42,173 bases of DNA from Thermoanaerobaculia bacterium (GTDB taxonomy: Bacteria > Acidobacteriota > Thermoanaerobaculia > Gp7-AA8): positions 1-42,173 of the forward strand of contig DATLYG010000194.1 in the NCBI GenBank assembly GCA_035574985.1, written 5' to 3'. The notes under the pieces were generated by a model. That model saw only the letters and a list, made by a program, of their open reading frames with translations, was not told the origin of the DNA and did no database searches. Of this stretch, positions 1 to 42,173 are shown piece after piece. Within the stretch, counting starts at the first letter, position 1. Each line of letters opens with the position of its first letter. The position numbers and the translations under genes were made by a program.

Positions 1-105
1 GAGATGCAGCGGAGCGCGGACGTGTCGTCGAGCATCGCCGTCGTCGGGCAGGCCGTGATCGTGCTCGTGCTCGTCGCCGCCGGGAGGTTCCGTTCCGATG
101 ATTGA
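1..105 (+). CDS. ABC transporter permease, C-terminal fragment (gene starts upstream of window)
   Basis: Frame 1 is open from base 1 to TGA at 103-105 (..SSSIAVVGQAVIVLVLVAAGRFRSDD*) with a hydrophobic TM-like tail. Its stop overlaps the ATG at 98 of the next permease (ATGATTGA), as in paired permease genes. Confidence 0.5.
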   Translation, partial: EMQRSADVSSSIAVVGQAVIVLVLVAAGRFRSDD

Positions 106-949
106 CGCGCTCGTGCAGTCGCTGCCGCTCGCCGTCGTCGCCTCCGTGCCGCTGCTGCTCGCGGTTCAGGGAGAGCTCGTCGTCCAGCGCGCCGGCATGA
201 TCAACCTCGGCCTCGAGGGAATGATGCTGACGGCGGCGATGAGCGCCGTCGTCGCGGCGGTGACGACGGGAAGCATCGCCGCGGGATTCGCAGGAGGCGT
301 CGCCGGCGCGTTCGCCGTCGCGCTCCTGTTCGGCCTCTTCGCCATCCGGCTCCGGGCCGATCAGATCGTCACCGGAACGGCGATCAACCTCCTCGCCCTC
401 GGTGTCACAGGATTCGTGTATCACGAATTCCGTGACAGCCGCCTCTTCACCGGACCGCTCCCGGCCGCCGGCAGCGGGCCGTTCGTGATCGCGGCGTGGA
501 TCGTCGCTCCTCTCGTCGTCGCGACGCTCCTCTGGCGGACCAGCTTCGGACTGCGCCTCCGCGCATGCGGCGAGAACCCGGCGGCCGTCGCCGCGAACGG
601 AGCCGGCGTCGCCCGTCACCGGCTCGCAGCGCTCGCGCTCGAAGCCCTCCTCGCCGGCTGCGGCGGCGCCTATCTGTCGCTGCTCCTCTCGAACGGCTTC
701 GCCGAAAACATGACCGCAGGGCGCGGCTTCATCGCTCTCGCGATCGTGATCTTCGGGCGGTGGAAGGTGTCGGGAGCGGTCGCAGGAACGGCACTCTTCG
801 GCGCCGCGGCGGCGATCCAGTATGCGATTCAGGCCGGCGGCTCCGGCGTCCCGTTCCACCTGCTCCTCGCCGTCCCCTACCTCGTGACGCTCGCCATCCT
901 CGCCGGAGTCACGGGTCACGTCCGCGCACCCGCCTCACTCGGCAGGTGA
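98..949 (+). CDS. ABC transporter permease (BMP-family nucleoside/simple-sugar type, YufQ/NupQ-like)
   Basis: 283-aa polytopic hydrophobic ORF. N-terminal LLLAVQGELVVQRAGMINLGLEGMM and C-terminal PYLVTLAILAG are typical of this permease family. High GC3. Confidence 0.8.
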   Translation: MIDALVQSLPLAVVASVPLLLAVQGELVVQRAGMINLGLEGMMLTAAMSAVVAAVTTGSIAAGFAGGVAGAFAVALLFGLFAIRLRADQIVTGTAINLLALGVTGFVYHEFRDSRLFTGPLPAAGSGPFVIAAWIVAPLVVATLLWRTSFGLRLRACGENPAAVAANGAGVARHRLAALALEALLAGCGGAYLSLLLSNGFAENMTAGRGFIALAIVIFGRWKVSGAVAGTALFGAAAAIQYAIQAGGSGVPFHLLLAVPYLVTLAILAGVTGHVRAPASLGR

Positions 950-954
950 GCGCA

Positions 955-2421
955 TCACCCCCGCCCCCACGGGCCCAGCACCTCCCACACCGAGCGCAGG
1001 CCCGCCGCCGCACTCCGCACCGCCGCCGGCTGATGCGGCATGGCGGCGAGGGCGGCGGCGATGAGGGGGACGGCCTCCGGCATCTGCGGAGCGAGATCGG
1101 CTTCGTGATCGGCGACGAAACGGGTGCTGACACGGCCGGCGCGGAATTCCGGATGCGTCACCACGCGGCGGAGGTACGGGATGTTCGTCTTCGTGCCGAG
1201 GATGACGTACTCGCGAAGAGCGCGATCGAGGCGCGCGATGCAGGCGTCGCGGTCGGCGGCAAAGCAGATCAGCTTCGCCAGGATCGGGTCGAAGCGGACG
1301 CTCACCTCGCTCCCTTCCGTCACGCCGGAGTCGACGCGCACGCCGGCACCCGCCGGCTCCGCGTAAACGGCGATCCTCCCGCTCTGCGGCAGGAAGCGAT
1401 CGTCGGGGTCCTCGGCGTAAATGCGCACCTCGATGGCGTGGCCGCGCCGGCTGAGGTCCTCCTGCTTCCACGGCAATGGGGAACCCGCGGCGACCTCGAT
1501 CTGCGCGCGCACGAGATCGACGCCCGTGATCAGTTCCGTCACCGGATGCTCCACCTGCAGGCGGGTGTTCATCTCGAGGAAGTAGAACTCCCCTTCCGGC
1601 GTGAGGAGGAACTCCACGGTGCCGGCGTTGCAGTAGCCGACTCCGCGCGCCGCGGCGATGGCCGCCCGCGCCATCCGCTGCCGCAGCTCTTCCCGGTAGT
1701 GCGGTGCGGGCGACTCCTCGACGATCTTCTGGTGCCGCCGCTGGATCGAGCAGTCGCGCTCGAACAGATGCACGATGTTTCCGTGCGCATCGCCGAAGAT
1801 CTGGAACTCGACGTGGCGTGGCTCTTCGATGTAGCGCTCCAGCAGCAGCCGGCCGTCTCCGAACGCCTTGATCGCCTCGCGCTGCGCCGACTCGATCGCG
1901 GCGCGAAGATCCTCCGCCGCGCGAACGATCTTCATCCCCTTCCCCCCGCCGCCGGCCGAGGCCTTCACCAGAAGCGGGAATCCGATCCGCCCCGCTTCCG
2001 CGGTCAGCGCTTCGACCGACTGATCCTCGCCGTCGTAGCCGGGCACCACCGGAACGCCCAGCGACTGCATCAACCGCCGCGACTCCGCCTTCGATCCCAT
2101 CGCCGCGATCGACTGCGACTTCGGCCCGATGAAGACGATGCCCGTTTCCTCGCACGCGGCAGCCAGTTCGGCACGCTCGGAGAGGAAGCCGTAGCCGGGA
2201 TGGATGGCGTCGGCACCGGCGGCCCGCGCGGCATCGATCACGCGGGCGACATCGAGGTAGCCGCCGCCGAGCGAGACGGCGTCGTCGAAGAAGCGGCGGA
2301 CGAAGCGGATGTCATCGTGATCGGAGTGACCGAGGACCGAAGAGATGCCCATCTCGCGGCACGCCCGCGCGATCCGGACGGCGATCTCGCCGCGATTCGG
2401 AACGAGGACTCTCCCGATCAC
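955..2421 (-). CDS. Biotin carboxylase domain protein (acyl-CoA carboxylase alpha-like; no BT/BCCP domains)
   Basis: RVLVPNRGEIAVRIARAC, ATP-grasp and BC C-terminal motifs (EMNTRLQVEHPVTE). I trimmed the start to GTG at 2421, which overlaps the TGA of the upstream hydratase (GTGA). No AMKM biotinylation motif. The protein ends about 45 aa after the BC domain. Confidence 0.85.
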   Translation of the reverse strand: MIGRVLVPNRGEIAVRIARACREMGISSVLGHSDHDDIRFVRRFFDDAVSLGGGYLDVARVIDAARAAGADAIHPGYGFLSERAELAAACEETGIVFIGPKSQSIAAMGSKAESRRLMQSLGVPVVPGYDGEDQSVEALTAEAGRIGFPLLVKASAGGGGKGMKIVRAAEDLRAAIESAQREAIKAFGDGRLLLERYIEEPRHVEFQIFGDAHGNIVHLFERDCSIQRRHQKIVEESPAPHYREELRQRMARAAIAAARGVGYCNAGTVEFLLTPEGEFYFLEMNTRLQVEHPVTELITGVDLVRAQIEVAAGSPLPWKQEDLSRRGHAIEVRIYAEDPDDRFLPQSGRIAVYAEPAGAGVRVDSGVTEGSEVSVRFDPILAKLICFAADRDACIARLDRALREYVILGTKTNIPYLRRVVTHPEFRAGRVSTRFVADHEADLAPQMPEAVPLIAAALAAMPHQPAAVRSAAAGLRSVWEVLGPWGRG

Positions 2422-3200
2422 GCCCACGGCGCCTTCTTTTTCTCCAGGAACGCCTTCATCCCGCTCTGACCCTCGGGACTGACGCGCCGCGTGGCGATGG
2501 TCTCGATCGTGTACGGCACCGCGTCTTCGTAGTCGTGCGACGCGACGTAGGCGATCAGCTTCTTGCACTCGCGGACCGCTTCGGGGCCGGACGAGCGGAG
2601 CTGCGCGACGGTCTCGTTCACCGCAGCGTCGAGATCGTCGATGGAATCGGCCAGCCGGTGCACGAGGCCGATCCGCAGCGCGCGCTCCGCGTCGAAGCGC
2701 TCGCCGGTGAGGAAGAGCGCGCGCGCGTGCGTCACGCCGATCTTCGCGATCACGTATGGCGAGATCACCGCCGGAAGGATCCCGAGCTTCACCTCGGAGA
2801 GACCGAACTTCGCGTCCCGGGTGGCGATGGCGATGTCGCAGACCGACACCAGCCCGACGCCGCCGCCGATCGCCGCTCCCTGAATGCGGCCGATTACCGG
2901 CAGGGGACAGTCATTCATCACGGCGAACATCTTCGCCAGCCTCGCCGAGTCGCGGATGTTCTCTTCGCGCGTGTACGACACCATCCGCGACATCCAGTTC
3001 AGATCGGCACCCGCGCAGAAGTTCGGTCCGCCGCCGCGGAGCACGACCGCGCGCGCCTCCGTTTTCGAGCCGATGTCTTCGAAGAGATCGATGGCCTCGG
3101 CGATCAACTCGTCGTTGAACGCGTTGTGGACTTCGGGGCGGTTGAGCGCGACGGTCAGAACGCCGCCGCTCTCCTCGACGGAGAGAGTCTTGTACGTCAT
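2418..3200 (-). CDS. Enoyl-CoA hydratase/isomerase family (methylglutaconyl-CoA hydratase-like)
   Basis: 260-aa crotonase fold: LNRPEVHNAF, FCAGADL, GAAIGGGVGL. Position upstream of the biotin carboxylase resembles liuC-liuD order. Confidence 0.85.
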   Translation of the reverse strand: MTYKTLSVEESGGVLTVALNRPEVHNAFNDELIAEAIDLFEDIGSKTEARAVVLRGGGPNFCAGADLNWMSRMVSYTREENIRDSARLAKMFAVMNDCPLPVIGRIQGAAIGGGVGLVSVCDIAIATRDAKFGLSEVKLGILPAVISPYVIAKIGVTHARALFLTGERFDAERALRIGLVHRLADSIDDLDAAVNETVAQLRSSGPEAVRECKKLIAYVASHDYEDAVPYTIETIATRRVSPEGQSGMKAFLEKKKAPWA

Positions 3201-3212
3201 GCGGCGCGCATT

Positions 3213-5663
3213 CTATGCGCTCCGGCGCCGCGGCTGCGTCGCGAACGGATAGGTCACCGTCAGCGTGTACGAGCCGTTCGGTCCCACCGCGCCCGCCGCG
3301 TCGATCCGCACGAAGACGTCTCCCGCCGCCGCCCCGACCGTCGCCTCGATCGTCGCCGACGCTCCCGCGGCGATGTCGCGCGTGGCGAGCGTGCCGGACG
3401 CCGACAGCAGCGTCACCCGGAGCGGCGTGTCCGTCGCCGCGACCGTGGCACGCAGCGTCCCCGCGGCGCTGACGCGGACCTTGAAGAAATCGGCGTCCGT
3501 CGCGCTGCAGATCCGTCCCGAGACCGTCTGTCCGCTGGCGAGGTAGCCGTACGCCGACGCCTGCGAATCGTTCGGCTCGTTCGGATCGAGGCACGCCGCC
3601 TGCCCGGAGCCGATCTCCCCGTTCGCGATCACCACCGCCTTCTGCGGCGGCGATGCGGCGACGCGCGTGCCCGTCACCACGATCCGGTACGAACCGGCGG
3701 GAGCGTTGACGATCTCCACGACCTCCATGTTGTCGACCGTGTTCACTCCCCGCGTGGCGGGCTGCGCCGGGTTCTTCGGGTCGAGCACCCACGGAAGCAC
3801 CGTCGCACCGCCGGGAGCGATCACCTTCACGTCGAGATCGTTGACCAGGGTCTTGTCGGCCAGCTCGTCGCCGAACAGAAGCACTTCCGGATCGGCCCAT
3901 CCGAGGACCACGCGGAAGAGATCCTGCGGCGCGGCGAGCGTCACGTCGAACTCCACCTGCGCCCCCTGCGCGACGTCGATGACCCGGATCCGCCTGCCCG
4001 TGCCGCCGTCCGCGATGATCAGGTCGGCCGACGCCTTCGCGTCCGGAATCCCGTAGCCGTAGGTGTAGTCGGGCCCCTGATTCCCCACTTCCTGCGCGCC
4101 GGCGGCGAGCAGCGTCTTCAGAATCTGTGCGTTCGGCGAGGCACCGGCGAAGCTCTTCCGCCACTGCTCGGTGAGCAGGGCGGCGATACCGGTCACGACA
4201 GGGGCCGCCATCGAGGTCCCCTGCGACGGGGCGTATTGATTCGACGGAACGGTCGAATAGGTGCCGACTCCCTTCGCCACGAAGTCGGGCTTGACGCGGC
4301 CGTCGCGCGTGGGGCCGCGCGAGCTGAAGCTGGCGATCGTGCGGCTCGAACCGACGGCGCCGACGGCGACGACGTTCTTCGCACTCGCCATCAGCCCGAC
4401 CGACTGGTACGGGCTCCGCACCGGATGGCGTACCGTTTCGCAGAACTTTGTCCCGGCCGTACAGGTCGCCGGGCAGTCGGTCCCCGACCCGTTCTCCGAG
4501 TAGCAGTACGTTTCCGTCGTGACGGTCTCGCCTTCGTCATCGACGTGGTAGTGCGAGTAAGGCGCGGCGGTGGGCCCGGTGACCGCTGCGGAGTTGCCCG
4601 ACGAGTGGACCAGCAGAACGCCGTTCTTGCGCGTGATCTTGTCGAGCGTCGCCGAGAGGATGTCGTAGCCACCGATGTACTCGTCGCCGCCGGTCCACGT
4701 CCACGACACGCTCCCGCTGCCCGACTGCCGCCATCCAAGGACGTATCCCCACGAGTTGTTGTCGGCGACCGACCCGATCGCGGGGAGTGTTTTCTCCTTC
4801 TGATCGAGCCACTCCCCCTCGTTGGCCAGATACTCGTGCAGCGTCGCCGCCGGCGCCATTCCCTTCGCCCGGGCATCGGCGCCGGAGGCGATCATGGTTC
4901 CGGCCACGTGCGTGGCATGGCTTGCGTTCCCCTGGCAGTCGTTGTCGCCCGTGGCACACGGCGCAACGTGTCCGATCAGGCGTCCGCCGAATTCCGGATG
5001 CGCCGTGTCGGCAGGGCCGAGTTCGAAGTACGACAGCACGACTCCCTGCCCGCTCAGACCGTAGGGGGCGGCCTGAACGAGGTGGACGTTCGCCATCGAC
5101 GCCGCCGTCGCATTGTGTGTCTCGGCGCGGAGCTTCGGCGCGCCCTGCACGACGAAGACGCGCTCGTCGGATGCGAGATCGATCACCGATCCGGACGGGA
5201 CTCGCGCCACGATCCGTCGCGGCCACACGAAATCGATGGCGAACGGGTCCTCGATCACGCCGCCCCGTTCCGCGATCACCGCCCGCGCTTCGTCGAACGA
5301 CGTGTCGTCGTGAAAGACCACATGCAGACGCGCCCACGGTTTCCCCCTCGCCGCCTCCGCATAGGCGCTCGGGTGGAGCTTCTTCGCGGTGGTGAGCGGC
5401 GTGAGCGAACGCACGAGGAGATCTCCCGCCCCCGCCTGCGCTCCGGCGATCCGGACGAGGTAGCGCCCGTTTGCCAGCTCCTTCTGAATCTCCCACCCTC
5501 GCCTCGCCAGTTCGGCGCGCTCCTCCCCGCTCAGCACGTGCTGCGGCTCGAGGATGAAGTGGCGTGCGCGCGGCACACGCTCCGCACCGGAGCGTGCGAC
5601 AGGCTGCGGCTCCGCAGCGATGAGAGCCGTGGTCAGAAGGAGGAGCGGCAGGATCGTTTTCAT
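3213..5663 (-). CDS. Secreted S8 subtilisin-like serine peptidase with C-terminal PPC (pre-peptidase) domain
   Basis: Start trimmed to ATG at 5663 ([19 protein letters not shown] signal peptide). SHATHVAG (His) and [11 protein letters not shown] (Ser) motifs. C-terminal [11 protein letters not shown]...DADFFKV is PPC-like. The longer track ORF (to 6227) would run through the tRNA gene. Confidence 0.85.
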
Positions 5664-5691
5664 GCGGAGAGAAATCGTGAGAACTGCTTCA

Positions 5692-5777
5692 TGGTGCCGG
5701 AGGTCGGACTCGAACCGACATGCCCTTGCGGGCGGAGGATTTTGAGTCCTCTGCGTCTGCCATTTCGCCACTCCGGC
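5692..5777 (-). tRNA. tRNA-Leu (anticodon CAA), CCA encoded
   Basis: Reverse complement reads GCCGGAG-TG-GCGAAATGGCAGACGC-A-GAGGA-CTCAAAA-TCCTC-long variable arm-GTCGG-TTCGAGT-CCGAC-CTCCGGC-ACCA. It has a 7-bp acceptor stem, a T-loop TTCGAGT, and an anticodon loop CU-CAA-AA. Confidence 0.9.
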
Positions 5778-5791
5778 GTCGGTTGCCGCTT

Positions 5792-7066
5792 TCAGCTCGC
5801 CGCCCCCCCTGAAAGCCGGGAGCCGGGAGCTGCGAGCTGTCGTTGCGCGGCGGCATGCAACTCCTCGTCCGTCAGAATCCGGTTCGTCGACTTGGCGAGC
5901 TGGAAGATCTCCTTCGCCAGCGACTCCTCGGTCGGATAGCCGTGACTGGCCAGCCAGTAGACGACGTTCGACAGACCGCACATCGGTCCGACCTCGATGA
6001 TCTGTTCGAGACCGAACATCCCCGCGGGGACACCGGAGTAAACGCGGTCTGCGAGCCACTCGCTTCCCTTCTTCTTCGCCTTGATGATCGCCGCGGCGTG
6101 GACGCCCGTGCCGGTCCGGAACGCGTCGCGGCCGATGACCGGATACTGATCGGGAAGTGATACGTGCGTGGCACGCGAAACGTACTGAACGTACTGCGGA
6201 AGTTTCGTCAGATCGTTGTCGATCCACCCCATCAGCTTGAGATTGACCATCAGCAGATCGATCGGGGTGTTCCCGACGCGCTCGCCGATGCCCATCGCGC
6301 AGCCGTGCACGCGGTCGGCCCCCGCCTCGAGCGCGGCGATGGAGTTGATCACCCCGAGGCCGCGGTCCTGATGCCCGTGCCAGTCGACCTTCACTTCGGG
6401 GTTCCGCCTGCGGACGATGTCACGCACGAAGCGGATCAGGTTCCGCACGCCCCACGGCGTCGCATGACCGACCGTGTCGCAGACACAGACGCGCATCGCA
6501 CCGGCGTCGATCGCCGCGGAGTAGAGCTTCTCGACGTCCTCCGGCTTCGCGCGCGTCGTGTCCTCGGTCACGTACATGACCGGCAGACCTTCGCCGACGG
6601 CGAACTTCACCGCCTTGACCGATTGCTGGATGATCCAGTCGAGATCCCACTCCTCTGCGAACTGGCGGATCGGCGAGGAACCGATGAACGTGCAGGCCTC
6701 GATCGGGATCCCGACGCGCTGCGAGATCTCGGCGATCGGGCGGATGTCGTTCTCGTGCGTGCGCGCTGCGCAGTTCGCGGCGATCTGCAGCTTCTGGCCG
6801 GCGATCTCGCGCGCCAGGCGCTCGACCGAGCGCTGCACGTGCGGCCCCGCACCCGGCAGACCGATGTCGGCCGAGTCGATCCCGATGTCGTTCATGAAGT
6901 GGAGGATCGCGACCTTCTCGTCGAGCGTCGGATCGGTCACCGACGGCGACTGCAGGCCGTCGCGCAGCGTCTCGTCGTCGAACTCGATGCGGCGGGACGA
7001 CTCGCGCTGCGGTTTCTCGCCGGCGAGGTTCCAGTCGTAGATCAGGTGCTCGAGGTTTTCGTTCAT
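5792..7066 (-). CDS. HMGL-like (DRE-TIM metallolyase) protein, LeuA-type 2-isopropylmalate/homocitrate synthase family
   Basis: 424 aa. IEFDDETLRDGLQSPSV and HGHQDRGLG..N..AA motifs. GGAGG lies 8 nt upstream of the ATG at 7066. Confidence 0.8.
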   Translation of the reverse strand: MNENLEHLIYDWNLAGEKPQRESSRRIEFDDETLRDGLQSPSVTDPTLDEKVAILHFMNDIGIDSADIGLPGAGPHVQRSVERLAREIAGQKLQIAANCAARTHENDIRPIAEISQRVGIPIEACTFIGSSPIRQFAEEWDLDWIIQQSVKAVKFAVGEGLPVMYVTEDTTRAKPEDVEKLYSAAIDAGAMRVCVCDTVGHATPWGVRNLIRFVRDIVRRRNPEVKVDWHGHQDRGLGVINSIAALEAGADRVHGCAMGIGERVGNTPIDLLMVNLKLMGWIDNDLTKLPQYVQYVSRATHVSLPDQYPVIGRDAFRTGTGVHAAAIIKAKKKGSEWLADRVYSGVPAGMFGLEQIIEVGPMCGLSNVVYWLASHGYPTEESLAKEIFQLAKSTNRILTDEELHAAAQRQLAAPGSRLSGGAAS

Positions 7067-7103
7067 GGCAGCGCCTCCGCGAACTCCACCGCAGTGAACG
7101 CGA

Positions 7104-7880
7104 TCATTTTCCCTTGAAATTCGCCTGCCGCTTCTCCAGAAACGCGTTCATCCCCTCTTTCATGTCCTCGGTGGCGCAGAGGAGCCCGAAGAGCGTCGCC
7201 TCGAGGAACTGCCCCTCCTCGAACGGCATCTCGCTTCCGTTCATCACGGCTTCGATCGAGGCGCGAACCGCCACCGGTCCCCGCGACATGATCCTGCGCG
7301 CCATCTCCTCGGCCGCGGCCATGAGCTGGTCGTGCGGGACGACCTTGTTGACGAGCCCGATCCGCTCCGCCTCCGCGGCGGAAATGCGGTCGCCGGTACA
7401 GATCAGTTCCAGCGCCTTCGCTTTCCCCACCAGCCGCGCCATTCGCTGTGTGCCGCCATACCCGGGAATGATGCCAAGAGTCACCTCGGGAAGGCCGATC
7501 TGCGCCTTCTCCGACGCTATCCGGATGTGACACGCGAGCGCCAGCTCGCAGCCGCCGCCCAGCGCAAAGCCGTTGATCGCGGCGATGACCGGCTTCGGGA
7601 AACGCTCGATGCGCAGAAGGATCTCCTGCCCCCGCTCCGAAGTTTCCTTCCCGGAGATGGGTGTCTTCTGCGCGAGTTCGTTGATGTCGGCGCCGGCGAC
7701 GAACGCCTTCTCGCCGGCACCGGTGACGATGACCGCCCTGACCGCGTCGTCCGTCCGCGCCTCGTCGAACACCCGCCCGATCTCCTCGACGGTCTGCGCG
7801 TTCAACGCGTTGAGGACCCTGGGGCGGTCGATCGTGAGAATGAGGATTCCGTCTTTGTTTTCCGTCCTGATGTTTTCCAT
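7104..7880 (-). CDS. Enoyl-CoA hydratase (crotonase, short-chain)
   Basis: Start trimmed to ATG at 7880 (MENIRTENKDGILILTIDRPRVLNAL). AFVAGADI, INGFALGGGCELALAC, and a C-terminal EGMNAFLEKR. Confidence 0.85.
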   Translation of the reverse strand: MENIRTENKDGILILTIDRPRVLNALNAQTVEEIGRVFDEARTDDAVRAVIVTGAGEKAFVAGADINELAQKTPISGKETSERGQEILLRIERFPKPVIAAINGFALGGGCELALACHIRIASEKAQIGLPEVTLGIIPGYGGTQRMARLVGKAKALELICTGDRISAAEAERIGLVNKVVPHDQLMAAAEEMARRIMSRGPVAVRASIEAVMNGSEMPFEEGQFLEATLFGLLCATEDMKEGMNAFLEKRQANFKGK

Positions 7881-8762
7881 GGCGAAGAGTTTATCCCGCG
7901 CCCACCGGCCACGGGAGGGAAGCCGCCCCCGCTCGCAACCGCGCGAGTCCGCATCATTCGCGAGCATGCGCCCGATGGTCACGAGTAGGCACAGATCGTT
8001 CTCGAATGGTTCGGTTCCTTCCAGAGAAGCGATGTGGAAAGCGCGGAAAGCGCAAACAGCGCGATTCCCGCCCTTCCCACAGCGCCCATCGCTACCGAAG
8101 AGAGCAACGGCGAACCATCCGGCCCATCACGCATGATGACTTGATCGAAATTGGGGGGACCGTCAGATCGAACGCCGGAACCGCGAACTCCACCGTACCG
8201 TTCGCCGGCAAGAAGTCCTCTTCGTCGGTCACACCCATTCGAGCCGCTTGCTTGCCATGCGTTCGCCCCGGTCGGAAAAGAACGACTCGCCGCTCGGGAG
8301 AGGTGGCCCGAACCTTCAACTTACTGTCGCCGTCGGAGGAATAGTGAACCCCGACGACACCATCGACAGCCTGCCGCGAGTCGAAGAGCGGAGATCTCCG
8401 GGCCAGCGTTGCGATGGAGTTGACGGATGCCCGTCGCAACCTTCACGATGCTTCCGCGGGAAGGGAATCCTCGCGACCGCCGACTACGACGTCCCGTTCA
8501 GGCTGCGGGTCCCCGATCCGCGCGGAGAAGCGGCCGCTCGTGCCGGCCGTGACCCGCGTGAACCGAACGGGAGGCTGCAGTCGGTGGCACGGGCACAGAA
8601 CCCCGCTATGACCGCCTCATCGAGGCCTTCCGAGACGGGAATTCCGATGGTCCTCGATCCATCATTCAACGAGAACGAGCCAGTGGTGAATACGCCAGGA
8701 GAAGCACTCGACTGCTTCCTCGGAACGAAGATGGACCTGCTGGTGTCGGGGGGCCCGACGGG

Positions 8763-9482
8763 GTGGCGCTGCCAATGAAGCGATTCCTCCGGGCCGTGCT
8801 CCGCCTCGTTCCTCGGGGAACCGTTGTGCGCGTTTTCTCGGGACAGCTTCGCGGGGCACGGTGGCTGATGCACTCGGCTACTCACGGGTGCTGGCTGGGG
8901 ACATACGAGCGTGACAGCCAGGCCGTGTTTGCGCGGCTCGTGAGTCGAGGCGACGTGGTTCTCGACATCGGCGCGAACGTCGGATTCTTCACGATTCTCG
9001 CCTCGAGACTGGTCGGCCGGGAGGGAACGGTCTGCGCATTCGAGCCGCTTCCGCGAAATGTCGAACTTCTGAAGGAGCACGTTCGGTTGAATGCCGCGTC
9101 GAACGTGCGGGTCTTTGCCGTTGCGGTTGCGAGCACGATCGGTCGGGCGAGCTTCGAGGTCGCCGGCAGCCCGTCGATGGGACGACTCGCGGAAACCGGC
9201 TCCATCGAGGTCGAGACGGCGTCGCTCGATTCTTTTTGGCGGTCAGGAGCACTGTCGCTTCCGACCTTCATGAAAATCGATGTCGAAGGGGCGGAGTACG
9301 AGGTCCTGACCGGTGCCCGCGAACTCCTGGACGCCGCGCGTCCGGCGATCCTCCTCGCGGCGCACGGATATGTCCAACACGATGCCTGCGTTGCGCTTCT
9401 CAAAGATGCCGGATACGACATCCAAACGATCCGCGACGGAACCGCGGACGGCGACTACCTGCTCCTGGCCAGGGCGCAGTGA
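8763..9482 (+). CDS. FkbM-family SAM-dependent methyltransferase
   Basis: VVLDIGANVGFFT (motif I), AFEP, FMKIDVEGAEYEVL. The start is GTG at 8763 or ATG at 8775. Confidence 0.8.
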   Translation: MALPMKRFLRAVLRLVPRGTVVRVFSGQLRGARWLMHSATHGCWLGTYERDSQAVFARLVSRGDVVLDIGANVGFFTILASRLVGREGTVCAFEPLPRNVELLKEHVRLNAASNVRVFAVAVASTIGRASFEVAGSPSMGRLAETGSIEVETASLDSFWRSGALSLPTFMKIDVEGAEYEVLTGARELLDAARPAILLAAHGYVQHDACVALLKDAGYDIQTIRDGTADGDYLLLARAQ

Positions 9483-9820
9483 GAGCGCGAACACCCTTCC
9501 CCGGAATGGCAGGTCACCTCGAAGAAGAAGATCCCGTCCCTGCGGATCGCGGCGGCGAGCGGCCGGCTGCTTCGTTGCCGCTCCTCGACGATCTTCCGCA
9601 TCGCCTGCGTCGCGGCGCCTCGCATCCGGCCGCTCGGCGCCGCAACAAAAGGCGGATATTGATGAAGCACTACACCAGGGAGACAGTCTGAGAACCGAGC
9701 GCGGTTCTTGCCCGACAGTGGGGCGGTCGCCGCAGGGCGTCTGTTGAGGCTCTACAGGAGTTCCGTCGCAGACCGGGCATCAGACTGGAAAGTCCCGAGT
9801 CGTGTGACACGACTGAGGAA

Positions 9821-10705
9821 CTATCGGTCGAACGGGACCGGTTTCTCGCCCGAGTAGTCGTAGAAACCAGCGCCGCTCTTGCGGCCGTAGCGGCCCGCGA
9901 GGACCATCTTCCGCAGCAGCGGCGGCGCCGCAAAGCGCTTCTCGCGATACTCGTTGAACATCACGTCGGTGATGAAGTACGTGGTGTCGAGGCCGACGAA
10001 GTCGAGCAGCGTGAAGGGACCCATCGGGTAGCCGCAGCCGAGCGCCATCGCCTTGTCGATGTCCTCGATCGAGCCGACCCCCTCCTCGTACGCGCGGATC
10101 GCGTCGAGGAGATACGGCACGAGGAGGCGGTTGACGATGAAGCCGGAGTTGTCGCGGGCGGCGACCGGCTCCTTGCCTAACGTCTTCGAAAACTCGAACG
10201 CAGTGTTGAACGCCTCGTCGCTGGTCAGGATCGTCCGGACGACTTCGACGAGCTTCATCAGCGGCACGGGGTTGAAGAAGTGGAGGCCGACGAACTGCTT
10301 CGGCCGGGCCGTCGCCATCGACAGCTCGGTGATCGTCAGCGATGAAGTGTTCGAAGCGAAGATCGCTTCCTTCTTCACGACCTTGTCGAGCTCCGCGTAG
10401 GTCTCCTTCTTGAGCTGCGGATTCTCGACGATCGCCTCGATGACGATGTCGCAGTCGGCCAGGTCGCTCAGCGCAAGCGTTCCCTTCAGCCTTCCGAGAC
10501 ACTTGTCGCGCTCCTCGGCGGTCATCTTCCCCTTCTCGACGAACTTCCCGAGACTCTTCTGAATCCCCGAGATTCCCTTGTCGAGGAACTTCTGTTCGAC
10601 CTCGCGCACGACGGTCTCGTATCCCGCCTGCGCCGAAACCTGCGCGATTCCGGACCCCATCAGGCCGCAGCCGAGGACTCCGACTTTCTTGATGCTGGTA
10701 GCCAT
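9821..10705 (-). CDS. hbd: 3-hydroxybutyryl-CoA dehydrogenase
   Basis: Start trimmed to ATG at 10705 (MATSIKKVGVLGCGLMGSGIAQV Rossmann motif) with AAAGGAG upstream. FASNTSSL, HFFNPVP, PMGPFTLLDFVGLD. Confidence 0.9.
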   Translation of the reverse strand: MATSIKKVGVLGCGLMGSGIAQVSAQAGYETVVREVEQKFLDKGISGIQKSLGKFVEKGKMTAEERDKCLGRLKGTLALSDLADCDIVIEAIVENPQLKKETYAELDKVVKKEAIFASNTSSLTITELSMATARPKQFVGLHFFNPVPLMKLVEVVRTILTSDEAFNTAFEFSKTLGKEPVAARDNSGFIVNRLLVPYLLDAIRAYEEGVGSIEDIDKAMALGCGYPMGPFTLLDFVGLDTTYFITDVMFNEYREKRFAAPPLLRKMVLAGRYGRKSGAGFYDYSGEKPVPFDR

Positions 10706-10747
10706 GGATGCTCCTTTCGGACGTAAAAAGCGCGTGCATTCTACGTG

Positions 10748-10852
10748 GAAGGCGAGGAGGCGAGAAGGTTTCGAAGGCGAGGAGGCGAGAGGGGTTCGAA
10801 GGCGAGGAGGCGAGAGGGCGAGGAGGCTAAAAGGCGAAAAGGCGAAAAGGCG
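10748..10852. repeat. Tandem repeat array: three 25-nt units plus three 8-nt units
   Basis: GAAGGCGAGGAGGCGAGA(N7) at 10748, 10773 and 10798, with a further GGCGAGGAGGC core at 10817. AAAAGGCG x3 follows at 10829-10852. It lies in the intergenic leader between the EAL stop and the hbd start. Confidence 0.85.
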
Positions 10853-10909
10853 GGAAGGCTGGCATGGGCGCAGGCGCTGAGGCCCGGGAGCGATGGAAGT
10901 CGAAGTTTC

Positions 10910-10944
10910 CGCCTCCTCGCCCACTCTCCCACTCGCCTACTCGC
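10910..10944. repeat. Inverted partner of the 10748-10852 repeat core
   Basis: CGCCTCCTCGCC at 10910-10921 is the exact reverse complement of the 12-nt core GGCGAGGAGGCG. Degenerate CCACTCTCCCACTCGCCTACTCGC follows and overlaps the EAL stop codon (10937-10939). Confidence 0.7.
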
Positions 10945-11710
10945 AGACGATCCGTATCGGCGCCGGCCGCGCGTAGAAAAAACCCTGCGCGAATGCCGCG
11001 CCAAGGCGCGCCGCAGCCAGGGACGTGGCCGCAGTCTCGACGCCTTCGAGCACGATCGCACATTCGAAGTCGTGAGCGAGAGCGACGATGTTGCGAACGA
11101 TCTTCCGGCGGGTCGCGTCCCCCTCGAACCCCGTCCCGAAGTGCGCGCTGATCTTCAGATACTGCGGCTGAATCCAGACCAGGCGGTCGAGGTGCGAGTA
11201 CGACACCCCGACATCGTCGAGGGCGAAGAACGCGCCGCACGCACGGAGCATCCCGATCGCGCGGAACGCCGCGTCGCAGAGTGGAAAATGATCCTGCTCG
11301 GTGATCTCGATGACCAGGCGCGAGCAGTCGACGCCGTGAGCGTCCGCCATCTCGATGACGTCCGCCGCGAACTCCTCTCCGCCCAGCAACGCGGCGGGAT
11401 GAAGATTCACGAACAGCTTCGCGCAAGGATCGAGCAGGTGCATCTGCCGGAACGTCCGTCCCATGCACGCCAGCTCGAGATCGCCCACGCGCCCGCACAG
11501 GCGCGCGTATTCGAAGAGCGACGCCGGCTCGATGCCAAGGCGTCCGTCGCCGAAGCGTGCGAGCGCCTCGTAACCGTGAACTCCCGGCCGGCCGCCAAGG
11601 TTGACGATCGCCTGGAAGTGCGGGACGAGCGACTCGCTGCTGAGGAGTTCGTCCATCGGCGGCAGGGCGGGCTGCGGGGCGGCGGCGTTGCTTCTCGTGA
11701 AAACAGGCAT
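10937..11710 (-). CDS. Stand-alone EAL-domain protein (putative c-di-GMP phosphodiesterase)
   Basis: YEALARF, EITEQ, ALDDVG, EGVE, QGFFYARP motifs. Start taken as ATG at 11710 (MPVFTRS); an internal ATG (MDELLSS) is also possible. Confidence 0.75.
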   Translation of the reverse strand: MPVFTRSNAAAPQPALPPMDELLSSESLVPHFQAIVNLGGRPGVHGYEALARFGDGRLGIEPASLFEYARLCGRVGDLELACMGRTFRQMHLLDPCAKLFVNLHPAALLGGEEFAADVIEMADAHGVDCSRLVIEITEQDHFPLCDAAFRAIGMLRACGAFFALDDVGVSYSHLDRLVWIQPQYLKISAHFGTGFEGDATRRKIVRNIVALAHDFECAIVLEGVETAATSLAAARLGAAFAQGFFYARPAPIRIVCE

Positions 11711-11891
11711 GATGCATTTCCCGTTTCGCGAGATCGGTGCCACGCGGCCGGGCGGGCCAACCGTCCTGCTCTCCGTCACTTGCAGGCCTGCCGGTCTCGG
11801 GTGGCATGTCAAAATCTGTTGCCTCCGTGAGACGGAGTTGTCATGCGTCCTGGATGAGATCGCCCGCGCGCCTGACGTATATGCTGCGCAG

Positions 11892-13043
11892 GTGAGTGCT
11901 CCGCGCAGGCTTCCTCCCCAGGTCGTACTCCTCGGTCTCGTCTCGCTGCTCAACGACTCGGCCAGCGAGATGATCTATCCGCTCCTCCCGGTCTTCCTGA
12001 CGGCGACGTTGGGCGCGACCCCGGTGATCGTCGGCATCATCGAGGGCGCCGCGGACGGGCTCTCCTCGATCCTCAAGTACTTCGCCGGGACATGGTCGGA
12101 CCGAATGCCGCGACGCAAGCCGTTCATCGTCACCGGCTACGCGCTCGCGGCCGTGTCCCGCGGCTGGATCGCCGGGGCGGCGCGGTGGCCCGGCGTTCTG
12201 GCGGCGAGGCTTCTCGATCGAACCGGCAAGGGGATGCGGTCGGCACCGCGCGACGCGATGATCGCCGACGTCACCGATCCCGCCGCGCGTGGAAAGGCGT
12301 TCGGGTTCCATCGCGCGCTCGATCACGCCGGCGCGATCGTCGGACCGCTCGTCGCTCTCCTCCTCCTCCAGGTCTTCGGCCTCGGGACCCGCGCCATCTT
12401 CCTCATCGCCGTCATCCCCGGCGCTGCCGGCGTCGTGCTCCTTCTGTTTTTCCTCCATGAGCAGCCGCGTCGCGCCCCTGCCGGACCGGCGATGGCGGCC
12501 GGGGGCCCTTTGCCCCGCCGTTTCTGGCACGCGATCGCCGCCATCGCGCTCTTCTCCCTCGCGAATGCAAGCGATGCCTTTCTCCTGCTGAAGGCGAGCG
12601 ATGCCGGCGTCACGAGGGCGCTGCTGCCGCTGCTGTGGGCGGCGCATCACGTGATCAAGTCTGGATTCTCGACGGCGGCCGGCGCACTCTCGGACCGCAT
12701 CGACCGGCGCCGCCTTCTCGTGGCCGGATGGATTTCCTACGCCGCGATCTATCTCGTCTTTCCGATGGCGGAGACGCTCGTGGTCTTTTTCGTCCTCTTC
12801 GTCCTCTACGCCATTCCGTTCACGCTGACCGAGGGAGCCGAGCGCGCGTGGATCGCCGACCTCGTGCCGCCCGAATCGCGGGGGAGGAGTTTCGGGATCT
12901 ACTACCTCGCGGCCGGCCTCTGCGTCTTCGGGGGAAGCGCGATGTTCGGTGCGATCTACCAGACGCTCTCTCCCGCCGCGGCATTCGGGACCGCCGCGGC
13001 GCTCGCAGCGGCCGCGGCGCTGGTCGCCTCCCGCTGCCGGTGA
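11892..13043 (+). CDS. MFS transporter
   Basis: Polytopic membrane protein. LGLVSLLNDSASEMIYPLLPVFL N-terminal signature and LLDRTGKGMRSAPRDAMIAD loop motif. Start uncertain: GTG at 11892 or TTG at 11838. The track ORF start at 11601 would overlap the divergent EAL gene. Confidence 0.75.
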   Translation: MSAPRRLPPQVVLLGLVSLLNDSASEMIYPLLPVFLTATLGATPVIVGIIEGAADGLSSILKYFAGTWSDRMPRRKPFIVTGYALAAVSRGWIAGAARWPGVLAARLLDRTGKGMRSAPRDAMIADVTDPAARGKAFGFHRALDHAGAIVGPLVALLLLQVFGLGTRAIFLIAVIPGAAGVVLLLFFLHEQPRRAPAGPAMAAGGPLPRRFWHAIAAIALFSLANASDAFLLLKASDAGVTRALLPLLWAAHHVIKSGFSTAAGALSDRIDRRRLLVAGWISYAAIYLVFPMAETLVVFFVLFVLYAIPFTLTEGAERAWIADLVPPESRGRSFGIYYLAAGLCVFGGSAMFGAIYQTLSPAAAFGTAAALAAAAALVASRCR

Positions 13044-13049
13044 AGGCCT

Positions 13050-13631
13050 CTACATCGAGGCGATGAATTCCGCCGGCGTCACGAAGTGCGGGTTCTCCCG
13101 GAGGATGTTGCGGCAGATCGTGATCGGGTGGGTCTCGAACGCCCCATGCAGGATGATCTCGCCGCCGGCGTTCCGGACGTCATACATGCAGACGACGACC
13201 GCCGGCACGTCCCTGACCGCGTCGGTCACCTTCGCCTCGAACTCGAGGATCGATCTCTGATCGGGCCAGCCGGGGCGTCCCCACCCGATGTTGCCGAGAA
13301 GCCGGAGCATCTTCGCCCCGCCGGAGAGCGCCTGCTGAAAATCAGCGGCGATCGTCCGGAGCATCTCCGCTCCCGAGACATCGCCGCCGAGAAGGACGAG
13401 CTGCCCGCGCTCTTCGAGACTCCGGCAGTCGAACCGCGACTCGAGGGAGGAGTACACCCGGGCATTCGCTTCGTCGTATCCGAAGATGACGCAGTGATCG
13501 CCGCCCGCGAGCCCGACGGCGAGAAACTCGACGGCGGCCAGAAACTGCTCGCTCGTCTCCCAGAAGTAGGCGACGTGGTCGCCGGGAAAGGCCGTCTGTC
13601 CTCCGATTCCGAGGTCGACGCTTCCCGTCAT
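13050..13631 (-). CDS. MEDS-domain protein (stand-alone)
   Basis: GDHVAYFWETSEQFLAAVEFLAVGLAGGDHCVIFGY matches the MEDS signature. I prefer ATG at 13631 because the 32 upstream codons (to 13727) have visibly lower GC3. ATG at 13727 remains possible. Confidence 0.65.
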   Translation of the reverse strand: MTGSVDLGIGGQTAFPGDHVAYFWETSEQFLAAVEFLAVGLAGGDHCVIFGYDEANARVYSSLESRFDCRSLEERGQLVLLGGDVSGAEMLRTIAADFQQALSGGAKMLRLLGNIGWGRPGWPDQRSILEFEAKVTDAVRDVPAVVVCMYDVRNAGGEIILHGAFETHPITICRNILRENPHFVTPAEFIASM

Positions 13632-13730
13632 CCGGTCAGCGCGAAAGAGCGGCCTCGCCGGATGACCGTCCGATTTCCGTCTTCGCGAACGCATCGGAGC
13701 GATTCGCTTCGCAAAATCGCTGCCCATTTT

Positions 13731-15644
13731 TCACTTCACGAGGTACTGTTCGAGGAAGAGCGTCATCGCCAGGAACTGGTAATCCTGATTCTTTCTCCTG
13801 GCGAAGCCGTGTCCCTCGTCCTTCGCCATCAGCCACCAGACCGGCGCGCCGGTCGCGCGGACGGCCTTCACGATCTGCTCCCCCTCCGTCCACGGCACCC
13901 GGGGGTCGTTCTGCCCGGCGATGACGAAGAGCGGTTTCGTGATCTTCGAGATGTTCGTCAGCGGCGAAATGCGCTCGAGGTGCTCCCGCATCTTCGGATC
14001 GCGCTCGTCGCCGTACTCCACGCGCCGGAGGTCGCGGCGGTAGTCTGCGGTGTTTTTCAGGAACGTCAGGAAGTGGGAGATGCCGACGACATCGATGCCG
14101 GTCCGGAGCAGCTCGTTGAAATGGACCATACTCGCCAGAACCATATAGCCACCATAGCTACCGCCGTAGACGCCGATGCGGTCGCCGTCGAGCCTCGGGT
14201 CGGACCTGATCCACTCGATGATGCGGCCGATGTCCTTCACCGAGTCTTCGCGCCTGAACCCGTTGTCCAGCGCGAGGAACGTCTTTCCGTAGCCGCTCGA
14301 GCCGCGCACGTTCGGAAAGATCAGGGCGATGCCCATCTCGTTGATCCAGTAGTTGTTCCGCCCGAGAAACCCCGGCCGGCTCTGACCTTCGGGACCGCCG
14401 TGGATGACGATGAGTGAGGGGCGCCTGCCGGGAAACTTCGCCGGATCGGGGCGATGGACGAAGGCGGAGATCTCGACGCCGTCGAAGCTCTTCATCGTCA
14501 CCAGCTCCGGCTCCGCGTTGAGGGCGGGATTGAGACCTCCGGTCTCACTCTCGGTCCATCGCTCGAACTTCTTCGCGTCGACGTCGATCGAGTAGGCGTC
14601 GGACGGCGACTTCGCCGAGTTGAGCGTGAAGCCGAGGAGGCGGTTGTTCGGATGCCACTCGATTCCGCTGATCACGCCGGCCGGAATCTGCGGAAGGGGG
14701 ACCTTCCTGCCGCTCGCCAGATCGAGCACGTGCAGCCTGCTGATGCCGTTCTCGTTCGTCACGTACGCGATGCGCCTGCCGTCGTGACTGAGGTCGCCGT
14801 CTTCGACGTCCCACTTCTCGCGGCTGATGACGGTCCGCTTCCCGTCGGCGAGCTGCATCCGGACGAGCTGCTGGAACTCGCTCCCTTCGTCGGTGGTGAA
14901 GACGATTTCGCGATCATTGAGAAACCGCGGCCCGCCGTACGAGACCGGCTCCTTCCCTTTCGGCGTGAGGAGCTTCTTTTCGCCGCTGGCCAGATCGAGC
15001 AGGTAGATCTCCGATTCGTTCGCCGAAATCCGCTGCATCACGAGTCCGCGCGTCGCGTCGGGAGAAAAATCGGCGAGGATCCAGCCGCCTCCTTCGACCT
15101 GCAGAACCCTCCGCGTGTTCTGCGGCTGCATCGGATCGGCGACGTAGATGTCGGTGTCTTTTCCGTTGCGGCGGGTCGACGAATACGCGAGCCACTTCCC
15201 GTCGCGCGACATCGTCATGCCGGTGTTGCGCGACTTGCCGTCGGTGAGCATCGTGACCGTTCCGGTGGGGACGTCGTAGCGGTAGATCTGGAAGAACTCG
15301 TTCCCTCCGGCGTCCTTGCTGAAGAGGATGGTGTTCGGATCGCCGGGGCGGAAGCGCGCGCCGCCGACGGCATCGGGATAGAAGGTGATCTGCTTCCGCG
15401 CCCCGCCGGGCATCTTCACGATGTGAAGCTGCGAGGTGTCGCCGAAGCGCGTGCTGATCAGCATCTCCGGACGCGCCGGGTTCCAGGCGCGAAAGGCCGC
15501 CGCGCGCGCGTCGAGATACGGCCGGACCTTTTCCACCAGATCATCGGGAAAAGCAGGAACGCCCTCGACCACGAGGTTCGAGGGCGTCTGGGCCAGGGCG
15601 GTGGCAGCGACGAACAACGCCGCCGCGACGATTCTCCGAATCAT
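13731..15644 (-). CDS. S9 prolyl oligopeptidase-family serine peptidase with N-terminal beta-propeller, secreted
   Basis: Start at ATG 15644 ([19 protein letters not shown] signal peptide) overlaps the yebC stop (ATGA). GGSYGGYM nucleophile elbow, QNDPRVP, and DEGHGF near the C-terminus. TolB-like repeats are present. Confidence 0.85.
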
Positions 15645-16387
15645 GCCGTCTCCATCATCTCGGCCGGGATGTCGAAGTTCGACCAGACGTTCTGCACGTC
15701 GTCGTGGTCGTCGAGCATCTCCAGCAGCCGCATCACCTGTTTCGACTTCTGTTCGTCGACCGAGACGTAGTTCGCGGGGATCATCCCGAGCTTCGCCTCG
15801 ATCGTCGGGATCCCGTTCTTTTCCAGCGCCTGGCGCACCGCTTCGAAGTTCTCGGGCGCCGTGTAGATCTCGTAGACCTCCGGATCGTCGCTCTGCAGGT
15901 CGTCCGCCCCCGCTTCGAGCACGATCTCCATCAGCCTGTCCTCTCCGACGGCGTTCTTGTCGACCGAAAAGTAGCCCTTCTTCTCGAACTGGAACTTCAC
16001 GGAGCCGGGCGTCCCGAGATTGCCGCCGTTCTTCTCGAAGATGTGACGGATTTCGGGAGTGGTGCGGTTGGTGTTGTCGGTCATCGCCTCGACGATGATC
16101 GCCACGCCGCCCGGGCCATAGCCTTCGTAGGTGATTTCCTCGTAGGAGGCGCCCTCGAGCTCGCCGGTGCCGCGCTTGATGGCGCGCTCGATGTTCTCCT
16201 TCGGCATGTTGTTCGCCTTCGCTTCGGCGACGGCGGCGCGGAGGCGCGGGTTGGCGTCGGGATCGCCGCCGCCGAGGCGTGCGGCGACGGTCATTTCCTT
16301 GATGATGCGCGTGAAGATCTTGCCGCGCTTCGCGTCCGCCGCACCCTTCTTGTGCTTGATGGTGCTCCATTTATTGTGGCCAGACAT
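15641..16387 (-). CDS. yebC: YebC/PmpR-family transcriptional regulator
   Basis: [31 protein letters not shown]... is full-length and highly characteristic (248 aa). Confidence 0.9.
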
Positions 16388-16507
16388 GGGAGGCTGCTCC
16401 TTATGATTTCGGCAGGAAAGACGCGCCCGCGCGCGCCGTTGAAGCGGCTGGATTATAGTGAAAAGCCGGCCAGCCGGAAAAAACCGCCGGGCCGTGCCCG
16501 GACCTCG

Positions 16508-16738
16508 ATGCCGATGACGCCGCCCGAGTTCCCGATCCGCATCCTCTTCGACGACGGCGAATGCCTGGTCATCGAATCGCCCGAGCATCTTCTCGAGGCG
16601 GTCGACACGATCGACTCGGGTGACCCGCGCGTCTGGGTGCGCGACGCACTCGATCGCGACGTGACGCTGCGGATGCGCGGCGGGTTCGTCGAGGTGATCG
16701 GTTCGGAGGCGCGAAGCGCCGAAGGGTCCGGCACCTGA
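16508..16738 (+). CDS. Small hypothetical protein (76 aa)
   Basis: ATG at 16508 and very high GC3 across the ORF ([32 protein letters not shown]...). I recognise no family. It is the 3-prime part of a longer antisense track ORF. Confidence 0.5.
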
Positions 16739-16773
16739 CGGCACCGGACCCCTCGCCTCGCCGGGGTGACGGA

Positions 16774-18936
16774 TCAGAACTTCGGAGCGATGCCCATTTC
16801 CTGCAGCAGGTTGTGGGCGCGGTCGACCGCGTCCATCACCCACAGCATGTAGGTCGCGTCGACGTGGATCGAGCGCGTGATGGCGGGGTTCGGGAGGAAA
16901 TCCGATCCGAGAGCCTCGTAGTTGCCGTCGAACAGGAGGCCGGTCAGCTCGCCCTTCGCGTTGAGCGTGGGTGAGCCTGAGTTGCCGCCGGTCGTGTCGC
17001 AGGTGGAGAGAAAGTTCACCGCGACCTCTCCGAGCTGCGGATCGGCATAGGGGCCGAACTTCTTTGCCCGGATCGCTTCGACGAGCGCCTGCGGCGCGTC
17101 GAACTCGCCGCTGCCGGTGTGTTTCTCGACGACACCGGTCACGCCGGTCTGCGCGTCGTACCGGACCGCATCGCGGGGCCGGTAGCCGGTGACCTTGCCG
17201 AACGTGACGCGGAGCGTTCCGTTGGCGTCGGGATACATCCGGCCGCCGCTCATCTCGCGAAGAGCCTCGAGGTAGAGGGGGCGGACGCGCGACATGGCGC
17301 CGCCGAGGCGGTCGTCGCGCTCCTCGTTCGCCAGCATCATCGGCATGAGGGAGGCGACGAATTGCAGCATCCCGTCGTTGCGGGCGTCGAGCTGCGCGGT
17401 CGTCTCGCCGTACATCGCCTTTCGCTGGTCGGCGTCGGCGATTTTCGTCGTCCCGTAGAGCGTGTCGAGGAACCTGTCGACCTGCGCTTCGACACCCGAG
17501 GCCCCGGTCGCGGCGAGGGCCTCATCGAGCGCCTTGATGCGCTGATCGGCCGGAAGCCTGGTCGCCTCGAGGAGGAAGTAGCGCAGTCCCGCGCGATCGG
17601 ACGCTTCGTGAATCGAGGCCTGGGTGCGCGCCGATGCCTGCAGCATCGAAGGAACGTCGCGCTCCTGATAACCGGGAGCGCGGTCGAGGTCCTTCTTCGT
17701 CTTCTCGATCGACCAGCGATAGATGCGCATGGCCTGCGAGAGCATCGGCGATGCGCGGAAGAGCCACTGGGCGGTGAAGTCGCGCTGCATCGTGGCGTAG
17801 GTCTCGTCGTTGATCTGCCGGATCCGGTCGAGAACGCCGCCGTACTTCTTCGCCGCGGCCGGATTGGCGGCCAGCCACGCCTTCAGGTCCGCCTCGCGCT
17901 TCGCGCGGTGCTCGATGATGATGCCGCGGCTGAAGTTCGCCATCGTCCCCTGGTAGTTCTTCAGAACGTTGTCGTTCCCTTTGATCCGGGACGCGTTCCT
18001 GATCTGGATCTGACGATCGCTCTTCCCGATCTCGTTGAGGATTCGATTGAGCTCGGTCGCGTACTTGATCGTCATCGGATAGGTGTAGTCCTTCGCCATC
18101 CGCACTTCCTGCTCGGTGCGGTAACGGAACGTCCGGCCGGGGTAGCCGGCCACCATCACCAGGTCGCCCTCGTCGACACCCTCGGTCGAGACCTTCAGGT
18201 AGTGCGCCGGCCTGAAGGGGACGTTCTCCTTCGCGAAGTCGGCGGGCTTGTCGTCCGGGCCGACCCAGGCGCGGAAGAAGGCGAAGTCGCCGGTGTGGCG
18301 CGGCCACATCCAGTTGTCCGTCTCGCCGCCGAAGTTGCCGATGCCCTCGGCCGGCGCGTAGACGAGGCGGACGTCCCGGATCTCCATCTGCGTGATCCGG
18401 AGGTACTGCGAGCCTTCGAAGAACGACGCCACGCGCGCGCGAACGCCTCCCTCTTTCTCGACTTCTTCGACCAGCTCCTTGATGCGGCGCTCGATCAGCT
18501 TCGCCCGTTCCCTGTCGCCGGTCTTCGCGGGGATCTTCCCGGTGACGCGACCGGTCACGTCCTCGATCTTCGTCGTCACGAAGACGCGCGAGCCGGGAGC
18601 GGCCGGCAGCTCGTCACTCATCGACTTCGCCAGAAAGCCGTTCACGATCAGGTCGCGCTCTTTCGAACTGTTGAACTGGATCGAGCCGTAGGCGCAGTGG
18701 TGGTTGGTCACGATCAGCCCCTGCGGCGACACGAACGACGCGGTGCAGCCGCCGAGTGAGATGACCGCTCCCATCGGATCGCCGGTCAGGTCGGCGAACC
18801 TCTGAGGATCGATCTGCAGACCGGCCTTCCTCAGCTCGTCGCCGAGCTGGGGGACCTGCTGCGGCATCCACATCCCCTCGTCGGCGAGGAGTGGGAAAGC
18901 CAGAAGTACGAGGAGTACGGCAGTGAGTCTCTTCAC
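16774..18936 (-). CDS. S46-family dipeptidyl-peptidase (DPP7/DPP11-like), secreted
   Basis: GTG start with AAGGAG 6 nt upstream. Signal peptide followed by [14 protein letters not shown] (His) and TTGGNSGSP (Ser). Confidence 0.85.
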
Positions 18937-19046
18937 AAAAGCTCCTTCGAGTTGCTTCGATTTCGAACGGGTGGGAAAAGGACGACGGGCACGCCTGAAT
19001 TCCGCGGACTCCGGAAGAATCGTCGGCCGCCGGCAACCATATGCCT

Positions 19047-19060
19047 GTGACGATCGTCAC
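19047..19060. promoter_or_regulatory. Perfect 14-bp palindrome GTGACGATCGTCAC in a divergent promoter region (candidate operator)
   Basis: Read directly. It lies in the 266-bp gap between the divergent S46 peptidase (start 18936) and the SPFH gene (start 19203). Confidence 0.25.
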
Positions 19061-19202
19061 CCTCCGTCCTTCGGCGCGGTGACGGCGACACGAGGGCGCC
19101 GGTGAGAGGCCGGACGGACGTCGCGCGCGACGAGTCTCTGCCGCGGCGGACCATGCGATACTGCGCGCAAGCAGCACAAACGATCGTCCCGGAGGCCGGA
19201 CC

Positions 19203-20324
19203 ATGGGATTTTTCGACAACCTGAAAAACCAGTTTGCCTCGCAGTTCATCGAGATCATCGAATGGCTCGACGAGACGAACGACACGATGGTGTGGCGCTT
19301 CCCCGTCTACAACCAGGAAATCAAGATGGGGGCGCAGCTCATCGTCCGCGAGAACCAGGCCGCGCTCTTCGTCAATGAGGGAATCGCGGCGGACCTCTTC
19401 CGTCCCGGGCGTTACGAACTCTCCACGCAGAACATCCCCATCCTGACGACCCTGCGCGGCTGGAAGTACGGCTTCCAGTCGCCGTTCAAGGCGGAGGTCT
19501 ACTTTTTCAACACGCGGCTCTTCACCGATCTGAAGTGGGGCACGGTGAATCCGGTGATGATGCGCGACCCCGAGTTCGGAATGATCCGCCTTCGCGCCTT
19601 CGGCACCTACGCCGCGAAGATCAACGACCCGAAGGTCTTCTTCCAGACGGTGGTCGGCACGCAGGGGCTCACGTCGACCGACGACATCCTCGGCCAGCTC
19701 CGCTCGACGATTCTCTCCCGCCTCTCGGACGCGATCGCGGAGGCGAAGATCGCGGCCCTCGATCTCGCGTCGCACTACGACGAGCTGTCGGCGCTGGCGG
19801 TCACGAAGATCGGACCCGACTTCGGGAGTTTCGGCCTCGAACTCTCGAGATTCTTCGTCGAGAACATCTCTCTGCCGGAGGAAGTCGAGGCGGCGATCGA
19901 CCAGCGGACGAAACTCGGCGTGCTCGGCGACCGGATGCAGCAGTACGCGCAGCTTCAGACCGCGGAGGCGATCGGGACCGCGGCCGCGAACCCGGGCGGG
20001 ATCGCCGGCGCGGGCGCCGGACTGGGAGCGGGACTGGCGATCGGCCAGGCGATGGGCCAGGCCTTCGGAGGTCCCTCCCCCGCCGCCCCTCCCCCGCCAC
20101 CTCCCGCCGCTGCCGCGAGGTGGTCGCTGGCAATCGAAGGAAAAACCTACGGCCCCTACACCGACGACGCCATCCGCGCGATGGTGAACGCGGGACAGGT
20201 CGGCCTCGACACGAACGCCTGGCGGCCCGGCGCTGCAGGATGGCAGCCGCTGCACGCCTGGGCATCGGAGATCGGACTGACGGCATCGCCGCCACCGCCC
20301 CCTCCTCCTCCGCCGAAAGCGTGA
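19203..20324 (+). CDS. SPFH/Band-7 protein of the YdjI / virion-core-protein-like class with Pro-rich linkers and a C-terminal GYF_2-like domain
   Basis: MGFFDNLKNQFASQFIEIIEWLDETNDTMVWRFPVYNQEIKMGAQLIVRENQAALFV... is characteristic of Band_7_1. The C-terminal WSLAIEGKTYGPYTDDAIRAMVNAGQVGLDTNAWRPGAAGWQPL is GYF_2-like and is flanked by PPPPPP runs. GGAGG lies 8 nt upstream. Confidence 0.85.
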   Translation: MGFFDNLKNQFASQFIEIIEWLDETNDTMVWRFPVYNQEIKMGAQLIVRENQAALFVNEGIAADLFRPGRYELSTQNIPILTTLRGWKYGFQSPFKAEVYFFNTRLFTDLKWGTVNPVMMRDPEFGMIRLRAFGTYAAKINDPKVFFQTVVGTQGLTSTDDILGQLRSTILSRLSDAIAEAKIAALDLASHYDELSALAVTKIGPDFGSFGLELSRFFVENISLPEEVEAAIDQRTKLGVLGDRMQQYAQLQTAEAIGTAAANPGGIAGAGAGLGAGLAIGQAMGQAFGGPSPAAPPPPPPAAAARWSLAIEGKTYGPYTDDAIRAMVNAGQVGLDTNAWRPGAAGWQPLHAWASEIGLTASPPPPPPPPPKA

Positions 20325-20333
20325 CCGGCCGCG

Positions 20334-21422
20334 ATGCTGACCTCGACGCAAGCGAAGGTCCGCAAGTTCCCCTGCCTGCAGTGCGGAGCCGATGTCCGCT
20401 GGGACCCCGGCGCGACCTCGCTCAAATGCGACTACTGCGGCGCGCTCCGGGATGTCGCACCGTCCGGCCCGGCCGTCGTCGAAAAGAGCGTCGATGCCGC
20501 ACTCCGCCAGCCTCGCGATCTCGGATGGGGGGCGGAGCGGAAGGTCATCGCCTGCCAGCGCTGCGGCGCACACACGGCGCTCGACCCGCAGGTCGCGGCG
20601 GCGGAGTGCGCATTCTGCGGCACGGCGGCCGTCGTCGAAGCGCCGCCGGACGCGAAGATGGTCCGACCCGAGGGCCTTCTGCCATTCCGCGTCACGCGCG
20701 AGACGGCCGTCGAACGATTCCGGCAGTGGATCTCCGGCCTCTGGTTCCGGCCCGGCGATCTCGAGACCCGCGCGCGGCTCGCCAACATCCACGGCGCCTA
20801 CATCCCCTTCTGGACCTTCGACGCCGTCACCGACTCGTGGTGGACCGCCGAAGCGGGCTACTACTACTACGTCGACGTGCAGGTGCGCCAGAACGGGAGG
20901 CTCGTCACGAGGCGCGAACGGCGCGTCCGGTGGGAACCCGCATCGGGCACGCTGCAGAAGTTTTTCGACGACGTCCCCGTCCCCGCCTCGCGCGGCATCG
21001 AGGCCGATCTCTGCCGCGAGATCGAACCCTTCCCGACCGGCGAACTCGCCCCGTACGACCCATCCTACCTCGCCGGTTTTCTGGCCGAGGAGAACGCCGT
21101 CGATCTTCCGGAAGCCCTCGAGCAGGCCAGACAGAGGATGCATGTCGCGATCCGCGCCGCCTGCGCGGCCGAGGTCCCCGGCGACACGCAGCGGAACCTC
21201 GAGGTGACCACCCGTTTCTCGGCGCTGGCCTACAAGAACTGCCTTCTGCCGATCTGGATCGCCGCCTACGAGTATCACGGCCGCCCCTACCGGTTTCTCG
21301 TCAACGGAGTGACGGGAAAGGTCTCCGGCCGCGCTCCCTGGTCGTGGGTGAAGATCGGTCTGGCGGTCCTCGCCGCTGCGGCCCTGGCGATCGCGCTGCT
21401 CGCACTTTTCGGGCAGTCGTGA
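20334..21422 (+). CDS. Double zinc-ribbon protein with C-terminal transmembrane anchor (YdjG-like partner of the SPFH protein)
   Basis: CLQCG..x..CDYCG and CQRCG..x..CAFCG ribbons, then a ~250-aa domain, then a C-terminal TM helix IGLAVLAAAALAIALLALF. It starts 9 nt after the SPFH stop. Confidence 0.75.
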   Translation: MLTSTQAKVRKFPCLQCGADVRWDPGATSLKCDYCGALRDVAPSGPAVVEKSVDAALRQPRDLGWGAERKVIACQRCGAHTALDPQVAAAECAFCGTAAVVEAPPDAKMVRPEGLLPFRVTRETAVERFRQWISGLWFRPGDLETRARLANIHGAYIPFWTFDAVTDSWWTAEAGYYYYVDVQVRQNGRLVTRRERRVRWEPASGTLQKFFDDVPVPASRGIEADLCREIEPFPTGELAPYDPSYLAGFLAEENAVDLPEALEQARQRMHVAIRAACAAEVPGDTQRNLEVTTRFSALAYKNCLLPIWIAAYEYHGRPYRFLVNGVTGKVSGRAPWSWVKIGLAVLAAAALAIALLALFGQS

Positions 21423-21516
21423 CGGCGGCGGCGAGCGGAATGGATTGACGCGGCCGTCAGGCCGCGCTACCTTGCGCGAAACTCGATCCATTGGCTGGGT
21501 GTCAGGAGGTTTGAAC

Positions 21517-23937
21517 GTGAAATCCTCTCGCAGGTGGATTCTGGCCCTCGTATTTCTGTTCCTTGGAACGACCCTTTTCGCGGCGGACGGACGCATTTCC
21601 GGCCGCATCACCCGCAGCGACGGCTCGGGGATCGGCGGCGTGATCGTGCAGGTGGTCGAGATCGGAAAGGCGACGATCTCCGAAACGAACGGAGCCTTCA
21701 CGGTCGACGGAGTTCCGCCGGGAACGTACAGCGTCCGTTTCGAAGTGGCGGATCAGGTCGCCGCCGAGTCGAATGTGGTCGTCCGCAGCGGCGAGACCAC
21801 GCGACTGGACAAGCAGGTCGACTGGCGGCTGAACATCGCCGAAACCATCACGGTCTACTCGGCGTCGCGGCGTGCCGAGCGCGTCGTCGAAGCACCTGCC
21901 GCGGTCACGGTCGTCGCCCCGCAGGACGTCGACGCGGTCGCTCCTTCGGGGCAGGCCCCGCGCATCGTCGAAAACGCCCCCGGAGTCGACTACACGCAGA
22001 GCGGACTGTACGACTCCAACTTCAACGCACGCGGCTTCAACAGTTCACTCAACCGCCGCATCCTGACGCTCGTCGACGGTCGCGATCCGGCGATCGCGTT
22101 CCTCGGCGCGCAGGAGTGGGCCGCGCTCTCCTTTCCCCTCGACGAGATGGCGGCGGTGGAACTGATCCGCGGCCCCGGGTCGGCCCTCTACGGCGCGAAC
22201 GCGTTCAGCGGCGTTCTGAACATGACCACCAGGCGGCCACGCGACTCGCAGGGGGGGCGGGTCCTCCTTTCGGGCGGTGACCTCGACACCCGACGCGTCG
22301 ACCTCCGCCATGCCGGCGCGCTGGGAGGGGAGTGGTATTACCGCGTCGTGGGCGGCTACCAGAACAGCGGCGACTACGCGCGCTCGCGCACGGCACAGAC
22401 CGGCGTCGAATACACCACGCGATGCACGGCCTCCGGCCAGGAAGACTGCCTGCCGGGCGAAGTCAGCCCTCTCGTCCTCGACGAGGTGAACGTCCGCTTC
22501 GGCGGTCTTCGCCTCGACAAACATTTCTCCGACAGCCTCCTCACCTTCGAGGGTGGCTACTCCACGATCGAAGGACCGGTCTTCCAGACCGGCATCGGCC
22601 GCGTGCAGGTGACCGACGTCGAGCGGCCCTGGTTCCGCGCGAACTACAACATGCCGCACTGGAACTTCAGCGGCTACTACGACGCGCGGAAGGCGGAGAA
22701 CCAGGTGGCCCTCGCCTCGGGAGCGCGGCTCTTCGAGGACTCGTACAACCTCCACGGCGAGGTGATGACCGACTGGGACCTGATGGGGGGCAGGACCCGC
22801 GTGGTCGGCGGCATCGCCTACAACCAGCAGGACGTCGACACCGCGAATCCGGCGGGCGTGCAGACGCTCATGAGCGAGGCGAAGTCGGAGGAGCAGCAGA
22901 GCGCCTTCGGCCAGATCGACGTCAAGGTCAGCCAGAAGCTCAAGCTCGTCGGCGCCGCACGGTGGGATGATTCGACGCTGCACGATCCGCAGTTCTCCCC
23001 CAAGGGCGCGATCGTCTTCGAAGCCACTCCCCACCACACGCTCCGCTACGGCTACAACGAGGCCTTCCAGCGGCCGAACTACTCGGAACTCTTCCTCCGG
23101 GCTCCCGCCGGCGCCCCGGTGAACCTCGCGGGCGCCGCACAGCTCAACCCCGCTTCGGCGCCGCTCGCGCCGGTGCTCCAGCAGCTCGGGTTCGGCAGCA
23201 TGGCCATCCTCGCCCTCGGGAACAGCGCCCTCGACGTGGAGAAGGTCCGCAGCCACGAACTCGGCTACTCGGGAATCTTCGGCGGGCGCCTCTACCTGAC
23301 GGTCGACCTCTACCAGAGCAACATGAAGGATTTCGTCACTGATCTCCTTCCTGGTGTCAATCCCGCCTTCCCCACTTACACCGTTCCATCGACACTCCCG
23401 CCGGCCATCCAGGCCGGACTCAACCAGTTCCTGCAGGCCGCCCTCGGACCCCGCCGCGTCGGCCTGACCACCGTCAACGGCGCCCCCGCTCTCGTCCTCT
23501 CCTATACCAACGCGGGCGAGGTCGACACCTCCGGCGCCGAGATCGCCGTCAACTACTACATCACCGACAACTGGATCCTCGACGCGAACTACTCGCTCTT
23601 CGACTTCGAGGTGAAACGCGGGACGGTCGCCGCCGGCGACAAACTCCTCCCCAACGCGCCGGAGACGAAGTACAACATCGGTCTCGCCTTCCGCAGCCGG
23701 AAGCTCGACGCAAAGGTCGCCTATCGATGGGTCGACGGATACCGCTGGGCCGCCGGCGTGTTCGTCGGCAACGTCCCGCAGTACGACGTGGTGAACCTCG
23801 CCGCCAACTATCGCTTCACCGACCACCTCGCCCTCGGCGTCGATGTCAGCAACCTCTTCGACAACGAGCACTGGGAGGCCTTCGGCGGCGATCTGCTGCA
23901 GCGGCGCGCCCTCGCCTCGCTCACCGTCCGCTGGTAA
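21517..23937 (+). CDS. TonB-dependent receptor with N-terminal CarboxypepD_reg-like domain
   Basis: GTG at 21517 lies 7 nt after AGGAGG (21504-21509). Signal peptide, then GRISGRITRSDGSGIGGVIVQVVE...GTYSV. Plug motifs (VEAPAAVTVV, NARGFNS, TLVDGRD) and a beta-barrel ending in an aromatic residue (..LTVRW). Confidence 0.85.
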   Translation: MKSSRRWILALVFLFLGTTLFAADGRISGRITRSDGSGIGGVIVQVVEIGKATISETNGAFTVDGVPPGTYSVRFEVADQVAAESNVVVRSGETTRLDKQVDWRLNIAETITVYSASRRAERVVEAPAAVTVVAPQDVDAVAPSGQAPRIVENAPGVDYTQSGLYDSNFNARGFNSSLNRRILTLVDGRDPAIAFLGAQEWAALSFPLDEMAAVELIRGPGSALYGANAFSGVLNMTTRRPRDSQGGRVLLSGGDLDTRRVDLRHAGALGGEWYYRVVGGYQNSGDYARSRTAQTGVEYTTRCTASGQEDCLPGEVSPLVLDEVNVRFGGLRLDKHFSDSLLTFEGGYSTIEGPVFQTGIGRVQVTDVERPWFRANYNMPHWNFSGYYDARKAENQVALASGARLFEDSYNLHGEVMTDWDLMGGRTRVVGGIAYNQQDVDTANPAGVQTLMSEAKSEEQQSAFGQIDVKVSQKLKLVGAARWDDSTLHDPQFSPKGAIVFEATPHHTLRYGYNEAFQRPNYSELFLRAPAGAPVNLAGAAQLNPASAPLAPVLQQLGFGSMAILALGNSALDVEKVRSHELGYSGIFGGRLYLTVDLYQSNMKDFVTDLLPGVNPAFPTYTVPSTLPPAIQAGLNQFLQAALGPRRVGLTTVNGAPALVLSYTNAGEVDTSGAEIAVNYYITDNWILDANYSLFDFEVKRGTVAAGDKLLPNAPETKYNIGLAFRSRKLDAKVAYRWVDGYRWAAGVFVGNVPQYDVVNLAANYRFTDHLALGVDVSNLFDNEHWEAFGGDLLQRRALASLTVRW

Positions 23938-23951
23938 CCGCCCTCTTTCCG

Positions 23952-23978
23952 GGCCGCCGGGTCTTCCACCCGGCGGCC
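23952..23978 (+). terminator. Stem-loop downstream of the TonB receptor gene
   Basis: GGCCGCCGGGT-cttcc-ACCCGGCGGCC is a perfect 11-bp stem starting 15 nt after the stop. There is no clear U-tract. Confidence 0.45.
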
Positions 23979-24003
23979 TCCTTCGGGTCGCGGCGGCCGT
24001 CGC

Positions 24004-24034
24004 AAAAAAAACGCCCGGCGATCACGCCGGGCGT
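24004..24034 (-). terminator. Rho-independent terminator of glnII
   Basis: The minus strand reads ACGCCCGGCG-tgat-CGCCGGGCGT followed by TTTTTTTT (a 10-bp perfect stem plus a U-tract), about 27 nt after the stop. Confidence 0.75.
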
Positions 24035-24060
24035 CTTGCGCAGAAACGGTGTCGCAGCGA

Positions 24061-25077
24061 TCAGAAGTCGCCGCAGACGGTCTCGATCAGGATCGCGCAG
24101 ACCTGATACGGATCCATGTTCGCTGCCGGCCGGCGGTCTTCGAAGTATCCCTTCCCCTCCGAAACGGTACTCATCGGGATGCGGACCGAGGCGCCGCGGT
24201 CGAGTTGCGCGTAACGGAACTGATGGATCGGTGAGGTCTCGTGCATTCCCGTCAGCCGCTCTTCGTTGTGCGCACCGTAGACCTTGATGTGCTCATCGTG
24301 CCGCCGCTCGAGCTTCTTCATCGCCTCCTCGATCACCTTCAGCCCCCCTTCCGAGCGCATCGCCCTGGTGGAGAAGTTCGTGTGCGCGCCGGCGCCGTTC
24401 CAGTCGCCCTTCACCGGCTTGGGGTAGAGGGTCGCGCTGACGCCGAAGTCTTCACCGACGCGATAGAGGAGCCAGCGCGCCAGCCACAACTCGTCGGCCA
24501 CTTCGGGGGCCGGGAGCGTTCCGATCTGGAACTCCCACTGTGCCGGCATCACCTCCGCGTTCGTTCCGTAGATGTGCAGTCCCGCGCGAAGACACGCCTC
24601 GGTGTGGGCCTCCACCACCTCGCGCCCGAAGACCTCGTCGCTTCCGACACCGCAGTAGTAACCGCCCTGGGGAGCGGGAAACCCGTTGTCGGGCCATCCG
24701 AGGGGCCGGGCACCCTCGAAGAACGTGTATTCCTGCTCGATGCCGAACCACGGCTCGTGGTCCTTGTACCTGTTGACCACGTCGACCAGATGCGCCCGCG
24801 TGTTGCTCCAGTGGACGGAGCGGTCGGGATTGAGCACTTCACAAAGCACGAGGATGTCGTGCTCGCGGTGCAGCGGGTCGGGCACGAAGCGGACCGGCTT
24901 GAGGAGCAGGTCGCTGAAATGGCCGCTCGACTGGAACGTGCTCGAGCCGTCGTAGCCCCACTCGGGGATGTCCTCGAGTTTCTTCACGGGGCCGTCGAGA
25001 ATCTTCGTCTTCGAGCGAAGCTTCGCGGTCGGCTTCTGTCCATCGATCCAAATGTATTCAGCGGTGATCTTCGCCAA
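24061..25077 (-). CDS. glnII: Glutamine synthetase type II (eukaryote-like GSII)
   Basis: (L)AKITAEYIWIDGQKPTAKLRSKTK...EWGYDGSST...GIEQEYTFF...NAEVMPAQWEFQIG...AGAHTNFS (338 aa). TTG start at 25077 with AGGAGG 8 nt upstream. The longer track ORF is a 5-prime over-extension. Confidence 0.9.
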   Translation of the reverse strand: MAKITAEYIWIDGQKPTAKLRSKTKILDGPVKKLEDIPEWGYDGSSTFQSSGHFSDLLLKPVRFVPDPLHREHDILVLCEVLNPDRSVHWSNTRAHLVDVVNRYKDHEPWFGIEQEYTFFEGARPLGWPDNGFPAPQGGYYCGVGSDEVFGREVVEAHTEACLRAGLHIYGTNAEVMPAQWEFQIGTLPAPEVADELWLARWLLYRVGEDFGVSATLYPKPVKGDWNGAGAHTNFSTRAMRSEGGLKVIEEAMKKLERRHDEHIKVYGAHNEERLTGMHETSPIHQFRYAQLDRGASVRIPMSTVSEGKGYFEDRRPAANMDPYQVCAILIETVCGDF

Positions 25078-25163
25078 GGTAGGCACCTCCTGGATGGTTT
25101 TGATTGTGCGGCGTTGCGTGGCGGATGGCGAAAGATAGCAGAACTCGGCGCCGCCGGGCACTC

Positions 25164-26330
25164 TCAGTTGTCCGAGCGGAGGCCGGAAACCGGAGAGCCG
25201 AGATCGGAGACCTGTTGGTCGCCGGCGTGGCTGACGACGATCCGGTTCTTGCCGAGCGATTTCGCGCGGTACATCGCGCCGTCGGCGCGGCGGAGGAGCT
25301 CGTTCTTCTCCTGCTCGATCGACAGGCCGGAGGTCGTGTTCGGCAGGTGCTGCGCGACTCCGATCGACGCGGAGAGAATGCCGCGCAGACGCAGCGGCGG
25401 CATGCTGAAACCCCACTCCCGGTCGAGGAAGGTCGTCGTCTCGATCGCGTGACGGATCGACTCGCAGATCGCCACGCCGTCGTCGATCGTCGTGTCCGGG
25501 AGGATCATCACGAACTCGTCGCCGCCGTAGCGGGCCACGGTCGCCTCCGGCCGCTGCACGATGCGTTTGAGAATGAACCCAACCTCGCGCAGGACCTGGC
25601 TTCCGGCGAGATGACCGTGGCAGTCGTTGATGACCTTGAAACGGTCGAGGTCCATGAAAATGACGACGCATTCCCTGCCGCTCTCGCGCGCGCCGGCCAC
25701 GGCCTCGCTGAGCCTCACGTGGAACCAGCGGTCGTTGTAGAGGCCCGTCAGATCGTCCCGCCTGGCCAGCTCGTGCGCCCGCTTCGCGTCGAGAGCGTTC
25801 TGCAGCATGAACGACGTGTATCCGGCGAAGATCTCCAGCAGGGTCAGATCGCGTTGCGTGAACGTCTTCCCCTCGAGACGGTTGATCAGCTCGAGGACGC
25901 CGCAGACGTGCTTGCCGATGTAGATCGGCACGGCCACCACCGAGTGGGTCTTGTGTCCGAGCTGCTTGTCGATGGCATCGTAGAAGAACGCGTCCGCCTC
26001 GACGTCGGCCGATACGTACGGCGTCCCGCTCTGATAGACCTGCCCGACGATGCCGTACTTCGCCGAGAGCCGCCGTCCGATCAGGCTTTGCCCCGCTTCG
26101 CCGAAGGTGGCGATGAACACCAGTTCGTTCTCCGTGCGCGAGGCCATCTTCCGGAAGGGATCGTCGAGCAGAATCGAGCCCGACTCGGAGGGGACGAATT
26201 CGTACGCCTTCTGAAGGATCTGGCGAAGAACCAGGTCGAGATCGACGTCGCCCTGCAGCGACAGTCCCGCCCGGTGCCGCTCGAGAAACCGCTCGAGTTG
26301 CGGCCGCTCGAGCGAATGGAACTGGATCAT
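25164..26330 (-). CDS. GAF-GGDEF diguanylate cyclase
   Basis: The N-terminal region is GAF-like. C-terminal DDLTGLYNDRWF, FMDLDRFKVINDCHGH, RYGGDEFV and RADGAMYRAK. No RxxD I-site lies 5 residues before GGDEF. Confidence 0.85.
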   Translation of the reverse strand: MIQFHSLERPQLERFLERHRAGLSLQGDVDLDLVLRQILQKAYEFVPSESGSILLDDPFRKMASRTENELVFIATFGEAGQSLIGRRLSAKYGIVGQVYQSGTPYVSADVEADAFFYDAIDKQLGHKTHSVVAVPIYIGKHVCGVLELINRLEGKTFTQRDLTLLEIFAGYTSFMLQNALDAKRAHELARRDDLTGLYNDRWFHVRLSEAVAGARESGRECVVIFMDLDRFKVINDCHGHLAGSQVLREVGFILKRIVQRPEATVARYGGDEFVMILPDTTIDDGVAICESIRHAIETTTFLDREWGFSMPPLRLRGILSASIGVAQHLPNTTSGLSIEQEKNELLRRADGAMYRAKSLGKNRIVVSHAGDQQVSDLGSPVSGLRSDN

Positions 26331-26406
26331 TCTGAGTCCGTCGGGGACGCAGCGGCGGCCGACGCCGTGTCAGCCTTGCGCAGTCCCCATGGTCCGATCG
26401 GCCGAA

Positions 26407-26688
26407 TTATACGTCTTCGGCTGAAACCGCCTCGATCTCGAACGAGATGCGGCGGTAGGCCTCGGCCGGTGGCATCCCCGCCCAACGATTGCGGAGGTAT
26501 TCGGCCAGGTAGCGCCAGTAGAAGCGGAAAAGCCCGAGGCGCCGGATCTGCCGCACGTGTGCCAGCTCGTGACGGAGCAGCCGCTCGAGATGCGTTCCGG
26601 TCACTCCGCGGGCCAGGTAGATCCTCCGCCCCAGCGTGATCGCCTCGACCCCCCGCACGAGCAGCGGCCGAAGCCACCAGGGCTGCAT
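26407..26688 (-). CDS. Small DUF4157-like protein (HExxH-type motif HELAH)
   Basis: AITLGRRIYLARG...LLRHELAHVRQ matches the DUF4157 core. Start set at ATG 26688, because longer starts would collide with the divergent MBL gene start at 26768. Confidence 0.55.
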   Translation of the reverse strand: MQPWWLRPLLVRGVEAITLGRRIYLARGVTGTHLERLLRHELAHVRQIRRLGLFRFYWRYLAEYLRNRWAGMPPAEAYRRISFEIEAVSAEDV

Positions 26689-26767
26689 GCGTACCAGCGC
26701 TCGCGCTTCGGCGAGGGCCGACTCGATGGCGCCTCCCGGCCGATCGCGTCCGTTACAATCCGCCGCC

Positions 26768-27655
26768 ATGAAAGCCACGTCCTTCGCCATTCTATGCATC
26801 GCTCTCACCATGCCCGCCATCGCGCAGCAGCGCGATTTCAGCAACGTCGCGGTGCAGGCGACGAAGGTCGCCGGAACGGTCTACATGCTGACGGGTGCGG
26901 GAGGAAACATCGGCGCCTCCGCCGGCGAGGACGGCATCGTCGTCATCGACGACCAGTACGCACCGCTCTTTCCGAAGATCCGGGAGGCGCTGCGGGGGAT
27001 CAGCGACAAGCCGGTCCGCTTCGTCCTCAATACGCACTATCACGGCGACCACACCGGGGGGAACGAGGCGTTCGGCAGGGAACTCGTCCCGGTCGTGGCC
27101 CACACGAACGTGCGGAAACGGCTGCAGAGCGGAACGAAGGCCCGCGGCCGCGAGACGCCTCCCCGGCCGAAGGACGCCCTTCCGATCGTCACGTTCGACG
27201 ACAGGCTCTCGATTCACCTCAACGGCGAGGAGGTTCGCGCGATCCATCTTCCCGGCGGCCACACCGATGGCGACCTGGTCGTCTTCTTCACGCAATCGAA
27301 CGTCGTCCACATGGGTGACGACTACTTCAACGGCGGCTTCCCGTTCGTCGACAGGGAAAACGGCGGGAGCGTCAAGGGTCTCATCGCCAACATCGAGAAG
27401 GTGCTCGCCACCGTTCCTGACGACGTGAAGATCATCCCCGGTCACGGGGCACTGAGCAACAAGAGCGAGCTGCGCGCCTGGCTGACGATGCTGAAGGAGA
27501 CGCAGGCCGCGGTCGCGGCGGGCATCGCAGCCGGGAAGACCCTCGAGCAGCTCCGGTCGGAGAAGGTGCTGGCGAAGTGGGACTCGTTCGGCCAGGGGTT
27601 CATCAAGACCGACGACTGGATCGGGACGCTCTACGACGAGGAGCTGAAGAAATAG
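26768..27655 (+). CDS. MBL-fold metallo-hydrolase, secreted
   Basis: ATG at 26768 gives the signal peptide MKATSFAILCIALTMPAIAQQ. HYHGDHTGG motif, HLPGGHTDGD and PGHG. Confidence 0.85.
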   Translation: MKATSFAILCIALTMPAIAQQRDFSNVAVQATKVAGTVYMLTGAGGNIGASAGEDGIVVIDDQYAPLFPKIREALRGISDKPVRFVLNTHYHGDHTGGNEAFGRELVPVVAHTNVRKRLQSGTKARGRETPPRPKDALPIVTFDDRLSIHLNGEEVRAIHLPGGHTDGDLVVFFTQSNVVHMGDDYFNGGFPFVDRENGGSVKGLIANIEKVLATVPDDVKIIPGHGALSNKSELRAWLTMLKETQAAVAAGIAAGKTLEQLRSEKVLAKWDSFGQGFIKTDDWIGTLYDEELKK

Positions 27656-28126
27656 TCAGCGCCGCTTCATCGAGAGCGTGAGATCGAACTCGGCGACCGG
27701 TTCGTTGCCGAGCTTCTCCGGCACCGTCGCCACCACCCGCACCGTCATCTCTTCCCGCTCGCCACTGGCAAGGGTCCGCTCGACCAGCGCGCTCACCTCC
27801 TCGCCTGCGGAGCAGGTGAAGACGACATCTCCCTCGGCGCGCTTGAGGAAGCGCGCGCTGATGTCCTTGAAGAGGATCGTCACGCGGGCCTTCTTCTCCT
27901 GAACGATGCGAAACGGCACCAGGCCGCTGGCAATGTCGGCTCCCATGCAGAGGGTGCCGAGATACATCGCGCCGATGTCGCGCCTCCGGGTGATCCAGTT
28001 CAGCGGGATGCGAATGACGCACCGCTGATCGTTCAACTCCAGCACGACCGGGCGAATGAGCCAGAGCAGGAGGACGTTCCGCAGCGCCCACGTGCGGACG
28101 AAGAGGGTTTCCTTCCGGAGATGCAC
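27656..28126 (-). CDS. DUF4442 / hotdog-fold thioesterase-like protein
   Basis: 156 aa with a GTG start. GAMYLGTLCMGADIASGL and the overall pattern resemble DUF4442. It starts 3 nt after the SDR stop (same operon). Confidence 0.65.
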   Translation of the reverse strand: MHLRKETLFVRTWALRNVLLLWLIRPVVLELNDQRCVIRIPLNWITRRRDIGAMYLGTLCMGADIASGLVPFRIVQEKKARVTILFKDISARFLKRAEGDVVFTCSAGEEVSALVERTLASGEREEMTVRVVATVPEKLGNEPVAEFDLTLSMKRR

Positions 28127-28128
28127 CG

Positions 28129-28938
28129 CTATCGCCTCACTTTCGACATGTCGATGCCCCGCTTCGCGAACGGAGTGGCCAGCACGTCGTACATGCGCGC
28201 GGAGAGGAGGCGTGCAAAGCGCATGAGGAGCGACATCGGGAGCGGGAACTCGATGATCCGCTCGCCGCGTTCGATGCCGTCGGCGATGATCGCCGCCGCG
28301 TCGGTCACCTTCACGAGAAACGGCAGCTTGTGCCTGTACTTTTCGAGAATCGGCGTGTCGACGTAGCCCGGATTGACGATCGTGACGCCGACGCCGTACG
28401 GAATCAGCTCCACGCGGCTCCCTTCGAGAAATGCCTGCACCGCCGCCTTCGTCGCCGAGTAGACCGCCGACGTCGGGAGCCCGCGGAGACCGGCGATGGA
28501 GGCGACTCCCACGAAGCGCCCCGAACGGCGCGCCACCATGGACGGAATCACCGCCGCGAAGAGATGCATCACACCGAGGACGTTGACGCGGATCATCGTC
28601 TCGGCATCGTCGAGATCGAACTCCGTGCTGGAGGTCGGAATGCTGACGCCGGCGTTGGCGACGGCGAGGTCGAACGGGCCGCCCAGCGCCTCCTCGCCGC
28701 GGCGGACGGCGTCGAAGACCGCCTCGCGGTCGGTCACATCACACGGGATGGCGACGCTCCCCCTCAACTCCTGCGCCAGGCGCGCGAGTTCGTTCTCCCT
28801 TCGCGCGAGCAGCGCCGAAACGTATCCCCGCCGCGCCAGCTCGCGCGCCAGCGCCATTCCGATCCCGCTCGAGGCCCCTGTGATGATTGCGCGTTTCAAG
28901 TCCGTGGTCGGTGGTCCGTGGTTCGTTGCCGGGAGCAT
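28129..28938 (-). CDS. SDR-family oxidoreductase
   Basis: TGASSGIG cofactor motif, NAG, and the YSATKAA catalytic motif. Confidence 0.85.
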   Translation of the reverse strand: MLPATNHGPPTTDLKRAIITGASSGIGMALARELARRGYVSALLARRENELARLAQELRGSVAIPCDVTDREAVFDAVRRGEEALGGPFDLAVANAGVSIPTSSTEFDLDDAETMIRVNVLGVMHLFAAVIPSMVARRSGRFVGVASIAGLRGLPTSAVYSATKAAVQAFLEGSRVELIPYGVGVTIVNPGYVDTPILEKYRHKLPFLVKVTDAAAIIADGIERGERIIEFPLPMSLLMRFARLLSARMYDVLATPFAKRGIDMSKVRR

Positions 28939-29013
28939 ATCGAAAAACCGGCTGCGGCACGCGACGCGACCCTCCCTCGGGTCCCGGCGCTCTCCACCGA
29001 TCTTCCCGTCCGG

Positions 29014-29256
29014 TCACTCACCGATGATCTTGATCAGCACCCGCTTGTCGCGCCGCCCGTCGAACTCTCCGTAGAAGATCTGCTCCCACGGTCCGAAGTC
29101 GAGCTTCCCGTTCGTGATCGCGACCACCACCTCCCGCCCCATGATCTGGCGCTTGTGGTGCGCATCGCCGTTGTCCTCCCCGGTGCGGTTGTGGTGATAG
29201 CGCTCGGGACTCGGATCGTACGGCGCGAGCCACTCGAGCCAGCGTTTGTAGTCCTC
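29014..29256 (-). pseudogene. yjbQ: YjbQ/UPF0047 (secondary thiamine-phosphate synthase family) gene fragment, C-terminal 80 codons
   Basis: [80 protein letters not shown] is the conserved C-terminal two-thirds of the family. The track ORF extension to 29352 ([14 protein letters not shown]...) is not family-like. Confidence 0.8.
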
Positions 29257-29285
29257 GGAGCCCATTCCCAAGTGTTTCAGCCGGA

Positions 29286-29325
29286 GTGCTGCGGCGCGGC
29301 ACGGGCGTTCCTTCGGCCGAGCAGC
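29286..29325. repeat. Imperfect palindromic element related to the 32736-32823 inverted repeat
   Basis: GTGCTGC-N13-CGTTCC-TTCGG-CCGA-GCAGC shares the GTGCTGC, TTCGG, CGTTCC and CCGA(A)GCAGC blocks with the arms of the large inverted repeat. GCTGC and GCAGC can pair. Confidence 0.4.
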
Positions 29326-29337
29326 GGAGAATGTCAG

Positions 29338-31695
29338 ATGGCAAAAAGGCAACGCAGGATACCGCGAGCGTCTTCATCAACGACGACGAACGCGGCCTGC
29401 CCGGTGTTTGTGGACATGACGGAGTATGTCTATGAGCAGTCCTTTCCGAGCGGGCTTGACACGTACAAGGTGCGCGAGCAGAACAAGGTTGGGATCACGA
29501 TCACGAAGGACTACTGCACGTCACCAGACGGGCGTTGTGGCATCACGTACGCGGGGTCCTCGGTCACGGTGACGTACACGACCGGCATCGAGGCGGGTGT
29601 CTACTCGGGGAACAACCAGGTCGGCGCGATTCACGGCCCCACCGAAATGCCGCTCGTCGTGCAACTCTCTGCATTCGACGGGACGTCGCTTGCCGGCAAG
29701 GCGGTGGAGTTCAAGGTGACGAGCGTCCCCACGCGCGCGACGGCGACGACGATTGGCGCGACGGAGTCGGGCACCACCACGACGTACACTGCGACCGCCG
29801 ACGCCTCGGGTCGCGCGCAGGCGACGATGGTGTTCGGGAACAAGGATGGCACGTACACCGTCGAGGCGATCAGTCCGCTGAGCAACACGAAGGTTCCGGC
29901 GACGTTCACGGCCACCGCACGTGTGCCGACATCAGTGCGGATCGCGCGACGCGACGAGAATATGGAGTTCGATGTGTACAGCAACCCGTACGTCGTCCTC
30001 CCGCTGCAGGGCGCGCGCTTCCGAGCGATAGGATACGACGGAGGTGGACGCATCGGACCGGTCCGCGCGGACTGGAAAACCAGCGTTGCTAAGGGCACAA
30101 CAGAGCCAGGAGGTGCCACGCTTGCCCCCATCACGGCGTCATCGTTTACGTCATTCACCCCGACAGCATTCGGCAAGCTCACCCTAGAGGCGACGACTAG
30201 CCCGCGCATTTCCGGCGTCTCCACCGCAAAGGCGCCGGTGGAGATCCGCACGGGCGTCTTCCTCGACGTGGACAACAACTTCGTCCCGTCAGGACCGGAG
30301 GATGACCTGCCGACCTTTCTGCCTGGCGCGATCGGCGGATCGTCCGTGCTGCCGGCCCTGATGCCGCAGCAGGTGCAAGTCCACGTACTGACGCCGCCGA
30401 GCATGTCGGGTACGGTGCAGTTTGAGATTCTGGATACATCGAGCTTTCCAGGGCTTGCAATGAACTACCCTGCCAGTGGTGCAGTGAGCGAGGATGACAC
30501 GTACTTTCATGACGGCGTGTCGCGCGTAAGGGCGCTGCCGCCGGCGAGCCCAGCCGTCTCAGGAGACTCCGTGGCAACGCTCTTCGTCAATGATTACGCG
30601 GCGCGCGCAAAGCTCCGCGTCACCGTCACGCCGACGGGTCGTACGCCCATCGTTCTCGGACCGATCGCCATACCGACGGATGCGAACCTTAACGGCCTCC
30701 CTGACGCCTCATGGAGTCCCAACACGACGCCCGATACCTCATTAGCCGAAACACAAGACATTGACGCGCAACCAGCAGCGAGCGGGGACCCGACGCTTGG
30801 TTTGACCGGCGACGGGTTGACGGTGCTTGAGGAGTACCGCGGATTCGTCGTTGGCGGAGTGCATCGGCGAACGAACCCAGACAAGAAAGATCTCTTTATA
30901 CGCATGGATGCCGCCCTAACGCCATTTGCAGACTTTCTGAACTCGCTTCCGCTTGATCTGCACTACGTAGAATCCGCGGAAGTGAGGGGCGACGGACCCT
31001 CCGTGATTAATCCTACTCGATGCGATCCCGATCCTACTCGACCCTGCATGATTGGGTCGAGCGCTCAGCGCGCTGCTCGCTTCAAGGAACGCCGAGGAAT
31101 AGGCTGGCGGCGCGATTCCGCGGGCCAACTCTATACCGACACAAGATTATGGGGTGCCGTATACTTTGACGGCCACGACACCTTCGCGGCGGACGATCGT
31201 CTAACTGATGCGGATGTCAAAAGCACCAACGAATCGCTCTACGCCGACATTTACACAGATAATCACAGCAAACGCGCGATTCTGACGAACGATGGCATTA
31301 TTGACGATCCGAACGCGCAGATCTGTACTGCGATGAATCAGCGAACGACGTTTTACAAGTGCGACGACGTGACTCTAAGGTATCCAACGACAGGCACGCC
31401 GCCGGCCGCCGTTGAGCCCGGGCCTGACGACTGGCAGACTACCGCTATGGGGAACGACACCTACGGTAATTACTTGCCAAATGGGTGTCCCGCAACGAAC
31501 ACATTGTTCCTGGGCCCGATCGCCATCGACATGCTGAAGCGGAATACCATCGCACACGAGGGAGGCCACTTGCTCGACATGAAACACTACGACACCTGCA
31601 GCCCTGCGGGCGTCATGGGTCTGCCATTCTTACCGATACCGGACAACTACACCGCAACTGATCTCGCGCAGATCCGTGTGCATCGCAAATACTGA
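29338..31695 (+). CDS. Large Ig-like (Big_1-type) domain protein with C-terminal metzincin-like zinc-protease motif
   Basis: Long ORF with lower [26 protein letters not shown]...[26 protein letters not shown] is invasin/Big_1-like. [13 protein letters not shown] is a calcium-binding-repeat-like segment. [16 protein letters not shown] (HExxHxxDxxH) is followed by GVMG (a possible Met-turn). ATG at 29338 has GGAG about 8 nt upstream, and ATG at 29416 is an alternative start. No signal peptide. Confidence 0.7.
29361..29399 (+). pseudogene. yjbQ: YjbQ gene fragment, 13 middle codons, inverted relative to the other two fragments
   Basis: ACC GCG AGC GTC TTC ATC AAC GAC GAC GAA CGC GGC CTG translates to [13 protein letters not shown]. 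This is the conserved family segment expected between ..NAMHI and (H)EDY.., but it is encoded on the plus strand. Confidence 0.75.
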
Positions 31696-31707
31696 GGAGG
31701 ATCAGAG

Positions 31708-32697
31708 ATGAGATCGCGTACTGTCTCGACGATTCTGCTTATTCTCGTGTCGATAATCGCGCAATCAGCGACGGCTGGCGTCATAGTATCCGGCTGGGTT
31801 AAGTACCATCAGTTGTTTTTCAGCGAACCACATCCTGGCGTGACCGCTCCGCAGCTCGTCTTTGCCGACGAGAAGCCGCGCCTTGAGATACGCGTCTTCA
31901 TGAACCCCCTCCGTCGTGGTCCAAAATATGAGAATGTTAAGGAACACGAACAGATCACGTTCGGAACAACGCCGTGGTGGACGAACGCCTGGCTGCGGTT
32001 CGAGAACCACACGACTGGAGAAACGCGCACGATACCCGCAAGCGACTTGCGGTTTGTTGCAGAGCGGTCTGACCGAGAAGGTGGTCGAGAAAGCGTGAAT
32101 GCGATTCGCGATGACGAAATCGTCTATGCCGAATTTGATTTGCCACCCTTCGCCCTGGGTGACTACCACCTCATCGCCGAATTGAGGGTACCTCAGGTCG
32201 GGTCGCAGCCCGAGCAGATGTTTCGATCTGATACACCCTTCGCATTCAGCGTTCGGCGTGGCGATGAGGACGTTGATACGCGCCGTGCTTACTTGCGGGC
32301 GCGAGCCCAACGGCTCGCAGCAACGCCAGGAGTCGGGTTCGATCTGTTTCGCACTACGGTCGAGGAGCTCATGCAGCTCGAGCCCAAGAATCCGGGGAAC
32401 CTGGAGTGGCTGGGGGATCTCGCTGTTTCGCTGTCTACCGCTGAAGAAGCAACAGCCTATTACGATCGCACGCTCGAGCTGATCAGGACGAATCTCATTG
32501 AGAAATTTGGCCCTGCCGAAGCTTGGTCAAGCGAGGTGAAGGAGTTTTGGTCGCAGCGGGAGCGAGCCTTGACCGTTGTCCGTCGCGCAAGCGCGCTAGC
32601 CAAACCAGGAAGCTGGATGTCCGTCCTAAACGACGGGCGATCGAAACGCATTCTGTTGTACACGCCTGGTGAACACAGGGCACGGCACATCGACTAA
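31708..32697 (+). CDS. Secreted hypothetical protein (N-terminal beta-rich region, C-terminal helical/TPR-like region)
   Basis: AGGAGG lies 7 nt upstream of the ATG. Signal peptide [24 protein letters not shown]. Lowest GC in the window. It starts 12 nt after the stop of the metalloprotease-like gene. I recognise no family. Confidence 0.75.
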
Positions 32698-32735
32698 CGT
32701 AACAGTTAACTGAAAACGACGTCGGATGTCGCAGT

Positions 32736-32823
32736 TGTGCTGCTTCGGTCGGAACGTGACGGATCCTCCTGCCGTGTGCGTAACACGGCGGTTGGTCCGT
32801 CACGTTCCGACCGAAGCAGCACA
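32736..32823. repeat. Perfect 28-bp inverted repeat with 32-nt spacer containing a nested 7-bp hairpin
   Basis: TGTGCTGCTTCGGTCGGAACGTGACGGA (32736-32763) is the exact reverse complement of 32796-32823. The spacer contains GCCGTGT-gcgta-ACACGGC (32771-32789). The element starts 38 nt after the stop of the preceding gene. Confidence 0.9.
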
Positions 32824-32878
32824 GTTCCTTTGAAGAAAAACGGCGGGTCATCGAAAACATCACCGAGCGCATCGTCAT

Positions 32879-33016
32879 GATGTGCATCGCATTCACGAGG
32901 CAGAGCCCTTCCTTCACGCCGCTCTCGCGCACCTCGCGCTCGACCTCCCGGGTGATGTTGACGAACTCCATCCGCTCCTTCGTGTGGAACGTCAGCCGTT
33001 TCGTATGCGACTTCAT
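32879..33016 (-). pseudogene. yjbQ: YjbQ/UPF0047 gene fragment, N-terminal 46 codons
   Basis: [46 protein letters not shown] is the conserved family N-terminus. After Ile46 the reading frame continues into non-homologous sequence ([10 protein letters not shown]...) through the inverted repeat. Confidence 0.8.
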
Positions 33017-33026
33017 GGCGCGAAGC

Positions 33027-34862
33027 CTACTGCAGCTTCGGCAGCTTCGCTCCCTTCCTCAGCACCGGCTCGAAGAGATCGCCGACCTTCGCCAGACGCT
33101 CCGGCATCGTCCGGAGGTTGAACTTCCCCGGATCGAGATCCTTCCCGACCTCCTCCCACTTCAGCGGCGCCGATACCGGAGCACCGTCGACGGCGCGAAG
33201 CGAATACGGCGCGACGACGGTCTTTCCGTATGCGTTCTGCATGCAGTCGAGATACAGCCGTCCGCGGCGCCGGGTCAGGCTCCGCTCCGTCGTCATCCAC
33301 GGCACGCGGGCGGCGACGGCGCGAGCAATCCCGCAGGCAAACTCTGCGGCATCCTCGTGCGTGTAGCCGGCTGCGAGCGGGACGAAGATGTGGATCCCCC
33401 GTTTTCCCGACGTCTTCGGCACGCTCGGCAGCTCGAGGGTCTCGAGCAGTCCCCGCATGACGTTTGCCGCATCGATGGCCTGCTCGATGCCTTTCCCCTT
33501 CGCCGGATCGAGATCGAACACGATCCAGTCGGGTTGTTCGAGCTGCTTCGCGCGCGAGGCCCACATGTGGATGGTCAGGACGGACATCTGGGCCAGCCAC
33601 CGCAGTGCGGCCGGACTGTCGACGACCAGATGGCGCACGGCCTTTCGCTCGCCGCCGCGCGTGGGCGTCATGACCGTGGTCAGCCAGCCGGGCGCTTCCC
33701 TGCCGAGGTGCTGGTGAAACCACGACGGCTTGTCGATTCCCTCGTTCCAGTGCTCGAGCGCCAGGGGGCGGTCACGCAGCGAGCGGAGCATCGGTTCGGC
33801 CATCGCCTCGTAGTAGTCCGCCACGTCCTGCTTGGTGATCCCGTCGCGCGGATAGAGGAGCCGTCCCGGATTCGTCAGGATCACCTCGGGCGCCTTCGCC
33901 TTCCGCGTCCGCTTCGGCTTCGGCTCGTGAACGGGGCGCTCGCGAACGACCTCCTCGGGCGCCTTGTCGGGCCGCAGTCCGAGGAACGACGGGTGGCGGA
34001 GGCGATGATCGGACGTCCACTCCGTGAAGGCGACCTGCGCGACGAGGCGGGGCCGCACCCACGTCGCATCGCGCGCGCGAGGCGGGTCCTTCACCGGCGG
34101 CGACGGGACCGCGTCGCGCGACAGCTCGCTCCACAGCTCCTTCCGCAGCTTCGACGAAAACCCGGTCCCTACCTTTCCGGCGTAGCGAAAGGCGCCGTCA
34201 TCGTCGCGTACCGCGAGATGAAGCGAGCCGATCTCGTTCGGAGACGCACTGCTCGGCTGGTAGCCGACGATCACGAACTCCTGGGTGTTGAGCGCCTTGA
34301 TCTTCAGCCACTGCTTCGAACGCCGCATCTCGTAGATCGAATCGCGCCGCTTCGCGATGATCCCCTCGTACCCCTCGATCGCGGCGCGGCGCAGTGCCTC
34401 TTCCCCATCGCCCTTCAGACGCTGCGCCAGCGAGACCCCCGCAGGCGGGTTGCGCAGGATCTTCTCCAACGCCCCTCGCCGCTCCTCCCACGGCCGGTTG
34501 CGGAGGTCCTCGCCGTCGAGCCAGAGCAGGTCGAACAGAACGATGCGCGCTCGATGCGCCCCTCCCTGCAGAAGCTGGAAGCGCGGAACACCCTTCTCGT
34601 CGACGGCGACGATTTCCCCGTCGACGACCGCCTCTCGAACCTTCAGCTTCGCCAGCGCCTCGGCAACGTGCGGAAAGCGGTCGGAGAGATCGATCTGATT
34701 GCGGCTCCACAGCGCGACTTCACCGCTGCAAATCGCGGCAATCGCCCGGAACCCGTCGTACTTGAGTTCGTACACCCAGTTCCCGTCGTCTTCGGGCGGA
34801 GCGCCGGCGAGCGTCGCCAGCATGGGAGGAAAGAATCGCCTGATGAGCTGTTGCGGTTTCAC
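33027..34862 (-). CDS. ligD: ATP-dependent DNA ligase LigD (ligase + polymerase/primase domains, Lig-Pol order, no PE domain)
   Basis: YELKYDGFR (KxDG adenylation motif), then EGIIAKR. The C-terminal half carries LigD-Pol motifs ([45 protein letters not shown]). 611 aa. Confidence 0.9.
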
Positions 34863-35120
34863 GTCACGGTTCCTCGTTGCATGCAGGCTGCCGAGGCGGC
34901 AATCATGGTAGCCCGCACGGGCCCGCGTCGCGGAACGCGGGCGCTGCGCCGCGCCGTTTCCTCAGGACGGCGATCCGCAGGAAGCGTGGAACAAGGCCGT
35001 GCCCGCAGCGATGCCTGAAGCACGGTTCGCCACTCCGAAGCGGAACGGCGAGGCGGTCAAAATCGTTCGGGAGACATGGGCGGTCGAGCCGACGAACCGC
35101 CGAAGGAGGAGAGACATACG

Positions 35121-35372
35121 ATGCACGAAGCCGGACGGCCGGTGACCCGCTCGCTCGAGGAGATCAAGTCGATGGCGGCATCGGTGGCCCGTGAGATGCA
35201 GGCCGGCGCGATGACCGACGAGCTGCGCGCGCGATTCATCGAGCTTCGCGCGGCGCTCTTCCAGCGCGGGATCCACGATCCGGTGCTGGCCCGCTTCGAC
35301 AGCGCGACGGTCCCGCGGGCCTCGCAGCAGGAAATCGCGGCGCAGCTCGCCGCGGTGGCCGAATCGCTCTGA
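35121..35372 (+). CDS. Small hypothetical protein (83 aa)
   Basis: ATG at 35121 preceded by AAGGAGGAG. High GC3 and a helical-looking sequence. No family recognised. Confidence 0.55.
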   Translation: MHEAGRPVTRSLEEIKSMAASVAREMQAGAMTDELRARFIELRAALFQRGIHDPVLARFDSATVPRASQQEIAAQLAAVAESL

Positions 35373-35430
35373 CGGGCCCGCCTGACGGGTTCGTTGACCG
35401 ATCCGCTGACCGATCCGCTAACGGATCCGC
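35370..35430. repeat. Five tandem ~12-nt units (TGAC/TAAC-initiated)
   Basis: TGACGGGCCCGCC / TGACGGGTTCGT / TGACCGATCCGC / TGACCGATCCGC / TAACGGATCCGC span the whole gap between two convergent stop codons (35370-35372 and 35418-35420). Confidence 0.8.
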
Positions 35431-35852
35431 AGGTAGCACTCGTCGTCACCGACGAACTCGATCCGGCCCGCCGACTGGAGCTGCCGCAGCCGCTCCTGCA
35501 CGCGCGGGTGGGCGATGTTGCGCTTCGAGCCGAAGACGCGAACGAGCGCCGCGAGGGGAACGGCGTCGATCCCGCGATCGCGGCAGCAGTCGATGCCCAC
35601 CTGCAGGGCGTCGAGGCGGAACTCCACGTCGCGGTCGAGCAGATCGTCTTCCCCTCGCATCGCCGAGCCGAATTCGAGCATCGTCTCGAATGGCAGCGGC
35701 CGGAACTCGTCGACGCCGCGGGCGCGCAGCTCGTCCTCCGGGATCTCCTCCGCACACACCAGCCCCGGCACCTCGGCGCCGAGATCGTCGACCTCCCACC
35801 CGATCCACCGCTCCCGCCCGAGAAGCGAGATGCGCTGCACGTAGCGCGTCAT
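35418..35852 (-). CDS. Hypothetical protein (144 aa)
   Basis: Start trimmed to ATG at 35852 (MTRYVQRISLLGRERWIGWEVDD...). High GC3. The C-terminal RVQERLRQLQSAGRIEFVGDDECYLRI may be winged-helix-like (weak). Confidence 0.55.
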   Translation of the reverse strand: MTRYVQRISLLGRERWIGWEVDDLGAEVPGLVCAEEIPEDELRARGVDEFRPLPFETMLEFGSAMRGEDDLLDRDVEFRLDALQVGIDCCRDRGIDAVPLAALVRVFGSKRNIAHPRVQERLRQLQSAGRIEFVGDDECYLRIR

Positions 35853-36084
35853 GATGCGCCTTCCATAGCGCGATTCGTTCCCGGCGCGCGTGAGCCGGCT
35901 CACGTCCGGCGAGAAAAACTCCGCGGCTCCCCTCCGGTGCCCCTCGACGAGATGCCCCCCTGCCCGTTGCCGTGCATCGGCTCGCTCCAGGAATGCGACC
36001 CTGCGTTCCCTCGCGCCCCGCCCGTCAGGATGACACCGCGGCGTCACCCCGTTCCCCTCCGCCCCTCTGCTATTCTCCGCCGCC

Positions 36085-37398
36085 ATGAGTGACGCCATTG
36101 GATCTCTGTATGCGGACCATGTCCGGACCCTTCGCGAGCGGCACGATCGCGCGCTGGCGGCGACGGCATTCGATCACCTGATCATCGAGTCGGGGTTCCA
36201 GCGCTATCAGTTCCTCGACGACATGCCGTATCCCTTCAAGGTCAATCCACACTTCAAGGCGTGGGTCCCGGTCGTCGACAACCCTCACAGCTTTCTCGTC
36301 TACACGCCGGGGCGAACGCCGCTCCTGCTCTTTCACCAGCCGGTCGACTACTGGCACAAGGTGCCGGAGGCGCCGTCCGGCTTCTGGGTCGAACACTTCG
36401 AGATTCGCCCGATCGCCTCCCCCGACGAGGCGAGGCGGCACTTCCCCGCGAGCGGCCGTGTGGCGACGATCGGCGAGAGCGAGTCGGATGGCGGGGAGGG
36501 GCGCAACCCGGAGGCACTCCTCAACCGGCTGCACTTCGACCGCACCATCAAGACCGAATACGAGATCGAGTGCATGCGCCGCGCGAACCTTCTCGGCGCA
36601 CGCGGGCATGTCGCCGCCGAGAAGGCGTTCCGCGACGGCGCCTCGGAGTACGAAATCCATCTCGCCTATCTCGCCGCCGCAAACCACACCGAGGACGAGC
36701 TCCCTTACGGCAACATCATCGCCCTCGACGAGCATTCGGCGACGCTGCACTACTACGCACACGACCGACGGCGGAAGAAGGCGCGCTCGTTCCTGATCGA
36801 CGCCGGCGCCTCCTGCAACGGGTACGCGAGCGACATCACCCGGACGTACGCCGCCTCCGATGGCCTGTTCGCCGAACTGGTCGCGGCGATGGACGCGATG
36901 CAGCAGTCGCTCGCCGCCGAAGTGAGGCCGAAGATGAACTACATCGACTTCCACCTCCTGGCATACCGGAAGGTGGCGGAGATCCTCGTTCGCTTCGGCA
37001 TCGTGCGCGAACTCGACGCCGGAGCGGTCGTCGATCGGCGGATCAGCAGCGCGTTCTTTCCCCATGGCATCGGCCACTACATCGGTCTGCAGGTGCACGA
37101 CGTCGCCGGGTTCATGAAGGACCCTTCCGGCGCCACGATCCCGAGGCCGGAAGGCCATCCGTACCTCCGCCTCACGCGGGTGGTCGACGCCGGTCACGTC
37201 TTCACCATCGAGCCGGGTCTCTACTTCATCGACCCGCTTCTCGCGGAGCTGCGCGCGAGCGGAAACGCGAAGTATGTCGACTGGGAGAAGGTCGACGCGC
37301 TCCGACCCTGCGGAGGAATCCGCATCGAGGACGACGTCGTGGTGCGGGAAGGGGGCGTCGAGAACCTGACCCGCGCGGCGTTCGCCCATGTTTCCTGA
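36085..37398 (+). CDS. pepQ: Xaa-Pro dipeptidase (prolidase, M24B)
   Basis: Collinear with E. coli PepQ from the N-terminus (LYADHVRTLRER...FLDDMPYPFKVNPHFKAWVPV...PVDYWH) through the metal-binding region (HGIGHYIGLQVHD, FTIEPGLYF, IRIEDDVVV). Confidence 0.9.
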   Translation: MSDAIGSLYADHVRTLRERHDRALAATAFDHLIIESGFQRYQFLDDMPYPFKVNPHFKAWVPVVDNPHSFLVYTPGRTPLLLFHQPVDYWHKVPEAPSGFWVEHFEIRPIASPDEARRHFPASGRVATIGESESDGGEGRNPEALLNRLHFDRTIKTEYEIECMRRANLLGARGHVAAEKAFRDGASEYEIHLAYLAAANHTEDELPYGNIIALDEHSATLHYYAHDRRRKKARSFLIDAGASCNGYASDITRTYAASDGLFAELVAAMDAMQQSLAAEVRPKMNYIDFHLLAYRKVAEILVRFGIVRELDAGAVVDRRISSAFFPHGIGHYIGLQVHDVAGFMKDPSGATIPRPEGHPYLRLTRVVDAGHVFTIEPGLYFIDPLLAELRASGNAKYVDWEKVDALRPCGGIRIEDDVVVREGGVENLTRAAFAHVS

Positions 37399-37936
37399 CT
37401 TCGTTTCCGCCGCTCCGCTGAAGGAACTCTCCTCGGCGCTCGGGGTGCTGTCGGCGATGATCACGCCGGCGGTGCTGATCCTCGCCTCGGGATCGCTGAT
37501 CCTGACGACCTCGAACCGCCTCACGCGCGTGGTCGACCGCGTCCGGGAGATGCTCGCCGACCTCGAAGCGATCGCCGACGCCTCCGACGAGCTGTCGAAC
37601 GAGAAGCGCACACTCCTCTTCGCGCAGCTCGAGCGCGCCACCCTGCGCGCCCGCCTCCTTCAGCGCGCCATGACCCGCCTCTATCTCGGCCTGGCCATGT
37701 TCATCGCCACGAGCGTGTCCATCGGCGTGGTGGCCCTCTCCTCTCGCTTCGCCTGGATGCCGCTTCTGCTCGGCTTCATCGGCGCGGGACTCCTCTTCTG
37801 GGCGAGCATCATCCTGATCTTCGAGTCCCGCCTCGCTCTTGCCACCACCTACGCGGAGATGGACTACATCTGGCGCGTTCACATGCCGGCCGACCGGCGC
37901 GAGCGCCTGCGCGACGCCTGGTGGCACTTAAAGTGA
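37388..37936 (+). CDS. DUF2721-like membrane protein
   Basis: 182 aa with TM segments flanking a charged coiled region (SNRLTRVVDRVREMLADLE...). Overlaps the pepQ end by 11 nt. Confidence 0.65.
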   Translation: MFPDFVSAAPLKELSSALGVLSAMITPAVLILASGSLILTTSNRLTRVVDRVREMLADLEAIADASDELSNEKRTLLFAQLERATLRARLLQRAMTRLYLGLAMFIATSVSIGVVALSSRFAWMPLLLGFIGAGLLFWASIILIFESRLALATTYAEMDYIWRVHMPADRRERLRDAWWHLK

Positions 37937-38566
37937 ACTCGAGGTCGCGGCCTTCCACGCCTCGTGGCGGCGGATGAGCCTCAGCGACCGGTCGAGCAGC
38001 TCGCTGTTTTCCTTCCGGTTCAGCCACGTCGAGCGCCCCGACGGATGCGGCAGGACGACGACGTCGAATTCGTGCCCCGCCCGAGCGGCGCGGTGGATCC
38101 TGCCGACGGCCTCCTTCAGTTCCGCGACGCCGGTGAGTTGCTTTGCCGCGAGCGTCCCGACGGCAATGACGAGCTGCGGGCGCAGCAGGCGCAGCTCGCG
38201 ATCGAGGTGCTCGCCGCAGCGGGCGATCTCATCGGCTCCGGGAACGCGGTCGCCGCCGTTCTTCGGATCGCGCCCGGGAAAACAGCGGATCACCGAGGTG
38301 ATGTGGACGCGACGGCGCAACTCCTCCTCCCCCACGCCGAGGCGGTCGCGGAACCAGGAAAAGAGCCTCGCTCCTGCCGTGTGGGCGAATGGCCGGCCGG
38401 CGGCCGTCTCTCGCGGGCCGGGAGCCTGACCGACGAGCATGACGCGCGCTCCCGCCACCGCCCCCGTGACCGGCTCCCCGCTCACGCGGGGGCAGGCACG
38501 GCAGGCGTGGAGCGTTTCGAGGTGAGAAATCCAGTCGCCGGGTCGCAAAGTCGCAGAGCCGCACAC
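37928..38566 (-). CDS. Uracil-DNA glycosylase superfamily protein
   Basis: CRACPR, MLVGQAPGPRE..GRPF and VVLPHPSGRS motifs. GTG start at 38566. The 3-prime end overlaps the convergent gene by 9 nt. Confidence 0.75.
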   Translation of the reverse strand: MCGSATLRPGDWISHLETLHACRACPRVSGEPVTGAVAGARVMLVGQAPGPRETAAGRPFAHTAGARLFSWFRDRLGVGEEELRRRVHITSVIRCFPGRDPKNGGDRVPGADEIARCGEHLDRELRLLRPQLVIAVGTLAAKQLTGVAELKEAVGRIHRAARAGHEFDVVVLPHPSGRSTWLNRKENSELLDRSLRLIRRHEAWKAATSSSL

Positions 38567-38639
38567 CTCGCCACGCCGGAACGTTTGGACTGTGCGGCTT
38601 TGCGGCCCGGCGTCTTTCGTCTAACATCCAAACCAGCCC

Positions 38640-39363
38640 ATGCGCTTTCTCATTGCCATCGTTCTGTTCCTCGCCCCCGCCGCGGCGTTTCCCTGGACGC
38701 CGGCCGGCGACCGGCGCATCGCGGAGAAGGGGGCCGACCTCGCGCCTCCCGACCTCCGGATGCTGATCCGGATCTACGAGCCGCAGTACCGGGCTGGCCT
38801 CGAGCGCGCGCGGCTCGACGAGGGGTCGGACACTCACCGCTATCTCGTCGCCTCGCGCAGCGGACGGCTCCGGGACCGGATCGAGCGGGAGACCGCGGCG
38901 GCCATCTCGATGATCCGGAAGGGAGAGCCGATGTCGGCCGTCGTCGAGCGGCTGGGAGGCCTGGTGCATCTCGTCGCCGACGCGAACAACCCCTTCCACA
39001 TCGCCGACGACCCCCGCCTCGCGCCGATGCACGAAGACTACGAGAGCTACTTCGAGCAGCGGATGGCGAGGTTCCCGACCGTCTTCTACGGCCTCGATCC
39101 TCACTTCCGGATCGGCCAGTACCTCGACCGCACCTTCGCGCGCACCGCGAAGTTTCAGCCGCTCGTCCGTGAGGAATACTTCCGGGGTGGCACCCGGAGG
39201 AACTCCTCCCATTTCGATGACCGCTCCACCGCGTTCGGGATCGCGTCGATCTGCTACTCGCGCGCCGTGACCGACGTGGTGAATCTCTACTACTACATCT
39301 GGAGAGAAGCCGGCGGAGACGTCCGCACCGCATCGGTGATGCGGAGCAGCAACCTCTTGTTGA

Positions 39364-39374
<11 letters not shown>
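38640..39374 (+). CDS. Secreted hypothetical protein (weak phospholipase C / S1-P1 nuclease-like features)
   Basis: Signal peptide MRFLIAIVLFLAPAAAFPW. HLVADANNPFH resembles the H.x.D...P.H zinc-ligand motif of that superfamily. The functional call is weak. Confidence 0.6.
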
Positions 39375-40854
<1,480 letters not shown>

Positions 40855-40857
40855 CCG

Positions 40858-41394
40858 ATGGCCAGCGCGTCCGACATCCGCCTCATCGTCTCCGACGTCG
40901 ATGGAGTCTGGACCGACGGCCGGATCATCTACCTCGGCGAGCAGCGCGAGATCAAGGAGTTCAACGTCCGCGACGGCCTCGCCGCGAAGCTGGCGCAGAA
41001 GGCCGGCATCCGCGTCGCCCTGGTGACGAGCCGCCGCTCTCCCGCTCTGGAGCGCCGCGCCCGCGAACTCGGCATCACCGATCTGCGTCAGGGGGCGGCG
41101 AACAAGCTCGAGGAAACCCGCCGTCTGGCGCAGAAGCTCCAGGTCGCGCTCGACCAGGTCCTCTACGCGGGCGACGACCTTCCCGATCTGGCGCCGATGC
41201 TCGCCGCCGGCATCTCCGCCGCGCCTTCCGACGCCGCCCCCGAGGTCCTCGCCGCCGCGACGTGGAAACTGGAGAGCCGCGGCGGAAAGGGAGCATTTCG
41301 CGAGCTGGTCGAACGCCTCTTCCGCGAGCGCGGCGACTGGGAGTCGATCGTCCGGGAATTCACCAGTGGCCGGCCGGAAGCTCAGAGCATTTAG
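40858..41394 (+). CDS. kdsC: KDO 8-phosphate phosphatase (HAD family)
   Basis: [19 protein letters not shown]...FNVRDG...GDDLPD motifs. 178 aa. Confidence 0.8.
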
Positions 41395-42173
41395 GGGAAA
41401 GCTCCTCTACCGCGCGCTGCTCTTGCTCGCGCGGATGGCGCGAGCCCTCCCGCTCGAGCGCGGCCGGAACATCGGCCGGCTGCTCGGCTCGCTCGCCTGG
41501 CATCTCGTCCGCCACGAACGGAACAAGGCCCTCCGCAACATCGCCCGCGCCTTCCCCGACTGGCCCGACTCCCGCCGGCGCGACACGGTCCGCGAGATGT
41601 TCCGGCACCTCGGCCAGAACCTGATGGAGATGCTCTGGCTCCTCCATGCCCCGGTCGGGGAACGGATGCGCTACACGGTCGTCGAGAATGCCGCTCCCCT
41701 GCTCGAGGTGATCCGCGCCGGACGGGGAATCGTCGCCTTCACCGGCCACTGCGGCAACTGGGAGTGGACCGCCGCGACCGTCTCCGCCCTCGGCATTCCT
41801 CTCTGGGCCATGCAGCGCGAACGCGACGAGCGGGAGCTCAACGACTTCATCATCGAGTATCGGAGGCGCATCGGAATCGGCACCATCGACCGCGGATCCG
41901 AACGTTCCGGCAGAGAGCTGATCCGAACCCTCCGCAACGGCGGAATGATCGGCATGCTGATCGACCAGAACATCCGCGCCGAGAGCGCGAAGGTCCCCTT
42001 CTTCGGGATCCCGGCGCTCACGCCGATCGGCCCCGCCCGTCTCGCCATTCGCACGGGCTCGCCGGTCGTCGCCGTCTTCAGCATGCGCCGCGACGGAAAG
42101 CACCACGTCCGCTTCACCGATCCGATCGAGACCACCCGCGATGACGATCCGGTCGCCCTGACCGCACGCATCA
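41366..42173 (+). CDS. Lysophospholipid/lipid A acyltransferase (LpxL/HtrB family), 3-prime truncated by the window end
   Basis: An open frame, absent from the ORF track because no stop falls inside the window: ..LLYRALLLLARMARALPLERGRNIGRLLGSLAWHLVRHERNKALRNIARAFPDW...VAFTGHCGNWEW...GMLIDQN.. (HX4-type acyltransferase motif region). Start uncertain: GTG at 41366 or ATG at 41435. Confidence 0.7.
   Translation, partial: MAGRKLRAFRGKLLYRALLLLARMARALPLERGRNIGRLLGSLAWHLVRHERNKALRNIARAFPDWPDSRRRDTVREMFRHLGQNLMEMLWLLHAPVGERMRYTVVENAAPLLEVIRAGRGIVAFTGHCGNWEWTAATVSALGIPLWAMQRERDERELNDFIIEYRRRIGIGTIDRGSERSGRELIRTLRNGGMIGMLIDQNIRAESAKVPFFGIPALTPIGPARLAIRTGSPVVAVFSMRRDGKHHVRFTDPIETTRDDDPVALTARI

Follow-up and report, generated by a model that had tools for sequence, protein, structure and literature searches.

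A yjbQ gene in three pieces, with its middle piece flipped and foreign DNA between the parts: a possible natural scar of bacterial end joining

The integration of foreign DNA without homology by bacterial end joining has been demonstrated with engineered breaks, and comparative statistics have prompted the proposal that genes move between distant species in this way. To our knowledge, clean natural end-joining scars in which every joint is visible have seldom been pointed out. In eukaryotes, inversional V(D)J joining, dual-cut genome editing, and the capture of NUMT or Ty DNA are all outcomes of end joining that yield inversions and patchworks of filler DNA. The closest bacterial cases come from the laboratory. 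A chromosomal I-SceI break in S. meliloti led to the NHEJ-dependent capture of heterologous DNA, including inserts in reverse orientation and in tandem (Dupuy et al. 2019, PMC6379672, which also lists references on DNA capture), and NHEJ scars in Streptomyces ambofaciens contained 30- to 83-bp fragments from nearby regions as well as inserts of up to 18.8 kb (Hoff et al. 2018, PMC5869714).

Here, we describe a disrupted yjbQ gene in a stretch of 42,173 nucleotides from a Thermoanaerobaculia bacterium (contig DATLYG010000194.1), referred to below as the window. In our best reading, the yjbQ scar is a natural example of the process seen in the laboratory. It shares with the bacterial captures, as given in the sections of the two reports on which we draw, homology-free joints with little or no loss of target sequence, inserts from tens of base pairs to many kilobases with short local fragments among them, and the joining of more than one fragment in either orientation with foreign DNA as a possible component. 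The laboratory events started from induced I-SceI breaks, and their dependence on Ku and LigD was proven, whereas the yjbQ scar is natural and known from its sequence. With some five joints, an inverted stretch of yjbQ itself, and a palindrome, it also goes beyond the cases in those sections (PMC6379672 and PMC5869714). By analogy, it resembles eukaryotic end joining in its two breaks, a middle religated backwards, extra DNA, and 0 to 4 nt of microhomology, although the kingdom and the enzymes are different.

The yjbQ gene is read from three places on two strands, spread over 4 kb, instead of from a single open reading frame. A tblastn search of the whole window with the intact YjbQ proteins of two relatives (L086 and L002) and of TM0723 gave exactly three HSPs and no second copy of the gene. 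Piece N (32879..33016, minus strand) holds codons 1 to 46 (MKSH...NAMHI), piece M (29361..29399, plus strand) holds codons 47 to 59 on the strand opposite to that of N and C, and piece C (29014..29256, minus strand) holds codons 61 to 140 and the stop (EDYKRW...KIIGE*). All 13 residues of M are identical to those of the L086 protein. The joined N, M, and C protein of 139 amino acids aligns end to end with the solved TM0723 (1vmj) at an E value of 1e-58 with a single one-residue gap, matches Pfam UPF0047 (PF01894) at 2.8e-35 over model positions 1 to 117 of 117, and shares 91% identity with the intact L086 protein. At the DNA level, the joined pieces are collinear with the intact genes of L086 and L002; the joint between N and M is seamless, and the sole loss, between M and C, is a CAC codon (His60). 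The DNA of M is also similar to yjbQ genes elsewhere (38 of 39 positions in L056, for example), and its GC3 of 0.92 matches the codon bias of the host, unlike the insert around it. The original prediction of a full-length yjbQ in three undecayed pieces with a flipped middle was borne out by the tblastn, TM0723, and DNA alignments, as were its translations of the three pieces, its count of 139 codons with a His missing before EDY, and its assignment of the 13-residue segment to the stretch missing between the two minus-strand pieces. No allele of the same species, intact or rearranged, was found in other samples, and the event was seen once, in one sample.

The genes around yjbQ are arranged as in L086, which has the order ligD-yjbQ-SDR-DUF4442 and an uninterrupted yjbQ and supplies the comparison with an intact locus that had been proposed. 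Directly upstream of yjbQ and outside the rearrangement is ligD (33027..34862, minus strand), which encodes a complete LigD with ligase and primase-polymerase domains (LigD_Prim-Pol at 2.8e-83, DNA_ligase_A_M, and DNA_ligase_A_C in Pfam) and is 66% identical to the ligD that adjoins intact yjbQ in L086. By the open reading frame coordinates, 10 nt, and not the 11 nt given earlier, lie between its stop and the ATG of yjbQ. The ancestral downstream neighbor is a short-chain dehydrogenase (SDR) gene (28129..28938, minus strand; adh_short at 3.3e-50), and its identity to the gene that immediately follows intact yjbQ in L086 is likewise 66%. The SDR gene marks the far side of the empty site. The suggestion that the neighboring ligD is relevant to the event found no support: ligD and yjbQ are adjacent also in L086 and L002, where yjbQ is intact, and since this gene order is inherited and LigD acts in trans, the adjacency is no evidence of cause.

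The DNA between N and C reads as a mosaic: no fewer than four segments make it up, and the novel joints number five or more. From the C side, its parts are segment a (29257..29360, 104 bp), the flipped M, segment b1 (29400..32735, plus strand, 3,336 bp), a palindrome P (32736..32823, 88 bp), and segment t (32824..32878, 55 bp), and the joints lie at 29256|29257 (J1), 29360|29361 (J2), 29399|29400 (J3), 32735|32736 (J5), and 32878|32879 (J4). Of the insertion plus inversion first proposed, the flipped middle piece stands, while a single 3.6-kb insert as the simplest account does not, given the mosaic, the divergence from a copy of b1 in another sample (L089) at 32735, and the truncation of a gene in b1. 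The overlap with native yjbQ sequence at J1, J2, and J4 is 0 to 1 nt, as many as 3 nt (TGC) may be shared at J3, provided that the donor carried the conserved Cys codon, and the net loss of target is confined to the CAC codon (1 to 3 nt). As had been predicted, the window contains no target-site duplication or direct repeats flanking the insert, no terminal or boundary inverted repeats (neither J1 and J3 nor J2 and J4 are paired), and no transposase, integrase, invertase, or recombinase gene. In either orientation, the similarity between the two 143-bp sequences that flank b1 does not exceed that of shuffled sequence.

The small segments a, P, and t may be separate fragments or parts of one donor segment. 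Segment a has no similarity to anything among the fetched sequences and no codon-position GC signal, and it contains a GGAG and an ATG (29338), from which a reading frame would run through M to the first gene of b1. The palindrome has perfect 28-bp arms (32736-32763 and 32796-32823), whose sequence occurs within the window in these two copies alone, and an inner 6-bp stem, and it is imperfect between this stem and the arms. Its DNA fold has an energy of -59 kcal/mol (z = -9.8), and a search of Rfam gave generic hairpin matches, all below threshold. It begins exactly where the homology to L089 ends, that homology does not resume beyond it, and L089 lacks the palindrome, for which viral contigs gave no exact match. 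For segment t, no match was found in the window, the fetched loci, plasmids, or phages.

Segment b1 is low-GC3 DNA carrying two genes, neither of which matched a Pfam or NCBIfam family. The first, gene A, has its first ATG at 29416 and its stop at 31695 and carries an 11-residue metzincin-like motif. Its homology begins at about 29395 to 29400, that is, at J3, and its homologues have 115 to 220 additional N-terminal residues that include a signal peptide; the joint between M and b1 truncates the 5' end of gene A. Gene B (31708-32697) is complete, with a signal peptide, and is followed by 38 nt of 3' flank. The GC3 is 0.72 for gene A and 0.63 for gene B versus 0.85 to 0.91 for host genes, and the surroundings of the L089 counterpart are likewise compositionally foreign (GC3 of 0.68). 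The segment is 99.45% identical to L089 over 31468-32735 and 98.9% identical to L090 over 30829-31792, and these copies, from a locus in samples SRR33230231 and SRR33270674, sit in different surroundings. The view that the captured DNA is foreign is thereby upheld, both by the low GC3 and by the 99%-identical copies in other contexts. In one copy from another sample, gene A is truncated at 30827, compared to 29400 in the window, and the right end of the two copies is possibly common at 32735, the other-sample contigs being short. The insert had no match in plasmids or phages.

A chimeric or inverted contig is a rival explanation, and we consider such an assembly or library artefact very improbable. 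The source is a metagenome, both assemblies probably used the same reads, and the join at the center of the palindrome rests on the window's own assembler. However, two independently assembled Logan contigs from run SRR7882662 are 100% identical to the window and together span all four yjbQ junctions, which makes misassembly there unlikely, to the point of largely ruling it out. One (L001, 29126-32793) crosses J1 to J3 and runs unbranched through C, a, M, and b1; the other (L088, 32795-37622) crosses J4 and runs through t, N, and ligD, which is called there in a 598-amino-acid form starting at 34823. The two contigs end at the palindrome center, and position 32794 is not spanned. The identity of these contigs to the window implies that the junction k-mers recur in the reads, no competing path with an intact yjbQ or a full-length gene A split the contigs at M, J3, or J5, and at the joints there is no common repeat of the sort that de Bruijn chimeras require. 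An error at the palindrome join would leave the flipped M and C together on one contig all the same.

We give about an even chance to the joining of several fragments without homology, of the NHEJ type, at two nearby breaks in yjbQ. The ancestral ligD-yjbQ-SDR-DUF4442 operon would have suffered two double-strand breaks 42 bp apart, one after codon 46 and the other inside codon 60, and the freed piece of 39 to 41 bp would have been religated in reverse as the ends were rejoined without homology. At least three further pieces of DNA would have been ligated simultaneously, with the 104 bp of segment a on one side of the flipped piece, the 3,336-bp foreign fragment, broken inside gene A, on its other side, and the 88-bp palindrome and 55 bp beyond. 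The joining machinery would most likely be the cell's own Ku/LigD non-homologous end joining; in the window, LigD is present and complete, and no Ku domain or gene was found. The joints share at most 3 nt with the native sequence and lack a target-site duplication, and the joined DNA has the look of arbitrary fragments, with gene A truncated at J3, the L089 homology stopping at the palindrome, and a piece of the target included. The NHEJ-type repair that the original prediction had marked as speculation is strengthened by the finding that the DNA between N and C is a mosaic. The anatomy, the foreign source of b1, the cut in gene A, the lack of transposon or recombinase hallmarks, and the presence of the joints in the reads are shown; the Ku/LigD mechanism itself, a single event, and double-strand breaks as its start are what we infer.

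Two successive events would be the minimal formal solution, for which ordinary processes suffice, yet we find this history fairly unlikely. Foreign DNA consisting of a and the reverse complement of t-P-b1 would have been inserted at codon 60 by illegitimate recombination, and a later illegitimate inversion of 29361-32878 would have had its second breakpoint 39 bp off, at codon 46/47. The truncated gene A abutting M would then be the original insertion joint. Two independent breaks must, however, have fallen no more than 42 bp apart in a megabase genome, the pairs of inversion boundaries have no inverted repeats or microhomology, and b1 still stops abruptly at the palindrome, so that extra joints are needed anyway. 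In the mirror version, with insertion at codon 46/47 and inversion of the 143 bp from 29257 to 29399, as the original prediction also allowed, the reverse complement of segment a must precede gene A. That sequence shows stop codons when read in frame with gene A and does not resemble the N-terminal domain of the family; read in all three frames, it does not supply the start that gene A has lost, which disfavors this variant. Replication template switching (FoSTeS/MMBIR-like), in which a stalled nascent strand hops between templates, copies 39 nt of the opposite strand of yjbQ and then foreign DNA, and returns, seems to us distinctly unlikely. It does yield multisegment mosaics with short inverted local copies and 0 to 3 nt of microhomology, as seen here, and a fold-back copy could account for the perfect 28-bp arms of the palindrome, but the palindrome is imperfect between the inner stem and the arms, unlike a fresh fold-back copy, and a 3.3-kb copy of a compositionally different foreign molecule would be atypical. 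Template switching also gives no reason for the inverted copy to fit the edges of the deleted segment with no duplication and a loss of 1 to 3 nt. With end joining, these edges coincide because the fragment would have been physically cut and flipped.

Disruption by a transposon or insertion sequence would likewise place kilobases of foreign DNA, with passenger genes, inside a gene, but here no transposase, terminal inverted repeats, or target-site duplication was found, the joint truncates the passenger, and part of the target lies inverted. A mobile element served by an enzyme in trans (IS91/ISCR-like rolling-circle or one-ended, or palindrome ended), with the flip of M as a side product, is in our judgment highly improbable. 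The 99%-identical DNA of genes A and B in other surroundings, with gene A truncated at 30827 instead of 29400 in one copy, fits such an element, since a fixed right end, which may be the one at 32735 next to the palindrome, combined with a variable length would be a product of one-ended transposition. Against this, neither a transposase, of the HUH type or any other, nor a Rep gene turned up in the insert, in the window, or on the short related contigs, the palindrome is unique in the window and missing from L089, and the flipped M and the 104-bp piece are left unexplained. Site-specific invertible elements (Hin/Gin/Cin invertases, shufflons, and fim-type switches) also reverse a segment relative to its flanks. 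The yjbQ boundaries have no inverted repeats and no recombinase gene nearby, and the inversion destroys a housekeeping-type gene with no switching, which led us to reject this candidate. An integron cassette was rejected as well: the palindrome is followed by GTTCCTT and not GTTRRRY, there is no attC between genes A and B, no integrase is encoded in the window, and the sister copy L089 lacks the palindrome.

The scar is young: the gene pieces are all intact, and nearly identical donor-like DNA persists in other samples. Under end joining, the retained target piece serves as an internal control for the break positions, and the scar would show that several fragments can be joined at once. We would go further only tentatively, and see in the scar a natural record, at nucleotide resolution, of horizontal gene transfer driven by end joining in an uncultured bacterium of soil type, with a fragment from a compositionally distant donor patched into the doubly broken gene and the DNA of genes A and B captured independently in another genome with a different truncation. 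If true, this would suggest that linear DNA fragments are supplied recurrently and stitched into chromosomes by Ku and LigD. The same pattern is predicted for an NHEJ-proficient bacterium that is given foreign DNA and cut twice at sites about 40 bp from each other. The scar could also guide searches in which such events are counted in genomes, the features to look for being a conserved gene that is split, an internal piece that is flipped, and filler of foreign composition. For the organism itself, yjbQ is dead, gene A is left with neither signal peptide nor N-terminal domain, and ligD is parted from its downstream genes, and the effect is an ordinary one, the loss of one small gene.

The yjbQ gene lies in the window in three pieces, the middle one flipped, and the locus is a disrupted member of the YjbQ/UPF0047 family. 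Whole-window searches with three intact YjbQ proteins on which the original prediction had not drawn (those of loci L086 and L002 and TM0723, the Thermotoga protein of solved structure) each gave three significant matches and no others: residues 1 to 46 at 33016..32879 on the minus strand (N), residues 47 to 59 at 29361..29399 on the plus strand (M), and residues 61 to 140 at 29256..29014 on the minus strand (C). His 60 is the sole residue absent from the three together. Joined, the pieces encode a 139-residue protein that aligns over its whole length with TM0723 (1vmj; E 1e-58) and likewise with aq_2013 (2p6c), each time with a single one-residue gap, and that spans the complete Pfam UPF0047 model. 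At the DNA level, the pieces are collinear with intact yjbQ genes; the native N-M joint (..ATGCACATC|ACCGCGAGC..) is seamless, and CAC is absent between M and C. The 39-mer of M also agrees with yjbQ genes of other species, at as many as 38/39 nt, and its third-position GC of 0.92 has the strong bias of the host. A chance origin of the three-piece match is excluded. The window search, the alignment with TM0723, and the DNA collinearity thus bear out the three-piece gene with its flipped middle as originally proposed; the translations of the three stretches are as stated then, and M is the segment absent between the two minus-strand pieces, since intact YjbQ aligns its residues 47 to 59 there. 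Neither an identically rearranged nor an intact same-species allele was found by scanning genome contigs with the reconstructed YjbQ (best, 88%) or by protein search (best, 91%), and the one exact match to the M 39-mer in JGI metagenomes lies within an unrelated intact yjbQ. Look-up of the 173-aa N-fragment open reading frame (ORF), the 611-aa LigD form, and the short-chain dehydrogenase returned no record.

The empty site that the original prediction expected in relatives with an intact ligD-yjbQ-short-chain dehydrogenase locus is defined by the alignment to L086 (JGI Ga0451477_000254). This locus carries ligD, an uninterrupted yjbQ, a short-chain dehydrogenase, and a DUF4442 gene, arranged and oriented as in the window flanks, with protein identities of 66%, 91%, 66%, and 65%, respectively. 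In the Acidobacteriota genome L002, ligD also stands directly before an intact yjbQ. The adjacency of the two genes is therefore inherited gene order, and the earlier hint that the neighboring ligD matters gives way to a coincidence of ancestral synteny. To judge by its closest relatives, the host probably belongs to the Acidobacteriota. The remaining window holds ordinary chromosomal genes for metabolism, peptidases, transporters, and signaling, and searches of all 42 kb for transposases, integrases, invertases, and Ku domains found none.

The DNA between the yjbQ pieces consists of several segments rather than one insert. On the plus strand, yjbQ-C (to 29256) is followed by a 104-bp segment, a (29257-29360); M in plus orientation (29361-29399); a foreign 3.3-kb segment, b1 (29400-32735), with genes A and B; an 88-bp palindrome, P (32736-32823); a 55-bp segment, t (32824-32878); and yjbQ-N (from 32879). 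The split and flip of yjbQ stand, but the account of a single 3.6-kb insert plus an inversion was too simple for this mosaic. Segment b1 is compositionally foreign, with a GC3 of 0.72 in gene A and 0.63 in gene B versus 0.85 to 0.91 in host genes and the three yjbQ pieces. No match that could be the source of a, P, or t was found in the window, in all fetched loci, or among plasmids, phages, and viral contigs. The 28-bp arms of the palindrome are perfect, its inner stem is 6 bp, and its middle is imperfect; it folds very stably as single-stranded DNA (z = -9.8) and is unique in the window. As a known RNA or element, it gave just subthreshold miRNA-type hairpin matches and no RNA family above threshold, and inspection of core sites ruled out an integron attC site. 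Segments a plus M (29257-29399) and P plus t (32736-32878) are both exactly 143 bp and flank the foreign piece; as hidden terminal repeats, they gave local alignment scores equal to shuffle means in both orientations, and we treat the equal lengths as coincidence. A 19-nt direct repeat (84% identical, with a weak extension to ~28 nt) has one copy at the 3' end of gene B (32628-32646) and the other in t (32838-32856); it may be chance or a trace of related sequence. Promoter and terminator scans gave nothing above shuffle expectation.

In Logan's own assembly of run SRR7882662, two contigs have 100% identity to the window, L001 over 29126-32793 and L088 over 32795-37622. The unbranched path of L001 runs from C through the 104-bp piece and the flipped M into the foreign DNA, and that of L088 runs from the 55-bp piece through N into ligD. 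Since the two contigs span C-a-M-b1 and t-N-ligD, the four yjbQ joints recur in reads. No competing path, whether through an unsplit yjbQ or a complete gene A, breaks either contig. Both end at the center of the palindrome, where the join is that of the window's own assembler. The Logan and window assemblies probably share reads, which makes this an independent assembly rather than an independent sample. The other end of L001, at 29126, is inside the C fragment and away from every joint, and may reflect a coverage dip or a strain variant. A literature search on the run found no paper.

Gene A (first ATG at 29416, stop at 31695) and gene B (31708-32697, starting with a signal peptide) lie on the plus strand of b1, and for neither did even lax thresholds give a Pfam or NCBIfam family. 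An exhaustive search of a 50%-clustered library gave 904 representatives of the gene A family at E values up to 1e-3 and 60 at up to 1e-30; the family is real and uncharacterized. Gene A has an 11-residue motif with metzincin spacing, the family motif being a C-terminal HExxHxxxxxH; one relative has weak M43 and reprolysin model matches at the metzincin-like motif, and a further 18-residue motif is conserved in the family. Some relatives are 2,000 to 2,600 aa long, with 7 to 18 matched stretches each. Full-length relatives have 850 to 965 residues, which include a signal peptide and an N-terminal domain of ~110 residues, and query residues 2 to 10 align to their positions 120 to 190. In the homologue P0001 and at the L082 locus, a signal peptide is followed by a domain of ~110 residues ending C-P-x-x-x-D-x-x-x-Y-x-F-E-Q-S-F. 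Homology in the window starts at ~29395-29400, the M-b1 joint, and nothing in the window corresponds to the preceding 113 residues, so that gene A is truncated there. The reverse complement of a was rejected as its lost upstream part, having in-frame stops and no similarity. Viral contigs gave no match to gene A. On the contig of a second homologue, P0002, the N-terminal domain (signal peptide ... ECPFYSDLQAYTFEQSF) lies upstream of the called start in another frame (L082:2500-2900), so that a frameshift or sequencing error has probably shortened the 757-aa gene call.

Close copies of the A-B DNA occur in other runs. A 98% identical relative of gene B lies on L089 (run SRR33230231), of which positions 1-1271 are 99.45% identical to window 31468-32735. 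Past 32735, exactly where P starts, L089 is unrelated to the window, carrying a convergent ABM-domain gene with a GC3 of 0.68; the palindrome is absent, and similarity is not regained in t. Another contig (L090:1303-2266, run SRR33270674) is 98.9% identical to window 30829-31792, and upstream it has unrelated genes, namely, a 3-keto-disaccharide hydrolase domain protein and an unassigned ORF. Gene A is thus truncated at ~30827 in L090 versus 29400 in the window. Two variants common to L089 and L090 in their overlap indicate that they probably represent one locus. The A-B DNA has then existed very recently in at least three forms: that of the window, a shorter one carried by a different genome, and one that was longer or complete, which we infer because both known copies are truncated. 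These sequences suggest that the A-B DNA was fragmented and integrated more than once.

The joints were read against the native yjbQ sequence. At most 1 nt is common with the native neighbor at 29256/29257 and 32878/32879, and 0 nt at 29360/29361. At 29399/29400, the overlap is 1 nt with yjbQ; with the donor it could reach 3 nt (TGC), provided that the donor carried the family's conserved Cys codon. At 32735/32736, the overlap is 0 nt. No direct repeats flank the insert, and no inverted repeat pairs 29256/29257 with 29399/29400 or 29360/29361 with 32878/32879. No BcgI-type site, which could have implicated a type IIB restriction enzyme in the two cuts, was seen by eye. The locus bears the sequence-level hallmarks of nonhomologous end joining (NHEJ)-type fragment capture and lacks the features that define a transposon insertion, a site-specific inversion, or an integron cassette.

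We give about an even chance to end joining, physically the simplest account, in which we infer a single event, breaks as its trigger, and Ku/LigD as its agent. In such an event, two breaks 42 bp apart would have cut yjbQ, the short fragment between them would have been ligated back in reverse, and other DNA ends in the cell would have been ligated in simultaneously. In this way the inverted piece and the gap would have the same edges, the passenger gene A would be cut at a joint, several unrelated short fillers would be brought in, and neither repeats nor a recombinase would be involved. Ku/LigD is the obvious candidate machinery because a complete LigD is encoded here. The idea, marked as speculation in the original prediction, is strengthened by the mosaic and by the cut in the passenger gene; overall, the original interpretation is partly supported. 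An insertion followed by an illegitimate inversion would formally suffice, but this two-step path needs two independent breaks within 42 bp, without boundary repeats, and its 143-bp version is contradicted by the mismatch between the reverse complement of a and the upstream part of gene A; we consider it unlikely.

Replicative template switching yields mosaics of this sort, but an inverted copy with ends exactly matching the deletion would not be expected from it, and the 3.3-kb foreign segment is a poor fit; we rate it as distinctly improbable. A mobile element acting in trans is hinted at by the second, differently truncated A-B copy and by a right end, at 32735, that the copies may share. 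The left ends of the two copies differ (29400 and ~30827) as far as the short related contigs reach, a pattern that rolling-circle transposition might give. However, no transposase, element ends, or recurrence of the palindrome was found, and we regard a mobile-element origin as very unlikely. An assembly artefact could draw on the palindrome-center join and the probably common reads, but with all four yjbQ joints inside contigs of 100% identity and no competing path, it is scarcely credible.

The rearrangement resembles NHEJ-type fragment capture in its working. Among the results of a Sinorhizobium meliloti study is the joining of heterologous DNA at a chromosomal break by Ku/LigD, with the DNA inserted either way round and in some cases as two cassettes (PMC6379672), and a Streptomyces study includes 30- to 83-bp pieces of nearby regions patched into breaks, with inserts of 30 bp to 18.8 kb (PMC5869714). 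The locus is a newly found natural example of an already known kind of event, a single case in a metagenome with a well-preserved and unusually informative scar.

The rearrangement may also have created new starts. An in-frame ATG (MGS-EDYK...; window 29263-29265) lies just upstream of the yjbQ C fragment, and within 29326-29416, a GGAG and the ATG at 29338 open a frame that runs through the flipped M, in another frame, into gene A.

Follow-up and report, generated by a model that had tools for sequence, protein, structure and literature searches.

A probable mobile-element remnant within yjbQ carries a beheaded metzincin-like protease gene and an intact partner gene whose product may neutralise the protease

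The yjbQ gene of this Thermoanaerobaculia bacterium is disrupted: 3.6 kb separate its two halves in the window, by which we mean the whole stretch of 42,173 nucleotides that was analysed. On the reading that we favour, with moderate confidence, this insert is the remnant of a mobile element and holds a protease gene that has lost its 5' end (gene 1) beside an intact second gene (gene 2), whose product neutralises its cognate protease domain in the periplasm. The 3.6 kb would then be what is left, in decayed form, of a site-specific mobile element, and its cargo would be one copy of a widespread two-gene module.

Results

A conserved pair of genes in bacteria and archaea

The gene 1 ORF (29338-31695, plus strand, 785 aa) and the gene 2 ORF (31708-32697, plus strand, 329 aa) are separated by 12 nt, as first described. 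A word-based homologue search with gene 1 returned nothing, and only an exhaustive HMMER search recovered its family (898 matches at E <= 1e-3, 60 of them at E <= 1e-30). There is no Pfam or NCBIfam model of this family, PADLOC gave no match, and the plasmid and phage collections contained no relatives. The family is found in soil Acidobacteriota, Verrucomicrobiota, Myxococcota, Poribacteria, and some Thermoproteota archaea, and the pair itself occurs in several bacterial phyla and in archaea.

Pairs were counted among the 93 unique relatives of gene 1 for which 700 bp or more of downstream sequence were available. In 67 of them gene 1 is immediately followed by a same-strand ORF that resembles gene 2, so the cassette of the preliminary description is a genuinely conserved pair. 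Some of the distant 'partners' may reflect drift of the gene 2 HMM, which went through iterations and includes TPR; all seven close relatives with the catalytic domain are followed by a gene 2-like ORF. The only recurring neighbour upstream of the gene 1 relatives is an anti-sigma/TPR-like gene (7 of 91 loci).

Gene 1 encodes a putative metzincin-like protease domain behind Ig-like domains

Intact relatives of gene 1 are predicted to be Sec-exported proteins, in which a signal peptide is followed by an N-terminal domain, tandem Big_1-like Ig domains, a beta-sandwich, a junction motif, and a metzincin-like domain. In the window, the zinc-binding motif and, after it, the conserved Cys and the Met of a Met-turn-like GVMG are encoded at 31555..31617 (plus strand). 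H740, E741, H744, H750, C754, and M760 do not vary among 11 full-length relatives, C754 and M760 standing 4 and 10 residues past the third His. The extended motif with this third His (HExxHxxxxxH) is present in gene 1, and the consensus of 75 sequences reads AHELGHxxxxxH. The metzincin pattern with Asp at the usual Gly position, noted at the outset, is confirmed as a motif, and the position itself varies within the family (D, N, G, V, L). HMMER aligns M760, the putative Met-turn residue, to the Met-turn Met of adamalysins.

The PDB profile matches of the C-terminal domain are weak (E 2e-4 to 2e-2) and are exclusively to metzincins, serralysins among them. A few members of the family weakly match Reprolysin_5, Peptidase_M10, and Peptidase_M7 in Pfam; such sub-threshold matches to named families concern just 1-4 of 75 relatives (E >= 3e-4), and one relative matches archaemetzincin (E 3.8e-4). 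The gene 1 protein itself has no match to Pfam Peptidase_M10, Reprolysin, Peptidase_M7, or M43, nor to NCBIfam. The weak profile matches around the motif suggest that the C-terminal domain is a metzincin-like zinc protease domain, which supports the earlier assignment of the HExxH region. The adamalysins/reprolysins and other metzincins (M12B, M7, M43, M10C) share with it the extended zinc motif with the third His and the C..M context, and the profile alignments to them span the active-site helix and the Met-turn (E 1e-4 to 1e-2). They differ from the gene 1 family, which has Asp, Asn, or other residues in place of the motif Gly and an additional insert of ~180 residues. The metzincin catalytic fold consists of a five-stranded sheet, a backing helix, an active-site helix, and a C-terminal helix. 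In the AlphaFold2 (AF2) model of gene 1, the insert lies between the backing helix and the active-site helix (707-725); the model also contains strands 498-503, 520-524, and 560-565, a helix at 505-516, and a short C-terminal helix (753-756).

The top Foldseek matches of the whole gene 1 model are the Ig arrays of FdeC, InvD, and intimin. Because the Ig domains swamp this search, the catalytic domain is not placed by fold. There is also a weak PDB profile match to intimin, and no match of gene 1 to Pfam Big_1. Unlike intimin, invasin, and FdeC, whose Big_1 Ig arrays it resembles, gene 1 encodes no outer-membrane beta-barrel anchor, and its array ends in the protease domain.

Gene 2 encodes an exported protein modelled with Ig-like and TPR-like parts

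Gene 2 (31708..32697, plus strand) starts with a predicted signal peptide (residues 1-23) made of MRSR, a hydrophobic stretch, and ATA, with cleavage before G. The AF2 model (pLDDT 87.9, pTM 0.81) has an Ig-like beta-sandwich (24-183), TPR-like helices (189-296), and a small C-terminal beta unit. It agrees with the signal peptide, beta-rich N-terminal half, and helical C-terminal half that had been read from the sequence. The fold, initially called unknown, is confidently modelled as an Ig-like sandwich followed by TPR-like helices. The protein has no Pfam match, and its relatives have weak to moderate matches to TPR_16, TPR_14, and TPR_19; the gene 2 profile cross-matches TPR proteins of its own genome over profile positions 186-250. 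Foldseek against the PDB gave generic Ig-like matches only (query-normalised TM-score <= 0.25), and none to known protease inhibitors.

The protease domain and gene 2 appear to be exchanged as one module

Composition changes stepwise within gene 1. Host windows of 1.9 kb have a GC content of 0.664 +/- 0.018 and a GC3 of 0.85-0.90. The N part of gene 1 (29401-30828) has values of 0.634 and 0.77, its C-terminal domain of 0.562 and 0.64, and gene 2 of 0.569 and 0.63, with both measures falling stepwise at 30829. The claim that both genes have lower GC than the host is therefore right in that the deviation is real; it is not uniform, since it comes in two steps. Only the C-terminal third of gene 1 shares the low GC of gene 2.

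Position 30829 is also a breakpoint of sequence identity. The 1.9-kb segment 30829-32735 (plus strand, GC 0.564), which comprises the protease domain and gene 2, is 98.9% identical to one other locus (L018) and 99.5% identical to another (L002). In both loci, identity at this level is confined to the segment and the flanks on both sides are unrelated. The breakpoint falls within the 13-residue junction motif (30808..30846, plus strand), whose D, E, Y, R, G, and F are invariant in 75 sequences. L018 is an orphan module: its identity to the window starts at 30829, inside EEYRGF. L079 has an orphan C-terminal domain at 7017-8009, and orphan ORFs of this domain are also carried by L086 and L076; extra copies of gene 2 occur in these loci as well (two in L079).

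Similarity between relatives follows the same boundary. Compared with the relative P0006, the N part of gene 1 is 50% identical and the C-terminal domain 22%. Across relatives, gene 2 similarity correlates with that of the C-terminal domain (r = 0.89; partial correlation given the N part 0.76), and hardly with that of the N part once the C-terminal domain is given (partial correlation 0.06). The junction motif is followed by HExxH in 103 of 112 relatives, whose sequences are divergent and of one fold class. These patterns suggest that the protease domain is passed on and swapped jointly with gene 2, through recombination at the EEYRGF junction. The covariation of gene 2 with the C-terminal domain could also arise from linkage alone.

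The partner as a possible antidote of the protease domain

What would the partner do? By analogy, we infer that gene 2 encodes a cognate periplasmic inhibitor or immunity partner, which would bind its cognate protease domain in the periplasm and neutralise it. The analogy is with AprI acting on the serralysin AprA and with immunity proteins acting on polymorphic toxins. On the neutralisation reading, the window would keep an orphan module.

Serralysin operons (MEROPS M10B for the protease, I38 for the inhibitor) likewise have a gene for a secreted metzincin and then one for a protein with a signal peptide. To our knowledge, apr operons are not known to be exchanged as modules or to have orphan copies. 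In these operons, aprA is followed by aprI, the gene for its periplasmic inhibitor (PMC1475658). The likeness has limits in both genes. The gene 1 family lacks the RTX and type I secretion signals of serralysins and its export is predicted to be Sec-dependent, and the window protein, unlike the apr protease, gives no Pfam Peptidase_M10 match. Gene 2 encodes a 33-kDa Ig-like and TPR protein, whereas AprI/Inh is a beta-barrel of ~10 kDa; the small beta-barrel fold of the I38 inhibitors is not found in the gene 2 model.

The polymorphic toxins (CdiA-CT/CdiI, Rhs-CT/RhsI, MafB/MafI) similarly join a conserved N region to a divergent C-terminal domain through a short motif (VENN, (Q/E)LYN, or DPxGL there, EEYRGF in the gene 1 family), and their cognate gene, as gene 2 here, lies immediately downstream. 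As in L018, modules of an orphan C-terminal domain and its partner are found without the N region, and such orphan toxin-immunity modules recombine at a homologous region (PMC4436062). The mosaic of N part and C-terminal domain in the gene 1 family likewise points to recombination at the motif, and MafB depends on a signal peptide, like the relatives of gene 1. In contrast to these toxins, the C-terminal domains seen in the gene 1 family belong to one HExxH fold class rather than to unrelated folds. The family lacks T5SS, T6SS, and T7SS trafficking domains, RHS repeats, and haemagglutinin repeats, and its partner is predicted to be exported, whereas most immunity proteins are cytoplasmic. We see it as possible, if doubtful, that the family is a new Sec-dependent system like the polymorphic toxins, in which a metzincin-like 'warhead' is swapped at DGLxxxEEYRGF, as a single cassette with its periplasmic immunity protein of Ig-TPR type. 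In that case the window would contain an orphan module of warhead and immunity gene, brought into yjbQ by a site-specific mobile element marked by the block that we call X (see below).

Several observations weigh against an inhibitor or immunity protein: gene 2 bears no similarity to known protease inhibitors, the C-terminal domain is divergent without being truly polymorphic in fold (HExxH in 103 of 112), and the correlation with gene 2 is also what linkage could yield. A less likely reading, in our view, is that gene 2 is a dedicated helper, i.e., a periplasmic chaperone or foldase, an adaptor for secretion or anchoring, or a substrate-recruiting subunit. TPR and Ig-like domains are generic protein-binding scaffolds, and recognition of a specific catalytic domain would explain the adjacency and the co-variation with the C-terminal domain equally well. 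However, one would expect multi-copy gene 2 arrays and orphan modules of the C-terminal domain with gene 2 from immunity genes, and seldom from chaperones, and gene 2 has stayed intact here next to a gene 1 without its 5' end.

Gene 1 has lost its signal peptide

By alignment to its relatives, gene 1 is a 5'-truncated copy that lacks ~110 codons, including the signal peptide. Full-length relatives have 850-965 aa, with a signal peptide and ~110 extra N-terminal residues. The phmmer alignments to them begin at residue 16-21 of gene 1, which corresponds to their residue ~110, and homology starts at Cys21, exactly where a flipped 39-nt piece of yjbQ stops. Hence, this copy has lost its signal peptide and a portion of the first domain. 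The phmmer alignments and the AF2 model place the native part of the gene at 29398..31695 (plus strand); it comprises a remnant of the N-terminal domain, the Big_1-like Ig domains, the beta-sandwich, the junction motif, and the metzincin-like domain. The model has a pLDDT of 84.7, and of 43-58 in the first ~60 residues, the N-terminal remnant being modelled as disordered. Neither the missing N-terminal fragment nor a second copy of gene 1 was found in the metagenome-assembled genome (MAG).

Gene 1 is most likely a non-exportable pseudogene, beside an intact gene 2. A working gene 1 seems improbable to us; its protease would be translated from ATG 29338 or 29416, with a new N-terminus, and would stay in the cytoplasm or be exported non-classically. 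The gene 1 frame is fully open over 2.3 kb, and a GGAG lies 8 nt upstream of ATG 29338. Yet the frame would still be open because the event is recent (~99% identity to L018 and L002), and every full-length relative has the signal peptide and ~110 more residues. The AF2 model leaves the first-domain remnant disordered, the conserved cysteines point to a protein outside the cytoplasm, and no sigma-70-like promoter was found upstream of gene 1. The ATG itself lies in a block that is conserved beside unrelated sequences, and its position reads GTG in L163, another metagenome contig.

These results recast the first interpretation of the gene. The lack of a signal peptide is confirmed, the present N-terminus is, as suggested, a product of the rearrangement, and the proposed check on homologues revealed a signal peptide in the full-length relatives, in line with 5' truncation. 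What had been taken for the best start is an ATG within the non-coding end of an element, and the chimeric new protein is instead a remnant of a longer one.

The insert carries the putative end of a mobile element

Three pieces of yjbQ (UPF0047) are present in the window. The 3' part (codons E61 to stop; 29014..29256, minus strand) matches positions 43-117 of Pfam PF01894 (E 8.7e-21), and its DNA is 86-89% identical to the intact orthologues in two other genomes (G011 and G001). The 5' part (codons M1-I46; 32880..33016, minus strand) matches positions 1-26 of the same model, with 88-97% DNA identity to the orthologues. The third piece, codons T47-L59 (39 nt; 29361..29399, plus strand), is inverted relative to the rest of yjbQ and was correctly described as read in the gene 1 frame in another register: it encodes 13 yjbQ residues, and the gene 1 frame reads P and 12 other residues. 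The intact orthologues have a 15-residue stretch followed by (P/R)GL-H-EDY. Together, the three pieces account for 416 of the 423 nt of the orthologue and are colinear with it, with at most 1-3 nt missing.

Between the 3' part and the inverted piece lies block X (29257..29360, plus strand), which holds the GGAG and ATG 29338. X and the 39-nt piece are 80.5% identical over 149 nt to positions 9563-9711 of L163, where X adjoins yjbQ codon T47 and yjbQ then runs on uninterrupted. The last ~45 nt of X recur beside comM-like fragments in two related genomes (G258 and G271), CAACGAC standing at an equal distance from the junction. Judging from these occurrences, X forms the conserved, non-coding terminus of a mobile element and now lies inverted at its original place. 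There was no recombinase for this element among the ORFs near the X ends in L163, L176, and L177.

Since X and the 39-nt core are contiguous and in the same relative orientation in L163, the arrangement fits an in-place flip of a 143-bp block and led us to reject a model in which an insertion at His60 preceded a large inversion (29361-32879). The block, made of the element end X and 13 yjbQ codons, would have flipped against the truncation point of gene 1, and the flip would have given the gene an accidental in-frame ATG.

Downstream of gene 2 is an 88-bp MITE-like element (32736..32823) with perfect 28-bp terminal inverted repeats and AGTT on both flanks. Its arms match the end of an IS, the start of whose transposase lies on contig C23 of the same MAG; on account of this match, the idea that the hairpin is an integron cassette or attC site was dropped. 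A degenerate copy of the MITE in the 104 bp of block X is not supported (alignment score 16; shuffle median 15, 95th percentile 19). A 56-nt piece of unassigned origin (32824..32879) separates the MITE from the yjbQ 5' part. It matches nothing elsewhere and may be the other end of the insert. A core-like repeat at the yjbQ 5' junction (32863-32879) is not significant, its score being reached by 14% of shuffles.

The idea that MAG assembly chimerically joined strains or species, without any real insertion or inversion, is very hard to sustain: the MAG is fragmented (273 contigs, 79% complete), but the contig returns to yjbQ in the right order and strand, with so little missing, as a chimeric join would not do, the X-T47 junction is present independently in another sample (L163), and the junctions share no repeat of k-mer length. 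The foreign origin proposed in the preliminary description is supported by the insertion in yjbQ, the deviating composition, the near-identical recurrence in other contexts, and the patchy distribution.

Discussion

For annotation, the consequence is that gene 1 is to be treated as a 5'-truncated pseudogene and yjbQ as a disrupted gene. The locus also documents a family of mobile elements that targets yjbQ and comM-like sequences and whose recombinase has so far not been recognised. No curated family includes either protein, although several phyla of soil and sediment microbes that are hard to culture have conserved the pair. Should gene 2 encode a cognate inhibitor or immunity protein, the pair would represent a new class of exchangeable protease-antidote cassettes, which could be traced in practice by their junction motif and would open a way to study competition between bacteria, or the control of protease export, in Acidobacteriota.

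Genes 1 and 2 lie inside a broken yjbQ

The MAG that holds the window has 2.45 Mb in 273 contigs and is 79% complete; the window's relatives are Thermoanaerobaculia, in the Acidobacteriota. The preliminary description had the coordinates of the two genes right, as an ORF check showed: gene 1, the protease-like gene, runs on the + strand from ATG 29338 to 31695 (785 aa), and gene 2, its exported partner, starts 12 nt past its end (31708-32697, + strand, 329 aa). They sit between two minus-strand pieces of the host gene yjbQ (UPF0047; Pfam PF01894), the 5' part (codons 1-46) at 33016-32880 and the 3' part (codons 61-140) at 29256-29014. The 13 codons missing from these parts, [13 protein letters not shown], are found at 29361-29399 on the strand opposite to the rest of yjbQ. 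Related genomes carry intact orthologues in which this stretch is [15 protein letters not shown](P/R)GL-H-EDY, and the three pieces together make up the whole gene minus 1-3 nt. An assembly chimera is unlikely because the contig exits yjbQ and re-enters it cleanly.

The lower GC claimed for both genes is a real deviation from the host, but it is not uniform: it comes in two steps, the step falling within gene 1. Host 1.9-kb windows have a GC of 0.664 +/- 0.018 (minimum 0.632), and host genes a GC3 of 0.85-0.90. The values are 0.634 and 0.77 for the first part of gene 1 (29401-30828), 0.562 and 0.64 for the second (30829-31695), and 0.569 and 0.63 for gene 2.

Gene 1 has lost its 5' end and belongs to a large, undescribed family

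Neither protein has a match in Pfam, NCBIfam, or PADLOC, and a word-based protein search found no relatives. An exhaustive HMMER search revealed a gene 1 family of 898 representative proteins with E <= 1e-3, of which 60 reach E <= 1e-30. Full-length relatives (850-965 aa; e.g., P0006, P0008, P0010, P0011, and P0014) start with a typical signal peptide, after which comes an N-terminal domain. They align to the window's protein from its residue 16-21, which corresponds to their residue ~110, and Cys21 of gene 1 (nt 29398-29400) is precisely where the flipped yjbQ piece ends. Because the alignments begin at these positions, ~110 codons are missing from gene 1, and with them the signal peptide and about half of the first domain. 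Gene 1 is truncated at its 5' end: the signal peptide that it lacks, and that was to be sought in homologues, is present in the full-length ones. An AlphaFold model of 29398-31692 (47-sequence alignment, pLDDT 84.7, pTM 0.77) gives the first ~60 residues a pLDDT of only 43-58, which matches the expectation for a domain fragment. No N-terminal fragment or second copy of gene 1 was found elsewhere in the MAG as assembled.

The rest of the model comprises Ig-like domains at residues 65-290, whose best Foldseek matches are the Ig arrays of FdeC, InvD, and intimin, a further beta-sandwich (324-425), and an alpha/beta domain (476-765) with the HExxH within helix 707-725. When 11 full-length relatives are aligned, H740, E741, H744, H750, C754, and M760 are invariant, and the Gly of the classical HExxHxxGxxH is variable, so that the reading as a metzincin pattern with another residue at this position holds. 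We searched all PDB sequences with two profiles, one from these 11 relatives and one from 75 catalytic domains. With both, the catalytic region matched only metzincins (E 2e-4 to 2e-2; adamalysins, ADAMs, ADAMTS, snapalysin, serralysins, myroilysin, ulilysin, and fragilysin), in alignments that span the active-site helix and the Met-turn. A few relatives have sub-threshold Pfam matches to Reprolysin_5, Peptidase_M10, and Peptidase_M7. Metzincins are defined here by the motif plus the Met-turn (Bode et al. 1993, cited in PMC1266349); in its sequence, the C-terminal domain has the motif and a putative Met-turn Met. Judged by its sequence, this domain carries a metzincin-type motif, and we infer that it is an active protease.

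Genes 1 and 2 form a conserved pair

The signal peptide of gene 2 ends ATA|G. The confident model of gene 2 (pLDDT 87.9, pTM 0.81) consists of a signal helix, then an Ig-like sandwich at 24-183 and a helical repeat at 189-296, and lastly a small beta unit. The signal peptide, the beta-rich N-terminal half, and the helical C-terminal half described earlier are thus all seen in the sequence or the predicted model. Foldseek returned only generic Ig-like folds for gene 2, its relatives show weak TPR matches, and its family profile cross-matches TPR proteins of the same genome.

The co-occurrence of the two genes was checked in gene 1-type loci taken from genome and metagenome collections and from the relatives. 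A gene 2-like ORF comes next on the same strand in 7/7 close relatives with the catalytic domain, and, using an iterated HMM, follows 67 of the 93 unique gene 1-like ORFs with enough downstream sequence. The HExxH occurs after the junction motif EEYRGF, which separates the N part from the catalytic domain, in 103 of 112 gene 1-like ORFs. Hence, genes 1 and 2 are a conserved gene pair. Its loci include Verrucomicrobiota, Poribacteria, Myxococcota, Planctomycetota, and Thermoproteota archaea. The pair is also present in archaeal MAGs of Geothermarchaeota/Nitrososphaeria (L053, L040, and L057), implying either inter-domain transfer or contaminated bins. The family is patchy in the window's class (11/201 genomes; 8/48 within the window's own family), and no plasmid or phage record carried it. 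The genes upstream of gene 1 relatives include no conserved neighbours. In a Thermoanaerobaculia subgroup (7/91 loci), ECF-sigma-like and zf-HC2/TPR anti-sigma-like genes lie upstream of the pair, which they may regulate; both genes (L023 3424-5510, L079 1540-2715) are absent from the window's remnant.

The protease domain and gene 2 are inherited as one module

Over 30829-32735 only, the window has near-identical counterparts in two Logan contigs of other samples: L018 with 98.9% identity over 30829-31792 and L002 with 99.5% over 31468-32735. Their flanks, with a DUF1080-like gene on the left and an ABM-like gene on the right, bear no relation to the window, nor were they found in its MAG. 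The left breakpoint falls inside the EEYRGF codons, at the same place as the GC step. DGLxxxEEYRGF is invariant in 75 sequences, and the gene 1 protein and its best relative, P0006, share 50% identity on the N-terminal side of the motif, 70% over the motif itself, and 22% on its C-terminal side. We compared similarities in 53 triplets, each consisting of an N part, a C-terminal domain, and a partner. The similarity of partners tracks the C-terminal domain (r = 0.89; partial correlation given the N part 0.76) and not the N part (partial correlation given the C-terminal domain 0.06), only the contrast between these values being informative because relatedness inflates them. At several loci there are extra partner genes and orphan ORFs for the catalytic domain that lack the N-terminal region; L079 (3305-9878) has, in order, a full gene 1 relative, a partner, an orphan C-terminal domain, and two partners. 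Tandem arrays also occur in L086, L076-L078, L083, and L088. The protease domain and gene 2 are thus inherited as one module.

Between gene 2 (31708-32697) and its 99.5%-identical copy (L002 241-1230), 5/5 coding differences alter the amino acid, a direction that fits diversifying selection in a number too small for significance.

On the right, identity to L002 stops precisely at a MITE-like element of 88 bp (32736-32823) with perfect 28-bp terminal inverted repeats and AGTT on both sides. Its arms agree at ~34 of 42 nt with an IS end on contig C23 of the same genome (L017 1-141), where the transposase gene (MASARKKRCQF...) begins at the contig edge. The 56 nt after the element had no match.

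A mobile element and a rearrangement gave gene 1 its present start

The yjbQ 3' part as query retrieved P0156, encoded on a contig from a different sample (L163, Logan SRR32741836) whose yjbQ DNA is 88% identical and broken at the identical codon boundary, I46|T47. On this contig, the counterpart of window 29256-29403 (80.5% identity), i.e., of block X (29257-29360) and the 39-nt yjbQ core, is contiguous and co-oriented with the rest of yjbQ. Ahead of it lie >9.5 kb with other genes, of which an XRE-type HTH gene is the closest. The window therefore differs from an L163-like state by two changes: a 143-147-bp block flipped in place, and the loss of everything between X and gene 1 codon ~112. 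This agrees with the earlier proposal that the present N-terminus is a product of rearrangement. The start favoured for gene 1, ATG 29338, is instead fortuitous, because it lies inside the conserved X block and is GTG in L163.

In two genomes of the same family, the last ~45 nt of X recur beside comM-like fragments, and CAACGAC lies 17-18 nt from the junction in yjbQ and comM-like targets alike. Because of this recurrence and constant offset, X is one end of a mobile element that has a sequence preference, and its ends suggest a site-specific element family. No recombinase or integrase for it was found in the sampled DNA. The locus thus has a mobile-element context. The X end block (…GTCAGATGGCAAAAAGGCAxCGCAGGAAT) abuts the comM-like fragments (CPCG…) at L176 5925-6075 (G258:C43) and L177 5990-6140 (G271:C372), with an intact comM ~4 kb away in L176.

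A gene for LigD (NHEJ ligase) lies at 33027-34862, directly beside the rearranged yjbQ, and the junctions are clean, with 0-3 nt overlap, as left by end-joining. Speculatively, three breaks would have been rejoined by end-joining with LigD next door, which fits these junctions.

In L163, the region that replaces the yjbQ 5' part (1-9671) encodes a 764-aa signal-peptide protein with a C-terminal HEIVH, followed by another signal-peptide protein. This pair is analogous to genes 1 and 2, though the family HMMs did not pick it up as homologous. AraC-, XRE-, and TPR/anti-sigma-like genes are also present.

A proposed role for gene 2 as the cognate partner of a metzincin-like protease

The gene 2 product would neutralise its cognate protease in the periplasm. 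There are precedents for this role in toxin-immunity pairs and in aprA-aprI, a protease with a periplasmic inhibitor (PMC1475658). The main rival to this role is that gene 2 is a chaperone or adaptor. In polymorphic toxin loci, a homologous region permits recombination with orphan modules (PMC4436062). The loci of the gene 1 family have the same architecture, orphan modules included, the main difference being that all their C-terminal domains are HExxH domains. We found no paper describing this family or mentioning the EEYRGF motif. The locus in the window is a decayed remnant. The family that it reveals is undescribed and varies two known themes, that of secreted metzincins with cognate partners and that of cassettes exchanged as in polymorphic toxins.
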